A stretch of 64,000 nt of DNA from Fervidobacterium sp. UBA5837 (lineage in GTDB: Bacteria > Thermotogota > Thermotogae > Thermotogales > Fervidobacteriaceae), in NCBI GenBank assembly GCA_002432805.1, contig DJGV01000001.1:100218-164217 (forward strand), in the 5' to 3' direction. Positions 1 to 64,000 of this stretch are shown here, piece by piece (the stretch's first letter is position 1; each line of letters begins with the position of its first letter). A program made the position numbers and the translations under genes. The notes beneath the pieces are model-generated. The model had not been told where the DNA came from. It saw nothing but the letters and a program-made list of their open reading frames with translations, and made no database searches.

Positions 1-1
1 T

Positions 2-355
2 AGTACTTTTGCACAATTGGTTGAAGGACAGCTTCAGAACGTTGAAGTTTCCGGAAACAAGAACGATATTGTCAGTGCATCTGTAAATGCGTACAAGAGA
101 GTGACTGAACTTTTTGCACAAGGCAGAGTCTCCGGCGCATATGTCTTTGCAGTTTGGAGAGTAAAGGGTGGAAATATTACAAGCACCTATTCTCTGCTTG
201 TATATGATCCTGGATTAATTGTGAAGATAATCGAACTCGACGCGCAAGTACAACAGGCAGTAGATGAACTTGGAAAACAGGGTGTCAATTTCTTCGAGAA
301 TCTAAACGCCGTCATGCAAGAAGCAACAAAAGGCACACCAATGGAGCAGAAATAG
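2..355 (+). CDS. LPP20/FlgP-like domain protein, C-terminal part (5' end lies outside the window); paralog of 422-1060 and 4393-5049
   Basis: The frame is open from base 2 (STFAQLVEGQLQNVEVSGNK...), so the TTG at 17 is not the true start. It aligns residue-for-residue with aa 100-215 of the 893-aa protein (STFAQLVEGQLQNVQVSGNKSDIVSAS.NAYKRVTELFA.GR.SGAYV). The nucleotide sequences are also visibly similar. Confidence 0.7.
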   Translation, partial: STFAQLVEGQLQNVEVSGNKNDIVSASVNAYKRVTELFAQGRVSGAYVFAVWRVKGGNITSTYSLLVYDPGLIVKIIELDAQVQQAVDELGKQGVNFFENLNAVMQEATKGTPMEQK

Positions 356-371
356 TTATTTCTCTTTGCAT

Positions 372-403
372 CCTCCTGCAAATGCAGGGGGATATTTTCT
401 TTT
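372..403 (+). terminator. Rho-independent terminator or attenuator after the first paralog
   Basis: Stem cctcctgca / tgcaggggg (372-380 / 383-391) followed by atattttctttt. Confidence 0.55.
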
Positions 404-421
404 AGTTGGAGGCGACTAAGT

Positions 422-3103
422 GTGGATAATGTAACCTGGCTTTTGATAGGTGTTTTGTTAGTTGCAGCGATAGGCTTGGGTGCGTTTTTTTTAATGCAAC
501 CACAGGATAAGTGGATAGAGGCAGATGGTGTGAAGGTTTGGAAGATTCCATCGGATGCAGAGATTGTGGAAGTCAACACTGCAAAAGCTGGAGCTGTCAA
601 GAACCTTGCACAGTCTAATAAGTTAATTGCTTTTGTAGGAGAGGCACAGGGAATAGGAACAATTCAAGATCAAGAAGTAGCAAAACTAAGGGCCTATTCA
701 CAGATAGCAGAGCTTTTGAACGCAAATGTCAGCACGTTTGCTCAATTAGTAGAAGGGCAGTTACAAAATGTCCAAGTTTCAGGAAACAAGAGTGATATTG
801 TCAGTGCTTCGACAAATGCTTACAAACGTGTCACAGAACTTTTTGCAGCAGGCAGAATTTCAGGTGCTTATGTGTATGCTACGTGGCAGGCAAAGGAAGG
901 CAATTTGGTGCACACGTACGTTTTGTTGGTTTACGATCCAGAGGATGTGAAGAAATTCATTGAGATGCAGCCAGATATCCAGCAAGCCGTTAATCAACTT
1001 GGGAACCTTGGTGTCGATTTCTTTACCTCACTCAACGGTGTCATAGATCAAGCGATGTTGGGAACTTCGTTAGCACCTGCGGTTCAAACGCCGCAGCAAC
1101 CAGTTCAACCTACTCAACCTACTCAACCTACCCAGCCAATCCAACCAACTCCTTCGTTACCTTCGAACGTTAGTTACATGAAAGGTATTGGAGAGGCATA
1201 TGGTAGTACTGAACTTGAGGCAGAGGAAATTGCAAAGAAAAATGCTCTCACAAATCTTTCAGAACAGCTTTACATTGATGTGCAAACAACTTCAAAGTTG
1301 AACGAACAACTTCTCCAGACAATTTCAAATAACACTGTGAGAGAAACTCTCAACAGAGAGTATCAAAAGACGATAGAAACAAAATCTCAATTTGAGTTTA
1401 TCGATGTTAGATACAATGTTGTTGATAAGAAGAAGGATTCAAGCGGTAAGTATTATGCAAAGGTAGAAGCCTTGGTAGAAGAAGAGAATACGAAGAAAAC
1501 TTTTGAAACATACATATCTTTGAAATTGGCAGGTACACTTTTAGATTCTGGCATGGTATTCACAGCCAAGGGTCTTTTAGATAAGTATGAATCGCTCTTT
1601 TCAAAATACAAGTTTCCACCAAATATATCACAGGAAATTGCATTGATTGTCGGAAAGATAAGGAGTAAGTATGCAGAGATCGATGGAATGGTGAAGAATG
1701 TTAAAGCTAAAGAGATCAAAGATTTCAACGATGTAGTTCAAATCGTAGAATTACTCAATGCGTTGGATGCTGCTGCTTTGGATGTTCCAGATGGTTTAGT
1801 CGATAGAGAAAGGCTTAGACCGTATTTGAAGGATGTGAAAATTGAGCTTTCTGGACCAACAGAAGTACTCATTGGTGAGCAGGTTTCTGTCGAAATAAGG
1901 TCCAGTGCAAATGCTATAACATCCGTGAGGATTATAAACGACAACATCGATGGTCCAAATATTGTTACTTTGAAAGATGGAAAAGCTGTCTTTTCAGGCG
2001 TTGTAAAGGCAATCGATTCAAAGATTACCGTTTCGATAGGTGGATTAGTCAATACAGTTTGGGCACCGGGAAAAGTACTCGTTAATCCAGATGTTGTGAG
2101 AGTGATTTCAAGAGATGGTGATAAGCTGAGAATACTCGCAGGTGGAAGTGCAAAACCTGGTTTAGATACGAAAGTTACAAGAGACAATGCAATCAAAGAT
2201 GCTTTGACAAAAATCGTCAGAAAATCTGCTGCAGAAGTTTTATTGGGACAAGACAAGGATTTGCTTGACGTTCCAATAGACGAATACATAGTGAACAAAG
2301 TCAGCGCAGGTATCGATTATGAAATTACTGCGACTGGGGAATATCAAGGTATATACTTTGCGGTCGTCAGTGCAACAGTTATGAAAGAAAGATTCCAAAA
2401 CGATATACGAGATGCACTCAAAAGTGCACCAAGTGGATTTGCGATGCTGATAGTTGATGGCGATAGTTCAGGTTACATTGAACCCACTATGATTTCGAGT
2501 ATGGTTGATGCAGGGATAAAGCTTGTTTCAAAAGATTTTTCCAAGAAAATACTCGAAGAACAACAGAGATTGGGTTACAATTTGACAACATTGGGAAAAC
2601 TTGCCGCTCTATCCAGTGCAAGATATTTGCTGTATACAAAGGTAACTTCAACTTCAACGTACGTCTCTGACTACAGTGTCTACTCAGTCAGGATGGCGGT
2701 TAGTACACAGATAATCGATTCCATAACGGGTAACATATTAACTGCACCGCAATTTGAAGAAGTTAACACGGGTGCTACCGCACAAGCAGCAGTCTCAAAG
2801 ATTGTCAATGGGCAGAATTTCAAGAACTACGTCCAGCAGGTCATAAACTCGCTGAACTTTGAAAATGTGCAAACGAAGAAGGTCTTTAGATATACTTTTG
2901 TGCTCGAAAGAGCAGTGTATGGTTCGATGCTAATGGATTATTTGAATGCAAAGTATGAGGGGATTAAAGTTATAGAAAAGGCAGATACAAAACTCGTTAT
3001 AGAGGCTAGCGTGGATATGAACACACTTGAAGCGTTCTTCAAGACGATAGATGCACTCAAGATAAAGAAGATATCTGATTACAATTATCAAGTGACGAAG
3101 TGA
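422..3103 (+). CDS. Large membrane-anchored multidomain envelope protein (N-terminal TM helix, LPP20-like modules, PQ-rich linker, Ig-like middle region, CsgG/FlgO-like C-terminal region)
   Basis: GTG start 9 nt after TGGAGG. TM helix WLLIGVLLVAAIGLGAFFL. LPP20-like signatures at GIGEAYGSTELEAEEIAKKNALTNLSEQLYIDVQ and TKVTRDNAIKDALTKIVRKSAAEVLLG. CsgG/LpoB-like pattern at FAMLIVDGDSSGYIEPTMISSMVDAGIKLVSKDFSKKILEEQ...ARYLLYTKV...VRMAVSTQIIDSITGNIL. Confidence 0.75.
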   Translation: MDNVTWLLIGVLLVAAIGLGAFFLMQPQDKWIEADGVKVWKIPSDAEIVEVNTAKAGAVKNLAQSNKLIAFVGEAQGIGTIQDQEVAKLRAYSQIAELLNANVSTFAQLVEGQLQNVQVSGNKSDIVSASTNAYKRVTELFAAGRISGAYVYATWQAKEGNLVHTYVLLVYDPEDVKKFIEMQPDIQQAVNQLGNLGVDFFTSLNGVIDQAMLGTSLAPAVQTPQQPVQPTQPTQPTQPIQPTPSLPSNVSYMKGIGEAYGSTELEAEEIAKKNALTNLSEQLYIDVQTTSKLNEQLLQTISNNTVRETLNREYQKTIETKSQFEFIDVRYNVVDKKKDSSGKYYAKVEALVEEENTKKTFETYISLKLAGTLLDSGMVFTAKGLLDKYESLFSKYKFPPNISQEIALIVGKIRSKYAEIDGMVKNVKAKEIKDFNDVVQIVELLNALDAAALDVPDGLVDRERLRPYLKDVKIELSGPTEVLIGEQVSVEIRSSANAITSVRIINDNIDGPNIVTLKDGKAVFSGVVKAIDSKITVSIGGLVNTVWAPGKVLVNPDVVRVISRDGDKLRILAGGSAKPGLDTKVTRDNAIKDALTKIVRKSAAEVLLGQDKDLLDVPIDEYIVNKVSAGIDYEITATGEYQGIYFAVVSATVMKERFQNDIRDALKSAPSGFAMLIVDGDSSGYIEPTMISSMVDAGIKLVSKDFSKKILEEQQRLGYNLTTLGKLAALSSARYLLYTKVTSTSTYVSDYSVYSVRMAVSTQIIDSITGNILTAPQFEEVNTGATAQAAVSKIVNGQNFKNYVQQVINSLNFENVQTKKVFRYTFVLERAVYGSMLMDYLNAKYEGIKVIEKADTKLVIEASVDMNTLEAFFKTIDALKIKKISDYNYQVTK
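1094..1153 (+). repeat. Tandem 9-nt repeat (caacctact-like, about 6 units) encoding the (QPT/QPV/QPI)n linker
   Basis: cagcaacca gttcaacct actcaacct actcaacct acccagcca atccaacca act, translating to QQPVQPTQPTQPTQPIQPT. Confidence 0.85.
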
Positions 3104-3151
3104 TAACATAGAAATGATAACATAATTGTTTGGATTGGAAGAGGTGATTTC

Positions 3152-4330
3152 ATGAGGTATTCAAAGGCAACAGTTGTAGCGTTACTTTTTATAATAACGT
3201 GTTCCATTTTTGCGGCAGGTGGGATAGCCGTGACTGATAAAATCAGCTTGGTGATTCTCCCTGCAAAAATCGGCAATGGATGGAACATGGATGAGGTAGA
3301 TTATCTGCTCTCTATTATGGAAGAACAAGCTTTAGAACTTGGAAGGTTTCAATTGTTTCCACGTGCTGACCTTCAGCAGATCATGAAAGAGCGGAACATG
3401 TCAGAATTTGGGGTTTCGGATGCGATTGAAATAGGAAAGCTTGGTGGTTCTAAGTACGCATTATTACTTACTTTGACTGAACTTTCCTCCGCATGGAGCG
3501 ATAAATCGAAATCGTATGAAGCAACATCGAGATACACGATCAAACTTTACAATATCGAAAACGGTGAACTGCTGGCTTCCAAGGCAATGGAATCGAGTGG
3601 CAGGTCAAAAGATACAGGTCAAAAAGCAATCACAGATGCACTGAAGTCTACTGTGTCGTCTATATGGCTTGAATTAAGAGAAATATTCAAGTTGGAAGCA
3701 TACGTAAAGTCAGTTAGTGGTAATAATGTTGTCCTTGCTGGAATAGATCCAAAACTCGCACAAAGAGGGTTCATATTTGAGATTGAGACATCGAGCGGCG
3801 GTATCGGATACGTAAAGGTCACAGGATACAACAAGGCAGATGGCACGGTTGTGACTAAATTCATGTACGGCGAGAAACCTATGCAGTATGACATCGCAAC
3901 GGAATATCCAACTCCTGGAATACATGCTGGTCTAGGCATTTCAACATTCTCAGGTATGTTTGGATTGGGAGTAAGCGCATGGACTGATGGTAGTGATAGT
4001 ACAATACCCCTTCCAATTTACGTCGGCGTTGGGACATTTCTTGGATCGATATTGAGTTACACTCCAGCGTATGTAGAGCTGGGAGCTGGATTCAAATTAT
4101 TAGAGATGGGAAGAATTGGAGTACTAGTCAATGGTGGGATAAGCATAATAGGACTCTTTGACTTAGACACATCTGATGTCATTGGTATGTTGTATGGTGC
4201 ATTTGCAGGCGGCATGCTGACTTACGAGTTCAACCCATCGTTGGGGATCTACGGATCTGCAGGTTATTCGATGTACTTAAGCGACGATGGATTATCCGGA
4301 CTCAGCGTACAACTTGGCATCTACTTCTAA
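3152..4330 (+). CDS. CsgG/LpoB/FlgO-like periplasmic domain fused to a C-terminal glycine-rich predicted outer-membrane beta-barrel
   Basis: Signal peptide with a possible lipobox (LLFIITC). CsgG-family pattern at SLVILPAKIGNGW..VDYLLSIMEEQALELGRFQLFPRADLQQIMKERNMSEFG...GKLGGSKYALLLTLTE...YTIKLYNIENGELLAS. The last ~135 aa are alternating Gly/hydrophobic segments ending GLSVQLGIYF, an OMP beta-signal with a terminal Phe. Confidence 0.7.
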   Translation: MRYSKATVVALLFIITCSIFAAGGIAVTDKISLVILPAKIGNGWNMDEVDYLLSIMEEQALELGRFQLFPRADLQQIMKERNMSEFGVSDAIEIGKLGGSKYALLLTLTELSSAWSDKSKSYEATSRYTIKLYNIENGELLASKAMESSGRSKDTGQKAITDALKSTVSSIWLELREIFKLEAYVKSVSGNNVVLAGIDPKLAQRGFIFEIETSSGGIGYVKVTGYNKADGTVVTKFMYGEKPMQYDIATEYPTPGIHAGLGISTFSGMFGLGVSAWTDGSDSTIPLPIYVGVGTFLGSILSYTPAYVELGAGFKLLEMGRIGVLVNGGISIIGLFDLDTSDVIGMLYGAFAGGMLTYEFNPSLGIYGSAGYSMYLSDDGLSGLSVQLGIYF

Positions 4331-4345
4331 GAAATCGTATACATC

Positions 4346-4372
4346 CTAAACAATCTAAACAATCTAAACAAT
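4346..4372 (+). repeat. Perfect tandem repeat (ctaaacaat) x3 immediately upstream of the RBS of the next gene
   Basis: Three identical 9-mers at 4346-4354, 4355-4363 and 4364-4372. GGGAGGTGG follows at 4380. Confidence 0.9.
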
Positions 4373-4392
4373 GAGAATTGGGAGGTGGTCTC

Positions 4393-5049
4393 TTGGATAC
4401 AACCACAATATTACTTGTAAGTGTAGTAATAATAGCCGTTGGCGTTGGAATATTCTTTTTCGCGCTTCCAAGAGAAGATGTTCAGTGGATCATGGCAGAT
4501 GGTATCAAGATTCAAAGCATCTCAAAGGATGCCAGGATTGTTTATGTCAACAATACAATGGAAAAGCGTGTTCGTGAGTTATACCAAAGTGGGACACTAC
4601 TTGCATTCAGGGGAGAAAGTATCGGTGGAGGTATAGATACAGTCAAAGCAAGGGGTAAAGCAAAGACAAATGCGTACAAGGAATTGTCCGAATATTTCAA
4701 TGCGAGGATCTCTACCTTTTCTCAATTGGTTGATGGTCAAATACAATCAATCGCTAGTTCTGGAAAGGCAAGCGCGGAGAGTTTGAAAAGCACAGCCATG
4801 CAGGCATATGAATCGGTAACTGAAATGTTTTCAAGTACAGAAGTATCAGGTACCTACATATATGCCATATGGGAAGAATATGTGGGAAACCTTGTGTATA
4901 CGAACGTGTTACTCATATTTGACCCTGTAGGTGCCATCGAGGCTGTCAAGAGTAATGAACAGATAGCAAAGCAGATAGACGAACTTGGTCAAAACGGTGT
5001 TGATTTCTTCAAAGCATTGAATGGAGTCATAGAGGAAGCAAAGAAATAG
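4393..5049 (+). CDS. Membrane-anchored LPP20/FlgP-like domain protein (third paralog)
   Basis: TTG at 4393 follows GGAGGTGG. Its N-terminus (LDTTTILLVSVVIIAVGVGIFFF...WIMADGIKI) parallels the 893-aa protein (VDNVTWLLIGVLLVAAIGLGAFF...WIEADGVKV). The rest aligns with the paralog module (STFSQLVDGQIQS...YESVTEMF...VSGTYIYAIW...LLIFDP...ELGQNGVDFFKALNGVI). The ORF-track start at 4378 is also possible. Confidence 0.75.
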   Translation: MDTTTILLVSVVIIAVGVGIFFFALPREDVQWIMADGIKIQSISKDARIVYVNNTMEKRVRELYQSGTLLAFRGESIGGGIDTVKARGKAKTNAYKELSEYFNARISTFSQLVDGQIQSIASSGKASAESLKSTAMQAYESVTEMFSSTEVSGTYIYAIWEEYVGNLVYTNVLLIFDPVGAIEAVKSNEQIAKQIDELGQNGVDFFKALNGVIEEAKK

Positions 5050-5108
5050 AGAATGTGTGAGAATTAAGAATGGGTCGGTCTCTTTCTGATATTTCAGATT
5101 GACAAACT

Positions 5109-5134
5109 AAAAGGCGTGCTAAGCACGCCTTTTG
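5109..5134. terminator. Bidirectional rho-independent terminator between convergent genes
   Basis: aaaaggcgtgc taa gcacgcctttt: a perfect 11-bp stem flanked by an A-run and a T-run. Confidence 0.8.
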
Positions 5135-5211
5135 AGTTTATGTCTGGGTATATAATTACTAGTTGAATGGCACTATTTCAATTACATTATTCACCACAAA
5201 TTCGCTTGCAC

Positions 5212-6171
5212 TCACTGCACTGTGACGGATTTAAGCAGTGGCTGAATTGGTCCAAAATCTGCAAATGGCCATATTCTCAATATTGGTCTGCCTATGATTC
5301 CACTCTTCGGTACGAATCCAAAGTACCTGCTATCCAGACTTTCCACGGAATTGTCTCCCATGAAAAAACAAAATCCTTTTGGGATTTTTATGTATACTTG
5401 GCCATTTTCAGTCCAGACGTAATCAGAAATGTTTATATTTTGCGGTTTGAGGTATTTCTCTACAACAACTGAATAGTCGATACCATAAGGGACTGGATCT
5501 AGTCCGCCAAGTATACTGAATACCGTATTTGCAAGTTCATTTCCTTCTGTCTGAGCCAACGTAAAGAGGTAAGCACGATATTTCTCTTTATCGTTTTTCA
5601 AAGTAGATGCTTCGATTAGATATTCCCAGAGTTTTGGATATTTGAATATTCCACCAAATTCGTAATTTATGGATGCCAAGTGCTCAGGGATGACACCATT
5701 TACAAAAAGCTTGTAGTTGCTATCAACCTGTTTTAAAGTTAGTACATCGCCTTCCTTACCGACCAATCTTTTGACGTACTTCACTGAACCTTTGAATTGA
5801 CTCGGTGTGAACATATCCATGAATTTGTCAAATGCTCTCAGCATCTGTTGTGCCCTCTCATCTGGAAAAGGTGTGTAAAAGACGACGATCTCACCTATCT
5901 GAGGTTCACGAGCAGAATAGGTGATTTTTTCGACAAAGAGACGATCCCCTACGTTGATCGTGGGGACCATAGACGGTGTGGGAACGAGCATCGTTTCAAA
6001 AACAAATAGTCTTATAATCGTTGCGGCAACAAACGCATAGATAAGAGTTATTATCGTTTCCCTTAGCAAGCTCTTCCCTTTGCTTGTTTTTGTTGCCTTT
6101 GTCGATTTTTGAACGTTACTTTGCTTTTTGTTGCTTTGAAGCTGCTTGTTTGGCTGGTTTTTGGAAGCCAT
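5212..6171 (-). CDS. lepB: Signal peptidase I
   Basis: Catalytic Ser box PTPSMVPTI, Lys box VKRLVG, box [24 protein letters not shown] sits 7 nt before the ATG at 6171. It is unusually long (319 aa) and has a K/Q/S/T-rich N-terminal tail. Confidence 0.9.
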
Positions 6172-6517
6172 TATTTCTCTCCTTGATCTTTACCTTACCC
6201 TTTACGTCTCTTAGATAGTAGAGTTTTGCCCTTCTCACTCTTCCACGTTTTACGACCTCTATCTTATCTATCGTTGGCACATAAAGTGGGAATATCCTTT
6301 CTACACCTATTCCTCCCGATGCAACTCTTCTTACTGTAAATGTTTTACCAACACCAGATCCTCTGATGGAAATAACAATACCTTCGTAGACTTGTATTCT
6401 CTCTTTGTCTCCTTCTTTAACCTTAACGTGAACTCTGACGGTGTCACCGGGTCTGAAATCTGGTACTTCTTTGATTTGCGTTTTTTCCACAATTCTGACA
6501 ATGTTGTCCATACTCAT
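6116..6517 (-). CDS. rplS: 50S ribosomal protein L19
   Basis: [35 protein letters not shown]...[26 protein letters not shown]. The Lys-rich C-terminal tail overlaps the lepB start. Confidence 0.93.
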
Positions 6518-6600
6518 ATGTATACCTCCCTTTCATTGTTTTGACATATTTCAAAGTTTTATGTGTTTATGATGTTAAAGTGTATCAAAGTTAGAATGTA

Positions 6601-7897
<1,297 letters not shown>

Positions 7898-7904
7898 TAA
7901 AGCG

Positions 7905-8438
7905 TCACTCCAACCACTCCGGGACCCTTACAGTAATTCTTTTCTTTCCCTTCTCAATATTTAACACATACCTTTCGATAATTGGAATAAGCATCTCTGA
8001 TTTTTCATTCTTCACAACAATCACATCGTTATTTCCGGTTTCTATGATATCTCTTACAGTGCCAAGAAAATTATCAGATTCATCAAATACATCTGAATCT
8101 ATGATTTCAAAGAAATAATACTCACCGTCTTTGGACTTTGGAAACACGTCTTTAGCAACGTATACGACAAAGCCCTTCAGCTTTTCAGCTTCCGATATAG
8201 TGTTTATCCCAACTATGTGGATTATGAAATGGTCTCTGGCCTTTCTAATCCTCTCGAATTTTACAGTGATGAATTTCTTCTGTTCTTCGTTGTAAGCTAC
8301 TGCTTCAGTCAAAGTGCTTAGAAAATCGGATGAATTTGAAAAAGGATAGAGTTTCAAATCACCACTTAATCCATGTGTGTTACTCAAGATTCCAACCGGT
8401 ACTCTGTCCTGAAGTAAATCCTCAAGATTTTTCATCAT
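7905..8438 (-). CDS. rimM: 16S rRNA processing protein RimM
   Basis: Size and position between the KH protein and trmD. Motifs GILSNTHGLSGDLKL and PRC-barrel-like C-terminus. Confidence 0.88.
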   Translation of the reverse strand: MMKNLEDLLQDRVPVGILSNTHGLSGDLKLYPFSNSSDFLSTLTEAVAYNEEQKKFITVKFERIRKARDHFIIHIVGINTISEAEKLKGFVVYVAKDVFPKSKDGEYYFFEIIDSDVFDESDNFLGTVRDIIETGNNDVIVVKNEKSEMLIPIIERYVLNIEKGKKRITVRVPEWLE

Positions 8439-8659
8439 CTTATCACCTTCAGGATGAAATCGGAATCATTAGAAATGCTTGATAGAAGAATTTTTATCGA
8501 TTTTATCGTTCTTCCATCTTTACCGATAATCTGACCTACATCTTCTGGATGGACAGATATGTCAAAAACCTTCTTTCCGCCCTCTTCATATTCAACGACT
8601 ACAACGTCATCGGGATGTTTTGCTATAGACTTGAGGACGTACTCAAGGAACTCTTTCAC
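8435..8659 (-). CDS. KH-domain RNA-binding protein (YlqC family)
   Basis: 74 aa with the GKDGRTIKSIK KH motif. Lies between rpsP and rimM. Confidence 0.88.
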   Translation of the reverse strand: MKEFLEYVLKSIAKHPDDVVVVEYEEGGKKVFDISVHPEDVGQIIGKDGRTIKSIKILLSSISNDSDFILKVIR

Positions 8660-8661
8660 GT

Positions 8662-8937
8662 TTATGCCTCCTTCTTACCCTTTAGTGCCTCGATCTTTTC
8701 GCTCAAGCCAGATTTTTCAAGTAATCTTAAAACTGTCTCGCTTGGTTGTGCACCCTTCAATATCCATTCTGCCGCCTTGTCTACATCGACTTTGACTTCG
8801 TATGGTTGCCTTAACGGGTTGTAATAACCCAAACTCTCGATGTAGGCGCCGTCTCTCTTTTTCCTTTGGTCCACTACAACGATTCTGTAAAAAGGTTGTT
8901 TCTTCTTTCCCATGCGTGTAAGTCTAATCCTAACCAC
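8662..8937 (-). CDS. rpsP: 30S ribosomal protein S16
   Basis: [22 protein letters not shown]. The GTG at 8937 lies 5-6 nt after GGAGGTG. The ORF-track start at 8946 lies inside the SD sequence. Confidence 0.93.
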
Positions 8938-8980
8938 TAAAAACACCTCCTAGTTTTTTGATCATCTAACCGATTTTGAA

Positions 8981-10285
8981 CTAAAATTTCAACCCTCTCA
9001 GAGCAAAAGGTACTTTCCCTTTTTTGAACATCTTCATGAGCTTTTTCATTTCTTCATATGACTTGAGCAGCTTATTTATATCTTGGACCGTCGTTCCACT
9101 TCCAAATGCTATTCTTTTCTTCCTGCTTGCATTTATTATATCCGGATTGTTTCTCTCTTGTGGCGTCATTGAATTTATTATCGCCTCAACCCTTTTTAGT
9201 TCCTTCTCACTCGTATTTATATCGATTTGTGGTGCCCCTGGAAGTGCTTCTAAAATCTTGTCCATACCAAGCTTCTTGATCTCTTTTATCTGTTCTTTGA
9301 AATCTTCGAGTGTAAATTCTGCTCTTATGAACTTCTCGCCCATCTTTTCCATCTTTTCTTGATCGAGCTCTTTCTCAACTCTATCTATCAAAGAGAGCAC
9401 ATCACCAAGTCCAAGTATCCTGCTTGCCATCCTATCTGGATAAAATTCATCGAAATCATCTATCTTCTCGCCAACTCCAACAAATTTAATAGGTTTACCA
9501 GTTATGTGTCTTATTGTGAGAATGACACCACCGCGTGAGTCTCCATCGAGTTTTGTAACAACAAAACCTGTTACGCCAAGTCTATCGTTGAATACCTTAC
9601 CTGAGTTGACTGCATCTTGACCGGCCATAGCATCAACTGTCAATAATATCTCGTCTGGGTTGACGAGTGCTTTGATATCGTCTAGTTCTTTCATCATTTC
9701 ATCGTCTATGTGCAAACGTCCTGCCGTATCGAGTATGACAACATCATAACCACTATCTCTTACAGTCTTCATAGCTTCTTCAACTATCTTTATGGCATTT
9801 TTTCGATCCCCTGCTACAACAGGTACACCTATTTTCTTTCCCAAGGTTTCAAGTTGATCAATTGCAGCGGGTCTATACGTATCCGCGGCTACCAATATAG
9901 GGTGTTTACCTTGTCTCTTTAAATAATTTGCAATCTTTGCAGCGCTTGTTGTTTTACCAGTACCTTGCAATCCAACCATCATGACATATGAAGGCCTGTG
10001 TATAAGCTTGAAAGATTCTTTCTCACCTAGAAGCGCTATCAGTTCATCCCTAATGATCTTGATGAACATCTGATCAGGTGTGAGTGATTTCAGTACCTCC
10101 TCGCCTAATGCTCGCTTTTTTACATTTTCAACGAATTCTTTCACAACTTTATAGTTGACATCTGCTGCTAAAAGAGAGTTCTTAACTACCTGTATAGCTT
10201 CTTCTACATTTCGTTCTGAGATTTTTCCTTTTCCAGAAAGTATTTTAAACGCACCTGACAACTTATCTCGAAGCCCTTCGAACAT
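8981..10285 (-). CDS. ffh: Signal recognition particle protein Ffh
   Basis: GLQGTGKTT, DTAGRLH, TKLDGD. Met-rich M domain at the C-terminus. Confidence 0.96.
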   Translation of the reverse strand: MFEGLRDKLSGAFKILSGKGKISERNVEEAIQVVKNSLLAADVNYKVVKEFVENVKKRALGEEVLKSLTPDQMFIKIIRDELIALLGEKESFKLIHRPSYVMMVGLQGTGKTTSAAKIANYLKRQGKHPILVAADTYRPAAIDQLETLGKKIGVPVVAGDRKNAIKIVEEAMKTVRDSGYDVVILDTAGRLHIDDEMMKELDDIKALVNPDEILLTVDAMAGQDAVNSGKVFNDRLGVTGFVVTKLDGDSRGGVILTIRHITGKPIKFVGVGEKIDDFDEFYPDRMASRILGLGDVLSLIDRVEKELDQEKMEKMGEKFIRAEFTLEDFKEQIKEIKKLGMDKILEALPGAPQIDINTSEKELKRVEAIINSMTPQERNNPDIINASRKKRIAFGSGTTVQDINKLLKSYEEMKKLMKMFKKGKVPFALRGLKF

Positions 10286-10555
10286 CGAATCACCTCGCTG
10301 TTTGATTCACACTTGTTATATCTTACTATATTGAGCCGAAAAATCAATTAAATCACAACGACCCTTGAAACGATTGAGAAAAATATGTGTGAATACTATG
10401 TTTCACATATGATGTGTGTTAACTTAATGCACATGTTAAAAGTTACACTAGTGTAATATACTTGTTCTGACCCGATTTTTTCGTTTCTCATTTGGTGTCT
10501 ATCACTATCTTGCACCCATCATGGCTTTACTTTTGATTTGTAGTGATATAATATC

Positions 10556-10851
10556 ATGTACGCTTGGGCCTTATTCTTCTGTGTTCTTGCAGCGTTTAAC
10601 CAGCGATGTGCTGGTATCTGAATTGCTTAAGAAAACTGGAGGTAATAAAGTGTGGGAGAAGAATTATGGTGGTGAATACAACCAGATTGCTTGCAGGTGG
10701 AATGTACGATGATGTAGGCTATTTTGGTCAACAAACAGGTGATGGTGGATACATTATTTGTGGATATACACAATCTTTTGATTCAACACATCTTGGAGAT
10801 GTTTACATGATAAGAACGGATGAAAATGGAAATACAGGACCAAATCCATGA
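10556..10851 (+). pseudogene. Decayed remnant of a secreted repeat protein; signal peptide and repeat fragments are split over three frames
   Basis: Frame a: MYAWALFFCVLAAFNQRCAGI-stop. Frame b: GGNKVWEKNYGGEYNQ. Frame c: DDVGYFGQQTGDGGYIICGYTQSFDSTHLGDVYMIRTDENGNTG-stop. The W.K.YGG...D.G....QT.DGGYI..GYT.SF pattern is continuous only if two frameshifts are assumed. Confidence 0.4.
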
Positions 10852-11022
10852 CGAATTAGCTTAATATTTCAATACGCAGATTATGTGAGTTAAATTGTAT
10901 TTTATGATGTCTAACATGAAATACACTAGAAACAATTTTAGAAAGCACAGATGATGCAAATTGATGAAATTGAACTTTGCATGTTATAATGTTAATAGAT
11001 TCTAATTGAAGGGTGTGATTTT

Positions 11023-11445
11023 ATGGGAATTAAGGTCGGAGATAAGGTAAAAGTTCATTACACAGGTTCATTTGAAGATGGGCAGATGTTTGATTCATCC
11101 ATTGATAGAGATCCACTAGAATTTGTTGTCGGGGCAGGTCAGGTTATACCAGGTTTTGAGGAAGCTATAATCGACATGGAAATTGGCGAAAAGAAGTCGT
11201 TTAGAATAGCTGCTGAGAAAGCATATGGCGTGATTCGCGATGATTTGAAGTTCTCGGTACAGCGTTCCATGTTGCCGGAAGATGTTCAAGTTGGGGATAT
11301 GTTAGAAGCACATCAACCAGATGGTAATGTTTTTGTCGTCAAAGTAGATGAGCTCAGTGATGTGTCCGCCGTACTCGATGCAAATCATCCGCTTGCTGGT
11401 AAAGATTTGATCTTTGATGTGGAGATAGTAGACGTAGTTTCGTAA
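11023..11445 (+). CDS. slyD: FKBP-type peptidyl-prolyl cis-trans isomerase (SlyD-like)
   Basis: VKVHYTGSFEDGQMFDSS...PLEFVVGAGQVIPGFEEAI..M..GEKK. Has an IF-domain-like insert and HPLAGKDL. Confidence 0.88.
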   Translation: MGIKVGDKVKVHYTGSFEDGQMFDSSIDRDPLEFVVGAGQVIPGFEEAIIDMEIGEKKSFRIAAEKAYGVIRDDLKFSVQRSMLPEDVQVGDMLEAHQPDGNVFVVKVDELSDVSAVLDANHPLAGKDLIFDVEIVDVVS

Positions 11446-11929
11446 ATTTTGATTTAGTTGATAACATTGTGAGAGTGTGCTTTGTTGTTGAAGAAACTTA
11501 CGCATACGTAACCGAGGGAAGTTTTCAAATGGATTTAAATGCTAATAGAAAATATGCTAGATGTGACATTCGATGTGGCACATCTGGTGTGTCAGTAATA
11601 GGATCGCTCATTTTCTTGTAAACTGTCTAAAAAGTTAGTATACAGAATTTTCTATCTCAATTCACGTATGTTATCCATTCTTGCGCAATTATTTTTCATC
11701 AGAAAGTCAAAAATCACCCATGAATTCTTGATCAAAAAGCCGTATATGTTTCTAGCTAGCAACAAGATAACAGTTTCAATTCCTTTTGAAGTTAGCTTGT
11801 TTAAATATTACTATCTGAGGGTTGGTAAACCATTCACAATTTTTGGTTGTAAAGTAGTTTTTGTATCGAATAATTTATTCGTTATTGCGCAGTTGAGTAG
11901 TACCATTTTATAGAATCAGAGGTGATTGT

Positions 11930-12703
11930 GTGCCATATAAATTCATAGCTGTAGATATCGGCGACGATATAGATATCAAGAAATTGATGTCTGAGAAGTT
12001 GTCGTACGTTGAATACGTAAGATGGGAAGAGCCCTTCAAATTTAAGTATGGTGAGGGTATGATTTTTGTCTATTCCTTTGGTGCCGTGGTGGGGCAGAAT
12101 GTGTCAGCTAAGCAATTTAGTTCTCTTATTTCTGAATTTGATGACTACGTTATAGGCTCAGTAAAGCATAGTGCTCCAGATAATTTAGAAGTCACGCAAG
12201 GCAAAGACAGAGAGATAGAAGTATCACAAAATACCGTTTATTTACCAAGGGTGGATGACGGTGCACTTTCGACAATCGCGTTTGTTTTAGCTCAAAGTAT
12301 CTCACTACATAGAATAGAGCAAAAAACTGAGTTTTTGATAGATGAAATCGAAAAATTTTTGTCTGCACGTCGTAAAAGAGCAAGAGGGAAGAAAGCCCTT
12401 GACCTTGCGATGAAGATACTGAAAACAAGGCATGAAATACTTTCTGACGTTATGATATTGGATAAGCCTGAGATGGCTTGGGAAAATGAAATGTATAACG
12501 AGGTTTATCAGAAATTGACAAGATACTACGAAATTTCCAGAAGGTATAAGAATGTTACAACAAAACTGGACCATGCGTTTGGTGTGACAACTGTGCTGAT
12601 AGAACTTCACAGCGAGAGTAAAGCAAATTTCTTAGAATGGATGGTAATATTGCTCTTCGTTGTAGAAATACTGATGAGCCTTTTCGAAAGGTTTTTCCCT
12701 TGA
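11930..12703 (+). CDS. RMD1/DUF155 family protein with a C-terminal TM helix
   Basis: GTG after AGAGGTGA. VFVYSFGAVVGQNV and overall layout typical of DUF155 (COG1723). C-terminal WMVILLFVVEILMSLF. Confidence 0.6.
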   Translation: MPYKFIAVDIGDDIDIKKLMSEKLSYVEYVRWEEPFKFKYGEGMIFVYSFGAVVGQNVSAKQFSSLISEFDDYVIGSVKHSAPDNLEVTQGKDREIEVSQNTVYLPRVDDGALSTIAFVLAQSISLHRIEQKTEFLIDEIEKFLSARRKRARGKKALDLAMKILKTRHEILSDVMILDKPEMAWENEMYNEVYQKLTRYYEISRRYKNVTTKLDHAFGVTTVLIELHSESKANFLEWMVILLFVVEILMSLFERFFP

Positions 12704-12781
12704 AACTTCTTAACACTCATTTACACGAAAAGTAGTATAATAATTATTAGATAATCACACTTTACAAGAGGAGGGATTAGT

Positions 12782-14308
12782 ATGAAGAAGTTAGCAGTAT
12801 TTACTTTCTTGGTTATGTCTTTATTTGCGTTCGCAGTTAACATCACTGTTTTTCACATCAACGATACTCATGCACATGCTTGGCCATTTGCAGATTCAAC
12901 CGGCAACATGATCGGTGGATTTTCAACAATAGCAACGATGATCGATGCAGAAAGAAAGGTGAATCCGAACGTCTTATTCCTTCATGCAGGCGATATAAAT
13001 ACCGGTGTTCCAGAATCAGACTTGGTTGATGCAGCGGCTGATATTCTGTCGCTCAACAGGATGAAACTCGATGCGGCAGCTGTAGGTAACCACGAATTCG
13101 ATAAATCAAGAGATGTTCTCAAAAAGCAGATATCATGGGCAAAGTTTGACTTTATTAGTGCAAATATTTACAAAGACGGTGAACCATTCTTTACACCATA
13201 CATCATAAAAGAAGTGGATGGAGTCAAAGTCGCAATAGTTGGGTTCACTACGGAACATACAAAGATATTAGAAAATGTCTACAGTGAAGACTTGGAATTC
13301 AAAAATGTTGTTGAAGTTGCAAGACAGATAATTCCAGAAATCAGAAAGCAAGCAGATGTTGTCATTGCGTTGACACATCTTGGCGTTGGTCAAGGATATT
13401 CTGATCTTTACACAACAGCGGATCAACTTGCACAAAACGTTGAAGGCATAGATCTAATAATCGATGGCCACAGCCACACAAATATGACAAGTCCAATGGT
13501 TGTGAATGGCGTACCGATTGTTCAAGCGTTTGAATGGGGAAAAGTACTTGGTAGAGCAGACATAGAAGTTGAAAATGGCAAAGTTGTTAAGATTGATTGG
13601 CAAGCAATTCCTGTAGTGCAATCTAAGTTAGTTGGCAAAGACGAAGCAGGAAACAACGTTTATCAGACAGTTGCAAAAGAGAACTTGGCGGTAAAATCGG
13701 TGCTTAGTTATTTTAAACAATTGGGTGGTTCAAAGTTGGATACAGTTATTGGAACAACGCAAATTCTGCTCAATGGCGAGAGAGCAGATGTACGAGCAAA
13801 GACAACTAATCTTGCAAACTTAATTGCTGACTCTATGATTTGGAAAACAGGTGCCGATGTCGCTTTGACAAATGGTGGCGGTATTAGAGCATCGATAAAA
13901 CCAGGTAATATAACTATAAGAGATGTTTTGACGGTTTTACCATTCGGAAACACGCTTTATGTTATTGAATTGAAGGGTTCAGATCTTCAAAAGGCCTTTG
14001 AATATGCTGCAACAGTTCCTAATGGACAAGGCGCATTTCTCCAAGTTGGAGACGCAACTTGGAAAGCTGAAGGTGGGAAGCTCACAGAGGTACTTGTCGG
14101 TGGAAAGCCAATAGACCCAGAAAAGATATACAAAGTTGTTACGAATGATTATATGGCCAGCGGCGGAGATGGATACACAGTGTTGAAGGGCCAACCAGGT
14201 TACAACACGTTCTACGTCATGGCCGATGTTCTGACAGAATACATACAGAAAGTGCTCGGTGGAAACGTAACCAATTATGATGACAAGCCAAGAGTTGAAA
14301 GAAAATAG
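12782..14308 (+). CDS. Secreted bifunctional metallophosphatase / 5'-nucleotidase (UshA family)
   Basis: Signal peptide. Motifs HINDTHAH, GDINTG, GNHEFD, THLG, DGHSH, and the C-terminal 5'-nucleotidase domain (NGGGIRA). Confidence 0.9.
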   Translation: MKKLAVFTFLVMSLFAFAVNITVFHINDTHAHAWPFADSTGNMIGGFSTIATMIDAERKVNPNVLFLHAGDINTGVPESDLVDAAADILSLNRMKLDAAAVGNHEFDKSRDVLKKQISWAKFDFISANIYKDGEPFFTPYIIKEVDGVKVAIVGFTTEHTKILENVYSEDLEFKNVVEVARQIIPEIRKQADVVIALTHLGVGQGYSDLYTTADQLAQNVEGIDLIIDGHSHTNMTSPMVVNGVPIVQAFEWGKVLGRADIEVENGKVVKIDWQAIPVVQSKLVGKDEAGNNVYQTVAKENLAVKSVLSYFKQLGGSKLDTVIGTTQILLNGERADVRAKTTNLANLIADSMIWKTGADVALTNGGGIRASIKPGNITIRDVLTVLPFGNTLYVIELKGSDLQKAFEYAATVPNGQGAFLQVGDATWKAEGGKLTEVLVGGKPIDPEKIYKVVTNDYMASGGDGYTVLKGQPGYNTFYVMADVLTEYIQKVLGGNVTNYDDKPRVERK

Positions 14309-14340
14309 AGAAATAGCATAGTAATCAGTCTTTAAAAATA

Positions 14341-14372
14341 TTAGGGGCGGTTTTCCGCCCCTAATATTTTTT
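14341..14372 (+). terminator. Rho-independent terminator
   Basis: ttaggggcgg tttt ccgcccctaa followed by tatttttt. Confidence 0.85.
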
Positions 14373-14399
14373 CATTGGATGCTGTGTTGGCAATGTATG

Positions 14400-14428
14400 T
14401 TGTCAGTAATTGACACTTAGTGTATAAT
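14400..14428 (+). promoter_or_regulatory. Sigma-A-type promoter (TTGTCA-N17-TATAAT) overlapped by the palindrome TGTCAgtaatTGACA, a candidate NiaR operator
   Basis: ttgtca at 14400-14405, 17-nt spacer, tataat at 14423-14428. Perfect 5-bp inverted repeat at 14401-14415. About 70 nt upstream of the niaR GTG. Confidence 0.5.
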
Positions 14429-14497
14429 AAGATATATGTGCATGTACTTTTCTTGTCTGTAAGTGTAACACAGTCTATTTCTTTGGGGGGTGAAAAA

Positions 14498-14992
14498 GTG
14501 AATAGAAAGGCAGAGATCTCAGATTTACTCAAACGAACAAAGGCTCCAGTGAAGGGAAAAGAATTGGCAGAACGTTTTGGAGTGAGTAGGCAGATGATAG
14601 TATCAGATATAGCTCAACTCAGAGAAGAAGGGAACAAGATCGTTTCAACCAGGGATGGGTACATCTTGGATACTGGCGGTAGAGTGAGGAGAACCATAGC
14701 CTTTCAACATTCTTCAGAGGAGATTTATGAGGAGCTTCGAACAATTGTTGAAGCGGGTGGAAAAGTTATAGATGTCATCGTTGAACATCCTGTTTATGGT
14801 GAGTTAATAGGTCGCCTAGATGTATCAACGTTAGACGACGTAGAGAAGTTTGTTTCTCTACTTATATCCTCTAACACTAAACCTCTTTTGGAGATTTCAA
14901 ATGGCATACACCTCCATACGATAGAAGCACCAGACGAAACAACAATGGACAGAATACTCAATGTGATCGAGAAGTACAGACTTAGGAGATAA
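14498..14992 (+). CDS. niaR: NAD-metabolism transcriptional repressor NiaR (HTH + 3H domain)
   Basis: GTG after GGGGGGTGA. HTH at GKELAERFGVSRQMIVSDIAQLREEG. 3H-domain histidines (FQHS.., VEHPVYGE, HLHTIE). Followed by pncA. Confidence 0.8.
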   Translation: MNRKAEISDLLKRTKAPVKGKELAERFGVSRQMIVSDIAQLREEGNKIVSTRDGYILDTGGRVRRTIAFQHSSEEIYEELRTIVEAGGKVIDVIVEHPVYGELIGRLDVSTLDDVEKFVSLLISSNTKPLLEISNGIHLHTIEAPDETTMDRILNVIEKYRLRR

Positions 14993-15034
14993 ACGCTAAT
15001 AACATATTAAAATGTTGAAATGAGGTGAAAAAAC

Positions 15035-15559
15035 GTGAGAGCATTACTTATCGTAGATTTACAAAACGACTTTGCAAAACCCGGTGGCGCATTGTATTTC
15101 CCAGGCGCTGAGAATGTGATACCCCCGATAGTTGAACTTGTGGAGAGATTCAAATCCAACGGTCTGCCGATAATTTATACACGAGATTGGCATGAAGATA
15201 ACGATTACGAATTTACCGTATGGGGTACTCACTGTCTCCATAATTCAGAAGGTAGCGAGATAGTAAGTGAGCTTAGCATGTCTTTGAAAGATTATGACAA
15301 CGTCTACGAAATTAAGAAGAGCAGATATTCCGCATTTTACCAAACCAATCTTGAAGATATTCTGGCAAGTATGGATGTAGATGAAGTGCATGTTGGAGGA
15401 CTTGTAACACACATCTGCGTACTTTTTACCGTTGAGGAACTACGAAACAGAGGTATAAAGGCATATGTCCACTCAGAATGTGTTGATAGTTTCGATAAAT
15501 CCATGCATGAATTTGCTTTGAAAGAGATGAAAGAAGTATTATTAGCGAATGTTATCTGA
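15035..15559 (+). CDS. pncA: Nicotinamidase / isochorismatase-family hydrolase
   Basis: ALLIVDLQNDF, TRDWH, catalytic Cys in GLVTHICV. niaR is its neighbour. Confidence 0.85.
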   Translation: MRALLIVDLQNDFAKPGGALYFPGAENVIPPIVELVERFKSNGLPIIYTRDWHEDNDYEFTVWGTHCLHNSEGSEIVSELSMSLKDYDNVYEIKKSRYSAFYQTNLEDILASMDVDEVHVGGLVTHICVLFTVEELRNRGIKAYVHSECVDSFDKSMHEFALKEMKEVLLANVI

Positions 15560-15819
15560 AAATCAAGAGCGATACGCAAGTTTACGCATGCTGACGGGAA
15601 ACTATGCAAAACTTGTTCGATATGTTTTGGTATATTAATGTAAATTTAACTGAACGAGTCAAAAGATGTGTTAAACTAATCATCGTTGAGAAAGACTTAG
15701 ATCCCTTTCATCTTGCTACTCTAAATGGATTCTATCCCTTTTGAAGGTAAGAAAAAAGAGTTAAGCAAGGAAAGGGATAAATCCACCAAGTGGCGAGAAG
15801 AAAGAGGAGGAACTTAAGA

Positions 15820-17469
15820 ATGGAAGATAAGAGTAAGACGTATGAAAGCTTTAAAGATTTCGGTTTAAGCGAAGATTTGTTGTTGGCGGTCGAAAAGAAG
15901 GGATACACAACTCCAACAGAAATTCAGAGTTTAGTTATACCCATTGCACTTTCGACTGACAAAGATATAATCGCTCAAGCAAAAACAGGAACAGGAAAGA
16001 CCGCAGCTTTCGGAATTCCTATATTGCAAAAGGTAGAATTTCGAAAGAGTAAGGCTCCAAAGGTACTGATAATTACGCCAACAAGAGAACTTGCTCTGCA
16101 GATTTCCGATGAGCTCAAGAGTTTAAAGGGTAGTAGAAGAATTAGAATTTCAACTGTTTACGGTGGACATTCGATGACTGATCAGTTAAAAGACATGGAA
16201 AAAGGAATTGATATAGTTGTTGGAACTCCCGGAAGGCTACTTGACCACTTGGGCCGTGAGAGTTTAGACCTATCGAGTATTGAATACCTTGTGCTAGATG
16301 AAGCTGATCGAATGTTAGACATGGGATTCATCGACGATATTATGGAAATAATCAGCAAACTTCCAAAAGAAAGACGCACATTCCTATTTTCAGCTACTAT
16401 GCCAAAGGAAATAGTCAATATTGCTGAAAAGTTCATGAAAGAATATGAACATATATCTACGGTTACGTATGACTTAACAACGGAAAATGCAGAACAGCTA
16501 TACTTTGAGGTCGAAGAGCAGGACAAATTACCATTACTGTGCAGGATAATAGATATGGCCCCAGATTTTTACGGCTTAGTTTTCTGCCAAACAAAGTTGG
16601 AAGTGGATGAAGTCTCAAAGAGATTATCGGATCTTGGTTATAGTGCAGATGGATTTCACGGAGATTATTCTCAATACCAGAGAGAGAGAGTACTGGATAA
16701 ATTCAAGAAAAAGAATTTAAGGATTCTTGTCACAACCGACGTTGCAGCGCGTGGTATAGACATTGATGGTTTAACACATGTCATAAACTATTCTGTACCA
16801 AGAGATCCAGAGTACTACGTACATAGAGTTGGAAGAACGGGAAGAGCAGGGAAGAAAGGATTTGCGATAACATTTGTAACAAGAGACGATTATTTCCATT
16901 TTGCAAGAGTAAAGAAATTTGCTAAAGCTAGGATATCAAAAGAAAAGATACCTCAAGTAGAAGACATAATGCAACGACAACTTCAAAACGTGATAAATGA
17001 CATAACAAATATGCCGCGTATTTCGAATGAGTTGTACAGAGATGTTGCAAAGGAACTTATAGAAAAGATGGGACCAACTGGTGCAGTTGAATTGCTCATA
17101 CATGCTTTGCTGAAAGAGAGAATAGACGTAAATAGATACGGTGATTTAATTCAAAGAGATTTTTCAAGGGGTAGCTCATCGAATAGTAAGAGTGATACTA
17201 TAAGATTATTTGTAGGTATGGGTACTGCAAAGGGTATCGATAAGAAAAAGTTGATAGAGTATATCTCGGAAAAGACTGGAATAGAGTCTAGGAACATCCA
17301 AAACGTGAGAGTCTATGAGAATTTCTCTTTCATCGATGTAAACGAATTTGATGCACAGATAATACTCAAAATACTTAATCCAAGGGATAGAAGAGGAAGA
17401 AAAGGTAAACCATTAGTAGAACGTGCAAGAGAAAAGAAAACTGAGAAAAGCCAAAAAACAAATGCGTAG
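15820..17469 (+). CDS. deaD: DEAD-box ATP-dependent RNA helicase with a DbpA-type C-terminal RNA-binding domain
   Basis: ATG 8 nt after AGGAGG. Motifs F..F.L (Q motif), AKTGTGKT, PTRELA, DEAD, SAT, HRVGRTGRAG. C-terminal IRLFVGMG...VYENFSFIDV plus a basic tail. Confidence 0.93.
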   Translation: MEDKSKTYESFKDFGLSEDLLLAVEKKGYTTPTEIQSLVIPIALSTDKDIIAQAKTGTGKTAAFGIPILQKVEFRKSKAPKVLIITPTRELALQISDELKSLKGSRRIRISTVYGGHSMTDQLKDMEKGIDIVVGTPGRLLDHLGRESLDLSSIEYLVLDEADRMLDMGFIDDIMEIISKLPKERRTFLFSATMPKEIVNIAEKFMKEYEHISTVTYDLTTENAEQLYFEVEEQDKLPLLCRIIDMAPDFYGLVFCQTKLEVDEVSKRLSDLGYSADGFHGDYSQYQRERVLDKFKKKNLRILVTTDVAARGIDIDGLTHVINYSVPRDPEYYVHRVGRTGRAGKKGFAITFVTRDDYFHFARVKKFAKARISKEKIPQVEDIMQRQLQNVINDITNMPRISNELYRDVAKELIEKMGPTGAVELLIHALLKERIDVNRYGDLIQRDFSRGSSSNSKSDTIRLFVGMGTAKGIDKKKLIEYISEKTGIESRNIQNVRVYENFSFIDVNEFDAQIILKILNPRDRRGRKGKPLVERAREKKTEKSQKTNA

Positions 17470-17530
17470 AATAGACTGTATAAAAATGAGTCTCTGCATT
17501 ATTGATGAAATGACTGTTAGACATTAGTTA

Positions 17531-17560
17531 AAAAAGCTTGCCAGTTGGCAAGCTTTTTTA
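17531..17560. terminator. Bidirectional rho-independent terminator
   Basis: aaaaagcttgcc agtt ggcaagcttttt between convergent genes. Confidence 0.85.
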
Positions 17561-17577
17561 ATCTTCATCTTCGATGT

Positions 17578-18258
17578 TTAAAATTCGATGTATTCGCCAG
17601 ATTTCAATATTCTACATTCGACACCAAATTTCTCGATTTCAGCCTTGAATTCATCAGCATCAGCCCTTATTATATCCCAAGTGTTGTAGTGGATAGGAAC
17701 AACGATTTTGGGTTTGAACATTTCCACTGCCACTACAGCATCATCCACATCCATTACATAGTTTCCCCCTATTGGTAGGAAAGCTAAGTCAACATTTTTG
17801 AGTAATTCCATCTCTTTTGTTAGTCCTGTATCGCCTGCGTGGTATACCGTCTTTCCATCTGCGTTGATAAGAAAGCCACACGGATCACCACCGTAAATCA
17901 TGTTCTCACCATCGTTTATCCCCGAACCATGTAGAGCAGGTGTTAACTTTACCTTCCCGAATTCAAAGTAATAGGTACCTCCTATATGCATGGGATGCAC
18001 TCTACAACCTTTTAACTGTAAGTAACTACATATTTCCGCATTTGAAATCACAACAGAGTTGTACTTTTTGCTGAGTTCTACAGTATCACCTAAGTGATCA
18101 TTGTGACCATGTGTGACGAGTATATAATCAATTCGCGGTAATTTAAAATCATTTGGATACTTTGGGTTTCCTGTAATGAACGGATCTATTATTACATTGT
18201 ATCCATCTTCTATGTCTTCGAGTAAAACGACAGCGTGACCCAAAAACCTTACTCGCAT
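17578..18258 (-). CDS. Metal-dependent hydrolase, UPF0173 / metallo-beta-lactamase fold
   Basis: Start MRVRFLGHA sits 7 nt after [15 protein letters not shown] motif. Confidence 0.85.
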
Positions 18259-18345
18259 TGAAAATCCCTCCTCATTTTTTGTGAATCTGCAAATTTCAAA
18301 GTGTAGATAAGATAAATCTTGAGATAACACAACAGTTATGCGTTG

Positions 18346-18795
18346 TCATTCGTACAGTACTGCTTTAATAACCGAAGGTTCCAAACGGAATATTGAACCT
18401 TTCCCTTGGAGAAAATGATGTTTTTCGAGCAAGTGTACGGAAAGATCACTGATCATGATTTGCTTTGAATTATTCAAATTCTTTATTGTAGCAACTCGCT
18501 TACTGAACATTCCATCTTTGAAGGGGCAAGGAATATTACCTCTAGCTTCATCAACTGTGATCTCCCATTTCTCAAAAGCAACGATATTCCCTAACCCTTT
18601 TGCTCCTTCTCTTAAAAGCTGCCTCAACTGCTTTGCAACTTCGGAGAAATCAAGATTTAGATGCGCAAACTCTTCCTCATCCGCTGTAACTATATCTACG
18701 ATATTTCTATCATCGTCTCCGAGAAATCCTTCAGCAGTTATTTTCCCGGGTTTCATGCTTTCTTGGGCACTTGCATATTCAGGAGTTAATTTCAT
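18346..18795 (-). CDS. Conserved hypothetical protein, co-directional with and downstream of nqrF
   Basis: ATG 6 nt after GAGGTGA. No motif I can assign. Features noted: NIPCPFKDG and SVHLLEKHHFLQGKGSIFRLEP. Confidence 0.6.
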   Translation of the reverse strand: MKLTPEYASAQESMKPGKITAEGFLGDDDRNIVDIVTADEEEFAHLNLDFSEVAKQLRQLLREGAKGLGNIVAFEKWEITVDEARGNIPCPFKDGMFSKRVATIKNLNNSKQIMISDLSVHLLEKHHFLQGKGSIFRLEPSVIKAVLYE

Positions 18796-18873
18796 GCACA
18801 TTCACCTCTTTTCTAAAAAGTGCTCTCTCAATTCTCATAACGTTATTGAATACTTCAGATTACTGCCAACAGA

Positions 18874-19992
18874 CTAGAACTTATCAAAATATACGTCTTT
18901 TATATTATATTTGTTGAAAACTTGTATACACCCACTTATCATGCCAGGACTCCCACACAGGTATCCTTCTTTTACGTTATCTTTTGGTATCATACTGTCC
19001 AAGTATTTTTCTAGTACGTTTGTTATCAATCCAACCTCACCACTCCAGTTATCTTCTGGTTTCGGGTCAGAGAGTGCAGGAACGAAATGAAAATTGGGCC
19101 ATTTTCTTTCTAGATCTCTAAAAAGCTCAACATAATAAAGGTCTCTTGCAGATCTTGCCCCGAAGAAGAACCAAACTCGCCTGTTTGTAATATCTCTTTC
19201 ATACATATCAAAGATTATCGATTTGATAGGTGCCATACCACTTCCGCCTGCGACCATGACCATGTCGGCATTGGTGTCTCTCATATAAAATTCACCAAAT
19301 GGACCCACGAGTTCAGCTGCATCTCCTTCTTTCATATAATTATGCACGTAGGTTGTGACTATACCGTTTGGTACCAATCTTATGAGCAACTCCACGTGAT
19401 TTTTGTCACTCGGTACGGAGGATATCGAATAAGCTCTTTGCATGTGTTCCTTGATATCGCCATATGGTGGAATGACTATCTGAACGTATTGACCAGCTTT
19501 GAATGAAATTTCGTTTGGTTCGATGAGTTTGATACGCAATTCCTTTATATCGTACGTGACATTTTTCAAACTTTCTACGACTCCTTTATACTTCCTTATG
19601 TTGAACAATTCCTCTGGTAATTCTATTTTGATACCACTTTTGACCTTAACTTGACAAGCAAGCCTAACGTTCTTTGAAATATCCTCACTGGACATATGTG
19701 GCATCTCGGTGGGAAGATATGGACCAACGTCCGATAATACTTTCACCTTGCAAGCACCACATGTACCTCTTCCACCACAAGCAGAAGCGACGAATATACC
19801 TTGCGATGCAAGAGTTTGCAAAAGAGGAGAGCCACCTTTAACCTTCAATACCTTTTTCCCATTGTTTATATCTATTTCTACATCCCCATAGTTATTCACC
19901 ATGCTATCCACTATCGTTATGATGATTGCAAACGCGGTACTTATTGCTGCTATCACAAGTGGATCCATCAAAACTCTTATCATCACCATCAC
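18874..19992 (-). CDS. nqrF: NqrF-like NADH:acceptor oxidoreductase subunit (TM helix + 2Fe-2S ferredoxin + FAD/NAD(P)-binding domains)
   Basis: TM LVIAAISTAFAIIITIV. Motifs CGGRGTCGACKVKV...RLACQV, FAD motif RAYSISS, GGSGMAP, CGSPGM. The start may be the ATG at 19986. Confidence 0.88.
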   Translation of the reverse strand: MMVMIRVLMDPLVIAAISTAFAIIITIVDSMVNNYGDVEIDINNGKKVLKVKGGSPLLQTLASQGIFVASACGGRGTCGACKVKVLSDVGPYLPTEMPHMSSEDISKNVRLACQVKVKSGIKIELPEELFNIRKYKGVVESLKNVTYDIKELRIKLIEPNEISFKAGQYVQIVIPPYGDIKEHMQRAYSISSVPSDKNHVELLIRLVPNGIVTTYVHNYMKEGDAAELVGPFGEFYMRDTNADMVMVAGGSGMAPIKSIIFDMYERDITNRRVWFFFGARSARDLYYVELFRDLERKWPNFHFVPALSDPKPEDNWSGEVGLITNVLEKYLDSMIPKDNVKEGYLCGSPGMISGCIQVFNKYNIKDVYFDKF

Positions 19993-19999
19993 CTCTCCC

Positions 20000-20596
20000 T
20001 CACTGGACGTTTATCATTCCAGCGAAACCAACGAAAGCCATAGCCATTATTCCGATCGTTATCAATGTTATACCGATTCCCTTGAGAGGTGCGGGTACAG
20101 GTGCATTATCAGTCTTCTTCCTTATTCCTGCAAGCAGAACTATAGCAAGCCACCATCCCAATCCGCTTCCAAGACCAAAAAATACGGATTGGAGAAACGT
20201 ATAGTTACGAAGCTGCATAAAAAGTGCAACGCCAAATATCGCACAATTCACAGTAATGAGCGGTAAGAATATACCGAGTACGATGTAGAGATTTGGAGAG
20301 ACTCTGTCTATTATCATTTCGAGCATCTGAACGACTGCTGCAATGACTATGATGTACAGTATGTATCTCAAGTATCCTAAATTGAGTGGCTGTATGAGGT
20401 ATTTCTCCAACATCCAATTTATGGCTGTCGTTATCGTTATGACCAATGTGACTGCCATCCCCAGGCCATTTGAAGATTTCAAGTCCTTCGATATGGATAT
20501 GAAAGAACAAGTACCTAAAAAATTTGTCAGCAATATGTTACTCGTGAAGATCGAAGCAAAAAGCAATACAAGTGGATTGATTGCCGGTGCACTCAT
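20000..20596 (-). CDS. rnfA: Rnf/Nqr membrane subunit (RnfA / NqrE type)
   Basis: NILLTNFLGTCSFISIS and ITVNCAIFGVALF conserved Cys motifs. 198 aa, polytopic. Confidence 0.88.
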   Translation of the reverse strand: MSAPAINPLVLLFASIFTSNILLTNFLGTCSFISISKDLKSSNGLGMAVTLVITITTAINWMLEKYLIQPLNLGYLRYILYIIVIAAVVQMLEMIIDRVSPNLYIVLGIFLPLITVNCAIFGVALFMQLRNYTFLQSVFFGLGSGLGWWLAIVLLAGIRKKTDNAPVPAPLKGIGITLITIGIMAMAFVGFAGMINVQ

Positions 20597-21237
20597 TTGT
20601 TGGCACCTCCCGTCTGAACGTTCTGTACATTTTTAGCACTGATTCTTAACTGTGCTCCTCTGATTACCCAAATGAGAATCGCTAAAACGAAAAAGGCACT
20701 TGGAGGCATGACCATGATCGTCCAATTGACAAAATTCTCTGACATCACCCGAAAACCGAGTATAGTCCCAAAACCAAGCAATTCTCTGAACAATGAAACA
20801 ACAACCAAAACCCACATGTAACCAAGTCCAGCAGTCAAACCATCCCAAAAAGAGATTAGTGGTGGATTAGCCTGGGCAAATGCTTCGGCTCTACCCATGA
20901 GTATACAATTTGTAATGATCAATCCCACATATGGGCCAAGTGCTTTGCTGACGTCAGGTACGTATGCCCTTAAAACCATATCAACGATGATAACATAAAA
21001 AGATATAACAAGTACCTGTGTGATCATCCTAACTTTTCTTGGGATGATATTCCTCATAGCAGACAAAGTCAGATTTGAGAAAGCAGTCACAAGAGAAACA
21101 CCCAACGTCATTATCAACGTGTTTGATAGCCTATTTGTGACTGCCAGGGTTGAACAGATACCCAGAATTTGGACTATAACTTGGTTTTCAGTCCAAAGAT
21201 TCTTTATAAGTACTTTCTTGTATTCGTTCATGATCAC
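20593..21237 (-). CDS. rnfE: Rnf/Nqr membrane subunit (RnfE / NqrD type)
   Basis: VQILGICSTLAVT and ITNCILMGRAEAFA motifs. 214 aa. Confidence 0.88.
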   Translation of the reverse strand: MIMNEYKKVLIKNLWTENQVIVQILGICSTLAVTNRLSNTLIMTLGVSLVTAFSNLTLSAMRNIIPRKVRMITQVLVISFYVIIVDMVLRAYVPDVSKALGPYVGLIITNCILMGRAEAFAQANPPLISFWDGLTAGLGYMWVLVVVSLFRELLGFGTILGFRVMSENFVNWTIMVMPPSAFFVLAILIWVIRGAQLRISAKNVQNVQTGGANK

Positions 21238-21842
21238 TTCACCCCCAGCACTTCACGTAATCTCACAAGTGAATCATTGACTATCTTTTCAACAGACTTT
21301 GAAGTCAACGTTGCACCAGTGACTGCATCTACTATTCCATCTTCCTTACTTCCATCTGTCTTCGTGACAGAGACACTCACCATACCATCTGATACTTTTT
21401 CATCTCTAAACTGATCCTTGAACCAATTCTCTTCTATTCTACCGCCAAGTCCTGGCGTCTCACTCTGCGAAATGAAATCGATACCTTTTATCGTACCAAG
21501 ACTTGAATCAACAGCTAATACGCCAGTTATAGTACCCCAAAGGCCACTACCAGAAAAGATCAACGCGTAAATTTCTTCTCCATCAGAATTTGTTTTGTAT
21601 ATCTCGTACTTATCATTTTCAACCTTCTGTACATCGTTACGAAATTTATCCAAGGCTTCATCATCCGACAAATATGATATATCCATAGCATTCAAAATAG
21701 CCTTAACCTTAAAGAGTTCCTGATTCTTTTTCACGGTTGGCTCCGTCGCATTGTTTATCAGTGAGAGTACTATAACAAACGCAAATGTGATGATGAAGGT
21801 GAATACAATTGTATAAAACCTATTTTCTCTGTCGATCTTCAT
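21234..21842 (-). CDS. rnfG: Rnf/Nqr FMN-binding subunit (RnfG / NqrC type)
   Basis: N-terminal TM anchor. FMN attachment motif VDAVTGATLTSKSV. At 202 aa it is RnfG-sized. Confidence 0.85.
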   Translation of the reverse strand: MKIDRENRFYTIVFTFIITFAFVIVLSLINNATEPTVKKNQELFKVKAILNAMDISYLSDDEALDKFRNDVQKVENDKYEIYKTNSDGEEIYALIFSGSGLWGTITGVLAVDSSLGTIKGIDFISQSETPGLGGRIEENWFKDQFRDEKVSDGMVSVSVTKTDGSKEDGIVDAVTGATLTSKSVEKIVNDSLVRLREVLGVK

Positions 21843-22783
21843 ACTCCCACCTTCTTTGCTTGGGCATTCTCCAGCTTTTTCGATTTTTTATCCTTTATGA
21901 ATTCATCTAGCAAAGGTGCGAAGATATTTCCAAGCAATATTGCAAAGCTCCAGCCCTCTGAAAACAAAGAAAAAGTCCTTATAACAACCCCAGAAACACC
22001 TATTATCATACCGTAGTACCACTGGGATGCCATCTTCTTTGGTGCAGATATTGGATCAGTTGCCATGAAAACAGAAATAAAGAACAAGCTTCCAGAGAGT
22101 ATCGCTGGCAGTGTGGGAAGTGCCTTTGACACATTGAAAATGTCGAAAAGAAATGTCATTATAGTTGCTGAAGATAGTGTTGATAAGATGATTCGCCAAC
22201 TTGCGGTCTTAGTAGCAATCAAATAAATTGCTGCAAGTATTATTAAGAATATCGGTCCTTCTCCAATTGATCCGCTTCTCCATCCGAAAAACAGATTTGA
22301 AAGACTGATCTGACTGTTCTGTCTAAGCAATTCTAAAGGTGTAGCACTTGAAACAACATCCGTTCCAAAAAGAGACGGTGATAACCATCCCTTTGTCATG
22401 AAAAGGGGGAATGTAATGTAAACAAAAAGCCTGCCAGTTATCGCTGGGTTAAACACATTTCTACCAAATCCACCATATGCTTCTTTTCCAAGTGCTACTG
22501 CAAAGACCGTTGCAACAACTGCTATCCAAATTGGGACGTCTGGAGGCATTGAGAGTGTCAATAGCATGCAAGTGACAAGTACTGCCTCACTTACTGGTTT
22601 CCTCTTCCTAGATTCAAAGAGCCACTCCATGAAGATGCCCACAGCAAAAATGAAAAGACTGAGTAGCAGTACGTTTAGTCCGTATGCAAAGATGGAGAAT
22701 ATGTAGATCGGAATTAATGCGAATATCACCCTTCTCATCATCGGCTGTTTCTGAAAAGAAATACGTAGCTTTCCATCACTCAC
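21839..22783 (-). CDS. rnfD: Rnf/Nqr membrane subunit (RnfD / NqrB type)
   Basis: GTG 6 nt after AAGGGGGAG. Motifs GRNVFNPA, DVVSSATPLE (FMN site), FMATDPISAP. At 314 aa it is RnfD-sized. Confidence 0.88.
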   Translation of the reverse strand: MSDGKLRISFQKQPMMRRVIFALIPIYIFSIFAYGLNVLLLSLFIFAVGIFMEWLFESRKRKPVSEAVLVTCMLLTLSMPPDVPIWIAVVATVFAVALGKEAYGGFGRNVFNPAITGRLFVYITFPLFMTKGWLSPSLFGTDVVSSATPLELLRQNSQISLSNLFFGWRSGSIGEGPIFLIILAAIYLIATKTASWRIILSTLSSATIMTFLFDIFNVSKALPTLPAILSGSLFFISVFMATDPISAPKKMASQWYYGMIIGVSGVVIRTFSLFSEGWSFAILLGNIFAPLLDEFIKDKKSKKLENAQAKKVGV

Positions 22784-23071
22784 AAACTCTCCCCCTTTCT
22801 GACGTTCGTATTCTTACGCTCGTGATTTGGTATGGTCATCATTTTCCGATGAGGATGCTGCACATTGTACAACAACAGTCCCAATTCAAGATTATACCAT
22901 AACTCTAGCTAGAAAATGCAACTTCACACATTTTTCCAATTTGATGAATTTGATAAAAGAGTAGATAAAAGAATAATGAAAAGAGCCACTGCCTCTTTAC
23001 ATATACAAAAGAGCATTCTTGAAAACATCAATTCTTACTAGTTACAATGCATGATTTTATGGTCATTTCAA

Positions 23072-23100
23072 TTGATTTTTCCTTGAAATTATGATACAAT
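23072..23100 (+). promoter_or_regulatory. Sigma-A-type promoter TTGATT-N17-TACAAT (TG-extended -10)
   Basis: ttgatt at 23072-23077, 17-nt spacer ending in tga, tacaat at 23095-23100. About 65 nt upstream of the ATG at 23167. Confidence 0.5.
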
Positions 23101-23166
23101 TTAAAGAATTACGGTCTATCATTCCAATAACACACATGTCAATAACACAAAAAAGGAGGCATTGTT

Positions 23167-23544
23167 ATGGAGTCAGAAGGTCTACGCAACTTATTGGGAG
23201 AACTTTCAGCGTTTTTGCTTGTACTGCAATTTGCGTTATTTGTTTTCAGAAGGATATTGATACGTTCCAAAAACAAGTCACAAGGACTCGTAAAGTTCGT
23301 TAAATTTTTGAAGCCATTACACATTTATACTGGCATAGCGCTTGTTATAGTTGCCTTGACACATGGTATACTGGAACTTAACTGGATGAGGATTGGCACT
23401 GGTTGGATATTGTGGTCAGGTATTGTTGTGGCTTTCATACTTTATTTGTTCCGAAAGAGGCTTGGAAATGCATGGGTACGTTATCATAGAACGTTAGCGT
23501 TCATATTGATCGCTTTGTTAATACTGCATTTGATCATACAGTGA
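23167..23544 (+). CDS. Small four-TM membrane protein with two H-x13-H motifs (candidate di-heme cytochrome b-like protein)
   Basis: AGGAGG RBS. Predicted TM1 13-32, TM2 50-70 (H52, H66), TM3 79-95, TM4 107-124 (H107, H121). Confidence 0.7.
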   Translation: MESEGLRNLLGELSAFLLVLQFALFVFRRILIRSKNKSQGLVKFVKFLKPLHIYTGIALVIVALTHGILELNWMRIGTGWILWSGIVVAFILYLFRKRLGNAWVRYHRTLAFILIALLILHLIIQ

Positions 23545-23680
23545 ATGATAGTAATTAGCAATTGATTAACAATCCAAAGGTGTTGAAGGCCATAGATACT
23601 TATACTAATCCTCATCACTATTGTTCATTCGAAATTCGTGCTATAATTGTTTTAGTTTATTGAAAGGATTGGTACATTGT

Positions 23681-24325
23681 ATGGTTGACAAAGAAAACAT
23701 AGAAAGATATACGATGGGTGAGGAGATAGCAAATTCTGTTACGCATGGTGTTGGAGCATTGTTGAGCATTGCAGGGTTAGTTCTACTGATTGTATTTTCC
23801 GCTTTCACTGCAAATAGCTTGACGATAACATCTTTTACAATTTACGGTGCCTCTTTATTCTTGCTTTATCTTATTTCAACACTTTATCATGCAATCCAAC
23901 ATAAAAAGACAAAATTTATTTTCGAAATCATGGACCATTCGGCAATTTACCTGTTAATTGCTGGAACTTATACACCATTTTGTCTGGTGTCTCTAAAAGG
24001 CGTACTTGGTTGGACTATCTTTGGTATAGTTTGGGGATGTGCTGTTTTAGGTATCGTCTTCAAGATCTTTTTTGTCAAGAAATTCATGTTCCTTTCCACA
24101 CTGATGTACATACTAATGGGATGGATGGTTGTTTTTGCACTAAAATCGCTAATTGCTGCAACATCCAAGCAAACGATTATTTTCCTAGTTATTGGTGGAC
24201 TCTTCTACACATTTGGTGCGATTTTTTATGTCTGGAGAAAGGTGAAATATCATCACATGGTGTGGCATCTTTTTGTCTTGGCTGGGAGCGTGTTTCATTA
24301 CTTTTCAGTTTTGAGCATACTTTGA
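23681..24325 (+). CDS. Hemolysin III / PAQR family membrane protein
   Basis: EEIANSVTHGVGALL, YHAIQH, DHSAIYLLIAGTYTPF, HMVWHLFVLAGSVFHY. Confidence 0.88.
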   Translation: MVDKENIERYTMGEEIANSVTHGVGALLSIAGLVLLIVFSAFTANSLTITSFTIYGASLFLLYLISTLYHAIQHKKTKFIFEIMDHSAIYLLIAGTYTPFCLVSLKGVLGWTIFGIVWGCAVLGIVFKIFFVKKFMFLSTLMYILMGWMVVFALKSLIAATSKQTIIFLVIGGLFYTFGAIFYVWRKVKYHHMVWHLFVLAGSVFHYFSVLSIL

Positions 24326-24373
24326 AGAACATTCTTAAGAATTTCAAGAATCTTAGAATATTGTACATACAAA

Positions 24374-24417
24374 AACCCCTCACGCGAAAGAACTTGTGGG
24401 GGGTTGATTTTTTTAAA
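24374..24417. terminator. Rho-independent terminator between convergent genes
   Basis: aacccctcac (12-nt loop) gtggggggtt followed by gattttttt. Confidence 0.7.
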
Positions 24418-24429
24418 TTCTTAATGAAC

Positions 24430-25296
24430 TTACAATTTTCTGCACATTTCGTATTGTGATAGTACCGTCCTGAATCCTACATTGCGAAGTACTTCGTACA
24501 TTGCATCGTTCTCAGGTGCAGCAACGATACTTATCAATTTAGCACCGGTCTGTGCCACTATATATTCAACTGCAGCTTTAACAACATTTTCCAAATTTTC
24601 CAATGCACCGGACATTATACCAAGATCAACTATGAAAGCTGATTCTTTACCACTCTTTCCCCAAACAAAGTATCCTTCCTCGCTATTTATATTAACACGT
24701 ACATAGTTGTATCTTCCATTTGCCAAAAGGAGGCTGATAGGTTCTCTTTGCCAATTTGGATGCCTTTGTTGTTGAATTTCGAAATTGAGAGCCATTGGAT
24801 AAACAACCTTAGAATCGCTAACGATGTAAGAATAATTTCCCCCATTAGTGACTATCCTCTCCGGATTGTCCAGTATCATTGTATGGAGATTTCTGACGAT
24901 TCTGTATCCGTTTTTATCATAAAACCTCACGGCTCTTTCATCTATAGATGCAACTTCCAATAAGATTTCCTCTATGTTTTTCATCTTTAGATGGTAATGA
25001 GAATGTTTCAAAATACGTTCTGCAAGTCCCTTACCCCTCTCACTTTCCACAACTCCCATCGCATCTATTCTGGCCCTGTTTCTCCTTAGTGCATTTAGAA
25101 TAAAACCACGGGGCTCACCGTTATTTAAGAAAACAAATGAGTCATTCAGAGATACAGAATTCTCGCGTGCATCCATTTTGAATGTTAATACACTCCAATC
25201 TATTGGAACAACGTAGTCAGAGAAGATTTTATTCACCAATTCGACGAAATCTATCAGTGAGTATTCAGATAGGACTACTATCTTTTCATCACTCAT
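24430..25296 (-). CDS. GNAT-family N-acetyltransferase (two-lobed, 288 aa)
   Basis: GVVESERGKGLAERIL (R/Q-x-x-G-x-G/A acetyl-CoA motif) and FYDKNGYR. Confidence 0.75.
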   Translation of the reverse strand: MSDEKIVVLSEYSLIDFVELVNKIFSDYVVPIDWSVLTFKMDARENSVSLNDSFVFLNNGEPRGFILNALRRNRARIDAMGVVESERGKGLAERILKHSHYHLKMKNIEEILLEVASIDERAVRFYDKNGYRIVRNLHTMILDNPERIVTNGGNYSYIVSDSKVVYPMALNFEIQQQRHPNWQREPISLLLANGRYNYVRVNINSEEGYFVWGKSGKESAFIVDLGIMSGALENLENVVKAAVEYIVAQTGAKLISIVAAPENDAMYEVLRNVGFRTVLSQYEMCRKL

Positions 25297-25332
25297 ATCG
25301 ATTCCTCCTAAAAGAGAATAGATTTATGAATA

Positions 25333-25668
25333 TTATTCTGACAATGCTTTGAGTATGCCGGCAACTAAATTTTCATCTAAGATGCCTATGGCAGACACCC
25401 TTTCTCTTCCTATTGCTTTAGACAATTCAGATTTGTTAAAACTTTCTATACACGTTACATTATTCATCTCACATCTTATTTTCAAATCTCTCTTCACTCT
25501 ATCACCAGCATCTTTTGCAACAATGATTACTTTACTCTTTATTTTTGGGTTAGTAATGTATTCTCTAAGCATGTCTTTTCCCATGACAAAGCTTTTGGAT
25601 CTTGCTGCAAAGCCTAAGTAAGTCAATATCTTTTCATTGCTTTGCACTCTTTCACTTTTTTCAGACAT
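25333..25668 (-). CDS. L7Ae/L30e/Gadd45-family RNA-binding protein (YlxQ-like)
   Basis: LGFAARSKSFVMGKDMLREYI...VIIVAKDAG. About 110 aa. Confidence 0.7.
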   Translation of the reverse strand: MSEKSERVQSNEKILTYLGFAARSKSFVMGKDMLREYITNPKIKSKVIIVAKDAGDRVKRDLKIRCEMNNVTCIESFNKSELSKAIGRERVSAIGILDENLVAGILKALSE

Positions 25669-25711
25669 CTTTTCACCTCATGTAATACAACTTTCTGTAC
25701 TATTACAGCTA

Positions 25712-26509
25712 TTATATCGATTCTATCTTATCTGACATTTCTTTGCTCAATACGCATGCATATGCGTTGTGCAAATGAATGGATTCATCACTTTCTACTT
25801 CTACCTTGTACCACTCAATTTTACCATAATTACTAAGTTTTAGTGCTACATCTCGTGCAACATCTTCGACAAATTTAGGATTATCATATGCTAACTCAGT
25901 TACGAACTTTTCATCTGGCCTTTTTAGCAACGTGTATATCGGAGCACTCGCACTACTCTCGATAATATCTATAATATCTTCGATCCATATCATCTCTTTG
26001 CTCTGAAAAGTAACAGTACAAAACGCTCTTTGATTATGAGCACCTCTATCACTAATTTCCTTTGAACATGGACACAAAGTATGAATTGGTGCTGTTACAA
26101 CAACTTGAAAGTCAAAATCATCTTCGTACATCTCTGCATTAAAGGCACAATGATATTCGAGATAACTTTCGATTCCTGTAACCGGAGCTTTTTTAGATAT
26201 GAAATATGGAAACTCTATCTCTATGACTGCCCTAGTTGCGTTGAGACTATCCCTTAATCTTTCCAGTATTTCCTTTATCCTTCTTGGATTGATTTCTAGA
26301 TGATATTCGTTTAATACTTCTATAAACCTACTCATATGAGTACCGCGATAATTTCTTGGTAAATCAACATACATATTGACGGAAGATATTGTCGATTGTG
26401 TTCCTTTTCGCTTATCTAAAACAACTATTGGATATTTTACTCCTTTTACACCAACGCGATGCAAATATATATTCCTATGGTCATACTGACTTTGAACATC
26501 TTTCAACAT
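25712..26509 (-). CDS. folE2: GTP cyclohydrolase IB (FolE2/MptA family)
   Basis: DVQSQYDHRNIYLHRVGVKGVKYPI, RGTHMSRFIEVL, HTLCPCSKEIS..GAHNQR. Confidence 0.9.
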   Translation of the reverse strand: MLKDVQSQYDHRNIYLHRVGVKGVKYPIVVLDKRKGTQSTISSVNMYVDLPRNYRGTHMSRFIEVLNEYHLEINPRRIKEILERLRDSLNATRAVIEIEFPYFISKKAPVTGIESYLEYHCAFNAEMYEDDFDFQVVVTAPIHTLCPCSKEISDRGAHNQRAFCTVTFQSKEMIWIEDIIDIIESSASAPIYTLLKRPDEKFVTELAYDNPKFVEDVARDVALKLSNYGKIEWYKVEVESDESIHLHNAYACVLSKEMSDKIESI

Positions 26510-26548
26510 ACGTACCTCCGCATTGATAACCGTTATTCGGTATTCTAC

Positions 26549-27076
26549 TCAGACTTCCATTTGTGATAATATACTTTCGACTTGCTTTTTCACGTCACCC
26601 GTTGATAAATCTTTCAGTAATAATAGTGCTTCTTTGCGATATATCGAATATTGGAAACTCTGGATGAAAGCAGACAGGAAAAGCTTAGAACTCTCAACCT
26701 CACCTATCTTGTACAGAGACATTCCAAGGTAGAAGTATATTTCATCCATCCAAGGATTGTCAACATCCTTTATCTCGCGTAACAACACAGAAGCATCGGC
26801 ATAATTCCCTCTTCTATATGCGTCTTTTGCACTATCAAGTTTCGATCTTACGTCAGATAATAGTTTTTTCGATATCAACCAATCCAATTCCTTCAGATTA
26901 TTGTCTTTCACATATTTAGAAAAATCATCACTACCCGAAACGTAAAGTTCATATGCCTTTGTAAGCTTTCTAAGATTCTCCACGTCAGTTGTTAATTTTA
27001 CGTTGTACATGTAGGTAATTAAGAAAAGAAATGCAAATACGGTTATCAAAATAAGATAAAATCTCTCGTGCCTCAC
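26549..27076 (-). CDS. Membrane-anchored TPR-like protein
   Basis: GTG 8 nt after AGGAG. TM helix FYLILITVFAFLFLITYMY. TPR-like helices at AYRRGNYADASVLLREI...EIYFYLGMSLYKIGEVESSKLFL. Confidence 0.65.
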   Translation of the reverse strand: MRHERFYLILITVFAFLFLITYMYNVKLTTDVENLRKLTKAYELYVSGSDDFSKYVKDNNLKELDWLISKKLLSDVRSKLDSAKDAYRRGNYADASVLLREIKDVDNPWMDEIYFYLGMSLYKIGEVESSKLFLSAFIQSFQYSIYRKEALLLLKDLSTGDVKKQVESILSQMEV

Positions 27077-27103
27077 TAATCCATCTCCTCTTTCAACAGT
27101 TTA

Positions 27104-28042
27104 TCACCACTTTGCAATCATCTTGAATTGACCATCTGAAACCTGGTATAAATAAACATTTCGTTTAACACTACCGCTGTTAAAGAAAACCTTCTCCTTG
27201 CTTAACTCTACGACCGAATTATCGAGAAACCTTCTAAATTGTTCAGATGAGATGAATCTGTGGTTTTCCAATATCTCGACACACTCATCAATTAGAAACA
27301 CTTCCGGATATTCAGTGTATTCAAGTGGGTACAAGATTAACATACCTTCAGAATTCTTACCACCGAACGTTATTAAATCAGAATTCAACAATGAATCAGT
27401 ACCGATTATCCTCATTTCTGGGTTTGCCTTCCTTAATTGATTAATTATGTCAATGGCATACTTAAACGAAACCGTAAGTAATGCAGTATCATAACTACCC
27501 AAATCAAACCCACTTAGAGATTCTTGATTATAGTAATAGACACTTTGACCAGTGTAGTTGTTCAGTATAGTCTTGAATTCATCACTGTATTTAACATTTG
27601 TAGGATCTAAAACTAGTAGAATATTCCTCGAGCCAACATTTTTCAGAACTTCCATTAAACTGCTTATGTAAATACTATTCGATGGACTCAAAGAATATAT
27701 GTATCCAGAATTCAGTAAATCATCAGAAGATATAGTCGCTGAAAGAGATATCATCTTGTACTTTTTGAGATAGGGAATTATCTTCTCGCCATCAGACGAT
27801 AGTGGTGGACCAACTATTACCTTTACTCCTCTATGTGCAAATTTTCCGAAAGACTTTTTCATGTCTTCATCCACACTTACAGATACAAAAGTTAGATGCT
27901 TCTTTGACGATGAAAGATATTCATATGATGCAGTATTCAGATTGTACATATATCCGACATATTCTGAACTGTACATATACCAAACTATACCCACTGTGAA
28001 GAGTAACGCAATAACTAAAAGCAAACGTTGCACAGGCATCAC
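27104..28042 (-). CDS. Membrane-anchored type I periplasmic-binding-protein-fold protein (Leu/Ile/Val-BP / LppC-like)
   Basis: TM anchor LLLVIALLFTVGIVWYMY. Pattern VKVIVGPPLSSDGEKIIPYLKKYKMISLSAT...SRNILLVLDP...MRIIGTDSLL. No adjacent ABC transporter genes. Confidence 0.6.
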   Translation of the reverse strand: MMPVQRLLLVIALLFTVGIVWYMYSSEYVGYMYNLNTASYEYLSSSKKHLTFVSVSVDEDMKKSFGKFAHRGVKVIVGPPLSSDGEKIIPYLKKYKMISLSATISSDDLLNSGYIYSLSPSNSIYISSLMEVLKNVGSRNILLVLDPTNVKYSDEFKTILNNYTGQSVYYYNQESLSGFDLGSYDTALLTVSFKYAIDIINQLRKANPEMRIIGTDSLLNSDLITFGGKNSEGMLILYPLEYTEYPEVFLIDECVEILENHRFISSEQFRRFLDNSVVELSKEKVFFNSGSVKRNVYLYQVSDGQFKMIAKW

Positions 28043-28074
28043 CTCAAATGGCTGAAAATAATTGCTGCAATTAC

Positions 28075-28764
28075 TTATTCCACAAAAAGTCTAACATCAT
28101 TTGTTATAACATAATCCACAAATTCTTTGACATCTTCTACATCGCTTTTGGAATCAACAGTCCACAATGCTATTTTAATTCCCATTTTGTGCAATTCATT
28201 CAACATCATTTGGAACAACTTCTCATCGTATCTTCTTAACTTTATTGGAACGTGCGCGCTGAACGTGTTTTCTTTGAAAAGGGAAAAGAATTCGTCTATA
28301 GTCATCTTGAGTGCAGTTTCATCAAAAAGATAACCAAACTTCAAGTTGGGATATTTATGCTTGAGTTCATTTATCATCTCATGGTTGAACGAACTATAGA
28401 TGATCTCACCTTCATACATTTTTTGCGACATTTCTACTGAAATTTCACCGGCTCCTGCCTCCTTGATCTCCAAATTCAAACATTTTCCTCCTGGAATCTG
28501 ATGAAGTAATTCTGATAAAGTTGGAATCGTTTCCTCACCTATTCGATAACCTCTTAACTCTGGGAAGGTAAGGTCTCCTATCTTAGCATCTACTCCAAGA
28601 AGCCTTTCTAGATTATCATCGTGAATAAGGACAGGTACACCATCTTTCGTCAATCTTACATCTGTCTCAATCCCATCGGCTCCATGCTCGAATGCTTCTA
28701 AAAATGACCGCAACGTATTTTCAGGGCACAAAACTGGAATTCCTCTATGACCAAGTATTATCAT
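28075..28764 (-). CDS. Glycerophosphodiester phosphodiesterase
   Basis: ILGHRGIPVLCPENTLRSF, GADGIETDVRLTKDGVPVLIHDDNL. Confidence 0.9.
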   Translation of the reverse strand: MIILGHRGIPVLCPENTLRSFLEAFEHGADGIETDVRLTKDGVPVLIHDDNLERLLGVDAKIGDLTFPELRGYRIGEETIPTLSELLHQIPGGKCLNLEIKEAGAGEISVEMSQKMYEGEIIYSSFNHEMINELKHKYPNLKFGYLFDETALKMTIDEFFSLFKENTFSAHVPIKLRRYDEKLFQMMLNELHKMGIKIALWTVDSKSDVEDVKEFVDYVITNDVRLFVE

Positions 28765-28850
28765 ACCTTTCCTCCTAATCCTCTTACCATCGTCTAAGTT
28801 TGAGTATGAACCATATTTTCCCGTACTAACAATTATATCAGAAAATCAAG

Positions 28851-28890
28851 AAAAACAAAAGTTGGAGTAAATCTATCACTCCAACTTTTC
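28851..28890 (-). terminator. Rho-independent terminator downstream of acpP
   Basis: agttggagt (9-nt loop) actccaact, with T-runs on the minus strand (ttttgtttttc). Confidence 0.7.
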
Positions 28891-28942
28891 TACAACTATA
28901 TTCGGTTTGATCTCCTTTTGATTCAATTAAACACACTATGCC

Positions 28943-29167
28943 TCATGATCTCTGCTTTATAGCCTCTACAACATCTTTAACCGTCTTGATCTTTGATAAA
29001 TCCTGATCACTGATTTTGACACCAAACTGATCTTCGAATGCCATGACAAGATCAACCATATCTAATGAATCTGCTCCAAGGTCATCCATCAAGTTCTTTT
29101 CTAACGATACCTCACCAACATCAATTCCAAGTTGCTCTGCTATGATTTGAAACACTTTTTCTTCCAT
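28943..29167 (-). CDS. acpP: Acyl carrier protein
   Basis: [14 protein letters not shown]...[20 protein letters not shown] (DSL phosphopantetheine site). ATG at 29167 after AAAGGGG. Confidence 0.93.
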
Positions 29168-29328
29168 ACTTCTTACCCCTTTCTCTTCTAATATATTTTC
29201 TTCCGCATTGGGATATAATAAACCCACCTAATTCAATCGAAAGTTAATATACCATAATATTTGTTTGTTGTCAATAAGTAAGTTATTGTATATTTATATA
29301 TGTTTGTCTATATATATAAAACTTTATA

Positions 29329-29357
29329 TTGACTAATTATGTTGATGATGATATAAT
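29329..29357 (+). promoter_or_regulatory. Consensus sigma-A-type promoter TTGACT-N17-TATAAT for the degV-fab operon
   Basis: ttgact at 29329-29334, 17-nt spacer, tataat at 29352-29357. GGAGGTGA at 29367 and GTG at 29380 follow. Confidence 0.65.
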
Positions 29358-29379
29358 TTTGCGTATGGAGGTGACGATT

Positions 29380-30231
29380 GTGTACACGTTTATCACAGAT
29401 TCAGGATACGATTTACCAGAAATGGTTTTACCTTATGAACTAAAAGTTTTACCATTGCGAGTTTTTGCAGGCGATAAAGAGTTCGAGGACAAGATAAACA
29501 TACAAGCCGATCAAGTATATCAATACCAACTATCTGGACAATTGCCCACAACATCGTTACCAAAGCCAGATTTTGTTGAAAGGACAATATTAGAAGCGTC
29601 AGAGAAAAGTGACCATGTCTATGTTCTTCTGATATCTGCTAAACTAAGCAATACGTACGATGTTGTCAAAAACGTTGTGGAGAATATGAAAGTAAAGAAT
29701 GTAACTGTACTTGATACGAGATCTGTTTGTGTCAAACAAGGCTATGTAATACTGAGAGCAATGGAGAAGGTTATGAAGACTGGTACATTAACCCAAGAAG
29801 ATGTAAACAAATTCAGCAATGAGAGTACGTTGATTTTCTTGGTTCCAACACTCGAATATCTTTACAAGGGCGGAAGAATAGGAAAGGCTCAGGCTTTGTT
29901 TGGTAAGATGCTGAACATAAAGCCCATTTTAACTATTGATAAAGAAGGCGAAGTAAACTCTTTGGCAACTGTTAGAACGATAGAAAGCGGTATCAACCAT
30001 ATAAAAGAAGCAGCAAAAAAATTCTTGGAAAAGATAGGATTTGAGGAGAACTATAGCGTTATTGGCGTATTTACAACTCAAAAGATGAGAGAGAAGCTTG
30101 AAAAGATTTTGGATGGCAATTTCAAGAACAGGTTCTTAGGAGCCGCGACTATTGGTTCAGCAATTGCAGTTCACGTTGGGCCGGAAGCTTTTGGTATTGT
30201 TGTCGGGAAGAGTATAAATTTCGAAGCATAG
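29380..30231 (+). CDS. DegV-family fatty-acid-binding protein
   Basis: Starts VYTFITDSGYDLP. Motifs YKGGRIGKAQALFGKMLNIKPIL and VHVGPEAFG. The start is set by the RBS; the ORF-track TTG at 29329 lies in the -35 box. Confidence 0.85.
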   Translation: MYTFITDSGYDLPEMVLPYELKVLPLRVFAGDKEFEDKINIQADQVYQYQLSGQLPTTSLPKPDFVERTILEASEKSDHVYVLLISAKLSNTYDVVKNVVENMKVKNVTVLDTRSVCVKQGYVILRAMEKVMKTGTLTQEDVNKFSNESTLIFLVPTLEYLYKGGRIGKAQALFGKMLNIKPILTIDKEGEVNSLATVRTIESGINHIKEAAKKFLEKIGFEENYSVIGVFTTQKMREKLEKILDGNFKNRFLGAATIGSAIAVHVGPEAFGIVVGKSINFEA

Positions 30232-30250
30232 GGAAAAGGAGTGGGTAACT

Positions 30251-31483
30251 TTGAGACGAGTTGTTATAACTGGAATGGGCACGATTAATCCTATAGCAAA
30301 GAATCTGGAAGAATTTGAAACAAACTTGAAGGAAATGAAGATTGGAATCGATGCAATTACAAGTTTCGATGCTTCGGATTTACCTGTAAGAATAGCAGCA
30401 GAAGTGAGAGATTTCAAACCTGAGGATTATATGGATAGAAAATTGGCAAAAAGGCTTGATAAGTACTCGCAGTTTGCCTTGGCTGCAGCAAAGCAAGCAG
30501 CGGAAATGAGTGGTATCGATTTAGAGAAGTACTCTGAACGAACTGGTGTACTCATGTCCTCAGGAATGGGTGGATTCATAACATTAGCTGAGCAAAATGA
30601 TGTACTTAGGGAAAGAGGACCAGAAAGGGTAAGCCCATTTCTCATTCCTATGATATTGATAAACATGGCAAGTGGTGTTATCGCGATCGAGATGGGTTTA
30701 AAAGGGCCGAATTTTGCACCAGTTAGTGCTTGTGCAACTTCCGTACACTCCATTGCCCTAGGTGCTATGCTTATTAGGCATGGTTATGCAGATGTTGTGA
30801 TTGCAGGAGGTTCTGAGGCAACTATAGCCCCCCTTCCCATCGCAGGCTTTGCCTCCATGAGAGCACTTTCGACAAGGAATGAGGATCCAAGCCGTGCATC
30901 CAGACCATTTGATAAGTCAAGAGATGGTTTTGTCATGGGAGAAGGTGCTGGTGCATTGATACTTGAGGCTGAGGAAGTTGCAAAGACAAGGGGTGCAAGA
31001 ATCATCGCTGAAATCAAAGGGTTTGCAATGAACGATGATGCATACCACTTCAGTGCACCTAATCCAGAAGCAAAAGGTTCAACTGCTGCAATGAAAATGG
31101 CATTAGAAGATGCAAATATCTCAGCTGATCAAATAGATTTTGTAAGCTGTCATGCAACTAGCACGCCCGCAGGCGATGAAGTTGAACTGAAGGCGATAGA
31201 AAACGTCTTTGGCGATAGAGTAAGCGATTTATACGTCAATTCCACGAAAGCGTTGACGGGACATTTACTTGGTGCTGCAGGGGTTATGGAGACGATAGGT
31301 GCAATAATACAAATGAACTCGGGGTTTATTCATGGAATGCCGAATTTGGAAGAGCTAGATGGGCCTGAGTATTTCAATATACCAAGAGAGACGGTAAGTG
31401 CAAATATTAGAAACTTTATAAAGAATTCATTTGGTTTTGGAGGGCACAACGCTTCGATAGTTGTGGGGCGATATGATGGATAA
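30251..31483 (+). CDS. fabF: 3-oxoacyl-ACP synthase II
   Basis: RVVITGMG, active-site SACATS, HATSTPAGD, GHLLGAAG, FGFGGHNASIV. Confidence 0.95.
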   Translation: MRRVVITGMGTINPIAKNLEEFETNLKEMKIGIDAITSFDASDLPVRIAAEVRDFKPEDYMDRKLAKRLDKYSQFALAAAKQAAEMSGIDLEKYSERTGVLMSSGMGGFITLAEQNDVLRERGPERVSPFLIPMILINMASGVIAIEMGLKGPNFAPVSACATSVHSIALGAMLIRHGYADVVIAGGSEATIAPLPIAGFASMRALSTRNEDPSRASRPFDKSRDGFVMGEGAGALILEAEEVAKTRGARIIAEIKGFAMNDDAYHFSAPNPEAKGSTAAMKMALEDANISADQIDFVSCHATSTPAGDEVELKAIENVFGDRVSDLYVNSTKALTGHLLGAAGVMETIGAIIQMNSGFIHGMPNLEELDGPEYFNIPRETVSANIRNFIKNSFGFGGHNASIVVGRYDG

Positions 31484-31901
31484 GGAAGAGATCAAGAAAA
31501 TTCTCCCACATCGTGAACCGATCCTGTTAGTTGATGAGGTAATTGAAAAAGGTGAGAACTACATAGTTGCCAAAAAACATGTCTCACTCGAAGAACCTGT
31601 TTTGAAGGGGCATTTTCCGGGATATCCGATCTATCCTGGTGTGTATATATTGGAAGGATTGGCTCAAAGTGCAGGGGTATTGTTACTTGGGAATTTAGGT
31701 GATAAGTCTATTCCGTTATTTCTTGGTATAGATGAAGCAAGATTCAAGAAAGAAGTTAAGCCTGAGTGCGACCTCTTCTATGAAGTTAAAGTTTTGGAAC
31801 AAAGAGCAGGTATAGTAATCGTTGAAGGTAAGGCAAAGGTTAACGGACAGATTGTGGCGAAGGCAAAGTTAATGCTCGGCACCAAGTCACAAAATGAGTG
31901 A
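31473..31901 (+). CDS. fabZ: 3-hydroxyacyl-ACP dehydratase
   Basis: ILPHREPILLVD, GHFPGYPIYPGVYILEGLAQ. Confidence 0.93.
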   Translation: MMDKEEIKKILPHREPILLVDEVIEKGENYIVAKKHVSLEEPVLKGHFPGYPIYPGVYILEGLAQSAGVLLLGNLGDKSIPLFLGIDEARFKKEVKPECDLFYEVKVLEQRAGIVIVEGKAKVNGQIVAKAKLMLGTKSQNE

Positions 31902-31937
31902 TCAAAAGGTAATTGGAATTCTTGGAGAGGTGATAAA

Positions 31938-32891
31938 ATGAGGAATTCATCGAAGAACAGAATTTGTGACTTACTTAATATTCAGTATCCCATTTTGATG
32001 GGTGGTATGTCTTGGGCAGGCACACCAAAACTTGCAGCAGCCGTATCAAATGCAGGTGGGTTAGGTATCATAGGTGCTGGAGCTATGAGAGCAGAGCACT
32101 TAAAGGCCGCAATAGACCAGATACGAGCGCTTACCGATAAACCTTTCGGGGTGAATGTAATACTCGTATCACCTAGCGCAGATGAGTTAGTAGACTTAGT
32201 TATACAAGAGCATGTTCCTGTTGTTACTTTTGGTGCTGGTAACCCATCCAAATACATCGAAAGATTAAAAGAAGCGGACATAAAGGTGATTCCAGTTGTT
32301 GCGTCAGACAACATGGCAAGGATGATGGAAAGAATAGGTGCAGATGCAGTAATCGCCGAAGGTATGGAATCAGGTGGACACATAGGCGAGGTAACGACAC
32401 TGGTACTTGTGAACGCAGTATGCAGAGCAGTCAGCATTCCAGTTGTAGCTGCAGGTGGCATTGCTGATGGAAAGGCAATGGCCGCTATGTTTGCACTCGG
32501 TGCAGAGGGAATACAGATGGGGACACGCTTCATCGCGACTAAAGAAGCAGACACACACCAAAATTTTAAGAATTTAATAGTAAAGTCAAACATAAGGGAC
32601 ACGGTTGTGACTGGTGCGACCCTTGGTCATCCTGCAAGGGTTATAGAAACCAGATTTGCAAAGAAAGTTAAAGAACTTGAAGTGAAAAGTCTTCAAGAAG
32701 CGGAAGAAATACTCGTTGGTAGCTTAAGGAAAGCAGTAGTCGATGGTAATATTGAAGAAGGCTCCTTCATGGCTGGTCAGTGTGTGGGACTAATCGATGA
32801 AATAAAATCGGTCGAGGACGTTATTAAGGACATAATCAATGAATTTCACAGTGCAGTTGCAAACGTCATTCAAGAAGCTAACAAACTATGA
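31938..32891 (+). CDS. fabK: Enoyl-ACP reductase II (FMN-dependent, nitronate monooxygenase fold)
   Basis: YPILMGGMSWAGTPKLAAAVSNAGGLGIIG, ESGGHIG, AAGGIADG. Lies in a fab operon. Confidence 0.85.
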   Translation: MRNSSKNRICDLLNIQYPILMGGMSWAGTPKLAAAVSNAGGLGIIGAGAMRAEHLKAAIDQIRALTDKPFGVNVILVSPSADELVDLVIQEHVPVVTFGAGNPSKYIERLKEADIKVIPVVASDNMARMMERIGADAVIAEGMESGGHIGEVTTLVLVNAVCRAVSIPVVAAGGIADGKAMAAMFALGAEGIQMGTRFIATKEADTHQNFKNLIVKSNIRDTVVTGATLGHPARVIETRFAKKVKELEVKSLQEAEEILVGSLRKAVVDGNIEEGSFMAGQCVGLIDEIKSVEDVIKDIINEFHSAVANVIQEANKL

Positions 32892-32936
32892 TCAATATGA
32901 TCAATACGATCAATTAGAATGTCTGGAGGTGAAGAT

Positions 32937-33836
32937 ATGAGAGCAGTAGTATTTCCTGGTCAAGGATCACAATACAGCGGTATGGCAAGTGAATTTTCAA
33001 ACTATGCATCTTGGGAGTATTATGCTAAACTTGCAAATGAGACATTGGGGTTTGATATAGTTGAGATAATGGAGGGAAATGAAGAAATATTGACACTTAC
33101 TGAAAATGCACAACCTGCAATATATTTGGCAAGTTACGTTGCATTTGCAGAATTATTGGCTAATGGTATAGAACCGGATTATGTTGCGGGGCACAGTTTG
33201 GGAGAATATGTTGCACTTGCAGCAGCAGGAGTATACGACTTTGAGACAGGTGTTTACCTTGTTAGAAAACGTGGGGAATACATATCCCAAGCTATTGAAC
33301 CAGGTATGGGCAGCATGGCAGCTGTAATCGGATTGCCTACGGAAATAGTAGAGGAACTTGTAAAAAACTATAAAGACCTTTACGTTGCAAATTACAACTC
33401 TGCTGAACAATTGGTAGTAAGTGGTAGAACTGAGAGTATCAAGGCATTCATTGCCGATGGGAAAGAAAAAGGATACAGGATAATGGAGCTCAAAGTCTCA
33501 GGCCCATTCCATACGCCTTTGCTTGATAGTGCGAGAGAAAAAATGGCAAATGAGCTGGAACATATAAACTTCAGTTCACCAAGAATGCCTATAGTTATGA
33601 ACAGTATCGGAAGAGAGATTACTGATCCGGAACAGATAAAGCATTATTTACTTGAGCAAACTTCTGGTCCTGTTTACTGGAAGCAATCTATCGAGAGAAT
33701 GATTCTTTTAGGCGTTACGGAGTTTATAGAAGCTGGTCCGAAGAATGTACAAACCTCTCTCTTGAAAAAGGCAAAATTGGATGCAAAACACTTTAGTACG
33801 GTTGTATCGAAAGGGGTTTTGGATGAAAGAACATGA
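32937..33836 (+). CDS. fabD: Malonyl-CoA:ACP transacylase
   Basis: VFPGQGSQ, GHSLGEY, SGPFHTPLL. Confidence 0.93.
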   Translation: MRAVVFPGQGSQYSGMASEFSNYASWEYYAKLANETLGFDIVEIMEGNEEILTLTENAQPAIYLASYVAFAELLANGIEPDYVAGHSLGEYVALAAAGVYDFETGVYLVRKRGEYISQAIEPGMGSMAAVIGLPTEIVEELVKNYKDLYVANYNSAEQLVVSGRTESIKAFIADGKEKGYRIMELKVSGPFHTPLLDSAREKMANELEHINFSSPRMPIVMNSIGREITDPEQIKHYLLEQTSGPVYWKQSIERMILLGVTEFIEAGPKNVQTSLLKKAKLDAKHFSTVVSKGVLDERT

Positions 33837-34362
33837 ACCAAAGAAAAACGGAGATAAGGCCTTAAGTGTTGTGATGATACCGCTTTTTGCGGCGTTAACT
33901 GCCGTTGGTTCACAACTTTCAATTCCGTTTGGAACGGTTCCAGTAACTCTACAAATGTTCTTTGTATTCTTGGCAGGTTACATGCTAAAACCCCTTGATG
34001 CTTTTATATCGATGTTTTTGTACTTGGTACTTGGTGCAATAGGTATTCCTGTATTTGCAAATTTCTCTGCGGGATTTACGCATCTCGTGGGTCCAACTTC
34101 AGGTTATCTATGGGCATTTCCGTTGGCTGCGTATATAATATCAGCTCTGAAAAAGAGAAATCTCTTTGTTGTTGGCCTAACAGGTCTTTCAATTGTCTAT
34201 TTGCTTGGTTGGCTTATCTTGGGAATAAGTATTCACACTTTTCAAAAGGCCTTTGTCGTAGGTGTTCTACCATTTATAGCATTTGATGTTGGAAAATTAT
34301 TTGTTGCGATCTATGCATACAAGAAGATGTATAAATTGTTGGATCGCTGGGAGGAAGCCTAA
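33823..34362 (+). CDS. bioY: Biotin transporter substrate-binding component BioY
   Basis: LTAVGSQLSIPFGTVPVTLQMFFVFLAGYMLKP, GPTSGYLWAFPLAAY. Overlaps the fabD stop by 14 nt. Confidence 0.88.
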   Translation: MKEHEPKKNGDKALSVVMIPLFAALTAVGSQLSIPFGTVPVTLQMFFVFLAGYMLKPLDAFISMFLYLVLGAIGIPVFANFSAGFTHLVGPTSGYLWAFPLAAYIISALKKRNLFVVGLTGLSIVYLLGWLILGISIHTFQKAFVVGVLPFIAFDVGKLFVAIYAYKKMYKLLDRWEEA

Positions 34363-34363
34363 T

Positions 34364-35074
34364 ATGGAAGGAAAATTGAATGGAAAAGTTGCGATTGTTA
34401 CGGGTGCTTCTGGTGGCATAGGAAAATGCATTGTAAAGGAGCTCTTAAACGAGAGATGTACAGTTGTTGGTTTCAATTACGTGCAAGACATCGAACTCAC
34501 TGGATACACTGAGTATATTGTGGATATAACAAATAGGGAACAAGTGCAAAGGAGTGTAAAAGAAGTTCTTGATAGATTTGGAAGGATAGACATACTTATA
34601 AACAATGCGGGAATTACAAAAGATAATTTAGTGTACAGAATGAGTTATGAAGATTGGGATAGTGTTATTGCAACGAATTTGACAGGTGCATTTAATATGG
34701 TGAAAGCATGTATTCGAGAAATTGCAAAAGCTGAAGGTGTCATAATCAATTTGTCTTCCATCGTTGGACTTGAGGGAAACATGGGCCAAGCAAATTACTC
34801 TGCTTCCAAAGCGGGATTAGTTGGATTAACGAAATCGTTGGCAAAAGAGTTCGGTAGAAAGAACGTTAGAGTTAACGCGATAGCTCCAGGATTCATAGAA
34901 ACTCCAATGACAGAAAAATTGTCAGAAGAAATGAAGAAAGCAACGATTGAAAGAATTGCATTACGTAGATTCGGAAAACCTGAAGAAGTTGCCAAACTCG
35001 TCAAATATCTCGTCGTAGATGGTACCTACATAACTGGTCAAGTTATCATAATAGATGGCGGATTAGGCGTTTAA
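34364..35074 (+). CDS. fabG: 3-oxoacyl-ACP reductase
   Basis: KVAIVTGASGGIG, NNAGI, YSASKAG, GQVIIIDGG. ATG after GGGAGGAAG. Confidence 0.92.
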   Translation: MEGKLNGKVAIVTGASGGIGKCIVKELLNERCTVVGFNYVQDIELTGYTEYIVDITNREQVQRSVKEVLDRFGRIDILINNAGITKDNLVYRMSYEDWDSVIATNLTGAFNMVKACIREIAKAEGVIINLSSIVGLEGNMGQANYSASKAGLVGLTKSLAKEFGRKNVRVNAIAPGFIETPMTEKLSEEMKKATIERIALRRFGKPEEVAKLVKYLVVDGTYITGQVIIIDGGLGV

Positions 35075-35158
35075 TTAATTATTTGTGGCTCGTTGTACTA
35101 AGCTGGTAAATGTATGATATCTTTTCAATAATTCTATAGAATACAAGATATATTCCTG

Positions 35159-35186
35159 ATTGCGGTGATTATTACCGCAATTTTTC
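35159..35186 (+). terminator. Rho-independent terminator after fabG
   Basis: attgcggt (loop gattatt) accgcaat followed by ttttt. Confidence 0.75.
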
Positions 35187-35369
35187 ATTCCTTTGTACTT
35201 GATCTACTCAAAGTACTCAATCAAAACCTGGCCATCATTGTACAGTAAATTAACAAAAAAGAAAAAAACAATTTATCACATCATGTATACGAGAGCATAG
35301 AAAGGTATGGTAAAATTATAAGGTAAATAAGACTAATTTCCCAAAAATTTCTATCATGGAGGTGTGAAA

Positions 35370-38012
35370 ATGAGTAGAAAGTGGGTTTATTTCTTTGCCA
35401 ACGGTAAAGCAGAAGGAACAGCCCAGATGAAAGATCTTCTCGGTGGTAAGGGTGCAAACCTTGCCGAGATGACAAACATAGGAGTTCCAGTTCCGCCTGG
35501 TTTTACTATTTCAACTGAGGTATGTAAGTATTATTACGATAACAACAGGTCATATCCTGCTGATCTTAAAGAACAAGTTGAGTCATTGATCAAGGAATTG
35601 GAAAAGGTAACTGGTAAAGGCTTCGGGGATCCCAAAAATCCATTGCTTGTTTCAGTTAGGTCAGGAGCAGCAATTTCCATGCCTGGTATGATGGATACAA
35701 TTCTCAACCTTGGCCTAAATGATGAAACCGTCAAAGGACTAGTTAAACTTACAAATAACGAAAGATTTGCTTACGATGCTTACAGAAGGTTCTTACAGAT
35801 GTTTGGAGATACGGCACTTGGTATCCCACATAGCGATTTTGAAAACGCACTCTCCGAAATGAAGGCGAAAAAGGGCGTAAAACTTGATACAGAATTGGAC
35901 GCGGATGATCTGAAAAAACTCGTCGACATTTACAAAGGGATCTACGAGAAGTATGGAAAAGAATTTCCGCAAGATGTTTACAAACAACTTTGGGGTGCAA
36001 TAGAAGCAGTTATTTGGTCTTGGATGAGTGAGAGAGCTATAAAGTATAGAGAAATCAATGGTATCAAAGAAGGCCAACTTCTTGGTACTGCAGTTAGCGT
36101 AGTTACAATGGTTTTCGGTAACATGGGAGACGACAGCGGCACGGGAGTTTGTTTCACAAGAGATCCAAACACTGGTGAGAAGGTACATTACGGTGAATTT
36201 CTACCAAACGCGCAAGGTGAGGATGTTGTTGCTGGTATAAGAACTCCGTACCCTCTTGAAAAGATGAAAGACATGTTACCCAGTGCATACGATGAACTCA
36301 TCAATATAATGGATAGGCTTGAAGCATACTTCAAAGATATGCAAGATATAGAATTTACTGTTGAAAGAGGTACTCTCTACATTCTCCAGACAAGAAATGC
36401 AAAGAGAACAAGCCAAGCAGCGATAAGAATAGCAGTTGATATGGTAGCTGAAGGCTTAATAGACAAGAAAACAGCAGTTCTTAGGGTACAACCATCGGAT
36501 ATCGAAAGAGTCCTACATCCGAAATTCGACGATAAAGAAAGAAAGAATGCAAAAGTCATAGCAAAGGGTTTACCTGCAGCACCTGGTGCAGCAACTGGCA
36601 AGGTATATTTTGAGGCTCACAAAGCAGAAAAAATGGTTGAAGCAGGAGAAAAAGTTCTGCTCGTTAGACCTGAAACAAGTCCTGAAGACGTTGGTGGTAT
36701 GAATGCTGCAGAAGGTATACTTACCGCACGGGGTGGTATGACATCGCACGCAGCAGTTGTTGCAAGAGGACTTGGAAAACCTGCAGTAGTCGGAGCAGAA
36801 GGTATATTTGTCAGTGAGGAAGAAGGATATTTAAAGGCAGGAGATGTTGTAGTAAGAGAAGGTGAATGGCTGTCGATAGATGGTACAACTGGTGAAGTAT
36901 TCCTTGGAAAGATCACGGCAGTAAAGCCAACGGGTCTCGAAGGGCCTGTCGCAGAACTTCTCAAATGGGCAGATGAATTTAGGAAACTTGGCGTTAGAGC
37001 AAATGCGGATGTTCCAAGAGATGCAAAGGTAGCAAGAGAATTTGGGGCAGAAGGTATAGGACTTTGCAGAACGGAACACATGTTCTTTGAAGCAGATAGG
37101 ATTCCAAAAGTGAGAAGAATGATTGTAGCAAGGAATAAGGAGGAAAGAGAAGCTGCACTCGAAGAACTTCTCCCGCTACAGAAAGAAGATTTCAAGGGTC
37201 TATTCAGAGAAATGAAGGGTTATCCTGTTACAATAAGACTCATAGACCCACCACTTCATGAATTCCTGCCAAACGATGAAGAACAGATGACAGAAGTAAC
37301 TAAACAAACAGGCGCAACGATAGAAGAACTTAAGAACGTTGTAGCTCAACTGCATGAACTCAACCCAATGCTCGGCCACAGGGGTGTCAGACTTGTTGTT
37401 ACGTATCCTGAAATTGCAGTTATGCAGACCAAAGCAATAATACTGGCGGCTATAGAACTCAAATCTGAAGGGATCAATGTGATGCCAGAAATAATGATAC
37501 CGCTTGTTGGACATGTAAATGAATTGAAATATGTAAAGAAACTTGTCATGGAAACAGCTGATGCACTCATGAAGGAATACGGTGTGGATGTAAAGTACTA
37601 CGTTGGTACGATGATCGAAGTTCCAAGAGCAGCAGTTACAGCAGATCAAATTGCTCAAGAAGCCGATTTCTTTAGCTTTGGTACGAACGACCTCACACAA
37701 ATGACATTTGGATTCAGCCGCGATGATGTTGGCAAGTTCTTACCAGAGTACTTTGCAAAAGGTATTTTAGAGGATGACCCATTCAAACATGTTGATACGG
37801 AAGGTGTTGGTCAACTTGTCAAGATGGCAAGTGACAAAGGTAAGGCGGTCAAAGCTGATCTAAAATGCGGAGTTTGTGGTGAACATGGCGGAGACCCCGA
37901 ATCAATAATGTTCTTTGCAACGACTAAACTTGACTATGTAAGTGCATCACCATATAGAATTCCTGTCGCAAGATTAGCAGCTGCACAGGCAAGTATCAAG
38001 TACAGGAGCTAA
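35370..38012 (+). CDS. ppdK: Pyruvate, phosphate dikinase
   Basis: GGKGANLAEM, phosphohistidine motif GGMTSHAAVVARG, GLCRTEHMF, CGEHGGDP. ATG after GGAGGTG. Confidence 0.96.
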   Translation: MSRKWVYFFANGKAEGTAQMKDLLGGKGANLAEMTNIGVPVPPGFTISTEVCKYYYDNNRSYPADLKEQVESLIKELEKVTGKGFGDPKNPLLVSVRSGAAISMPGMMDTILNLGLNDETVKGLVKLTNNERFAYDAYRRFLQMFGDTALGIPHSDFENALSEMKAKKGVKLDTELDADDLKKLVDIYKGIYEKYGKEFPQDVYKQLWGAIEAVIWSWMSERAIKYREINGIKEGQLLGTAVSVVTMVFGNMGDDSGTGVCFTRDPNTGEKVHYGEFLPNAQGEDVVAGIRTPYPLEKMKDMLPSAYDELINIMDRLEAYFKDMQDIEFTVERGTLYILQTRNAKRTSQAAIRIAVDMVAEGLIDKKTAVLRVQPSDIERVLHPKFDDKERKNAKVIAKGLPAAPGAATGKVYFEAHKAEKMVEAGEKVLLVRPETSPEDVGGMNAAEGILTARGGMTSHAAVVARGLGKPAVVGAEGIFVSEEEGYLKAGDVVVREGEWLSIDGTTGEVFLGKITAVKPTGLEGPVAELLKWADEFRKLGVRANADVPRDAKVAREFGAEGIGLCRTEHMFFEADRIPKVRRMIVARNKEEREAALEELLPLQKEDFKGLFREMKGYPVTIRLIDPPLHEFLPNDEEQMTEVTKQTGATIEELKNVVAQLHELNPMLGHRGVRLVVTYPEIAVMQTKAIILAAIELKSEGINVMPEIMIPLVGHVNELKYVKKLVMETADALMKEYGVDVKYYVGTMIEVPRAAVTADQIAQEADFFSFGTNDLTQMTFGFSRDDVGKFLPEYFAKGILEDDPFKHVDTEGVGQLVKMASDKGKAVKADLKCGVCGEHGGDPESIMFFATTKLDYVSASPYRIPVARLAAAQASIKYRS

Positions 38013-38026
38013 TAATTTAATACCTT

Positions 38027-38056
38027 GGGGGCGCTTTAGCGCCCCTTATTTCTCTT
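38027..38056 (+). terminator. Rho-independent terminator after ppdK
   Basis: gggggcgc ttta gcgcccc followed by ttatttctctt. Confidence 0.8.
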
Positions 38057-38132
38057 ATTAGCAGTTTTAGACAAGTAGTAACAAAACTAAGACTACTTAA
38101 GAGTACTATTTAACACTGCGAGGTGTATTATA

Positions 38133-38597
38133 ATGGTAATTGCAATTATGAGCATAATATCTTCAATTCTTGCGTTTTTCCTTACAGGAAGTTATTGGTA
38201 CTTTACACTAATTGCTATTGGAATATACTACTCTTTACGAAAGCAGTCTAGAGTTGAGGGGATAGTATTGCTAAATTTCGTCTTAATTTCAGCAATTGGG
38301 TTACTTGGTAAGATAAGGCCGACAAGTATCGATGGTTTAAATTTTGTTGTATATGGTACTTTCGTATCCGTTATCTATGATTTATTCAAGAAATGGTATG
38401 CTTCAATTCCCATGTTTTTTCTAACGGGAATAGGAATAAGTTTGATAGGTTCTATAAAATACGGAAATATCGGAAAGCTCTTTGGGCTTATTCTTATCCC
38501 TGTTTTCCTTAGAGAGTACTCTCTTGAAAAGAAGAGAGAATTCGAGAGTCGACAAGCGCAGGAAGACAACAACAATCCTGGGGGCGAGGAGAAATGA
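38133..38597 (+). CDS. Hypothetical polytopic membrane protein, translationally coupled (ATGA overlap) to glmU
   Basis: Four or five hydrophobic segments and an acidic/basic C-terminal tail. The stop overlaps the glmU start. Confidence 0.6.
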   Translation: MVIAIMSIISSILAFFLTGSYWYFTLIAIGIYYSLRKQSRVEGIVLLNFVLISAIGLLGKIRPTSIDGLNFVVYGTFVSVIYDLFKKWYASIPMFFLTGIGISLIGSIKYGNIGKLFGLILIPVFLREYSLEKKREFESRQAQEDNNNPGGEEK

Positions 38598-39952
38598 AAG
38601 TATTGATATTGGCAGCAGGATTAGGTAAAAGGATGAAATCGAAATATCCAAAAGTTGTTCACAAAATACTTGGTAAACCGATGATAAATTGGGTTGTAGA
38701 CTTAGGTAAGGATTTTGGAGAGGTTGGAGTTGTTGTAGGTCACAAAGCTGAAATTGTGAAACATTATCTCCCAGACGATGTGTCAGTGTATATTCAAGAG
38801 CCACAACTTGGAACTGGTCACGCGGTTATGTGCGCAAAAGATTTCATATGCCCTGATCAAGACCTACTCATCCTATACGGCGATGTTCCTTTATTGAAAA
38901 AGGAGACAATTGAAAGACTTGCAAGAGTACATGAAGAAAGCGAGTACGATGTTACCGTACTGACATTCGTACCTGAAAATCCCTCTGGTTACGGTAGGAT
39001 AGTAAAACATGACGCAAAGATAAAAATCATCGAAGACAAAGACACCAACGAAGAGCAAAAGAAGATAAGAGAAGTTAACAGTGGTATATACATTTTCTCT
39101 GGTAAATTCTTGCTCGAAAACATTGAAAAGATAAGAAACAACAATGCACAAAAAGAATATTATTTAACTGACGTAGTTGCTTTCTCTCAGCATGCGGGGA
39201 CCGTACTGCTTGAAGATCCAATTGAGGTATCTGGCGTAAACGATAGAATTCAACTGGCTCAGCTCGAATCCATTGCGAGACAAAGGATACTCGAAAACTT
39301 GATGCTATCAGGTGTGACAATAGTAGATCCGGAATCCACGTTCATCGGACCAGATGTTGAAATTGGGATGGACACGATAATTCATCCGTTTACAATCATA
39401 GAAGGCAGGACTATAATTGGACAGGACTGTGATATAGGTCCATATAGTCACATTGTTGAGTCCAAAATCGGTAACAATGCGAAAGTCGTTAGGTCAGAAG
39501 TGGAAATGACAACCATAGAAGACAACGTGTCAGTCGGTCCGTATTCGCGATTGCGTGAAGGTACAGTATTGAAAGAACATGTAAAGATTGGTAATTTCGT
39601 TGAGACGAAAAAATCAGTCATTGGCAATAGGTCAAAGGCTCAACATTTAACATATCTTGGAGATGCAACAGTTGGAAATGACGTAAACATCGGTGCTGGT
39701 ACAATAACTTGCAATTACGATGGACGCAATAAGTATCCAACTTCTATTGATGACAATGCTTTCATAGGTAGTAATTCATCACTCGTTGCACCTGTAAAAA
39801 TAGGAAAAGGCACAATAGTTGGAGCGGGTTCTGTTATCACTAAAGATGTGCCAGAAGATAGTTTGGCACTCGGAAGAGCTATGCAAGTTAACAAAGAAGG
39901 TTGGGCGAAGATCAAAAGGGAGGCTATGGATAATGCAAACAGCAAAAAATGA
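38594..39952 (+). CDS. glmU: Bifunctional UDP-N-acetylglucosamine pyrophosphorylase / glucosamine-1-phosphate N-acetyltransferase
   Basis: ILAAGLGKRMKS, YGDVPLL, left-handed beta-helix hexapeptide repeats, NYDG.NK. Confidence 0.95.
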   Translation: MKVLILAAGLGKRMKSKYPKVVHKILGKPMINWVVDLGKDFGEVGVVVGHKAEIVKHYLPDDVSVYIQEPQLGTGHAVMCAKDFICPDQDLLILYGDVPLLKKETIERLARVHEESEYDVTVLTFVPENPSGYGRIVKHDAKIKIIEDKDTNEEQKKIREVNSGIYIFSGKFLLENIEKIRNNNAQKEYYLTDVVAFSQHAGTVLLEDPIEVSGVNDRIQLAQLESIARQRILENLMLSGVTIVDPESTFIGPDVEIGMDTIIHPFTIIEGRTIIGQDCDIGPYSHIVESKIGNNAKVVRSEVEMTTIEDNVSVGPYSRLREGTVLKEHVKIGNFVETKKSVIGNRSKAQHLTYLGDATVGNDVNIGAGTITCNYDGRNKYPTSIDDNAFIGSNSSLVAPVKIGKGTIVGAGSVITKDVPEDSLALGRAMQVNKEGWAKIKREAMDNANSKK

Positions 39953-40880
39953 GATGAAAATATTTGCCGGAAATGCAAACAAAGTCCTCGCAGAGAAGGT
40001 AGCCAATTACATTGGAATGCGGCTAGGTGATATCACTGTTGGAAGATTTGCCGATGGTGAGATAAACGTTAGAATAGAGGAAACAGTGCGTGGCCACGAT
40101 GTCTTCGTTATCCAACCGACATGTCCACCAGTAGACGAGAATTTAATGGAACTGTTGATAATGATAGATGCATTTAAGCGTGCTTCCGCGAATAACATAG
40201 CTGTAGTAATGCCATACTATGGTTATGCAAGACAGGATAGAAAGGCCAAAGGTAGGGATCCCATCACCGCGAAGTTGGTTGCCAATCTACTTACAATTGC
40301 TGGTGCAACACGTATTATGACCGTAGATCTACATGCGGAACAAGTTCAGGGTTTTTTTGATATTCCAGTGGATAATTTGTGGAGTTTTCCAGTATTCTTG
40401 GAAACATTGAAAAAAGATGGATTGATAAGTGAAGACACTGTTATTGTCTCACCAGATGTCGGTGGTGTGAAAAGAGCAAGGCAAATTGCCGAAAAAGTCG
40501 GACTACCTTTGGCTATACTCGATAAGAGAAGGCCAAAGGACAATGTGGCTGAAATACTAAACATCATTGGTGATGTAAAAGATAAGACTGCAATAATAGT
40601 TGATGATATAGTCGATACAGCAAGATCGCTTGTGGAAGGTGCTAGTGCAATTAAGAAAGCCGGTGCAAGCAGAGTAGTCGCATGTATAACTCACCCAGTT
40701 CTTTCAGCTGGTGCAATTGAAAGGATAGAACAATCCACTATTGAAAAGATTTATATTGGTGATACAATATATCATCAGAGCCTACCCGAGAAATTTCACA
40801 TCGTTTCAGTGGCCTCTTTGCTTGGTGAGGCTATAATAAGAGTTAGGAAGAACCTATCTGTAAGTATATTATTTAAGTGA
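39933..40880 (+). CDS. prs: Ribose-phosphate pyrophosphokinase
   Basis: ATG 9 nt after GGGAGG. Motifs KIFAGNAN, YYGYARQDRK, DLHAEQVQGFF, IIVDDIVDTARS. The ORF-track start at 39819 is an upstream extension inside glmU. Confidence 0.94.
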   Translation: MQTAKNEMKIFAGNANKVLAEKVANYIGMRLGDITVGRFADGEINVRIEETVRGHDVFVIQPTCPPVDENLMELLIMIDAFKRASANNIAVVMPYYGYARQDRKAKGRDPITAKLVANLLTIAGATRIMTVDLHAEQVQGFFDIPVDNLWSFPVFLETLKKDGLISEDTVIVSPDVGGVKRARQIAEKVGLPLAILDKRRPKDNVAEILNIIGDVKDKTAIIVDDIVDTARSLVEGASAIKKAGASRVVACITHPVLSAGAIERIEQSTIEKIYIGDTIYHQSLPEKFHIVSVASLLGEAIIRVRKNLSVSILFK

Positions 40881-40953
40881 TTCTATAGTAACCAGTTTAT
40901 ACAGTAGATGAAAATAGAAAACCTTTAAAATAGAAGAAGAGGAGGTACGTGAC

Positions 40954-41619
40954 ATGGAGTACATAGTTAACGCGCAGATTAGGTCTATCATTGGTAACAA
41001 GCGCGCAGTAAGGAGACTTAGAACCCAAGGAGTTATACCAGCCGTTGCCTACGGACCAGGTATCGAAAAACCGTTGAGTTTGGTGCTAAACAGCATAGAC
41101 TTCCTTAAACTGTTCAAGCACATTACAGAATCCACACCACTTTCTTTGGTTATTTCAGACGAAAGTGGTAAAGAGACTTTCAAACACATGGCATTTATAA
41201 AGATGGTCCAATATGACAAAGTGACAGATGAGATCAAGCATATCGATTTTTACATTCCTGAAGCTCACCATAAGATGACGATTAACGTTCCAGTTAAATT
41301 CAACGGCAAACCAGTTGGTGTTGAAAAGGGTGGAATTATGGAAATTATACACCATGAGGTAGTTGTTGAAGCAATACCGGAACTAGTACCTGAGGTAATC
41401 GAAATTGACGTTACAAATCTCGGCTTAGGTGATGTAATAAGAGTTAAGGATATTCAAATGCCACAAGATGTAAAGATAGACCTTGATCCTGAAGAAACTC
41501 TTGTGACAGTTATTACCCCAAGAAGCATTGAAGAAGAAATAACAGCTCCAGCTGCAGAGGGAGAAACTGAACCTGAGGTAGTCAAGAAGGGAAAGAAAGA
41601 AGAGACAGAAGAGAAATAA
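40954..41619 (+). CDS. rplY: 50S ribosomal protein L25 / general stress protein Ctc (long form)
   Basis: RRLRTQGVIPAVAYG, two-domain length (221 aa), acidic/Lys-rich tail. Upstream of pth. Confidence 0.9.
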   Translation: MEYIVNAQIRSIIGNKRAVRRLRTQGVIPAVAYGPGIEKPLSLVLNSIDFLKLFKHITESTPLSLVISDESGKETFKHMAFIKMVQYDKVTDEIKHIDFYIPEAHHKMTINVPVKFNGKPVGVEKGGIMEIIHHEVVVEAIPELVPEVIEIDVTNLGLGDVIRVKDIQMPQDVKIDLDPEETLVTVITPRSIEEEITAPAAEGETEPEVVKKGKKEETEEK

Positions 41620-41654
41620 TATAAAATGTAGCAGTCAAAATTGAACCTATTTGC

Positions 41655-41680
41655 AAGTCCCCCTTTACGGGGGACTTTTC
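41655..41680 (+). terminator. Stem-loop (possible attenuator) between rplY and pth
   Basis: aagtccccc tttac gggggactt followed by ttc. The T-tract is short. Confidence 0.45.
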
Positions 41681-41724
41681 AAATGTATAATTACTCTGGA
41701 ATGTGTATAAGGAGTTGGATATCA

Positions 41725-42285
41725 ATGATCGTAATAGGATTAGGTAATCCAGGAGAGAACTATTCAAACACGCGCCATAACGTTGGATTCATGTTGCTTG
41801 ATAGAATAAGTCATTCGTGGAAGAAGGGTCCCAATTATCTTTACAGCGATGTAAACATAAACGGTGAGAAGACAAAGCTTATAAAACCTATGACCTACAT
41901 GAATCTTAGTGGTGAGGTATTCAAATATATTCAACACGATGATATAATAGTAGTGTACGATGATTTGGACCTGCCAATTGGAAGGCTGAGGATAAGGAAT
42001 GATGGAAGCGCTGGTGGGCACAACGGTGTAAAATCTATAATCTCGTACATTGGTCAAGCATTTCCAAGAATAAGAATAGGCATCGGTCCTAAACCACAAG
42101 GTATGGATGCAGCAGATTATGTGCTTTCAAACTTCTCTAAAGAAGAATTTGCAATATTGGATAAGGTATTAGAAGCAGCAAAAGAAGCCTTAGAATACAT
42201 AACAATTTACGGGTTGGACAAAGCGATGAATAGATACAATTCTTTCAAAGTTGACGAAGATAGCGAAAACAATCGAAGCAAGTGA
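41725..42285 (+). CDS. pth: Peptidyl-tRNA hydrolase
   Basis: MIVIGLGNPGENYSNTRHNVGF, GGHNGVKS. ATG after AAGGAG. Confidence 0.94.
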   Translation: MIVIGLGNPGENYSNTRHNVGFMLLDRISHSWKKGPNYLYSDVNINGEKTKLIKPMTYMNLSGEVFKYIQHDDIIVVYDDLDLPIGRLRIRNDGSAGGHNGVKSIISYIGQAFPRIRIGIGPKPQGMDAADYVLSNFSKEEFAILDKVLEAAKEALEYITIYGLDKAMNRYNSFKVDEDSENNRSK

Positions 42286-42345
42286 AGCAAGGTATTTTCA
42301 GAAAATTTTGAAATTCCAAAATCTCAATGGAAAAAGGTGACATAA

Positions 42346-42786
42346 TTGAAGTGTATTCGTTGTGGGAAATCTGCTGAAATTGTAAGAAAAGTCTACTTTG
42401 ATGGTGCGATAAAGGAAGTATGCTATTGTAAGAATTGCTTTCGTGAGATGTTGAAGTACGAAAGCATGAAATATGCGCGTGCAGGAGTCTACACGTTAAC
42501 CTCACATATGGAGTTGATAGAGGAATCAACGATGAAAGATAATAGATTTCATAACTCCATCGAAAACATATATTCTGAACAACCAAGTGTAGTCCAGCTT
42601 ACACTTTTTGCAAATGATAGATACACCTACAAAAAGACGCTTATGGATATACAGAAAAGAAAGCTCACTTTTTTGAAATACAAATTGAGAAATGCGTTAA
42701 AATATGAAGATTACAGAAAAGCTAGCAAACTAAAGCGAAAAATAGATGAATTGATGAAAACATTAAAGGAGACTCCGCAGCAATAA
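42346..42786 (+). CDS. Zinc-ribbon + UVR-domain protein (McsA-like)
   Basis: CIRCGK...CYCKNC zinc ribbon. C-terminal UVR-like LRNALKYEDYRKASKLKRKIDEL. TTG start. Confidence 0.6.
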   Translation: MKCIRCGKSAEIVRKVYFDGAIKEVCYCKNCFREMLKYESMKYARAGVYTLTSHMELIEESTMKDNRFHNSIENIYSEQPSVVQLTLFANDRYTYKKTLMDIQKRKLTFLKYKLRNALKYEDYRKASKLKRKIDELMKTLKETPQQ

Positions 42787-42802
42787 TGAAGTCTCCTTTT
42801 TC
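42765..42802 (+). terminator. Rho-independent terminator overlapping the stop codon
   Basis: aaaggagac (17-nt loop) gtctccttt followed by ttc. Confidence 0.6.
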
Positions 42803-42904
42803 AAATTATTATCAAATGCAAAATTTCAATTGCTCACATACCCTCAAATAAAATAGCACCTTTCTGCACACCACTGCGCATTATCCAAGTCATAAGAACT
42901 ATAA

Positions 42905-43651
42905 CTATACCAGGTAAAGTATAGCCGATAAAATTATCATAGCAAACAAAATGTACTTTAAAACCTTTTTGTCGAGACGTAAATTCAGATGTGCGCCAAT
43001 GTTTCCACCAAAAAAAGAACCTGCACCAAGTACCAAGCCCGGTATCAATTCTACCTTACTATTAAATGAGAACACGATTATCGAAAATATCGTAAAAGTC
43101 AGTGTTAGGAAGATTTTAAGTACATTTGCACTCTTGATACCCTCACCTTCAAATTTTCTAAGAGCCGCAATGAGAAAGAAACCAACTCCTGCTTGAATGA
43201 ATCCACCGTAGATACCGATGAGAAAGAAGATAATAAACTCCAAAAGTCTATTCGAAGGTTTTAAATGTAACGCACTTTCTTCATCTTTTGAAAGTAAGTT
43301 GAAGAACGCCATGAAAAGGAATATTACACCAAGCAGTGTTTTTAAAATCCTATCAGGAATCTCTACCGCAATATTCGCACCAGCCAGTGATCCAAGAATA
43401 GTTGGTATAGAAAGGTACAGAGCCTTCTTAGTGTTCAATACTTTCTTTCTTGAGAAACTTGCAGTTGCCGAAATGTTCTGCATCAATATTGAAATACGGT
43501 TCGTACCATTTGCGACACTTGGAGAGAGCCCAAACAAACTGAGTAACGGCAATGTAAGGAACGAACCGCCACCCGCAAGAACATTTACTATTCCTGAGGC
43601 TAATCCCCCAAAAAACAGCAGTAAATAAAGCATAAAATTACCGATAGTCAT
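42905..43651 (-). CDS. TauE/SafE-family sulfite/anion exporter membrane protein
   Basis: Polytopic. Motifs GGLASGIVNVLAGGGSFLTLPLL and GAGSFFGGNIGA. ATG at 43651 sits 7 nt after GAGGTG. Confidence 0.8.
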   Translation of the reverse strand: MTIGNFMLYLLLFFGGLASGIVNVLAGGGSFLTLPLLSLFGLSPSVANGTNRISILMQNISATASFSRKKVLNTKKALYLSIPTILGSLAGANIAVEIPDRILKTLLGVIFLFMAFFNLLSKDEESALHLKPSNRLLEFIIFFLIGIYGGFIQAGVGFFLIAALRKFEGEGIKSANVLKIFLTLTFTIFSIIVFSFNSKVELIPGLVLGAGSFFGGNIGAHLNLRLDKKVLKYILFAMIILSAILYLV

Positions 43652-43652
43652 C

Positions 43653-44675
43653 TCAAAACACCTCAAGAAATGCGTTAAGCAACTTTATTAAATTATCCAA
43701 ATCTGAAAGACTTATCATCTCTACTTGAGAATGTAAGTATCTCACTGGGACACTCAGTGCAACCATAGGAACACCCAATTCCAAAAATACACTTGCATCG
43801 TTACCCCCACCCGTTGCACCAATTTGAACTGGGATATTTCTCTGCTGGGCTACATGAACTATCTGACGCACAACTGACATATCAGAAATCGAAGAATTGT
43901 CGAATGCCCTAATCACAGGGCCCTTCCCAAGTTCTACATGCTTATTCTGTTTACTGCAGCATGCAAATGAATCTACAGCTATGGCTAGACGCGGCCAATA
44001 AGATTTCGTCAAAGCCTTTGCACCTCTCAATCCAACTTCTTCTTGAACAGTCCAAGCAAAGATGCAATCCGACCTATTCTCTACATGATTGGCTACTTGA
44101 GATAACGTATAGCATCCGAACCGATCATCCAGACTTCTCATGGCAAGATTATCAACATTAAGAATCGCGCTATTTTTCTTAAATACTACGTAATCCAACT
44201 CCCTTATCCCCATATCGTAAACTTCGATTCTTGATTTAGCACCAATGTCGACACACTTATCGAAAACCTCTCCATCGCTCTTCAAATGTGGCGGTACAGC
44301 ACCGATGACACCATTTATGATTCCATTTTGCGATATGACTTCAACAAAAGTACCAGGAAGCGTTTCTTCTATTATTCCACCAACGTTTCTAATCGTTAAT
44401 TTCCCGTCTTCTCTAATATCAGTTACGTAGAATCCTATTTCATCCATGTGTGCCATAAGTAGAACTGAATTATCACCCTTATCACCACCTATACTGCCTT
44501 TTCCATTTTTTTCGTACACCAAATTCCCAACCTTGTCAACCTTGCATACCATAGGAATCGTGGAAGATATTTTCTCCCTGACCAATTCCTCTCTTCCCGA
44601 CACTCCGGAAACACTACAGAGTTCCACCAATTCATCAACTTTGACAAATTCATATTCTACTTTCTCTATTCTCAT
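43653..44675 (-). CDS. M42-family glutamyl aminopeptidase / endoglucanase-like peptidase (FrvX family)
   Basis: VSGREELVRE, LLMAHMDEIGF, SLDDRFGC, WTVQEEVGLRGA. ATG after GGGGAGGTGA. Confidence 0.88.
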   Translation of the reverse strand: MRIEKVEYEFVKVDELVELCSVSGVSGREELVREKISSTIPMVCKVDKVGNLVYEKNGKGSIGGDKGDNSVLLMAHMDEIGFYVTDIREDGKLTIRNVGGIIEETLPGTFVEVISQNGIINGVIGAVPPHLKSDGEVFDKCVDIGAKSRIEVYDMGIRELDYVVFKKNSAILNVDNLAMRSLDDRFGCYTLSQVANHVENRSDCIFAWTVQEEVGLRGAKALTKSYWPRLAIAVDSFACCSKQNKHVELGKGPVIRAFDNSSISDMSVVRQIVHVAQQRNIPVQIGATGGGNDASVFLELGVPMVALSVPVRYLHSQVEMISLSDLDNLIKLLNAFLEVF

Positions 44676-44830
44676 AACTGTCACCTCCCCGATATCATAT
44701 ATGAGATATTCTACCATGAATTTGATTCGTTATACTAATTTATCATCACACAAATATTTTTTATATATTGACAAGTTTTTTGTATACAGATATAATATTT
44801 TTGTCCAAAACAAAATCTGGGGGTGATACT

Positions 44831-46096
44831 GTGGTAGATAATAGCAAAATTTATCAACATGAAAAGAGAAATCTAGCGTTCGTAATCACTGGAAGATTTG
44901 AATCTCTTGTAGGAGCTTCTGCTTTAATGATTGCAATGCCACTTTTTGTGCTGGACAGAACAGGCTCTGGTACTATCATGGGACTCTTCAGTGTTCTTCA
45001 GATCCTCCCAAGGATCTTGTCTACCCCATTCGGTGGTGTGCTCGGGGATAGAATGAACAGAAAGCACATCATGGTTTTAGTAGATGAACTTAGGGGGATG
45101 ATTTTGTTTTTTTTGTGGTTGATAGGCGTTTTTGGAAAGATCGACATACCTTTGCTGCTAATCTTCACAGCGGTTTTGTCACTCTTGGATGGTATTTTCG
45201 ACGGTCCAACCGGTGCTATGTTTGGTGATGTTGTTAGAAAAGAACATATGAAGCGAGCGACTTCATTCAATGCGATGGCAAATAGTGGTGCCACTATCAT
45301 TGGGCCTATCCTCGGTGGTATGTTGTATGGCTTTTACGGTTTTCAAAATGTCGTATTGATGACCTCGATATTGTACTTCCTATCGGGTATCAGCGAGATG
45401 TTTATCATATACAAATTCACGCCAAAAGAAGGAGAAGTTCATGTATTCAAAGAACTTGGTGAGGGAATAAAATTCGTAGTTGCAAACAGAGGATTGAAAT
45501 TTCTATTCACATTTGCGATTGCGATAAACTTCATTACATCTCCACTATTTGGTGTTGTCTTTCCGTACATCGTCCGCACAGTTTTACAATTCAGTTCAAC
45601 TCAATATGGTTTATTACAAACATTCTTCACAATTGGTGCTCTGCTTGGAAACTTCTTGATACTCTTAGTATTACACAAGGTAAGCTCAAAAATTCTGATG
45701 ATTGGTGGGTTGATTGTTCAAGAACTTATAGGTGTTGCTTTTTCTATAATGATTATGCCTGTATTTGGATTCTCCAAGTCTATGCTCTTCATAATTTTCT
45801 CGACTAGTTCATTTCTCATAAGCTTGTTTAACGTACTCGTCAACACACCATTGAATGCAAATCTCCAGATACTTGTACCTTCAGAATTGAGATCGAGGGT
45901 CTTTTCTGTACTTTCCGTGATGGCCATGGGAATTACGCCCATTTCTTCTGCTTTGTATGGTTATCTAATTGACAGATTGAATCCATTTTGGTTTTTCTTT
46001 TCCATAAATCTCTTGGGACTTATCGTGTCACTGTTTTTTGTAATTTTAGCACCAGATGAAGCATACAATCCTAATCCTCCCTTAAGTGACAGATAG
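44831..46096 (+). CDS. MFS transporter
   Basis: 12 predicted TM helices. GGVLGDRMNRK loop motif. GTG after GGGGGTGA. Confidence 0.85.
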   Translation: MVDNSKIYQHEKRNLAFVITGRFESLVGASALMIAMPLFVLDRTGSGTIMGLFSVLQILPRILSTPFGGVLGDRMNRKHIMVLVDELRGMILFFLWLIGVFGKIDIPLLLIFTAVLSLLDGIFDGPTGAMFGDVVRKEHMKRATSFNAMANSGATIIGPILGGMLYGFYGFQNVVLMTSILYFLSGISEMFIIYKFTPKEGEVHVFKELGEGIKFVVANRGLKFLFTFAIAINFITSPLFGVVFPYIVRTVLQFSSTQYGLLQTFFTIGALLGNFLILLVLHKVSSKILMIGGLIVQELIGVAFSIMIMPVFGFSKSMLFIIFSTSSFLISLFNVLVNTPLNANLQILVPSELRSRVFSVLSVMAMGITPISSALYGYLIDRLNPFWFFFSINLLGLIVSLFFVILAPDEAYNPNPPLSDR

Positions 46097-46136
46097 AGCA
46101 TGCAGAACACTCCAAAAGTGTGGATAGTTAAAACAT

Positions 46137-46164
46137 TGTGCAGGTGAGAACCTGCACTCTTTTT
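46137..46164 (+). terminator. Rho-independent terminator after the MFS gene
   Basis: gtgcaggt gaga acctgcac followed by tctttttc. Confidence 0.8.
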
Positions 46165-46234
46165 CATTCTTTAGCTATGTGCTATAATAAGAGTTGAGAT
46201 GAGCAAAAATGGGGGGAAGGGGAATAAATACTCA

Positions 46235-46345
46235 ATGAAACATGGAAGCGTACTTATTGCTGTACTACTTATCATGATTTTTACTGCAATTATACTCTCA
46301 AAATTGTGGTTTTTACTTGCTATCAGGTTGAAAGGGTATCCATAG
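46235..46345 (+). CDS. Candidate 36-aa single-TM small protein (below the ORF-track size cutoff)
   Basis: MKHGSVLIAVLLIMIFTAIILSKLWFLLAIRLKGYP. GGGGGGAAGGGG sits about 12 nt upstream. Confidence 0.35.
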   Translation: MKHGSVLIAVLLIMIFTAIILSKLWFLLAIRLKGYP

Positions 46346-46356
46346 TGATTAACTTT

Positions 46357-46632
46357 CTATTTTTCAGGCCTTTCGTATTTTAAGGCATTTATTGTTACCA
46401 AATATTTATGACCATCGACTTCAACTTGAAAATCAACGTTGAAATTATCGGGACTGTTTTGAAGGTAAGTCGCATCAACAGTTTCCCAAAACATATTTTC
46501 TGCTATTATTTGTGCTTTTTCTTGTCTTATAGCTTCGTTTAAGGTTTCATTCTGGAGCGGTATTGTACCACAAATCATCACAATTAGTAACATGAGTATG
46601 AGTAGTGCGAAAATGATTTCCGTGTAAACCAT
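46357..46632 (-). CDS. Small membrane-anchored protein with a pilin-like N-terminal helix
   Basis: GAGAGGTGA RBS. N-terminus is MVYTEIIFALLILMLLIVMICG, with Glu at position 5 followed by about 17 hydrophobic residues. This is followed by a small soluble domain. Confidence 0.55.
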   Translation of the reverse strand: MVYTEIIFALLILMLLIVMICGTIPLQNETLNEAIRQEKAQIIAENMFWETVDATYLQNSPDNFNVDFQVEVDGHKYLVTINALKYERPEK

Positions 46633-46710
46633 GTTTTCACCTCTCTATACAAATCTACACAAATTTGCAATACTTATTGTGTTACAAAATATTGCGAGTA
46701 TTAAGAGGAG

Positions 46711-47460
46711 GTGGTATATATCAGCGCATTTCTTAAGGGCGTAACTTTTAGCACTATAGCTGGACTTTCTACGATGTTAGGTGTTTTACCGTTACTCTTG
46801 TTTCATAAACATCTTGGTGAGAAAGTAATAGACTCTCTATTGGGAATGGCCGCCGGGATCATGCTAGCTGCAAGTGCATTTAGTTTGGTTGGACCATCAC
46901 TAGAAGCAGGTGGTCCGTTACGTTTTTCAATAGGTTTCTTATTAGGTGCGGTCATGGTAGACCTCTTGGATAAATTTTCACCGCACGAGCACTTTTTAAA
47001 GGGTCACGAGGGTCCAGACCTCAAAAGAGTTAGCAAAATATGGTTATTTGTCATAGCCATAACTATTCACAACTTTCCAGAAGGTATGGCCGTTGGAATC
47101 AGTGGTTTTACACCACAAGCACTGAGTGTTGCCATTGCAATAGGTACTCAGAATATACCCGAAGGTTCTGCTACTTTTGTTGCGCTTCTGAACGCAGGAT
47201 ATTCTGTAAAAACCGCATCGCTTGTTACACTCTTAACTGGTTTGGTTGAGGTGCTTGGTGGACTATTTGGCGCTAGTCTAATACTCGTTAGTCAAAAACT
47301 GTTGCCATACATGTTAGCGTTCGCAGCAGGTGCTATGGTGTTCGTAGTAAGTGATGAAGTGATACCAGAAACCCACTTAAAAGGCAATGAAAGGCTTGCA
47401 ACTTATTTCCTTGTATTTGGTTTTCTCATAATGTCGATACTTGATGTTATCCTCGGGTAA
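46711..47460 (+). CDS. ZIP-family divalent metal transporter (ZupT-like)
   Basis: HNFPEGMAVG and QNIPEG motifs. The start is uncertain because the GTG at 46711 abuts AGGAGG. Confidence 0.85.
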   Translation: MVYISAFLKGVTFSTIAGLSTMLGVLPLLLFHKHLGEKVIDSLLGMAAGIMLAASAFSLVGPSLEAGGPLRFSIGFLLGAVMVDLLDKFSPHEHFLKGHEGPDLKRVSKIWLFVIAITIHNFPEGMAVGISGFTPQALSVAIAIGTQNIPEGSATFVALLNAGYSVKTASLVTLLTGLVEVLGGLFGASLILVSQKLLPYMLAFAAGAMVFVVSDEVIPETHLKGNERLATYFLVFGFLIMSILDVILG

Positions 47461-47509
47461 TTTTAATAACTACGATATTTTATGAATAAGTAATTATAAA
47501 TAACTACAT

Positions 47510-48922
47510 TCAAGATGCGCTTTCGTCTGATAAGAGTTCATCACTTTGCAGAAACTCGTATACAGCTTTATCTTTACCTGATTTTTTAGCTAAGTAAAGT
47601 AACTTATCTGCTGACTTCAGTGTCTCCGTAGGAGAATGGTAGTTTTTCGAACTTGCTACTCCACAAGATATTGTACACTTTCCACTTGGGAATTGTGTCT
47701 TTCTAACTTGATCAAGTATGTTGTCGATAGCACTGATTACTTCCTTTTCATCGGTATTGGTGAATACAATGGTGAATTCCTCTCCACCGTAGCGACCCAC
47801 CATTGTATTCTCACCAATACTCTTTCTCAATATCTTGCCTATCTCTCTCAGTACTTCATCTCCTACTAAGTGACCATATGTATCATTAACTCTCTTGAAA
47901 TCATCTATATCAAGCATCGCGACGTAATATACTTCATCATCGTCTATTGGTTCAGATACTGCTTCAGATAGAGAGTTATGTGTTTCATCAAGGAACTTCA
48001 AGATCTCCTTCTTGTTGAATAAACCTGTGAGATTATCAATAGAGGAAGCTACCTTTAATTCTCTAAATAGATTTAAAGTGTTAAAAAGCAGTCCAAGGCT
48101 TTCTTCTGCTTCAATAAGCACATTGTACACTCCCCTCGGATCAGATGCATGAGAAAATGCAATCACGCAAATTTCTGAGGAATCGTATTTTACAACGAAG
48201 AAGATGAATTCATCTAATGCTGAGTCATCACCATATTCACCGAAAAATGACCACGTTGAAGGTTCTACAGGCCTCTCCATAACAGAGATTATCCTGTTTT
48301 TTAGGCTTTCTTTTTGAACGTGGAATCCAAAATTGTATATTCTACCTTCTACAGGTGATAACAGCATGAATGACAAAGCACCGAAATTTGAAAAATTCTC
48401 AAGAAATTTCTTCAAATTGCTCACGACGTAAAATTCGTCCCTTGCAAATTGGATGAGCGACAGTACTTCTCTATTGAGTATCTCTGTTCTCATCTTCTGT
48501 TCTAAGACATCGTATATACTACTTGCATAATGCATCAACGACGAGTCCGTTTTATAATTTCCCTGAATGAATCTCGACAATTCATACTCAAGCTGTTCTT
48601 TAGGCAGCATCTTTGAAATGAATTTGTTCGCGCCACTATGAAATGCCCAAAATTCATTTATGATGTCATCCGAACCGGTGAGAATAGCAATTCCGGTATC
48701 TTTAAATGCAGACACTGATCTCAAATAGAGGCACATCTGTAATCCAGATATGCCTGGCATATTGTAATCGGTTATTATTATATCAGGATACTCCTTCAAG
48801 GCAACTTCAATTCCTTGAAAGGCATCTTCCGCAACGAGTACTTCGTATCCATTCTTCTTCAACAAATCTTCAAGAACTGTTCGCCAAAACCTGCTATCAT
48901 CAACCAATAAGGCCTTGTTCAA
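47510..48922 (-). CDS. Response-regulator receiver + unassigned middle domain + GGDEF diguanylate cyclase
   Basis: REC domain: LLVDDS..., IIITDYNMPG. GGDEF domain: DIDDFKRVNDTYGHLVGDEVL, RYGGEEF. Confidence 0.9.
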   Translation of the reverse strand: MNKALLVDDSRFWRTVLEDLLKKNGYEVLVAEDAFQGIEVALKEYPDIIITDYNMPGISGLQMCLYLRSVSAFKDTGIAILTGSDDIINEFWAFHSGANKFISKMLPKEQLEYELSRFIQGNYKTDSSLMHYASSIYDVLEQKMRTEILNREVLSLIQFARDEFYVVSNLKKFLENFSNFGALSFMLLSPVEGRIYNFGFHVQKESLKNRIISVMERPVEPSTWSFFGEYGDDSALDEFIFFVVKYDSSEICVIAFSHASDPRGVYNVLIEAEESLGLLFNTLNLFRELKVASSIDNLTGLFNKKEILKFLDETHNSLSEAVSEPIDDDEVYYVAMLDIDDFKRVNDTYGHLVGDEVLREIGKILRKSIGENTMVGRYGGEEFTIVFTNTDEKEVISAIDNILDQVRKTQFPSGKCTISCGVASSKNYHSPTETLKSADKLLYLAKKSGKDKAVYEFLQSDELLSDESAS

Positions 48923-48966
48923 CGCCTATCCCCTTCTTGTAAAAATCGCTATCCATGTACATTAAA

Positions 48967-50121
48967 TTATACTACATTTTTCTCTTTTTCTACCTCTGCA
49001 TTTGCAAATCTATCGACATTTAGGTAAGATATGTCGGTATGAGTGGTCTTTCCAAGCACGATAAGCTCAGCCAACGCTTCTGTCACAGCTGGTGCAACCA
49101 TGAATCCATGACCGGAATATCCCACTGCATAGAAGTAATTGTTGACAATATTACTCTGACCTATTATAGGTTGAGCATCAGGTGACATGTTGTACATTCC
49201 ACTCCAATGCCTCATTATTCTAAGATTTCTCAAAAACGGGAATAGTTTAACCATTTTGACCGTGAGTTCTTTCTCAAATTTGAAAGTTACGTTGTAATTT
49301 ATGCCAGGCTTTTCATCTTTATCGCCTTGGCCCATTATGAATTGTCCATGTTGTGCTTGTCTCATGTAGAAGTTCCCCGCAAAACTTATTGCCATCATTG
49401 GGAAGAAATTTTCAAGCGGTTCTGTCACGAAGATTTGATGCCTATAACTCTCAGTTGGCAAATCAACGCCGACGAGTTGAGATACTTGTTTTGACCATGG
49501 CCCCGATGCATTTACGACAGCGTCGCATTTGAAATATCCTTGATTGGTATCAACTCCAACAACCTTACCATTTTGCACGTCAATTCCCAAGACCTCTGTA
49601 TGTGTGTATATCCTTGCTCCCATTCTTCTTGCCGCTTGCGCGTAGCCAATAACCGCCTTGTGTGGATTGGCATGTCCGTCTTTCTGACAAAATGTAGCTA
49701 GGACGAGGTCTTCTGTGTTGATATAGGGATACCTCTCACTAACTTGTTTTGGGGTTAGTATTTCAACATCAAGTCCCTCTTCTCTTTGTATTTCAACGTT
49801 CTTCTCAAATTGTTTTGCCTCTTCTTCATCGTAAGAAAGCATGAGATATCCACCTTGATAATATTCAATATCAGTTCCAACGTCTTCTTTGAAATGTTCA
49901 AAAAGTTCTACACTTCTCATTGCAAGACGTACGTTATTTTTCGTAGACCATTGTTGACGAATTCCACCGCCACAACGACCTGTAGAACCAGAAGATAGGT
50001 ACGACTTTTCAAAAACGGCCACGGAAGTTTCACCCAAATTGCAAAGTGAATATGCCAGCGCCGTTCCAGTTATTCCTCCACCTATTATGCAAACATTGTA
50101 TGCTCCTTTTACCTCACTCAT
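48967..50121 (-). CDS. FAD-dependent oxidoreductase (DAO family; sarcosine oxidase beta / HcnC / L-proline dehydrogenase beta-like)
   Basis: CIIGGGITGTALAY dinucleotide fold. 384 aa. ATG at 50121 after AAGGAG. Overlaps the stop of the upstream subunit. Confidence 0.85.
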   Translation of the reverse strand: MSEVKGAYNVCIIGGGITGTALAYSLCNLGETSVAVFEKSYLSSGSTGRCGGGIRQQWSTKNNVRLAMRSVELFEHFKEDVGTDIEYYQGGYLMLSYDEEEAKQFEKNVEIQREEGLDVEILTPKQVSERYPYINTEDLVLATFCQKDGHANPHKAVIGYAQAARRMGARIYTHTEVLGIDVQNGKVVGVDTNQGYFKCDAVVNASGPWSKQVSQLVGVDLPTESYRHQIFVTEPLENFFPMMAISFAGNFYMRQAQHGQFIMGQGDKDEKPGINYNVTFKFEKELTVKMVKLFPFLRNLRIMRHWSGMYNMSPDAQPIIGQSNIVNNYFYAVGYSGHGFMVAPAVTEALAELIVLGKTTHTDISYLNVDRFANAEVEKEKNVV

Positions 50122-51967
50122 CTGTACCCACTCCTTTCGCATATCTCACAATAGCATCGATCGGAAGAGGGATAACAGGTGGTCTGAATGCACCCAATCT
50201 GCTCTCCGAAATTGGAACACCAGTTTTTTCGGATATTATTTGTAAAACAACACTTCTACAAGTCTTTCCACCGCATGGGCCCATTCCAATACGTAATACT
50301 CTTCTGATCTCTTCGTAATCTGTAATGCCAGAATCTATCAATTTCTCTACATCATTTCTTGAAACTTCCTCACATCTGCATATGTATGCCTGCGACTCTT
50401 CCGAAACAGTGGACATTTCAAAGTGCCTTACAACACCTTCCATACCCTTTGGAACCTTTAAAAATGCGATATGAGTCTTCTCTTTTCTATTGATCATAAC
50501 CCTATCTATCTGACCATCCGCAACATATTTCCCATTCTTGTCTAGTAGCTTGACAGAACTCCCCTTTTCAGGAACTGGTAAGAATTCATACGGAATTCCA
50601 ACTATAGAATGTTCTTCTCTTTGCTGTACGAGGAAGATTGCAAGTCCTGGACATTTAGTTACGCATATGCCACACCCTGTGCATTTCTCATAATCTACTT
50701 GTGGTACACCATTTATATTTCCACCAGTGTTTATTGCACCAGTTGGACATGATGTTTCGCAAGGATTACATGGAATGGCTTGTGGACATTCAATAACTGC
50801 CTTCAATCTTGAAAGTGACGATGGCATCTGCTGTATTTCTTCTCTGTATCCACCGCCTGGGAATGATATACCCATTTTCTTCAGACCTTCTCTAACTTTG
50901 GCTGCAAATGGACCCTTTCTAAACTCAACGAGCTCATTTTTCATATTAGTAATCTTTTCCGACATGTCTTTTCCTGTAATCTTCTGTGCTATGTTGTACC
51001 CTGCAATGTATCCTTCTATCATAGCGGTAGAAGCCTCTTCGATACCTGAAAGATCACCTGCAACGTAGACATTATTGACCGTCGTTTTCATGTTTTCATC
51101 TCTCACTGGTACATACCCACCAAGTTCAGAGATGTACTTAATCTCTGCTCCGGTCTGAGCAACGAGTTCAACACTGGGTTGCAGTCCAACTGCAAGACAG
51201 ATAGTATCAACGGCAATTTCTTTTTCCGTACCTGGAATCGGTTTGAACTTGCCATCTACCTGAGCAATTATTGCACCTTCAACTCTATCCTCACCGAGTG
51301 CACTTATAATTGTGTGATTAAGTAATATTGGAATACCGAGGCGCATGATCTTATTTGCATGGACCATGTACCCACCGATTTTCGAAGTTGCTTCCACGAT
51401 TGCTTTGACCTTTGCACCTGCTTGGAGCAGTTGATATGCGACAATTAATCCTATGTTTCCTGCACCAATTATCAGGAATGATTTTCCAGGCATGACTTTG
51501 TATTGATTCATCAAGGTCTGCACAGCCCCGGCACCATACACACCCGGTAATGTATTATTCTTGAATAGTAAGAATCTTTCCGAGGCACCTGTCGCAATCA
51601 AGATGTAGTCTGCAGTATACTCGCTCACACTGTTTGAATTTCTATCGTAAGCGACGATTGAATCTTCATAAATACCTGCGAGCGTAGTTTGCATCAAGAA
51701 ATTTATACCAAGTTCTCTAGCTTTATCTACAAGACGTTTTCCTATTTCAAAACCTCTTACAGACGCATAAAATCCCTCATGACCAAAGAATTTGTGAGTC
51801 TGTTTCGGAAGTTGTCCACCAGGTTCTATACCTTCATCCACTACTAACACTTTCGTACCGTCACCAATACTTTCAGCAATTGCAATTGCACCACATAGAC
51901 CCGCAGGACCTGCTCCAATTACTATAGCATCAACATGCCTTTTCCCACCAGCTTGATTGTCTACCAT
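50114..51967 (-). CDS. NAD(P)/FAD-dependent pyridine-nucleotide-disulfide-type oxidoreductase with 2x[4Fe-4S] ferredoxin and BFD-like [2Fe-2S] domains (HcnB / SoxA-like)
   Basis: VIGAGPAGL, IIGAGNIGL, CNPCETSCPTGAI...CTGCGICVTKCPGLA, CRCEEV...GPCGGKTC. Confidence 0.85.
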   Translation of the reverse strand: MVDNQAGGKRHVDAIVIGAGPAGLCGAIAIAESIGDGTKVLVVDEGIEPGGQLPKQTHKFFGHEGFYASVRGFEIGKRLVDKARELGINFLMQTTLAGIYEDSIVAYDRNSNSVSEYTADYILIATGASERFLLFKNNTLPGVYGAGAVQTLMNQYKVMPGKSFLIIGAGNIGLIVAYQLLQAGAKVKAIVEATSKIGGYMVHANKIMRLGIPILLNHTIISALGEDRVEGAIIAQVDGKFKPIPGTEKEIAVDTICLAVGLQPSVELVAQTGAEIKYISELGGYVPVRDENMKTTVNNVYVAGDLSGIEEASTAMIEGYIAGYNIAQKITGKDMSEKITNMKNELVEFRKGPFAAKVREGLKKMGISFPGGGYREEIQQMPSSLSRLKAVIECPQAIPCNPCETSCPTGAINTGGNINGVPQVDYEKCTGCGICVTKCPGLAIFLVQQREEHSIVGIPYEFLPVPEKGSSVKLLDKNGKYVADGQIDRVMINRKEKTHIAFLKVPKGMEGVVRHFEMSTVSEESQAYICRCEEVSRNDVEKLIDSGITDYEEIRRVLRIGMGPCGGKTCRSVVLQIISEKTGVPISESRLGAFRPPVIPLPIDAIVRYAKGVGTDE

Positions 51968-52278
51968 TTTGGCTTCCCCCTTCCTTCTTGTCTACGGACA
52001 TTTATCCCATCGCGGACGGGGGTAATGCAAGACCTTACATTTGGAATGCCATCAACTTCGACAAGGCATGATGAACATTTTCCAATTGCACAGAAGAATC
52101 CCCTTGCATGGTTGTGTTCGGTAAATCCAAATATATCGATACCATTTGCAATCAGTGCGCTTGCTATCGTATCACTTGGAAGTGCACAAATAGGCTGGCC
52201 TTCAAAATAAAAAACAACATGCGTCTTACTAGTAGAAGACTTAACATCCAAAATTGGATGTTCAACTAACCTCCCCAT
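51961..52278 (-). CDS. Small (2Fe-2S)-binding subunit (HcnA / sarcosine oxidase alpha N-terminal-like)
   Basis: FEGQPICALPSDTIASALIANG...FCAIGKCSSCLVEVDG..NVRSC. ATG after GGAGGGG. Confidence 0.8.
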   Translation of the reverse strand: MGRLVEHPILDVKSSTSKTHVVFYFEGQPICALPSDTIASALIANGIDIFGFTEHNHARGFFCAIGKCSSCLVEVDGIPNVRSCITPVRDGINVRRQEGRGKPKW

Positions 52279-52466
52279 GTATTCCCCTCCAATCAGTAAA
52301 CTCAAAGAATTTAAAAAATCAAAAAGTTCAAGAAATTTCTTAAATGAAAGCTCCTACACTTATATAATTATATGACCTGAATACCATTTCAGCAAAATAT
52401 GGAATTTGTTTGTTATGCGAAGATAATTTTATGTATCGCTATGGAGTTCAATCAATCTCTGGTTTG

Positions 52467-52475
52467 TGTTATAAT
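52467..52475 (+). promoter_or_regulatory. Extended -10 promoter element TGTTATAAT upstream of rlmI
   Basis: tgtgttataatct. The same 13-mer recurs at 62868-62880. Confidence 0.4.
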
Positions 52476-52541
52476 CTAAAGTGTATCTAACGTATGGAAG
52501 TGAGTAGCAGAATTTGGAACTTTGCTTGAGAGGGTGATTGT

Positions 52542-53738
52542 GTGTCTAAGTTGTCAAAAGGGGCAAAAATTGTACTTAAGAAAGACATCAAAAGGCGTGT
52601 ACTACTTGGCCATCCATGGATTTATGATAACGAGATAGAACGTATAGATGGCAATTTTACAAATGGTTCAATAGTCGATGTTTACACATCTGCAGGACAA
52701 TTTCTAGGACGTGGTTACATCAACACTGAATCAAGAATAACTGTAAGGTTGTTGACTCGCAAAATGGTTGAAATAAACAAAGAATTCATAAGAAAGAGAT
52801 TTGACGAAGCATTAAGAAATCGTTATAGCATCGTCCATGAAAATGCGTACAGAGTACTCTTCGGTGAGGCTGATGGGCTGCCAGGTCTTGTTGTCGATAA
52901 GTTCGACAAGTATCTCTCAGTACAATTCAACACACTAGGGATGTACATGCTCAAGCAGCAGATAATTGATGTGCTGATCGATATCTTCCATCCAGCTGCC
53001 ATTTTTGAACATACTGAAGGGAGTGCTGTGAGAAAAGAGGGATTAGAAGAGCGCGCTGAGTGGATATATGGAAAAGGTCCTGAATTGATACCGTTTGAAA
53101 ACAACGGTATCAAATTCTTAGCCGACACAAAAGGTCAAAAGACAGGTGCATTCTTAGATCAAAGAGAAAATGCAAGAAAACTTATGGAATTTGCCAAAGA
53201 TAGAGTATGCTTAGATTGCTTTTCATACACAGGCAATTTTGGTATGCACTTACTGAAAGGTGGTGCTAAACACGTTACATTTGTCGATTATTCAGATAGA
53301 GCAATCGAAATTTCAAGAGAAATAGCAAGGCTTAACGGATTTGACAACTGCGACTTTGTTGTCGAAAATGTTTTCGATTATCTAAAGTCCAACTACGAAA
53401 AATCCAACTTATTTGACCTCATAGTACTTGATCCACCATCATTTGCAAAGAGTGCCGCAAATAGAGATGCAGCATTCAAAGGATATAAGGAAATAAACTA
53501 CAGAAGCATGAAAATTCTCAAGAATAATGGCTTGCTTGCAACTGCTTCTTGCACTCAAGTTGTATCACAAACAGAGTTCGAAAACGTTTTGGTGGAAGCA
53601 GGTATTGATGCAAAGGTCATCTTGAGACTCTTATACAGAGGCGGTCAGTCGATAGATCACCCACAAGTCTACAGTATACTGGAAAGCATGTACTTGAAAT
53701 TCTTGATTTTACAGATAACATATATAAGTAGTATCTAA
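52542..53738 (+). CDS. rlmI: Class I SAM-dependent rRNA (cytosine-C5) methyltransferase, RlmI-like (PUA + MTase)
   Basis: N-terminal GHPWIYDNEI (PUA-like), GLVVDKF, FSYTG.FG, LDPPSFAKS. Confidence 0.85.
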   Translation: MSKLSKGAKIVLKKDIKRRVLLGHPWIYDNEIERIDGNFTNGSIVDVYTSAGQFLGRGYINTESRITVRLLTRKMVEINKEFIRKRFDEALRNRYSIVHENAYRVLFGEADGLPGLVVDKFDKYLSVQFNTLGMYMLKQQIIDVLIDIFHPAAIFEHTEGSAVRKEGLEERAEWIYGKGPELIPFENNGIKFLADTKGQKTGAFLDQRENARKLMEFAKDRVCLDCFSYTGNFGMHLLKGGAKHVTFVDYSDRAIEISREIARLNGFDNCDFVVENVFDYLKSNYEKSNLFDLIVLDPPSFAKSAANRDAAFKGYKEINYRSMKILKNNGLLATASCTQVVSQTEFENVLVEAGIDAKVILRLLYRGGQSIDHPQVYSILESMYLKFLILQITYISSI

Positions 53739-53852
53739 CTGTTTTCAATATCGTCATAAAATGTTATAATTGTTTCGAGAACTCTGTACGATGGAAATGT
53801 TTATACGCTTCAAGATATTTAGGAGATTAAAGATGGATCGAGGGATGTAAAG

Positions 53853-55700
53853 ATGCAGGGGAGAAAGCACATACGTTTCCTTAAATTATTTCTTTATACT
53901 ATTCTTTTCTTACCTTCCTTACTTTTTTCAGGTGCACTTATAGTCTCTTCCAATTCTCTTGTGGATGAAGCTGGAAATGTCATAAAGTCTGGTACTTTTT
54001 CAGATGTTCTATACGATGGAATGCAATATTATTATATCGCCAGTGATGGAATATACACGCTCGATGGAAAAACGAAGATAGACATAAGGAACGCTCAAAG
54101 AGTCGGCATGAATTATGTTACTTCAGCAAATAAAGTATACAAGATATCAAACGGAAAGGCTGCCACCATCGGAACAGTTCCAAGCACACTCCAGAGTATA
54201 GTAGTAAAAGATGATTACATAATGGGTATAGATGGAAGTCAAGTTGTCTGCTACGATGAAGGTACAATCGTCTGGTCAATGGTCGTTTCGGCAAAGACGT
54301 TGAAATTGAGTGGTGACTACTTGGTCGCTTTTGGAACGCAATCACAGCTCTTCAATGTATCTAATCCGAAATACGTCAAACTTGAACGCACCTACCCTTC
54401 GTACAAAGACTATGCATTCTTTTCAGGTTATCATGCATTTAGCGATGGAACAAAGATATACTTGTACAAGGGAAATGCAAGACTTAGTTCGACGTTTCCA
54501 TACAAAGGCCAACTACTCACTGATGGAAATAATCTTTATTCAGGAAATATTGTAATAACAAGTGATTTGATCCAAAAGGATCAAAAATTCACTGCCAAAT
54601 CTCTTGTACCCGTTATCACAAACGAAGAAGATACCTCAACTGTTGCTGAAGTTCCCGACAAGATTGAAGAAACACAACCAACAGTTTCCAACCAAAGTAA
54701 TCAGCCCGATACGAGTGTTCAAAGTACCACTCAGCCGGAGATATCCGTTGTCAAACCGTCTGAAAAGGCGCCAACAACGAAAGAACCTAAGTTGTACGAA
54801 CTGATTTGGAAAGTAGTTATAAACGATGAAATATTTGGAAAGCCAGCGGTAAAAGAGACAACTGCGTATGTTCCTACACTCAAAGGTAGTGTTTTTGCCA
54901 TATCCGATGGGAAAATTCAGTGGACTTTTAAGACAAGCTTTGTAATAGTTGCACATGTGACAGTTGGTAACAATGTATACATAGTATCTTGGGACGATAC
55001 CGTTTACGCTGTAAATGAAAAGGGACAACTGAGTTGGAAATTAAAACTCGACGGAGATATCTCTCAAGGGCCCGCATGGGACGGTTATTATCTCTATGTT
55101 GTGACCGACAATGGTACGATGTATACTATAAAAGACCTTGGAAAGAGTGGAAGCATGACATCTTCTTACAGGACTGCATCGTATCCTGTAATACCACCGT
55201 CTGTCTCACTCTCTGGAAAGATATATGTTGTAGATGGTGTGGGAAATCTGTGGCGTGAAAAGGAATCGACTACGTTTGTAGGGAAGATAAAGAATCTACC
55301 ATTAGTATCAGAAAATCCTTACGTAAGTCAGCAACTCGGTTTTACACTGGTAGATGAAACGGGGTTATCGTATGAGTTCGTACCTATGCAGAAAGAAACA
55401 CAGATATTGAGAGGGAAAAGCGCATTTTTAACGATAAGTGGTCAAGTTAATGATGCAGTTATAGGCAAGAAGAACATGTACATCCTAACAGACTCCGGTA
55501 AATTCTACGTTATAGATAAAGAATCGAAGAAAACATTATTTACTGACACAGTTCAAAACGGTCGATATGTTTCTTTAAGCAACGGCTATTTATTCGTATT
55601 TGGCAATGAGGCCAGGTGTTACTACGTTGGTGATACGCCATCCGGGCTGTGGAATAGCTTGTATGGAAATTCATTGAACTGGAATTCGGCAATAAAATAA
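53853..55700 (+). CDS. Secreted PQQ-like beta-propeller repeat protein with a P/T/S/Q-rich linker
   Basis: Signal peptide FLKLFLYTILFLPSLLFSGA. Linker EETQPTVSNQSNQPDTSVQSTTQPEISVVKPSEKAPTTKEPK. Repeats include GSVFAISDGKIQWTF, DTVYAVNEKGQLSWK and NGTMYTIKD. Confidence 0.75.
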   Translation: MQGRKHIRFLKLFLYTILFLPSLLFSGALIVSSNSLVDEAGNVIKSGTFSDVLYDGMQYYYIASDGIYTLDGKTKIDIRNAQRVGMNYVTSANKVYKISNGKAATIGTVPSTLQSIVVKDDYIMGIDGSQVVCYDEGTIVWSMVVSAKTLKLSGDYLVAFGTQSQLFNVSNPKYVKLERTYPSYKDYAFFSGYHAFSDGTKIYLYKGNARLSSTFPYKGQLLTDGNNLYSGNIVITSDLIQKDQKFTAKSLVPVITNEEDTSTVAEVPDKIEETQPTVSNQSNQPDTSVQSTTQPEISVVKPSEKAPTTKEPKLYELIWKVVINDEIFGKPAVKETTAYVPTLKGSVFAISDGKIQWTFKTSFVIVAHVTVGNNVYIVSWDDTVYAVNEKGQLSWKLKLDGDISQGPAWDGYYLYVVTDNGTMYTIKDLGKSGSMTSSYRTASYPVIPPSVSLSGKIYVVDGVGNLWREKESTTFVGKIKNLPLVSENPYVSQQLGFTLVDETGLSYEFVPMQKETQILRGKSAFLTISGQVNDAVIGKKNMYILTDSGKFYVIDKESKKTLFTDTVQNGRYVSLSNGYLFVFGNEARCYYVGDTPSGLWNSLYGNSLNWNSAIK

Positions 55701-55750
55701 TGAATAGTAAAGAGTAATAAAACACGCATTATTTCAAGAGAGGTAATACA

Positions 55751-56296
55751 TTGACAAGACTATTGGGTGATTTTTCTTATTATGCCGTTTGTGTACCTGT
55801 TTTTATGGGTCGATTCTTATTTGAAGTCAGATCAGAGTACGTCTCTCAACCACTTGAAGTTGCATTCCCTGGTGGGAAAATCGAAGATGATGAAACTCCT
55901 TTTGAAGCTGCTCTAAGAGAATTGAGAGAAGAAACTGGGCTTAGCATAGTATCGAAAATTTGTGATGTAGAGCCTGTTGTTACTCCTTTTAACACGGTCA
56001 TATTTCCGTTCATTGTCGAAGTTGATATAAAGAATATGGTCATCAGCAAATCCGAAGTTTCAGAAGTCTTTCTTGCACCTGTAGAATTCTTCGAAATCCC
56101 TTACAAAATAGCAAATGTAGATGTGAAACTTGAACCTCCAGACGATTTTCCATATGAGCTTATTCCATTTAAAAGAGATTATCCGTGGAAAACTGGTAAG
56201 TATGAAGTCATATTCTACAAATGGGACAGTTACATTATCTGGGGTATAACTGCAAGAATTGCTCGGAGGGCCGCTCAAATTCTGAGAAAAGGTTGA
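55751..56296 (+). CDS. NUDIX hydrolase (CoA pyrophosphatase-like)
   Basis: Nudix box GGKIEDDETPFEAALRELREETGL. TTG after AGAGGTAA. Confidence 0.82.
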   Translation: MTRLLGDFSYYAVCVPVFMGRFLFEVRSEYVSQPLEVAFPGGKIEDDETPFEAALRELREETGLSIVSKICDVEPVVTPFNTVIFPFIVEVDIKNMVISKSEVSEVFLAPVEFFEIPYKIANVDVKLEPPDDFPYELIPFKRDYPWKTGKYEVIFYKWDSYIIWGITARIARRAAQILRKG

Positions 56297-56347
56297 ATGG
56301 TTTAACGTATAGAATGAGAAACATGGGAAAATATGGGGGGAACGGGG

Positions 56348-57868
56348 ATGTTTTTTAAGATTTATTCTGCTGTCATAGTGGGTATAACGCCACTTCTTGT
56401 CTCAGTTGAAGTAGACATAAACTCTCGTAGCGTAAAGAGAGACATGAACATAGTTGGGCTTCCTGACACTGCAGTAAAGGAAAGCAAACAGAGAATCATC
56501 AGTGCATTCAAAAACTCTGGTATTGCACTTCCTGATGGACTTGTAACGGTGAATCTTGCACCGAGTGATGTAAAAAAGGAAGGCACATATTTAGACCTTG
56601 CAATTGCACTTGCGATCTTGGGTGCAACAAAGCACATTCCACAATTTGAAAGTGTTGTTTTAGGCGAGTTAGGATTAGATGGAAATATCCGAAAAGTAAA
56701 AGGCGTACTTCCTATATTGCTCGAATACTCTGACAAGGGTTTTGACTTCATCATACCGCAAGACAACACCACAGAAGCTCTCGCTTCAAAATCCAAGTTC
56801 AAGGCCTTCTCCTCACTTTCTCAAGCTGTATTATCACTTAAGACTGGTGAATATTCACTCAAAATAGATGAGTTTTCCTCAAACGTTGAGAACGTGCAGA
56901 AATACGAAGAAGACTTTTCAGATATAAAAGGCCACACTTTGCCAAAGAGAGCTTTTGAAATTGCAGCAGCCGGTGTTCACAACATTCTTATGGTTGGACC
57001 CCCAGGTACAGGAAAAACGATGTTTGCTAGAAGATTCCCGACAATATTGCCAGAGATGGATGAAAAGGAAGTCATAGAGACCTCGAAGATATACAGTGCA
57101 GTTGGATTGCTAGACTCCTCTTTGATAAAACAAAGACCGTTCAGAAGTCCACATCATACATCGAGTGCTGTTGCCATAATAGGGGGTGGCAGCAACGTAA
57201 AACCTGGTGAGGTAACGCTTGCACACAATGGTGTACTATTTTTGGATGAACTACCTGAATTTAGGCGAGATGTCCTTGAAGCACTGAGAGAACCACTCGA
57301 AGATTCTGTTGTAACCGTCTCAAGGGCAAAGGCAACACACGTATTTCCAGCCAACTTCCAGCTTATAGCAGCTATGAATCCTTGTCCATGTGGTTATTTT
57401 GGTGACAAGGAGATAGCATGCAAATGCTCTTCGTATGAGATAAAGCGATATTGGAAAAACATCTCAGGACCTATCTTGGATAGAATCGATATTCAAATTC
57501 AAGTACCCAGAGTAGAATTTGAAGAAATGCGTAGCAAGACATATGGTGAGACGAGTGCACAGATAAGGGAGAGAGTGATAAAGGCCCGCGATATTCAAAG
57601 GAAAAGATATGCAAAAGAAGTAATAAAGGTCAACAGTAAATTAAGTCACAAAATGATAGAAAAGTACATAACTCTGTCGAGTGATGCTGAAGAGATATTA
57701 AAGCTGTATGTAAAGAAATACAAATTATCTGGAAGAGCTATCGATAAGGTCTTGAAAATGGCGCAAACAATTGCTGATTTGAACGAATCAAATACGGTAG
57801 ATGTGAAATGCATCAGTGAGGCATTACAGTACAGGTTGAATAATTCCGATAGCGACTTTGCACTGTGA
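56348..57868 (+). CDS. comM: YifB/ComM-family Mg-chelatase-like ATPase
   Basis: Lon-protease-like N-domain (VGLPDTAVKESKQRI), GPPGTGKTM, GVLFLDELPEF, zinc-ribbon CPCGYFGD..CKC. Confidence 0.9.
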   Translation: MFFKIYSAVIVGITPLLVSVEVDINSRSVKRDMNIVGLPDTAVKESKQRIISAFKNSGIALPDGLVTVNLAPSDVKKEGTYLDLAIALAILGATKHIPQFESVVLGELGLDGNIRKVKGVLPILLEYSDKGFDFIIPQDNTTEALASKSKFKAFSSLSQAVLSLKTGEYSLKIDEFSSNVENVQKYEEDFSDIKGHTLPKRAFEIAAAGVHNILMVGPPGTGKTMFARRFPTILPEMDEKEVIETSKIYSAVGLLDSSLIKQRPFRSPHHTSSAVAIIGGGSNVKPGEVTLAHNGVLFLDELPEFRRDVLEALREPLEDSVVTVSRAKATHVFPANFQLIAAMNPCPCGYFGDKEIACKCSSYEIKRYWKNISGPILDRIDIQIQVPRVEFEEMRSKTYGETSAQIRERVIKARDIQRKRYAKEVIKVNSKLSHKMIEKYITLSSDAEEILKLYVKKYKLSGRAIDKVLKMAQTIADLNESNTVDVKCISEALQYRLNNSDSDFAL

Positions 57869-57920
57869 TTTTCATGCATCTTAGAATAACCGTGATAAAG
57901 CACAGAAATAGAACAGGGGG

Positions 57921-59396
57921 ATGAAAATGGACAAGTTGAAGGAGTACTATCAAAAGATTGCGAAGTATTCAAGTGCATCGGCATTACTCTATTGGGATAT
58001 GCAAACTTATATGCCATCTGCAGCTAGTGAATATCGTGCAGAAGTTCTCTCTGAAATTGGTAGTTATGCATTTATAATGTCCGTTTCAGATGAACTTGGC
58101 AATCTTCTCAAAAGTGCAACACCAAGCTCGGAAATAGATGAAGCTACCGTGCGTGTTGGTTTGAAAGAATACGAAAAGTACAAGAAGATACCTGCCGAAG
58201 TCTTTGAAGAAATGCTGAGAGTTTCCACTATATGTGAACAATTGTGGCAAAAAGCAAAAAAGGAACGGAATTTTGAGATTGTAGAGCCTTATCTTGAAAA
58301 GGTCGTAGAATTGAGCAAAGAAATGACAAAGTACCTTGGGTACGATAATGATCCATACGATGCGCTACTGGATCGTTTTGAACCTGGTATGACGGCAGAA
58401 GAATTAAATCGTATATTTACACCACTTAAAGAATTCACAGTCAAGGTATTGAAAGGAATAGAAAAAGTAGGAAAAGTGGGTGACCCATTTGAACGAGAAA
58501 TTGATCCTGAGAGGCAAGAGAAATTCAACAGATGGCTCCTCACACATCTCAAATACGACAGTACAAAATGCAGATTAGATGTATCTGCTCACCCATTTAC
58601 AAACCCAATTGGTATGAATGATGTAAGGATAACTACAAGGTACGTGCCAAATGATCCGAAAAATTCCATATTCTCTACAATACATGAATTTGGACATGCA
58701 CAATACGCCTTGTCTATCCCAGACGAATTTTACGGTCTACCAATAGGTAGTAGTACATCGTATGGATTTGACGAAAGCCAATCGAGATTCTGGGAGAATA
58801 TCTTGGGGAGAAGTCTTCCTTTTTGGACTGGGATATATGAGAAATTTATTGAAGTATTCCCAGAGATGGCGAGTTATTCTGTAGAAGACATTTGGCGAGG
58901 TGTAAATATAGTAAGACGTTCTTACATAAGGACGGAAGCAGATGAGGTTACTTACACGCTTCACATAATTTTGAGATATGAATTGGAACATGCATTGATA
59001 AACGATGAACTGTCTGTCAAAGATATACCCGCAGCTTGGAACGAATTGTTTTCAAAATACTTTGGACTGAAGATAGATGATATATCACTTGGTTGCTTAC
59101 AGGATCCCCATTGGTACGGTGGCTCGTTTGGGTATTTCCCAACCTATCTACTTGGAAACCTCTACGCTGCACAAATTTACGACGCAATGAAAAAGGAAAT
59201 TGATTTTGATACGCTAGTTGTAAATGGCGAATTTGACAAGGTGAGAGGTTGGCTTACCGAAAAGATTTACTCTAAAGGCAGAATGTATGAACCTAAAGAA
59301 TTAATCAAGAAAGTAACGAACAGTGATTTCGACTCGAAGTACTTCATAGATTACGTAACAAAAAAGTACAGCAGAGTATATTCGAGTAATCTATGA
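57921..59396 (+). CDS. M32 thermostable carboxypeptidase (Taq carboxypeptidase family)
   Basis: SAHPFT, HEFGHAQY (HExxH), ESQSRFWEN, GYFPTYLLGN. The start may be the ATG at 57927. Confidence 0.92.
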   Translation: MKMDKLKEYYQKIAKYSSASALLYWDMQTYMPSAASEYRAEVLSEIGSYAFIMSVSDELGNLLKSATPSSEIDEATVRVGLKEYEKYKKIPAEVFEEMLRVSTICEQLWQKAKKERNFEIVEPYLEKVVELSKEMTKYLGYDNDPYDALLDRFEPGMTAEELNRIFTPLKEFTVKVLKGIEKVGKVGDPFEREIDPERQEKFNRWLLTHLKYDSTKCRLDVSAHPFTNPIGMNDVRITTRYVPNDPKNSIFSTIHEFGHAQYALSIPDEFYGLPIGSSTSYGFDESQSRFWENILGRSLPFWTGIYEKFIEVFPEMASYSVEDIWRGVNIVRRSYIRTEADEVTYTLHIILRYELEHALINDELSVKDIPAAWNELFSKYFGLKIDDISLGCLQDPHWYGGSFGYFPTYLLGNLYAAQIYDAMKKEIDFDTLVVNGEFDKVRGWLTEKIYSKGRMYEPKELIKKVTNSDFDSKYFIDYVTKKYSRVYSSNL

Positions 59397-59450
59397 TTTT
59401 TTGTCTATTTTCAATTTGTGAGTGTTATATACTGTGCAGATTACATAACT

Positions 59451-59512
59451 AAAAACAAACCTGCTCAACAATTCAACAAATTATAAGTCATGAGCAGGTT
59501 TGTTCTTATTTT
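59451..59512. terminator. Long hairpin terminator between convergent genes
   Basis: aacaaacctgctca (23-nt loop) tgagcaggtttgtt, flanked by aaaaa and cttatttt. Confidence 0.65.
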
Positions 59513-59520
59513 AGTCTCAA

Positions 59521-59554
59521 TATAACTATCTAGAAAATATAACTATCTAGAAAA
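59521..59554. repeat. Perfect 17-nt tandem duplication (tataactatctagaaaa x2) spanning the stop codon of the GH13 gene
   Basis: Copies at 59521-59537 and 59538-59554. The GH13 stop (cta on the + strand) is at 59547-59549. Confidence 0.9.
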
Positions 59555-61013
59555 TTCGCTTGTACTGATCGTACCCCCTCACCGTATCGTTCAAGGGTTT
59601 CAAAAGTCTAAAGCCCCTTTCCGGTATATCGAACTTCAAAAGTCCAGCGCTTAGGCCAAATTTCTCACCCGTAAGAAGGTCCACAAATCGTGTCCTATCG
59701 AGCAATCTACCATCTTTGATCTGAGCAGCAACTCTTCTTGCATTCGACCTATTTATGGCGACAACAATATCATCAAGCATGTAAGGTGCCTTTCTCAAAA
59801 AGACCAGTGGGTCTGGGTTTAGCACTTCAAAAGACCCGATCTTCAGCGCAGTCTCAGTCTTTCTCAATTCTATGATTCTTTTATAAAATTCTCTTAATTC
59901 TGTGTCCCAAGTTTCTTCATTCCACTTCATTGTATCTCGGCATTCCGGATCCCTTCCACCTTCCAAACCAACCTCACTGCCATAGTAAACAACGGGAACA
60001 CCTGGATAGGTAAATTGGAGAACTACTGCTAGTTTTCTCAGTGATTTATCTGGAAGCATATTCGCAATTCTCTCACTATCATGGCTATCGAGCATATTCC
60101 AACAACCGTAAATATTCGGCGTATCGTTGAAAACAGAAGTCAACGCACTACCAATCTCTTTGAGTTCGCCATTTAGATAGCTCAAAATGAGTTCACGCAG
60201 ATGGTAATTCATAATACCATCGACCATATTCCAACCTTCGGGATAAGTCCACAACTCACTTACGACATACTTCTCTGTTGAAACACTCTTAACTTTTGAG
60301 GCTATGAATGCATTATTAACTGGTCCCAAATCTTGCCCACAATCCAATCTCCAGCCATCTATTCCCATTTTGAGATACTTATCGATCACTTGTGTTATGT
60401 AATTGCGTACTTCCAATTCCTCCAAATTCAGTTCCGGCAAAGATTGTGCACCCCACCATCCCCTATGACCACTCTCATACATCGTAAATTTACTCATGGC
60501 ATCTCTGTTTCCATTCTTGGCTTTAACAAACCACTTATGTTGCGAACTCACATGATTGAAGACACCGTCCAAAACGAGCCGCATATGCTCTTTCTTTAGT
60601 TTACTTACCAAAAAAGCCAGTGCGCGATTTCCACCAAATTGTGAATCTACATTCAAATAATCTACACCATCATACTTGTGGTTTGATGGAGATAAGAAGA
60701 TCGGTGTCAAGTATAGACAATTTACACCAAGGTCCTTCAAATAATCGAGTTTCTCACCTATTCCCCACAAATCTCCTCCGTAGAAAGACAGACTTGACCG
60801 CCAATCTCCCGTTGCAACTGGCTTTTCATTCCAATCTTTGATTGTACCGCCTCGATCTGTGTACAAACCAGCTTTGTCTTGAACACTCTTTCCCTTACCG
60901 ATAGAGAATCTATCGGGGAAGATCTCGTAAACAACACTTTCATACACCCAAAATGGTGTTGGGTATCTTAAAGTATTCCTCACGTTATTAATAGAATTGC
61001 TTGAGAACTGCAC
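59547..61013 (-). CDS. Cytoplasmic GH13 alpha-amylase-family enzyme (alpha-glucosidase / cyclomaltodextrinase-like)
   Basis: GH13 regions DGVFNHVS, GIDGWRLDCGQD, VVSELW, NMLDSHDSER. No signal peptide. Confidence 0.9.
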   Translation of the reverse strand: MQFSSNSINNVRNTLRYPTPFWVYESVVYEIFPDRFSIGKGKSVQDKAGLYTDRGGTIKDWNEKPVATGDWRSSLSFYGGDLWGIGEKLDYLKDLGVNCLYLTPIFLSPSNHKYDGVDYLNVDSQFGGNRALAFLVSKLKKEHMRLVLDGVFNHVSSQHKWFVKAKNGNRDAMSKFTMYESGHRGWWGAQSLPELNLEELEVRNYITQVIDKYLKMGIDGWRLDCGQDLGPVNNAFIASKVKSVSTEKYVVSELWTYPEGWNMVDGIMNYHLRELILSYLNGELKEIGSALTSVFNDTPNIYGCWNMLDSHDSERIANMLPDKSLRKLAVVLQFTYPGVPVVYYGSEVGLEGGRDPECRDTMKWNEETWDTELREFYKRIIELRKTETALKIGSFEVLNPDPLVFLRKAPYMLDDIVVAINRSNARRVAAQIKDGRLLDRTRFVDLLTGEKFGLSAGLLKFDIPERGFRLLKPLNDTVRGYDQYKRIF

Positions 61014-61184
61014 AACACACCTCCGAAATTTTTGAGATTTTCAAGTGTCTTTCACATTTTCCCAACATTATTAGCATCAGTTGACTAAACTATTCGATGG
61101 TATATGTGATAAAATAAGAATAGAACTTTCATCCTCTTATACAATCATATCACAAAAACATTTGAGAAAGGATGATGGTAGAAT

Positions 61185-61703
61185 ATGGAAATCACGAATA
61201 TAATCGAAAAGCGCAGAAGTATAAGAGATTTCAAAGACATTCCAATTCCCAATGAAATTTTGGAAAAGATATTAAACTATGCACTCTTGGCACCAAGCGG
61301 AAGAAATGCAAAGCCAGTTGACCTCATTGTTCTAAAGGACAAAGAAACGATCACCAAAGTAATGAATGCAAGAACAAACAACTTTGGATTTTTGAAAACA
61401 GCACCTGTGTGCATCGTCGTTACCGCTGATGAAGAAAGTAGCACTTGGTGTGCAGATGCGTCGATAGTTGCTAGTTACATCCAATTACTTGCAGTCAACT
61501 ATGGTCTTGGAAGTTGCTGGGGACAAGTTCATGGCAGGTATTTCAACGATAAATCCGTTGAAGAAGAAATCAAAAGAATTCTCTCCATTCCAAAAAATTT
61601 CCGTGTTCTTTCGATAATAGGCTTGGGATATGCTAATGAAGAGAATGCTCCACACACACTCAATGAGGTTAACAAGAAGAAAATACACTACGATTACTGG
61701 TAA
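61185..61703 (+). CDS. Nitroreductase-family protein
   Basis: RRSIRDFKD.PIP, APSGRNAKP, about 170 aa. Confidence 0.85.
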   Translation: MEITNIIEKRRSIRDFKDIPIPNEILEKILNYALLAPSGRNAKPVDLIVLKDKETITKVMNARTNNFGFLKTAPVCIVVTADEESSTWCADASIVASYIQLLAVNYGLGSCWGQVHGRYFNDKSVEEEIKRILSIPKNFRVLSIIGLGYANEENAPHTLNEVNKKKIHYDYW

Positions 61704-61752
61704 GTAAAGATTATAGAATCTACAAATCCAAGAAAGAGAGGGGATAAGAGGG

Positions 61753-62622
61753 ATGAATGAATTCAAGAACACTCTAAGAACGAACAAGGAAAAAGTAGTA
61801 AAACTTTCGATACTTGTAGAAATCTCGCACCCAGTTGTACGTATGCCTGTAATGGATGGTGTAGGCAACGCATACTATTTCCCTGGTGTCGGTGGAATAA
61901 CGTACAACTTTGGCTTAGGTGACAACGCATTCTCCATGCACGGTGATCACATAGAGCCAGACCTCAGCACAAAAAATCCAGACAGAGATCTCAATCAAAC
62001 ATGCATGTCTTTGGCTTGTATTGGTAACGAAGCTACTGTAGTATCAGGTGATGGCAAAGGAATGAATGGATACGTCATAGGAAAGCACGGTGGCATAGAC
62101 CATGTACTTGTGTGGATGCCAGACAAAGAGAAACTTGTATTAGGTGACAAGATTCAAATCAAATCGTGGGGACAAGGCTTGGAACTATATGACCATCCCG
62201 ATGTAAGAGTCTTCAATGTAGATCCGGAACTATTTGAGAAAATACCAATAGAAGAAGAAAACGCTAGACTACATGTCCCGGTCACCGCTATAGTGCCGGC
62301 ACATCTAACAGGTTCTGGAATCGGTTCATCCAATCCCGTTGGGACAGACTACGATATGAACACACTAGATGAGGAAGAGATTAGAAAACACGGCCTTGAT
62401 AAAGTCAGAATTGGAGATTTAGTTGCAATCTCGGATCATTACAACGGGTACGGTGCAGGTGGTTACAAGTCCGGTTCCATTTCCATCGGCGTCGTTGTAC
62501 ATTCAGATTGCTTCAAAACTGGTCATGGTCCTGGAATTGTTGTCATCATGACGAGTTACAACGATAAAATCATACCTTCTGTAGATCCTGAGAGTAACAT
62601 CAAAAAGTACTTGGGTATTTGA
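61753..62622 (+). CDS. Conserved hypothetical protein, probably the DUF4438 family (T. maritima TM1086-like; assignment from memory)
   Basis: 289-aa soluble protein. GVGGITYNFGLGD, GDHIEPD and GYGAGGYKSGSISIG segments. No catalytic motif recognised. Confidence 0.55.
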   Translation: MNEFKNTLRTNKEKVVKLSILVEISHPVVRMPVMDGVGNAYYFPGVGGITYNFGLGDNAFSMHGDHIEPDLSTKNPDRDLNQTCMSLACIGNEATVVSGDGKGMNGYVIGKHGGIDHVLVWMPDKEKLVLGDKIQIKSWGQGLELYDHPDVRVFNVDPELFEKIPIEEENARLHVPVTAIVPAHLTGSGIGSSNPVGTDYDMNTLDEEEIRKHGLDKVRIGDLVAISDHYNGYGAGGYKSGSISIGVVVHSDCFKTGHGPGIVVIMTSYNDKIIPSVDPESNIKKYLGI

Positions 62623-62667
62623 GGCAATCATAAATCAGAATGACACGGATCAATTATCATAAACCAA

Positions 62668-62699
62668 CGCACTCCAAAAGGAGTGCGCTTTTATTTTTT
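62668..62699 (+). terminator. Rho-independent terminator
   Basis: cgcactcc aaaa ggagtgcg followed by cttttatttttt. Confidence 0.85.
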
Positions 62700-62869
62700 G
62701 CTTCCATTTTTTCGATGCAGCATCGGATAATACATGAAAGACAATTGACTTAGACAAATAGTAATAGATACACTTAGTAAAATGAAGAATAATCCACATA
62801 ACCACAATTATTGATTGCTTTTTACGAGATAAACTCGCATAATTAAGTGACTGAATTTGCATTGCTCTG

Positions 62870-62878
62870 TGTTATAAT
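62870..62878 (+). promoter_or_regulatory. Extended -10 promoter element TGTTATAAT upstream of the FabH-like gene
   Basis: ctgtgttataatct. About 100-nt leader before the ATG at 62981. Confidence 0.4.
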
Positions 62879-62980
62879 CTGAGAGGTGATTCATACCTAA
62901 CATGAAAGGTGATTCACACATATTCATAACTGCACTAAACTTGTGTGTTTAGCAAAAAAGATGCAAGGGAGGAGAAAAAC

Positions 62981-63964
62981 ATGAAGCATGCAAAGATAGT
63001 TTCATCGGGTATGTACATCCCGCAAAAGGTCATGACAAATGCCGAGTTTGAGAAGTTGACTATGTTGACGATCGATCCATATTATTCAGATGTGATTGGC
63101 ATCAATCATCGTCACATCTCTGAAGATTGGGAAACGCCAACGTACATGGCTGCGGAAGCTGCTAAGAAGGCACTCCAAAGAATTGGCATGCAGCCAGAAG
63201 AGATTGGTTTAATCATAGTTGGTACGGACACACCTGAGGCAGTTTCACCACCAGATGCACCACGAGTTCAGTATTTAATTGGTGCACACAAAGCTGAGAC
63301 TATGGCATTCAACGTTAATGCATCGTGTGCAAATGGTGCACTATTACTCGATATCGCTGCCAAATACATTGCAATGGGCGATTGCAAGAATGTGCTGGTC
63401 ATCGGTACTTACGCAATGACAAAGTTTTTGAACTGGAAATACGCTTGGGAAGCATTGTTCAGTGACGGTGCAGCTGCACTCATCTTATCTGCATCAGACG
63501 AACCAGGATACATAGGGTCTGTTTCAAGAGCTGATGGGAGTTGGTGGCAGAATTGGGGAATCTACATGGGTGCTGGTACGATGAATTTGCAAGGCATCGA
63601 AAGAGGACTCCACAAATTAGATTTACGTGGGGCTTATCCGGCATCTGTAAATGATGAAGGTTGGCCAAATCTGCTGAATAAGTTGATAGAAAAATACAAC
63701 ATTCCTAAAGATGAAATTGCTATGGTGTTCTTTACACAAGTAAGGAAGAAAACTATTCTTAAAGTGATGGATACCATAGGATTACCAGTAGAGAAGACTC
63801 AAATTGTTATGGATAAATTCGGCTATACCGGTTCTGCCTGTGTGTACATGGCCTATGATGATGCCTATGATGAAGGAAAGTTGGAGAATGTATCCGGAAA
63901 GTACATTCTGTTCCTTACGTCTGGCGTTGGTTTCCAGCAAGTGGCAGTAGCGTTTAAGGCTTGA
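62981..63964 (+). CDS. KAS III (FabH)-like thiolase-fold protein with a non-canonical active site
   Basis: ATG 8 nt after GGGAGGAG. FabH-like MKHAKIVSSGMYIPQKVMTNAEF, Cys box AFNVNASCANG, LFSDGAAALIL. The His and Asn boxes read FFTQVRKK and FGYTGSAC. Confidence 0.8.
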   Translation: MKHAKIVSSGMYIPQKVMTNAEFEKLTMLTIDPYYSDVIGINHRHISEDWETPTYMAAEAAKKALQRIGMQPEEIGLIIVGTDTPEAVSPPDAPRVQYLIGAHKAETMAFNVNASCANGALLLDIAAKYIAMGDCKNVLVIGTYAMTKFLNWKYAWEALFSDGAAALILSASDEPGYIGSVSRADGSWWQNWGIYMGAGTMNLQGIERGLHKLDLRGAYPASVNDEGWPNLLNKLIEKYNIPKDEIAMVFFTQVRKKTILKVMDTIGLPVEKTQIVMDKFGYTGSACVYMAYDDAYDEGKLENVSGKYILFLTSGVGFQQVAVAFKA

Positions 63965-64000
63965 TGTTGGTTTGTGTAACTTGTAACTCTTGTTGATTTC

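Follow-up and report, generated by a model that had tools for sequence, protein, structure and literature searches.

The locus at the start of the window (the whole stretch of DNA analysed, 64,000 nucleotides) raises the question of what a cluster of modular envelope genes does in a toga-bearing bacterium. The source organism is Fervidobacterium, a member of the Thermotogota with a toga, as the first-pass annotation had anticipated when it proposed a Thermotogae-type envelope; it had also known of no described function for such a module, and our literature search likewise returned no paper on the cluster. Among the proteins of the toga are BamA and many lineage-specific barrels; the sole attachment described for it is a peptidoglycan-to-toga tether made of Omp-alpha and barrel proteins, and the same source describes no protein that joins it to the inner membrane (PMC10160955). 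In the ORF list every gene of the cluster lies on the + strand, which agrees with the earlier reading of four co-directional modular and barrel stretches, and the features of the locus are as follows.

2-355, + strand: small module gene A (copy 1), 3' part, 117 codons (ORF, alignment; module HMM E 3e-35).
370-393, + strand: hairpin and T-run resembling a terminator, in the gap from gene A to the large gene (consensus scan).
422-3103, + strand: large envelope protein of 893 aa (ORF; GTG start, GGAGG Shine-Dalgarno at 408-412).
425-1057, + strand: TM helix (aa 2-24) and module copy 2 (aa ~30-212) of the 893-aa protein (AF2 secondary structure; module HMM E 7e-69; 64% to copy 1).
1058-1156, + strand: disordered P/Q-rich linker (aa 213-245) of the 893-aa protein (pLDDT below 50).
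1157-1489, + strand: LPP20 domain (aa 246-356) of the 893-aa protein (PF02169; strand, helix, helix, strand, strand).
1490-2080, + strand: helical region (aa ~357-469) and Ig-like beta-sandwich (aa ~474-553) of the 893-aa protein (AF2, pLDDT 86-95).
2087-3100, + strand: FlgT-like C-terminal unit (aa 556-893) of the 893-aa protein (Foldseek of the whole model and secondary structure).
3152-4330, + strand: predicted outer-membrane protein of 392 aa (ORF; AF2 model pLDDT 82, pTM 0.76).
aa 1-~22 of the 392-aa protein, + strand: signal peptide (alignment).
3224-3685, + strand: alpha/beta CsgG/FlgT-fold domain (aa 25-178) of the 392-aa protein (AF2/Foldseek).
3686-3907, + strand: small beta domain (aa 179-252) of the 392-aa protein (AF2).
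3920-4327, + strand: 8-stranded beta-barrel (aa 257-392) of the 392-aa protein, ending ...GIYF (AF2/Foldseek).
4393-5049, + strand: small module gene B (copy 3), TM helix and module without the KGTP tail (ORF; module HMM E 1e-76).
5108-5134, no strand: bidirectional intrinsic-terminator-like hairpin, between the cluster and convergent genes.

The last of these is a 12-bp, G+C-rich hairpin with an A-run on one side and a T-run on the other, and the strong bidirectional terminator that had been placed at 5109 is thus present. Beyond it lie the convergent lepB-rplS-trmD-rimM-rpsP-ffh genes, and the neighbours of the cluster also include HD / CoA-binding / CBS-HATPase or pyr genes. The hairpin at 370-393 has a 10-pair stem with 6 G-C pairs, followed by ATTTTCTTTT in the consensus scan. 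Because this candidate terminator splits copy 1 from the large gene, one four-gene transcript is not certain, and the putative hairpin may leave gene A transcriptionally uncoupled from the rest, a point against the products acting as one scaffold.

The ~190-aa module occurs three times in the window, at 2-355, 422-~1060 and 4393-5049, where the first-pass annotation had located it, and its invariant columns fit the pattern given there. Copies 2 and 3 open with a hydrophobic helix and then W-I-x-A-D-G-[VI]-K, close to the TM helix and W-I/M-x-A-D-G-V/I-K reported before, but copy 2, which had been treated as a gene apart from the 893-aa protein, is residues 1-215 of that protein. By alignment, copies 1 and 2 share 64% of their amino acids and identity to copy 3 is 42%; tblastn between paralogs gives E-values of 1e-24 to 1e-50. 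Copies 1 and 2 can indeed be aligned at the nucleotide level (64.5% identity), but the tandem duplication is not recent: third codon positions are 40% identical, and both copies are found in each of L001, L003, L008, L009 and L012, loci of relatives among which is Fervidobacterium thailandense. From these sequence comparisons we conclude that the duplication is old. Full-length gene A in relatives encodes 220-231 aa, with an N-in TM helix, a periplasmic module and a C-terminal KGTP[LM]E tail (orthologs L003:5279-5974, L001:6205-6870 and L005:6980-7642, 75-93% identical). For gene B, the start given earlier, TTG 4393, is preferred over the ORF-finder's 4378, since the Shine-Dalgarno GGGAGGTGG lies at 4380-4388, 4 nt ahead of it, and the resulting 218 aa match the orthologs (218-230 aa, 58-91% identical).

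The module family is small, and none of its named members, all from Thermotogota, comes from Thermotoga or Pseudothermotoga. Its proteins have either a TM helix or a lipobox as their anchor, and since the N-termini are K/R-rich before a single helix, or carry lipoboxes, the module is placed in the periplasm. Lipoboxes are present in the Thermosipho homolog of the large body and in several distant module proteins; none was found in the small and large proteins of Fervidobacterium, where the TM helix looks uncleaved.

The 893-aa ORF between the small genes carries the further LPP20-like and CsgG/FlgO-like segments that had been noted, the latter as a CsgG/FlgT-fold segment. A TM helix and the module come first; a P/Q linker leads from there to a borderline Pfam LPP20 domain, after which stand a helical region, an Ig-like domain and the FlgT-like C-terminal unit. 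Orthologs are 53-100% identical, with linkers that differ in sequence and length. Its AF2 model has a mean pLDDT of 81 and a pTM of 0.46, with unreliable domain packing, and the alignments behind this model and that of the 392-aa protein are shallow (20-24 sequences, one family). Residues 246-356 match PF02169 over nearly its entire length (profile positions 9-95 of 97) with E 5.7e-5 and 23.9 bits, against a cut-off of 25.9. All 9 of the 9 homologs tested match this profile (best E 1.8e-7), the Thermosipho homolog passing the curated cut-off with 26.7 bits, and PDB 4kzs ('LPP20 lipofamily protein') matches the domain at E 0.0096.

The module copies themselves had been described as LPP20/FlgP-like paralogs, which goes too far: none of 27 diverse module sequences matches PF02169 at E <= 1, and the copies of the window fail too. 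The module aligns to the LPP20 domain of the large protein with an hhalign probability of 73% (E 3e-5, 90 columns), the two HMMs cross-match reciprocally at E 1e-6 to 0.03, and the AF2 order of strands and helices is the same in the module core as in the domain. The core thus appears only remotely related to LPP20. Like the members of that family, such as H. pylori Lpp20 and Campylobacter FlgP, the module proteins are membrane-tethered and periplasmic, but in the AF2 model the module adds an N-terminal beta-rich extension and three C-terminal helices, and the proteins of Fervidobacterium use a TM helix in place of the lipobox.

In the AF2 model the C-terminal unit of the 893-aa protein has three alpha/beta domains: one SHS2-like, one CsgG/GNA1162-like and one small. 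Foldseek of the whole model gave FlgT (3w1e, E 8e-7 over 386 columns; 8z5n_0, E 3.5e-6), FTT1539c (4qvr), GNA1162 and CsgG; Foldseek reports no query coordinates, and these matches were put at aa 556-893 by secondary structure. Many antibody Fab matches were also returned, probably due to the modelled Ig-like domain. At the sequence level the Pfam matches are weak: FlgT_N (best E 0.0084), FlgT_M (best E 0.044) and CsgG (0.16).

The 392-aa protein had been called CsgG-like with an outer-membrane barrel at its end, and both parts of that description hold. Its alpha/beta periplasmic fold resembles that of CsgG/HfaB (PF03783), PelC and GNA1162 (DUF799), and Foldseek of the model gave FlgT at E 5e-10 (3w1e, 286 columns) and 9e-9 (8z5n_0), along with GNA1162, CsgG and PelC. 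PF03783 is partly matched by 23 of 24 homologs (best E 1.1e-7), some Thermosipho homologs have a precomputed match, and three of the 24 have GNA1162-like matches; no FlgT profile matches the family. The C-terminal 136 residues are modelled as eight long antiparallel strands of membrane length (257-266, 269-278, 289-297, 303-319, 322-337, 342-361, 364-375 and 383-391) ending in the aromatic residue of ...LGIYF, which together with the signal peptide agrees with OmpA/OmpX-like proteins. Foldseek matches of this part are OmpA (1qjp), OprF (4rlc), Ail, NspA and OmpX (E 1.8e-4 to 2.5e-3, TMt 0.52-0.72), and very weak sequence-level support comes from OMP_b-brl_2, matched by 2 of 24 homologs. Unlike in OmpA, where the barrel is N-terminal, it follows the periplasmic domain. 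OmpA and OmpX have no wide pore.

These CsgG-like features could be taken to indicate an export or assembly apparatus of the curli, holdfast-anchor or Pel kind, with a surface polymer or fibre passing through a periplasmic funnel or outer-membrane conduit that the 392-aa protein and the CsgG/PelC-like domains would build. NCBI names some of the homologs 'CsgG/HfaB family', and in Thermosipho the cluster adjoins a Wzy_C protein and a VWA lipoprotein. However, the window protein scores 15.6 bits against a PF03783 cut-off of 20.8, and its match covers only positions 52-102 of the 210 in the profile, roughly one quarter. The 24-sequence alignment, in which the mature N-terminus reads ...AAGG(I/V)T, has no conserved lipobox cysteine, the lone Cys of the window signal peptide not being kept. 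In CsgG, hairpins of the alpha/beta domain build an oligomeric barrel, whereas the modelled membrane part here is an independent, monomeric OmpA-like barrel of eight strands without such hairpins. The 392-aa protein would thus not be a CsgG-type pore. The cluster also holds no curli (CsgA/B/E/F-like), HfaA/D-like, substrate-like, glycosyltransferase or Pel partner genes, and we consider an export role quite unlikely. The same class of folds would allow the TolB-N/LpoB-fold domains to regulate cell-wall enzymes in the manner of LpoB, acting from the membrane to activate or position synthases or hydrolases of peptidoglycan; a weak match to PF13036 (LpoB) in one homolog (E 0.0062) points that way. 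It is a single sub-threshold match, no PBP or hydrolase gene lies beside the cluster, and LpoB is a small lipoprotein without the extra domains of the cluster proteins, which makes this role very improbable.

The assignment of the larger proteins to the CsgG/FlgO type stood in part: the CsgG-superfamily fold is present, but for both the closest solved structure is FlgT of the Vibrio H-ring (3w1e, 8z5n), the top Foldseek match of each model. The resemblance is at the fold level, with global TM-scores that are low (0.1-0.3) since the domains are arranged differently. FlgP, FlgT and Lpp20 have an SHS2-like fold in common, and FlgP and FlgT build outer-membrane-associated rings (PMC12222027); the H-ring consists of FlgT and lipoproteins that anchor it to the outer membrane. 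The cluster likewise pairs FlgT-fold units with LPP20/SHS2-type domains, the group of FlgP, and has a predicted outer-membrane anchor. A disk or H-ring analogue around the Fervidobacterium motor, with domains acting like Vibrio FlgT/FlgP/FlgO or Campylobacter FlgP, would accommodate these likenesses, as well as the weak FlgT_N and FlgT_M matches and the expression of flagellar genes by F. islandicum. Yet no flagellar gene adjoins the cluster in any locus examined, named module-family members are missing from Thermotoga and Pseudothermotoga, ordinary L- and P-ring proteins are reported in Thermotoga (PMC1586193), and the same folds occur in the non-flagellar Lpp20, CsgG, PelC and GNA1162. Among the FlgT profiles (PF16548/PF16539/PF16538), the best FlgT_N and FlgT_M matches are far under their cut-offs, the proteins are much larger and multi-domain in comparison with FlgT, FlgP and FlgO, and their anchors are a TM helix and an 8-stranded barrel where H-ring proteins are lipidated or soluble. 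In FlgP a beta-hairpin inserted after the SHS2 helix is linked to ring formation (PMC12222027), whereas in the models the insert is a helix (aa 123-142 of the module, aa 304-319 of the LPP20 domain), an observation that also speaks against a scaffold. A flagellar accessory role is therefore unlikely.

Gene order offers a further line of evidence. The cluster is syntenic in several Fervidobacterium genomes, and the order small, large, barrel, small recurs in five loci (the window, L003, L008, L009 and L012). All Fervidobacterium large proteins examined join the module and the LPP20/FlgT-like body in one chain, except that of L005/L006, which lacks the module; the distant P0076 and P0079 carry the fusion too. 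In Thermosipho the barrel gene directly adjoins a lipoprotein version of the large body that is 31% identical to that of the window. The cluster had been pictured as arranged around the barrel protein, which does not hold: the barrel gene is a deletion remnant in L001/L002, is absent in L005/L006 and stands solo at other loci in F. islandicum. This dispensability, like the large protein without a module, weighs against a scaffold. In Petrotogaceae, module lipoproteins occur as a tandem pair with no large or barrel gene nearby; one unclassified Thermotogota MAG has two module members with consecutive locus tags; and in Marinitoga litoralis the two module types have protein accessions ~775 apart, which suggests that their genes are not adjacent. 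Together with the hairpin after gene A, the scattered barrel genes and the Petrotogaceae and Marinitoga arrangements would suit a loose neighbourhood of envelope paralogs that each act on their own, for instance as separate periplasmic proteins tethered to a membrane, and whose adjacency reflects duplication history. Against it stand the fusion of module and body in many genomes, the adjacency of barrel and large-body genes in both Fervidobacterium and Thermosipho and the single order in five loci, and we regard it as unlikely.

Because the module is fused to the body, the gene order recurs, the barrel and large genes are adjacent in Thermosipho and module genes are paired in Petrotogaceae and the Thermotogota MAG, we favour a functional linkage. 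We tentatively propose, at rather less than even probability, that the products of the cluster form an oligomeric scaffold in the periplasm that connects inner membrane and toga; with similar reserve, its parts may form a Thermotogota-specific periplasmic structural assembly, made, by analogy, from domains that oligomerise under the outer membranes of other bacteria. The topology of the proteins, the FlgT and LPP20 resemblances and the rings that FlgP and FlgT build also speak for this reading. Small proteins A and B and the 893-aa protein would each be held in the cytoplasmic membrane by a single N-terminal helix, most of the chain lying in the periplasm, and the core of their modules would be a putative diverged LPP20/SHS2-type domain. 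The 392-aa protein would be exported by Sec and inserted into the toga by its 8-stranded barrel, presumably via BamA, so that its FlgT/CsgG-fold domain would hang into the periplasm. A-type and B-type modules may pair at the inner membrane, and the long 893-aa protein would span the periplasm, its FlgT-like end meeting the FlgT/CsgG-like part of the barrel protein. The outcome would be an oligomeric ring or lattice that couples inner membrane to toga, serving to scaffold or tether the envelope and not to form a channel of the CsgG type. In F. islandicum AW-1 a barrel homolog 66% identical to the 392-aa protein is ~6-fold higher on feathers than on glucose, and cells on feathers have an expanded toga (PMC13157175), which is circumstantial support for the scaffold.

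Taken together, these data provide concrete candidates for a link between inner membrane and toga: a module family with named members in Thermotogota alone and no Pfam model, and a predicted FlgT/CsgG-fold domain that continues into an 8-stranded barrel at the C-terminus, an architecture of which we found no description. In this deep-branching phylum the SHS2/FlgT fold set of flagellar disks occurs at a locus that has no flagellar genes, which may bear on the recruitment of ring-forming parts. A more specific version, in our view doubtful, is a trans-envelope ring or lattice in which LPP20-derived modules at the inner membrane and the periplasm-spanning FlgT-like protein dock on the toga-embedded FlgT/CsgG-barrel fusion and set where the toga stays attached or balloons. 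If it were true, Fervidobacterium would have a direct protein bridge from inner membrane to toga, made of the SHS2/FlgT folds from which flagellar disks are built in other phyla.

Four ORFs were identified by ORF search on the + strand within 1-5049; three of them carry a copy of a repeated domain of about 190 aa, here called the module.

Open reading frames of the cluster (ORF search)
ends at 355, + strand: 5'-truncated ORF, module copy 1
422-3103, + strand: 893-aa ORF, module copy 2 at its N-terminus
3152-4330, + strand: 392-aa ORF
4378-5049, + strand: 223-aa ORF, module copy 3, with the start as found by the ORF search

For the last gene the start at 4393 given in the first-pass annotation is preferred, as a Shine-Dalgarno sequence, GGGAGGTGG, is present at 4380-4388 and the resulting length of 218 aa is that of the orthologs. 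The terminator proposed for the end of the cluster corresponds to a hairpin at 5108-5134 with A- and T-runs on either side, and another terminator-like hairpin (370-393) is located 3' of copy 1. The 47-62 nt spacer 5' of the last small gene contains ctaaacaat three times in tandem (4347-4372). No usable NCBIfam match was obtained for any of the four proteins, and querying for an exact match to the window's small protein gave none either.

All three copies, copy 2 being taken as the first 215 residues of the 893-aa protein, align throughout (tblastn E values of 1e-24 to 1e-50 between paralogs), with invariant columns that reproduce the pattern first read from the sequence, and copies 2 and 3 do open with a hydrophobic helix, after which comes W-I-x-A-D-G-[VI]-K. 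Copy 1 shares 64% identity with copy 2 and 42% with copy 3. Two of the earlier claims had to be revised: copy 2, which had been taken for a gene of its own beside the 893-aa protein, is the N-terminal domain of that protein, and the duplication giving copies 1 and 2, described as recent, is old. The two copies share 64.5% nucleotide identity but only 40% at third codon positions, and a recent event was rejected on this near saturation; both copies are also found at each of five loci in related genomes (L001, L003, L008, L009 and L012), F. thailandense included.

The AF2 model of the 893-aa protein has a mean pLDDT of 81 and a pTM of 0.46, so that the individual domains can be trusted, but not how they are placed relative to one another.

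Domains of the 893-aa protein (AF2 model)
aa 2-24: TM helix
aa 30-212: module
aa 213-245: disordered P/Q linker
aa 246-356: LPP20 domain
aa ~357-469: helical region
aa ~474-553: Ig-like sandwich
aa 559-654: SHS2-like domain
aa 673-810: CsgG/GNA1162-like alpha/beta domain
aa 822-892: small alpha/beta domain

The LPP20 domain expected in this protein was recovered in 9/9 homologs, with E values down to 1.8e-7. Bit scores are 23.9 for the window sequence and 26.7 for the Thermosipho homolog (cut-off 25.9). The match of this domain to 4kzs (E 0.0096) was the sole relative found in PDB sequences among the queries tried. The C-terminal third gives weak Pfam matches to FlgT_N and FlgT_M, and phmmer and profile searches of PDB sequences with the large C-terminal unit returned nothing usable. 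Foldseek with the whole model was dominated by antibody Fab matches, probably due to the Ig-like domain, besides which FlgT ranked top (3w1e, E 8e-7, 386 columns; 8z5n_0), followed by FTT1539c, GNA1162 and CsgG.

The module itself had been read as LPP20/FlgP-like; 0/27 diverse members match Pfam LPP20, and no Pfam model exists for the family. In an exhaustive search of 1.84 billion representative proteins, the module profile retrieved only 38 clusters at E <= 0.001, and every true member with an organism name is annotated as hypothetical and belongs to Thermotogota (Fervidobacterium, Thermosipho, Marinitoga, Petrotogaceae and unclassified MAGs). Members are about 200-235 aa long and begin with a single helix, often preceded by K/R, or with a lipobox, which indicates that the module is periplasmic and membrane-tethered. 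The family profile had no match among PDB sequences. The module and LPP20-domain HMMs match each other, profile-profile comparison aligns the module to the large protein's LPP20 domain with a probability of 73% (E 3e-5, 90 columns), and both share the order strand, helix, helix, strand, strand in the AF2 model. The module core is probably descended from an LPP20/SHS2-type domain, with three strands and a helix added N-terminally and three helices C-terminally.

A conserved tail, K-G-T-P-[LM]-E, follows the module in copy 1 (window ~326-343), in copy 2 (window ~1064-1080, immediately ahead of the P/Q linker) and in many distant members, and is absent from copy 3 and others of its type. In Petrotogaceae, the one group outside Fervidobacterium in which module neighbourhoods were sampled (by a single-protein query), two module lipoproteins of 211 aa and 222 aa lie in tandem, the tail being found only on the 222-aa protein, and no large or barrel gene is nearby. 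Speculatively, the tail could be a docking peptide, by analogy with the C-terminal tail of FlgP that inserts into FlgT. Very divergent module paralogs are also encoded elsewhere in Fervidobacterium genomes (P0102/P0137 from Fervidobacterium sp., locus PL174_04470, and P0079, ABDH59_04825), so the family is larger per genome than the cluster shows; one divergent paralog of 217 aa has about 22% identity to copy 3, and a second carries the module and, after it, the beginning of an LPP20-type domain.

The 392-aa protein (AF2 pLDDT 82, pTM 0.76) is modelled as a periplasmic part followed by a membrane part.

Domains of the 392-aa protein (AF2 model)
N-terminus: signal-peptide helix
aa 25-178: alpha/beta domain
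aa 179-252: small beta domain
aa 257-391: eight long strands, ending ...GIYF

The eight strands agree with the C-terminal outer-membrane barrel predicted at first pass, and Foldseek relates them to OmpA, OprF, Ail, NspA and OmpX. Its CsgG-like character stands in part: PF03783 is matched by 23/24 homologs, though the match is confined to profile positions ~52-102 of 210. With the periplasmic part, Foldseek found FlgT (E 5e-10, 286 columns), the Vibrio LPHT-ring chain 8z5n_0, GNA1162, CsgG and PelC, and phmmer and profile searches of PDB sequences with the protein and its family gave nothing usable. Unlike a CsgG-type channel, the family has no conserved lipobox cysteine and its membrane part is an OmpA-like barrel; a genuine CsgG pore was rejected, as the defining CsgG features are not found. 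The protein is a member of the CsgG/GNA1162/LpoB fold group, fused to a predicted OmpA-like anchor. An exporter of the curli, holdfast or Pel type is highly improbable, as the CsgG tests failed and partner genes are absent.

A remnant of a paralogous gene was found in the ffh-FKBP intergenic region (10286-11022), where 10602-10848 (+) encodes 84% identity to the last 51 aa of a 738-aa protein whose gene is intact in a close relative (L003:16557-18773) and mostly deleted from the window genome. The L003 protein is a paralog of the periplasmic half of the 392-aa protein (67% identity, aa 1-252), fused to fn3 and about 8 YGG/DGGY repeats.

Named sources with homologs of all three complete proteins are Fervidobacterium, and all but a few homologs are titled 'hypothetical protein'. 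The gene order small (220-233 aa), large (~900 aa), 392-aa, small (218-227 aa) is conserved in the window, L003, L008, L009 and L012, in keeping with the first-pass view of these genes as one cluster. The downstream flank, examined in the window, L001 and L003-L006, is lepB-rplS-trmD-rimM-rpsP-ffh, convergent with the cluster in all. The lepB ORF listed for the window (5212-6171, -) is 319 aa with a K/Q-rich N-terminus and overlaps the 3' end of rplS (6116-6517); its true start is probably internal, as lepB of relatives is 284-304 aa.

The 392-aa gene is not constant at the cluster locus. Between the large and small genes of L001 (9669-9955) and L002 (6392-6678) it is reduced to two out-of-frame fragments (aa 52-79 and aa 337-392), deletion having left that Fervidobacterium lineage with a pseudogene; the gene is absent from the cluster in L005/L006, and solo copies with 59-70% identity are found at unrelated loci (L010, L011 and L013, from F. 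islandicum and other genomes). The large protein of L005/L006 (7722-9962 in both) is 746 aa and keeps the TM helix and P/Q linker without the module, which looks like an in-frame loss, and the fused module is therefore dispensable in some lineages. In Thermosipho, a 396-aa homolog of the 392-aa protein directly adjoins a 682-aa lipoprotein that shares 31% identity with the large protein over residues 252-855 of the latter. Both belong to a larger envelope cluster on a Thermosipho japonicus-type contig (L007:4905-12999), together with 416-aa and 599-aa barrel paralogs (barrel-like C-termini), a 162-aa small barrel and a 350-aa VWA lipoprotein; a 1090-aa Wzy_C protein lies divergent upstream, and a similar trio (400, 469 and 660 aa) occurs in a Fervidobacterium MAG (L015). 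Loss or relocation of the barrel gene in relatives would suggest that each gene acts on its own, which we consider unlikely; barrel and large-body genes are repeatedly adjacent across two genera, and the module is joined to the LPP20/FlgT-like body by gene fusion.

Neither the cluster nor its families are described in any paper found by literature search, consistent with its initial description as an uncharacterised system. The folds are already known; what is new is the module family, together with the predicted TM-anchored multi-domain LPP20/FlgT-like protein and the putative fusion of a FlgT/CsgG fold to a barrel.

In Vibrio and Campylobacter, domains of the types found in the cluster build rings or disks beneath the outer membrane (PMC12222027). 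The resemblance to FlgT and FlgP would fit a flagellar disk, but there is no flagellar gene context, none of the named module-family members found comes from Thermotoga or Pseudothermotoga, and L- and P-ring proteins are reported in Thermotoga (PMC1586193), so that such a role is decidedly unlikely. A stand-in for missing L/P rings was rejected, as FlgH and FlgI are reported in Thermotoga (PMC1586193).

The toga, the outer envelope of Thermotogota, contains BamA and many lineage-specific barrel proteins, and the only tether described there runs from peptidoglycan to the toga (PMC10160955). In F. islandicum AW-1, the solo-locus protein NA23_RS03320, with 66% identity to the 392-aa protein, is about 6-fold higher on feathers than on glucose (logFC 2.54, FDR 0.014, TPM ~30 vs ~5; PMC13157175 Data S1 sheet 1), and the authors describe expanded togas in feather-grown cells (PMC13157175); the rise bears on a link to the toga only circumstantially. 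Three cluster proteins have a predicted cytoplasmic-membrane anchor and one a predicted outer-membrane barrel. As the best of the readings considered, we tentatively propose that the cluster proteins form an oligomeric periplasmic scaffold that would couple the inner membrane to the toga.
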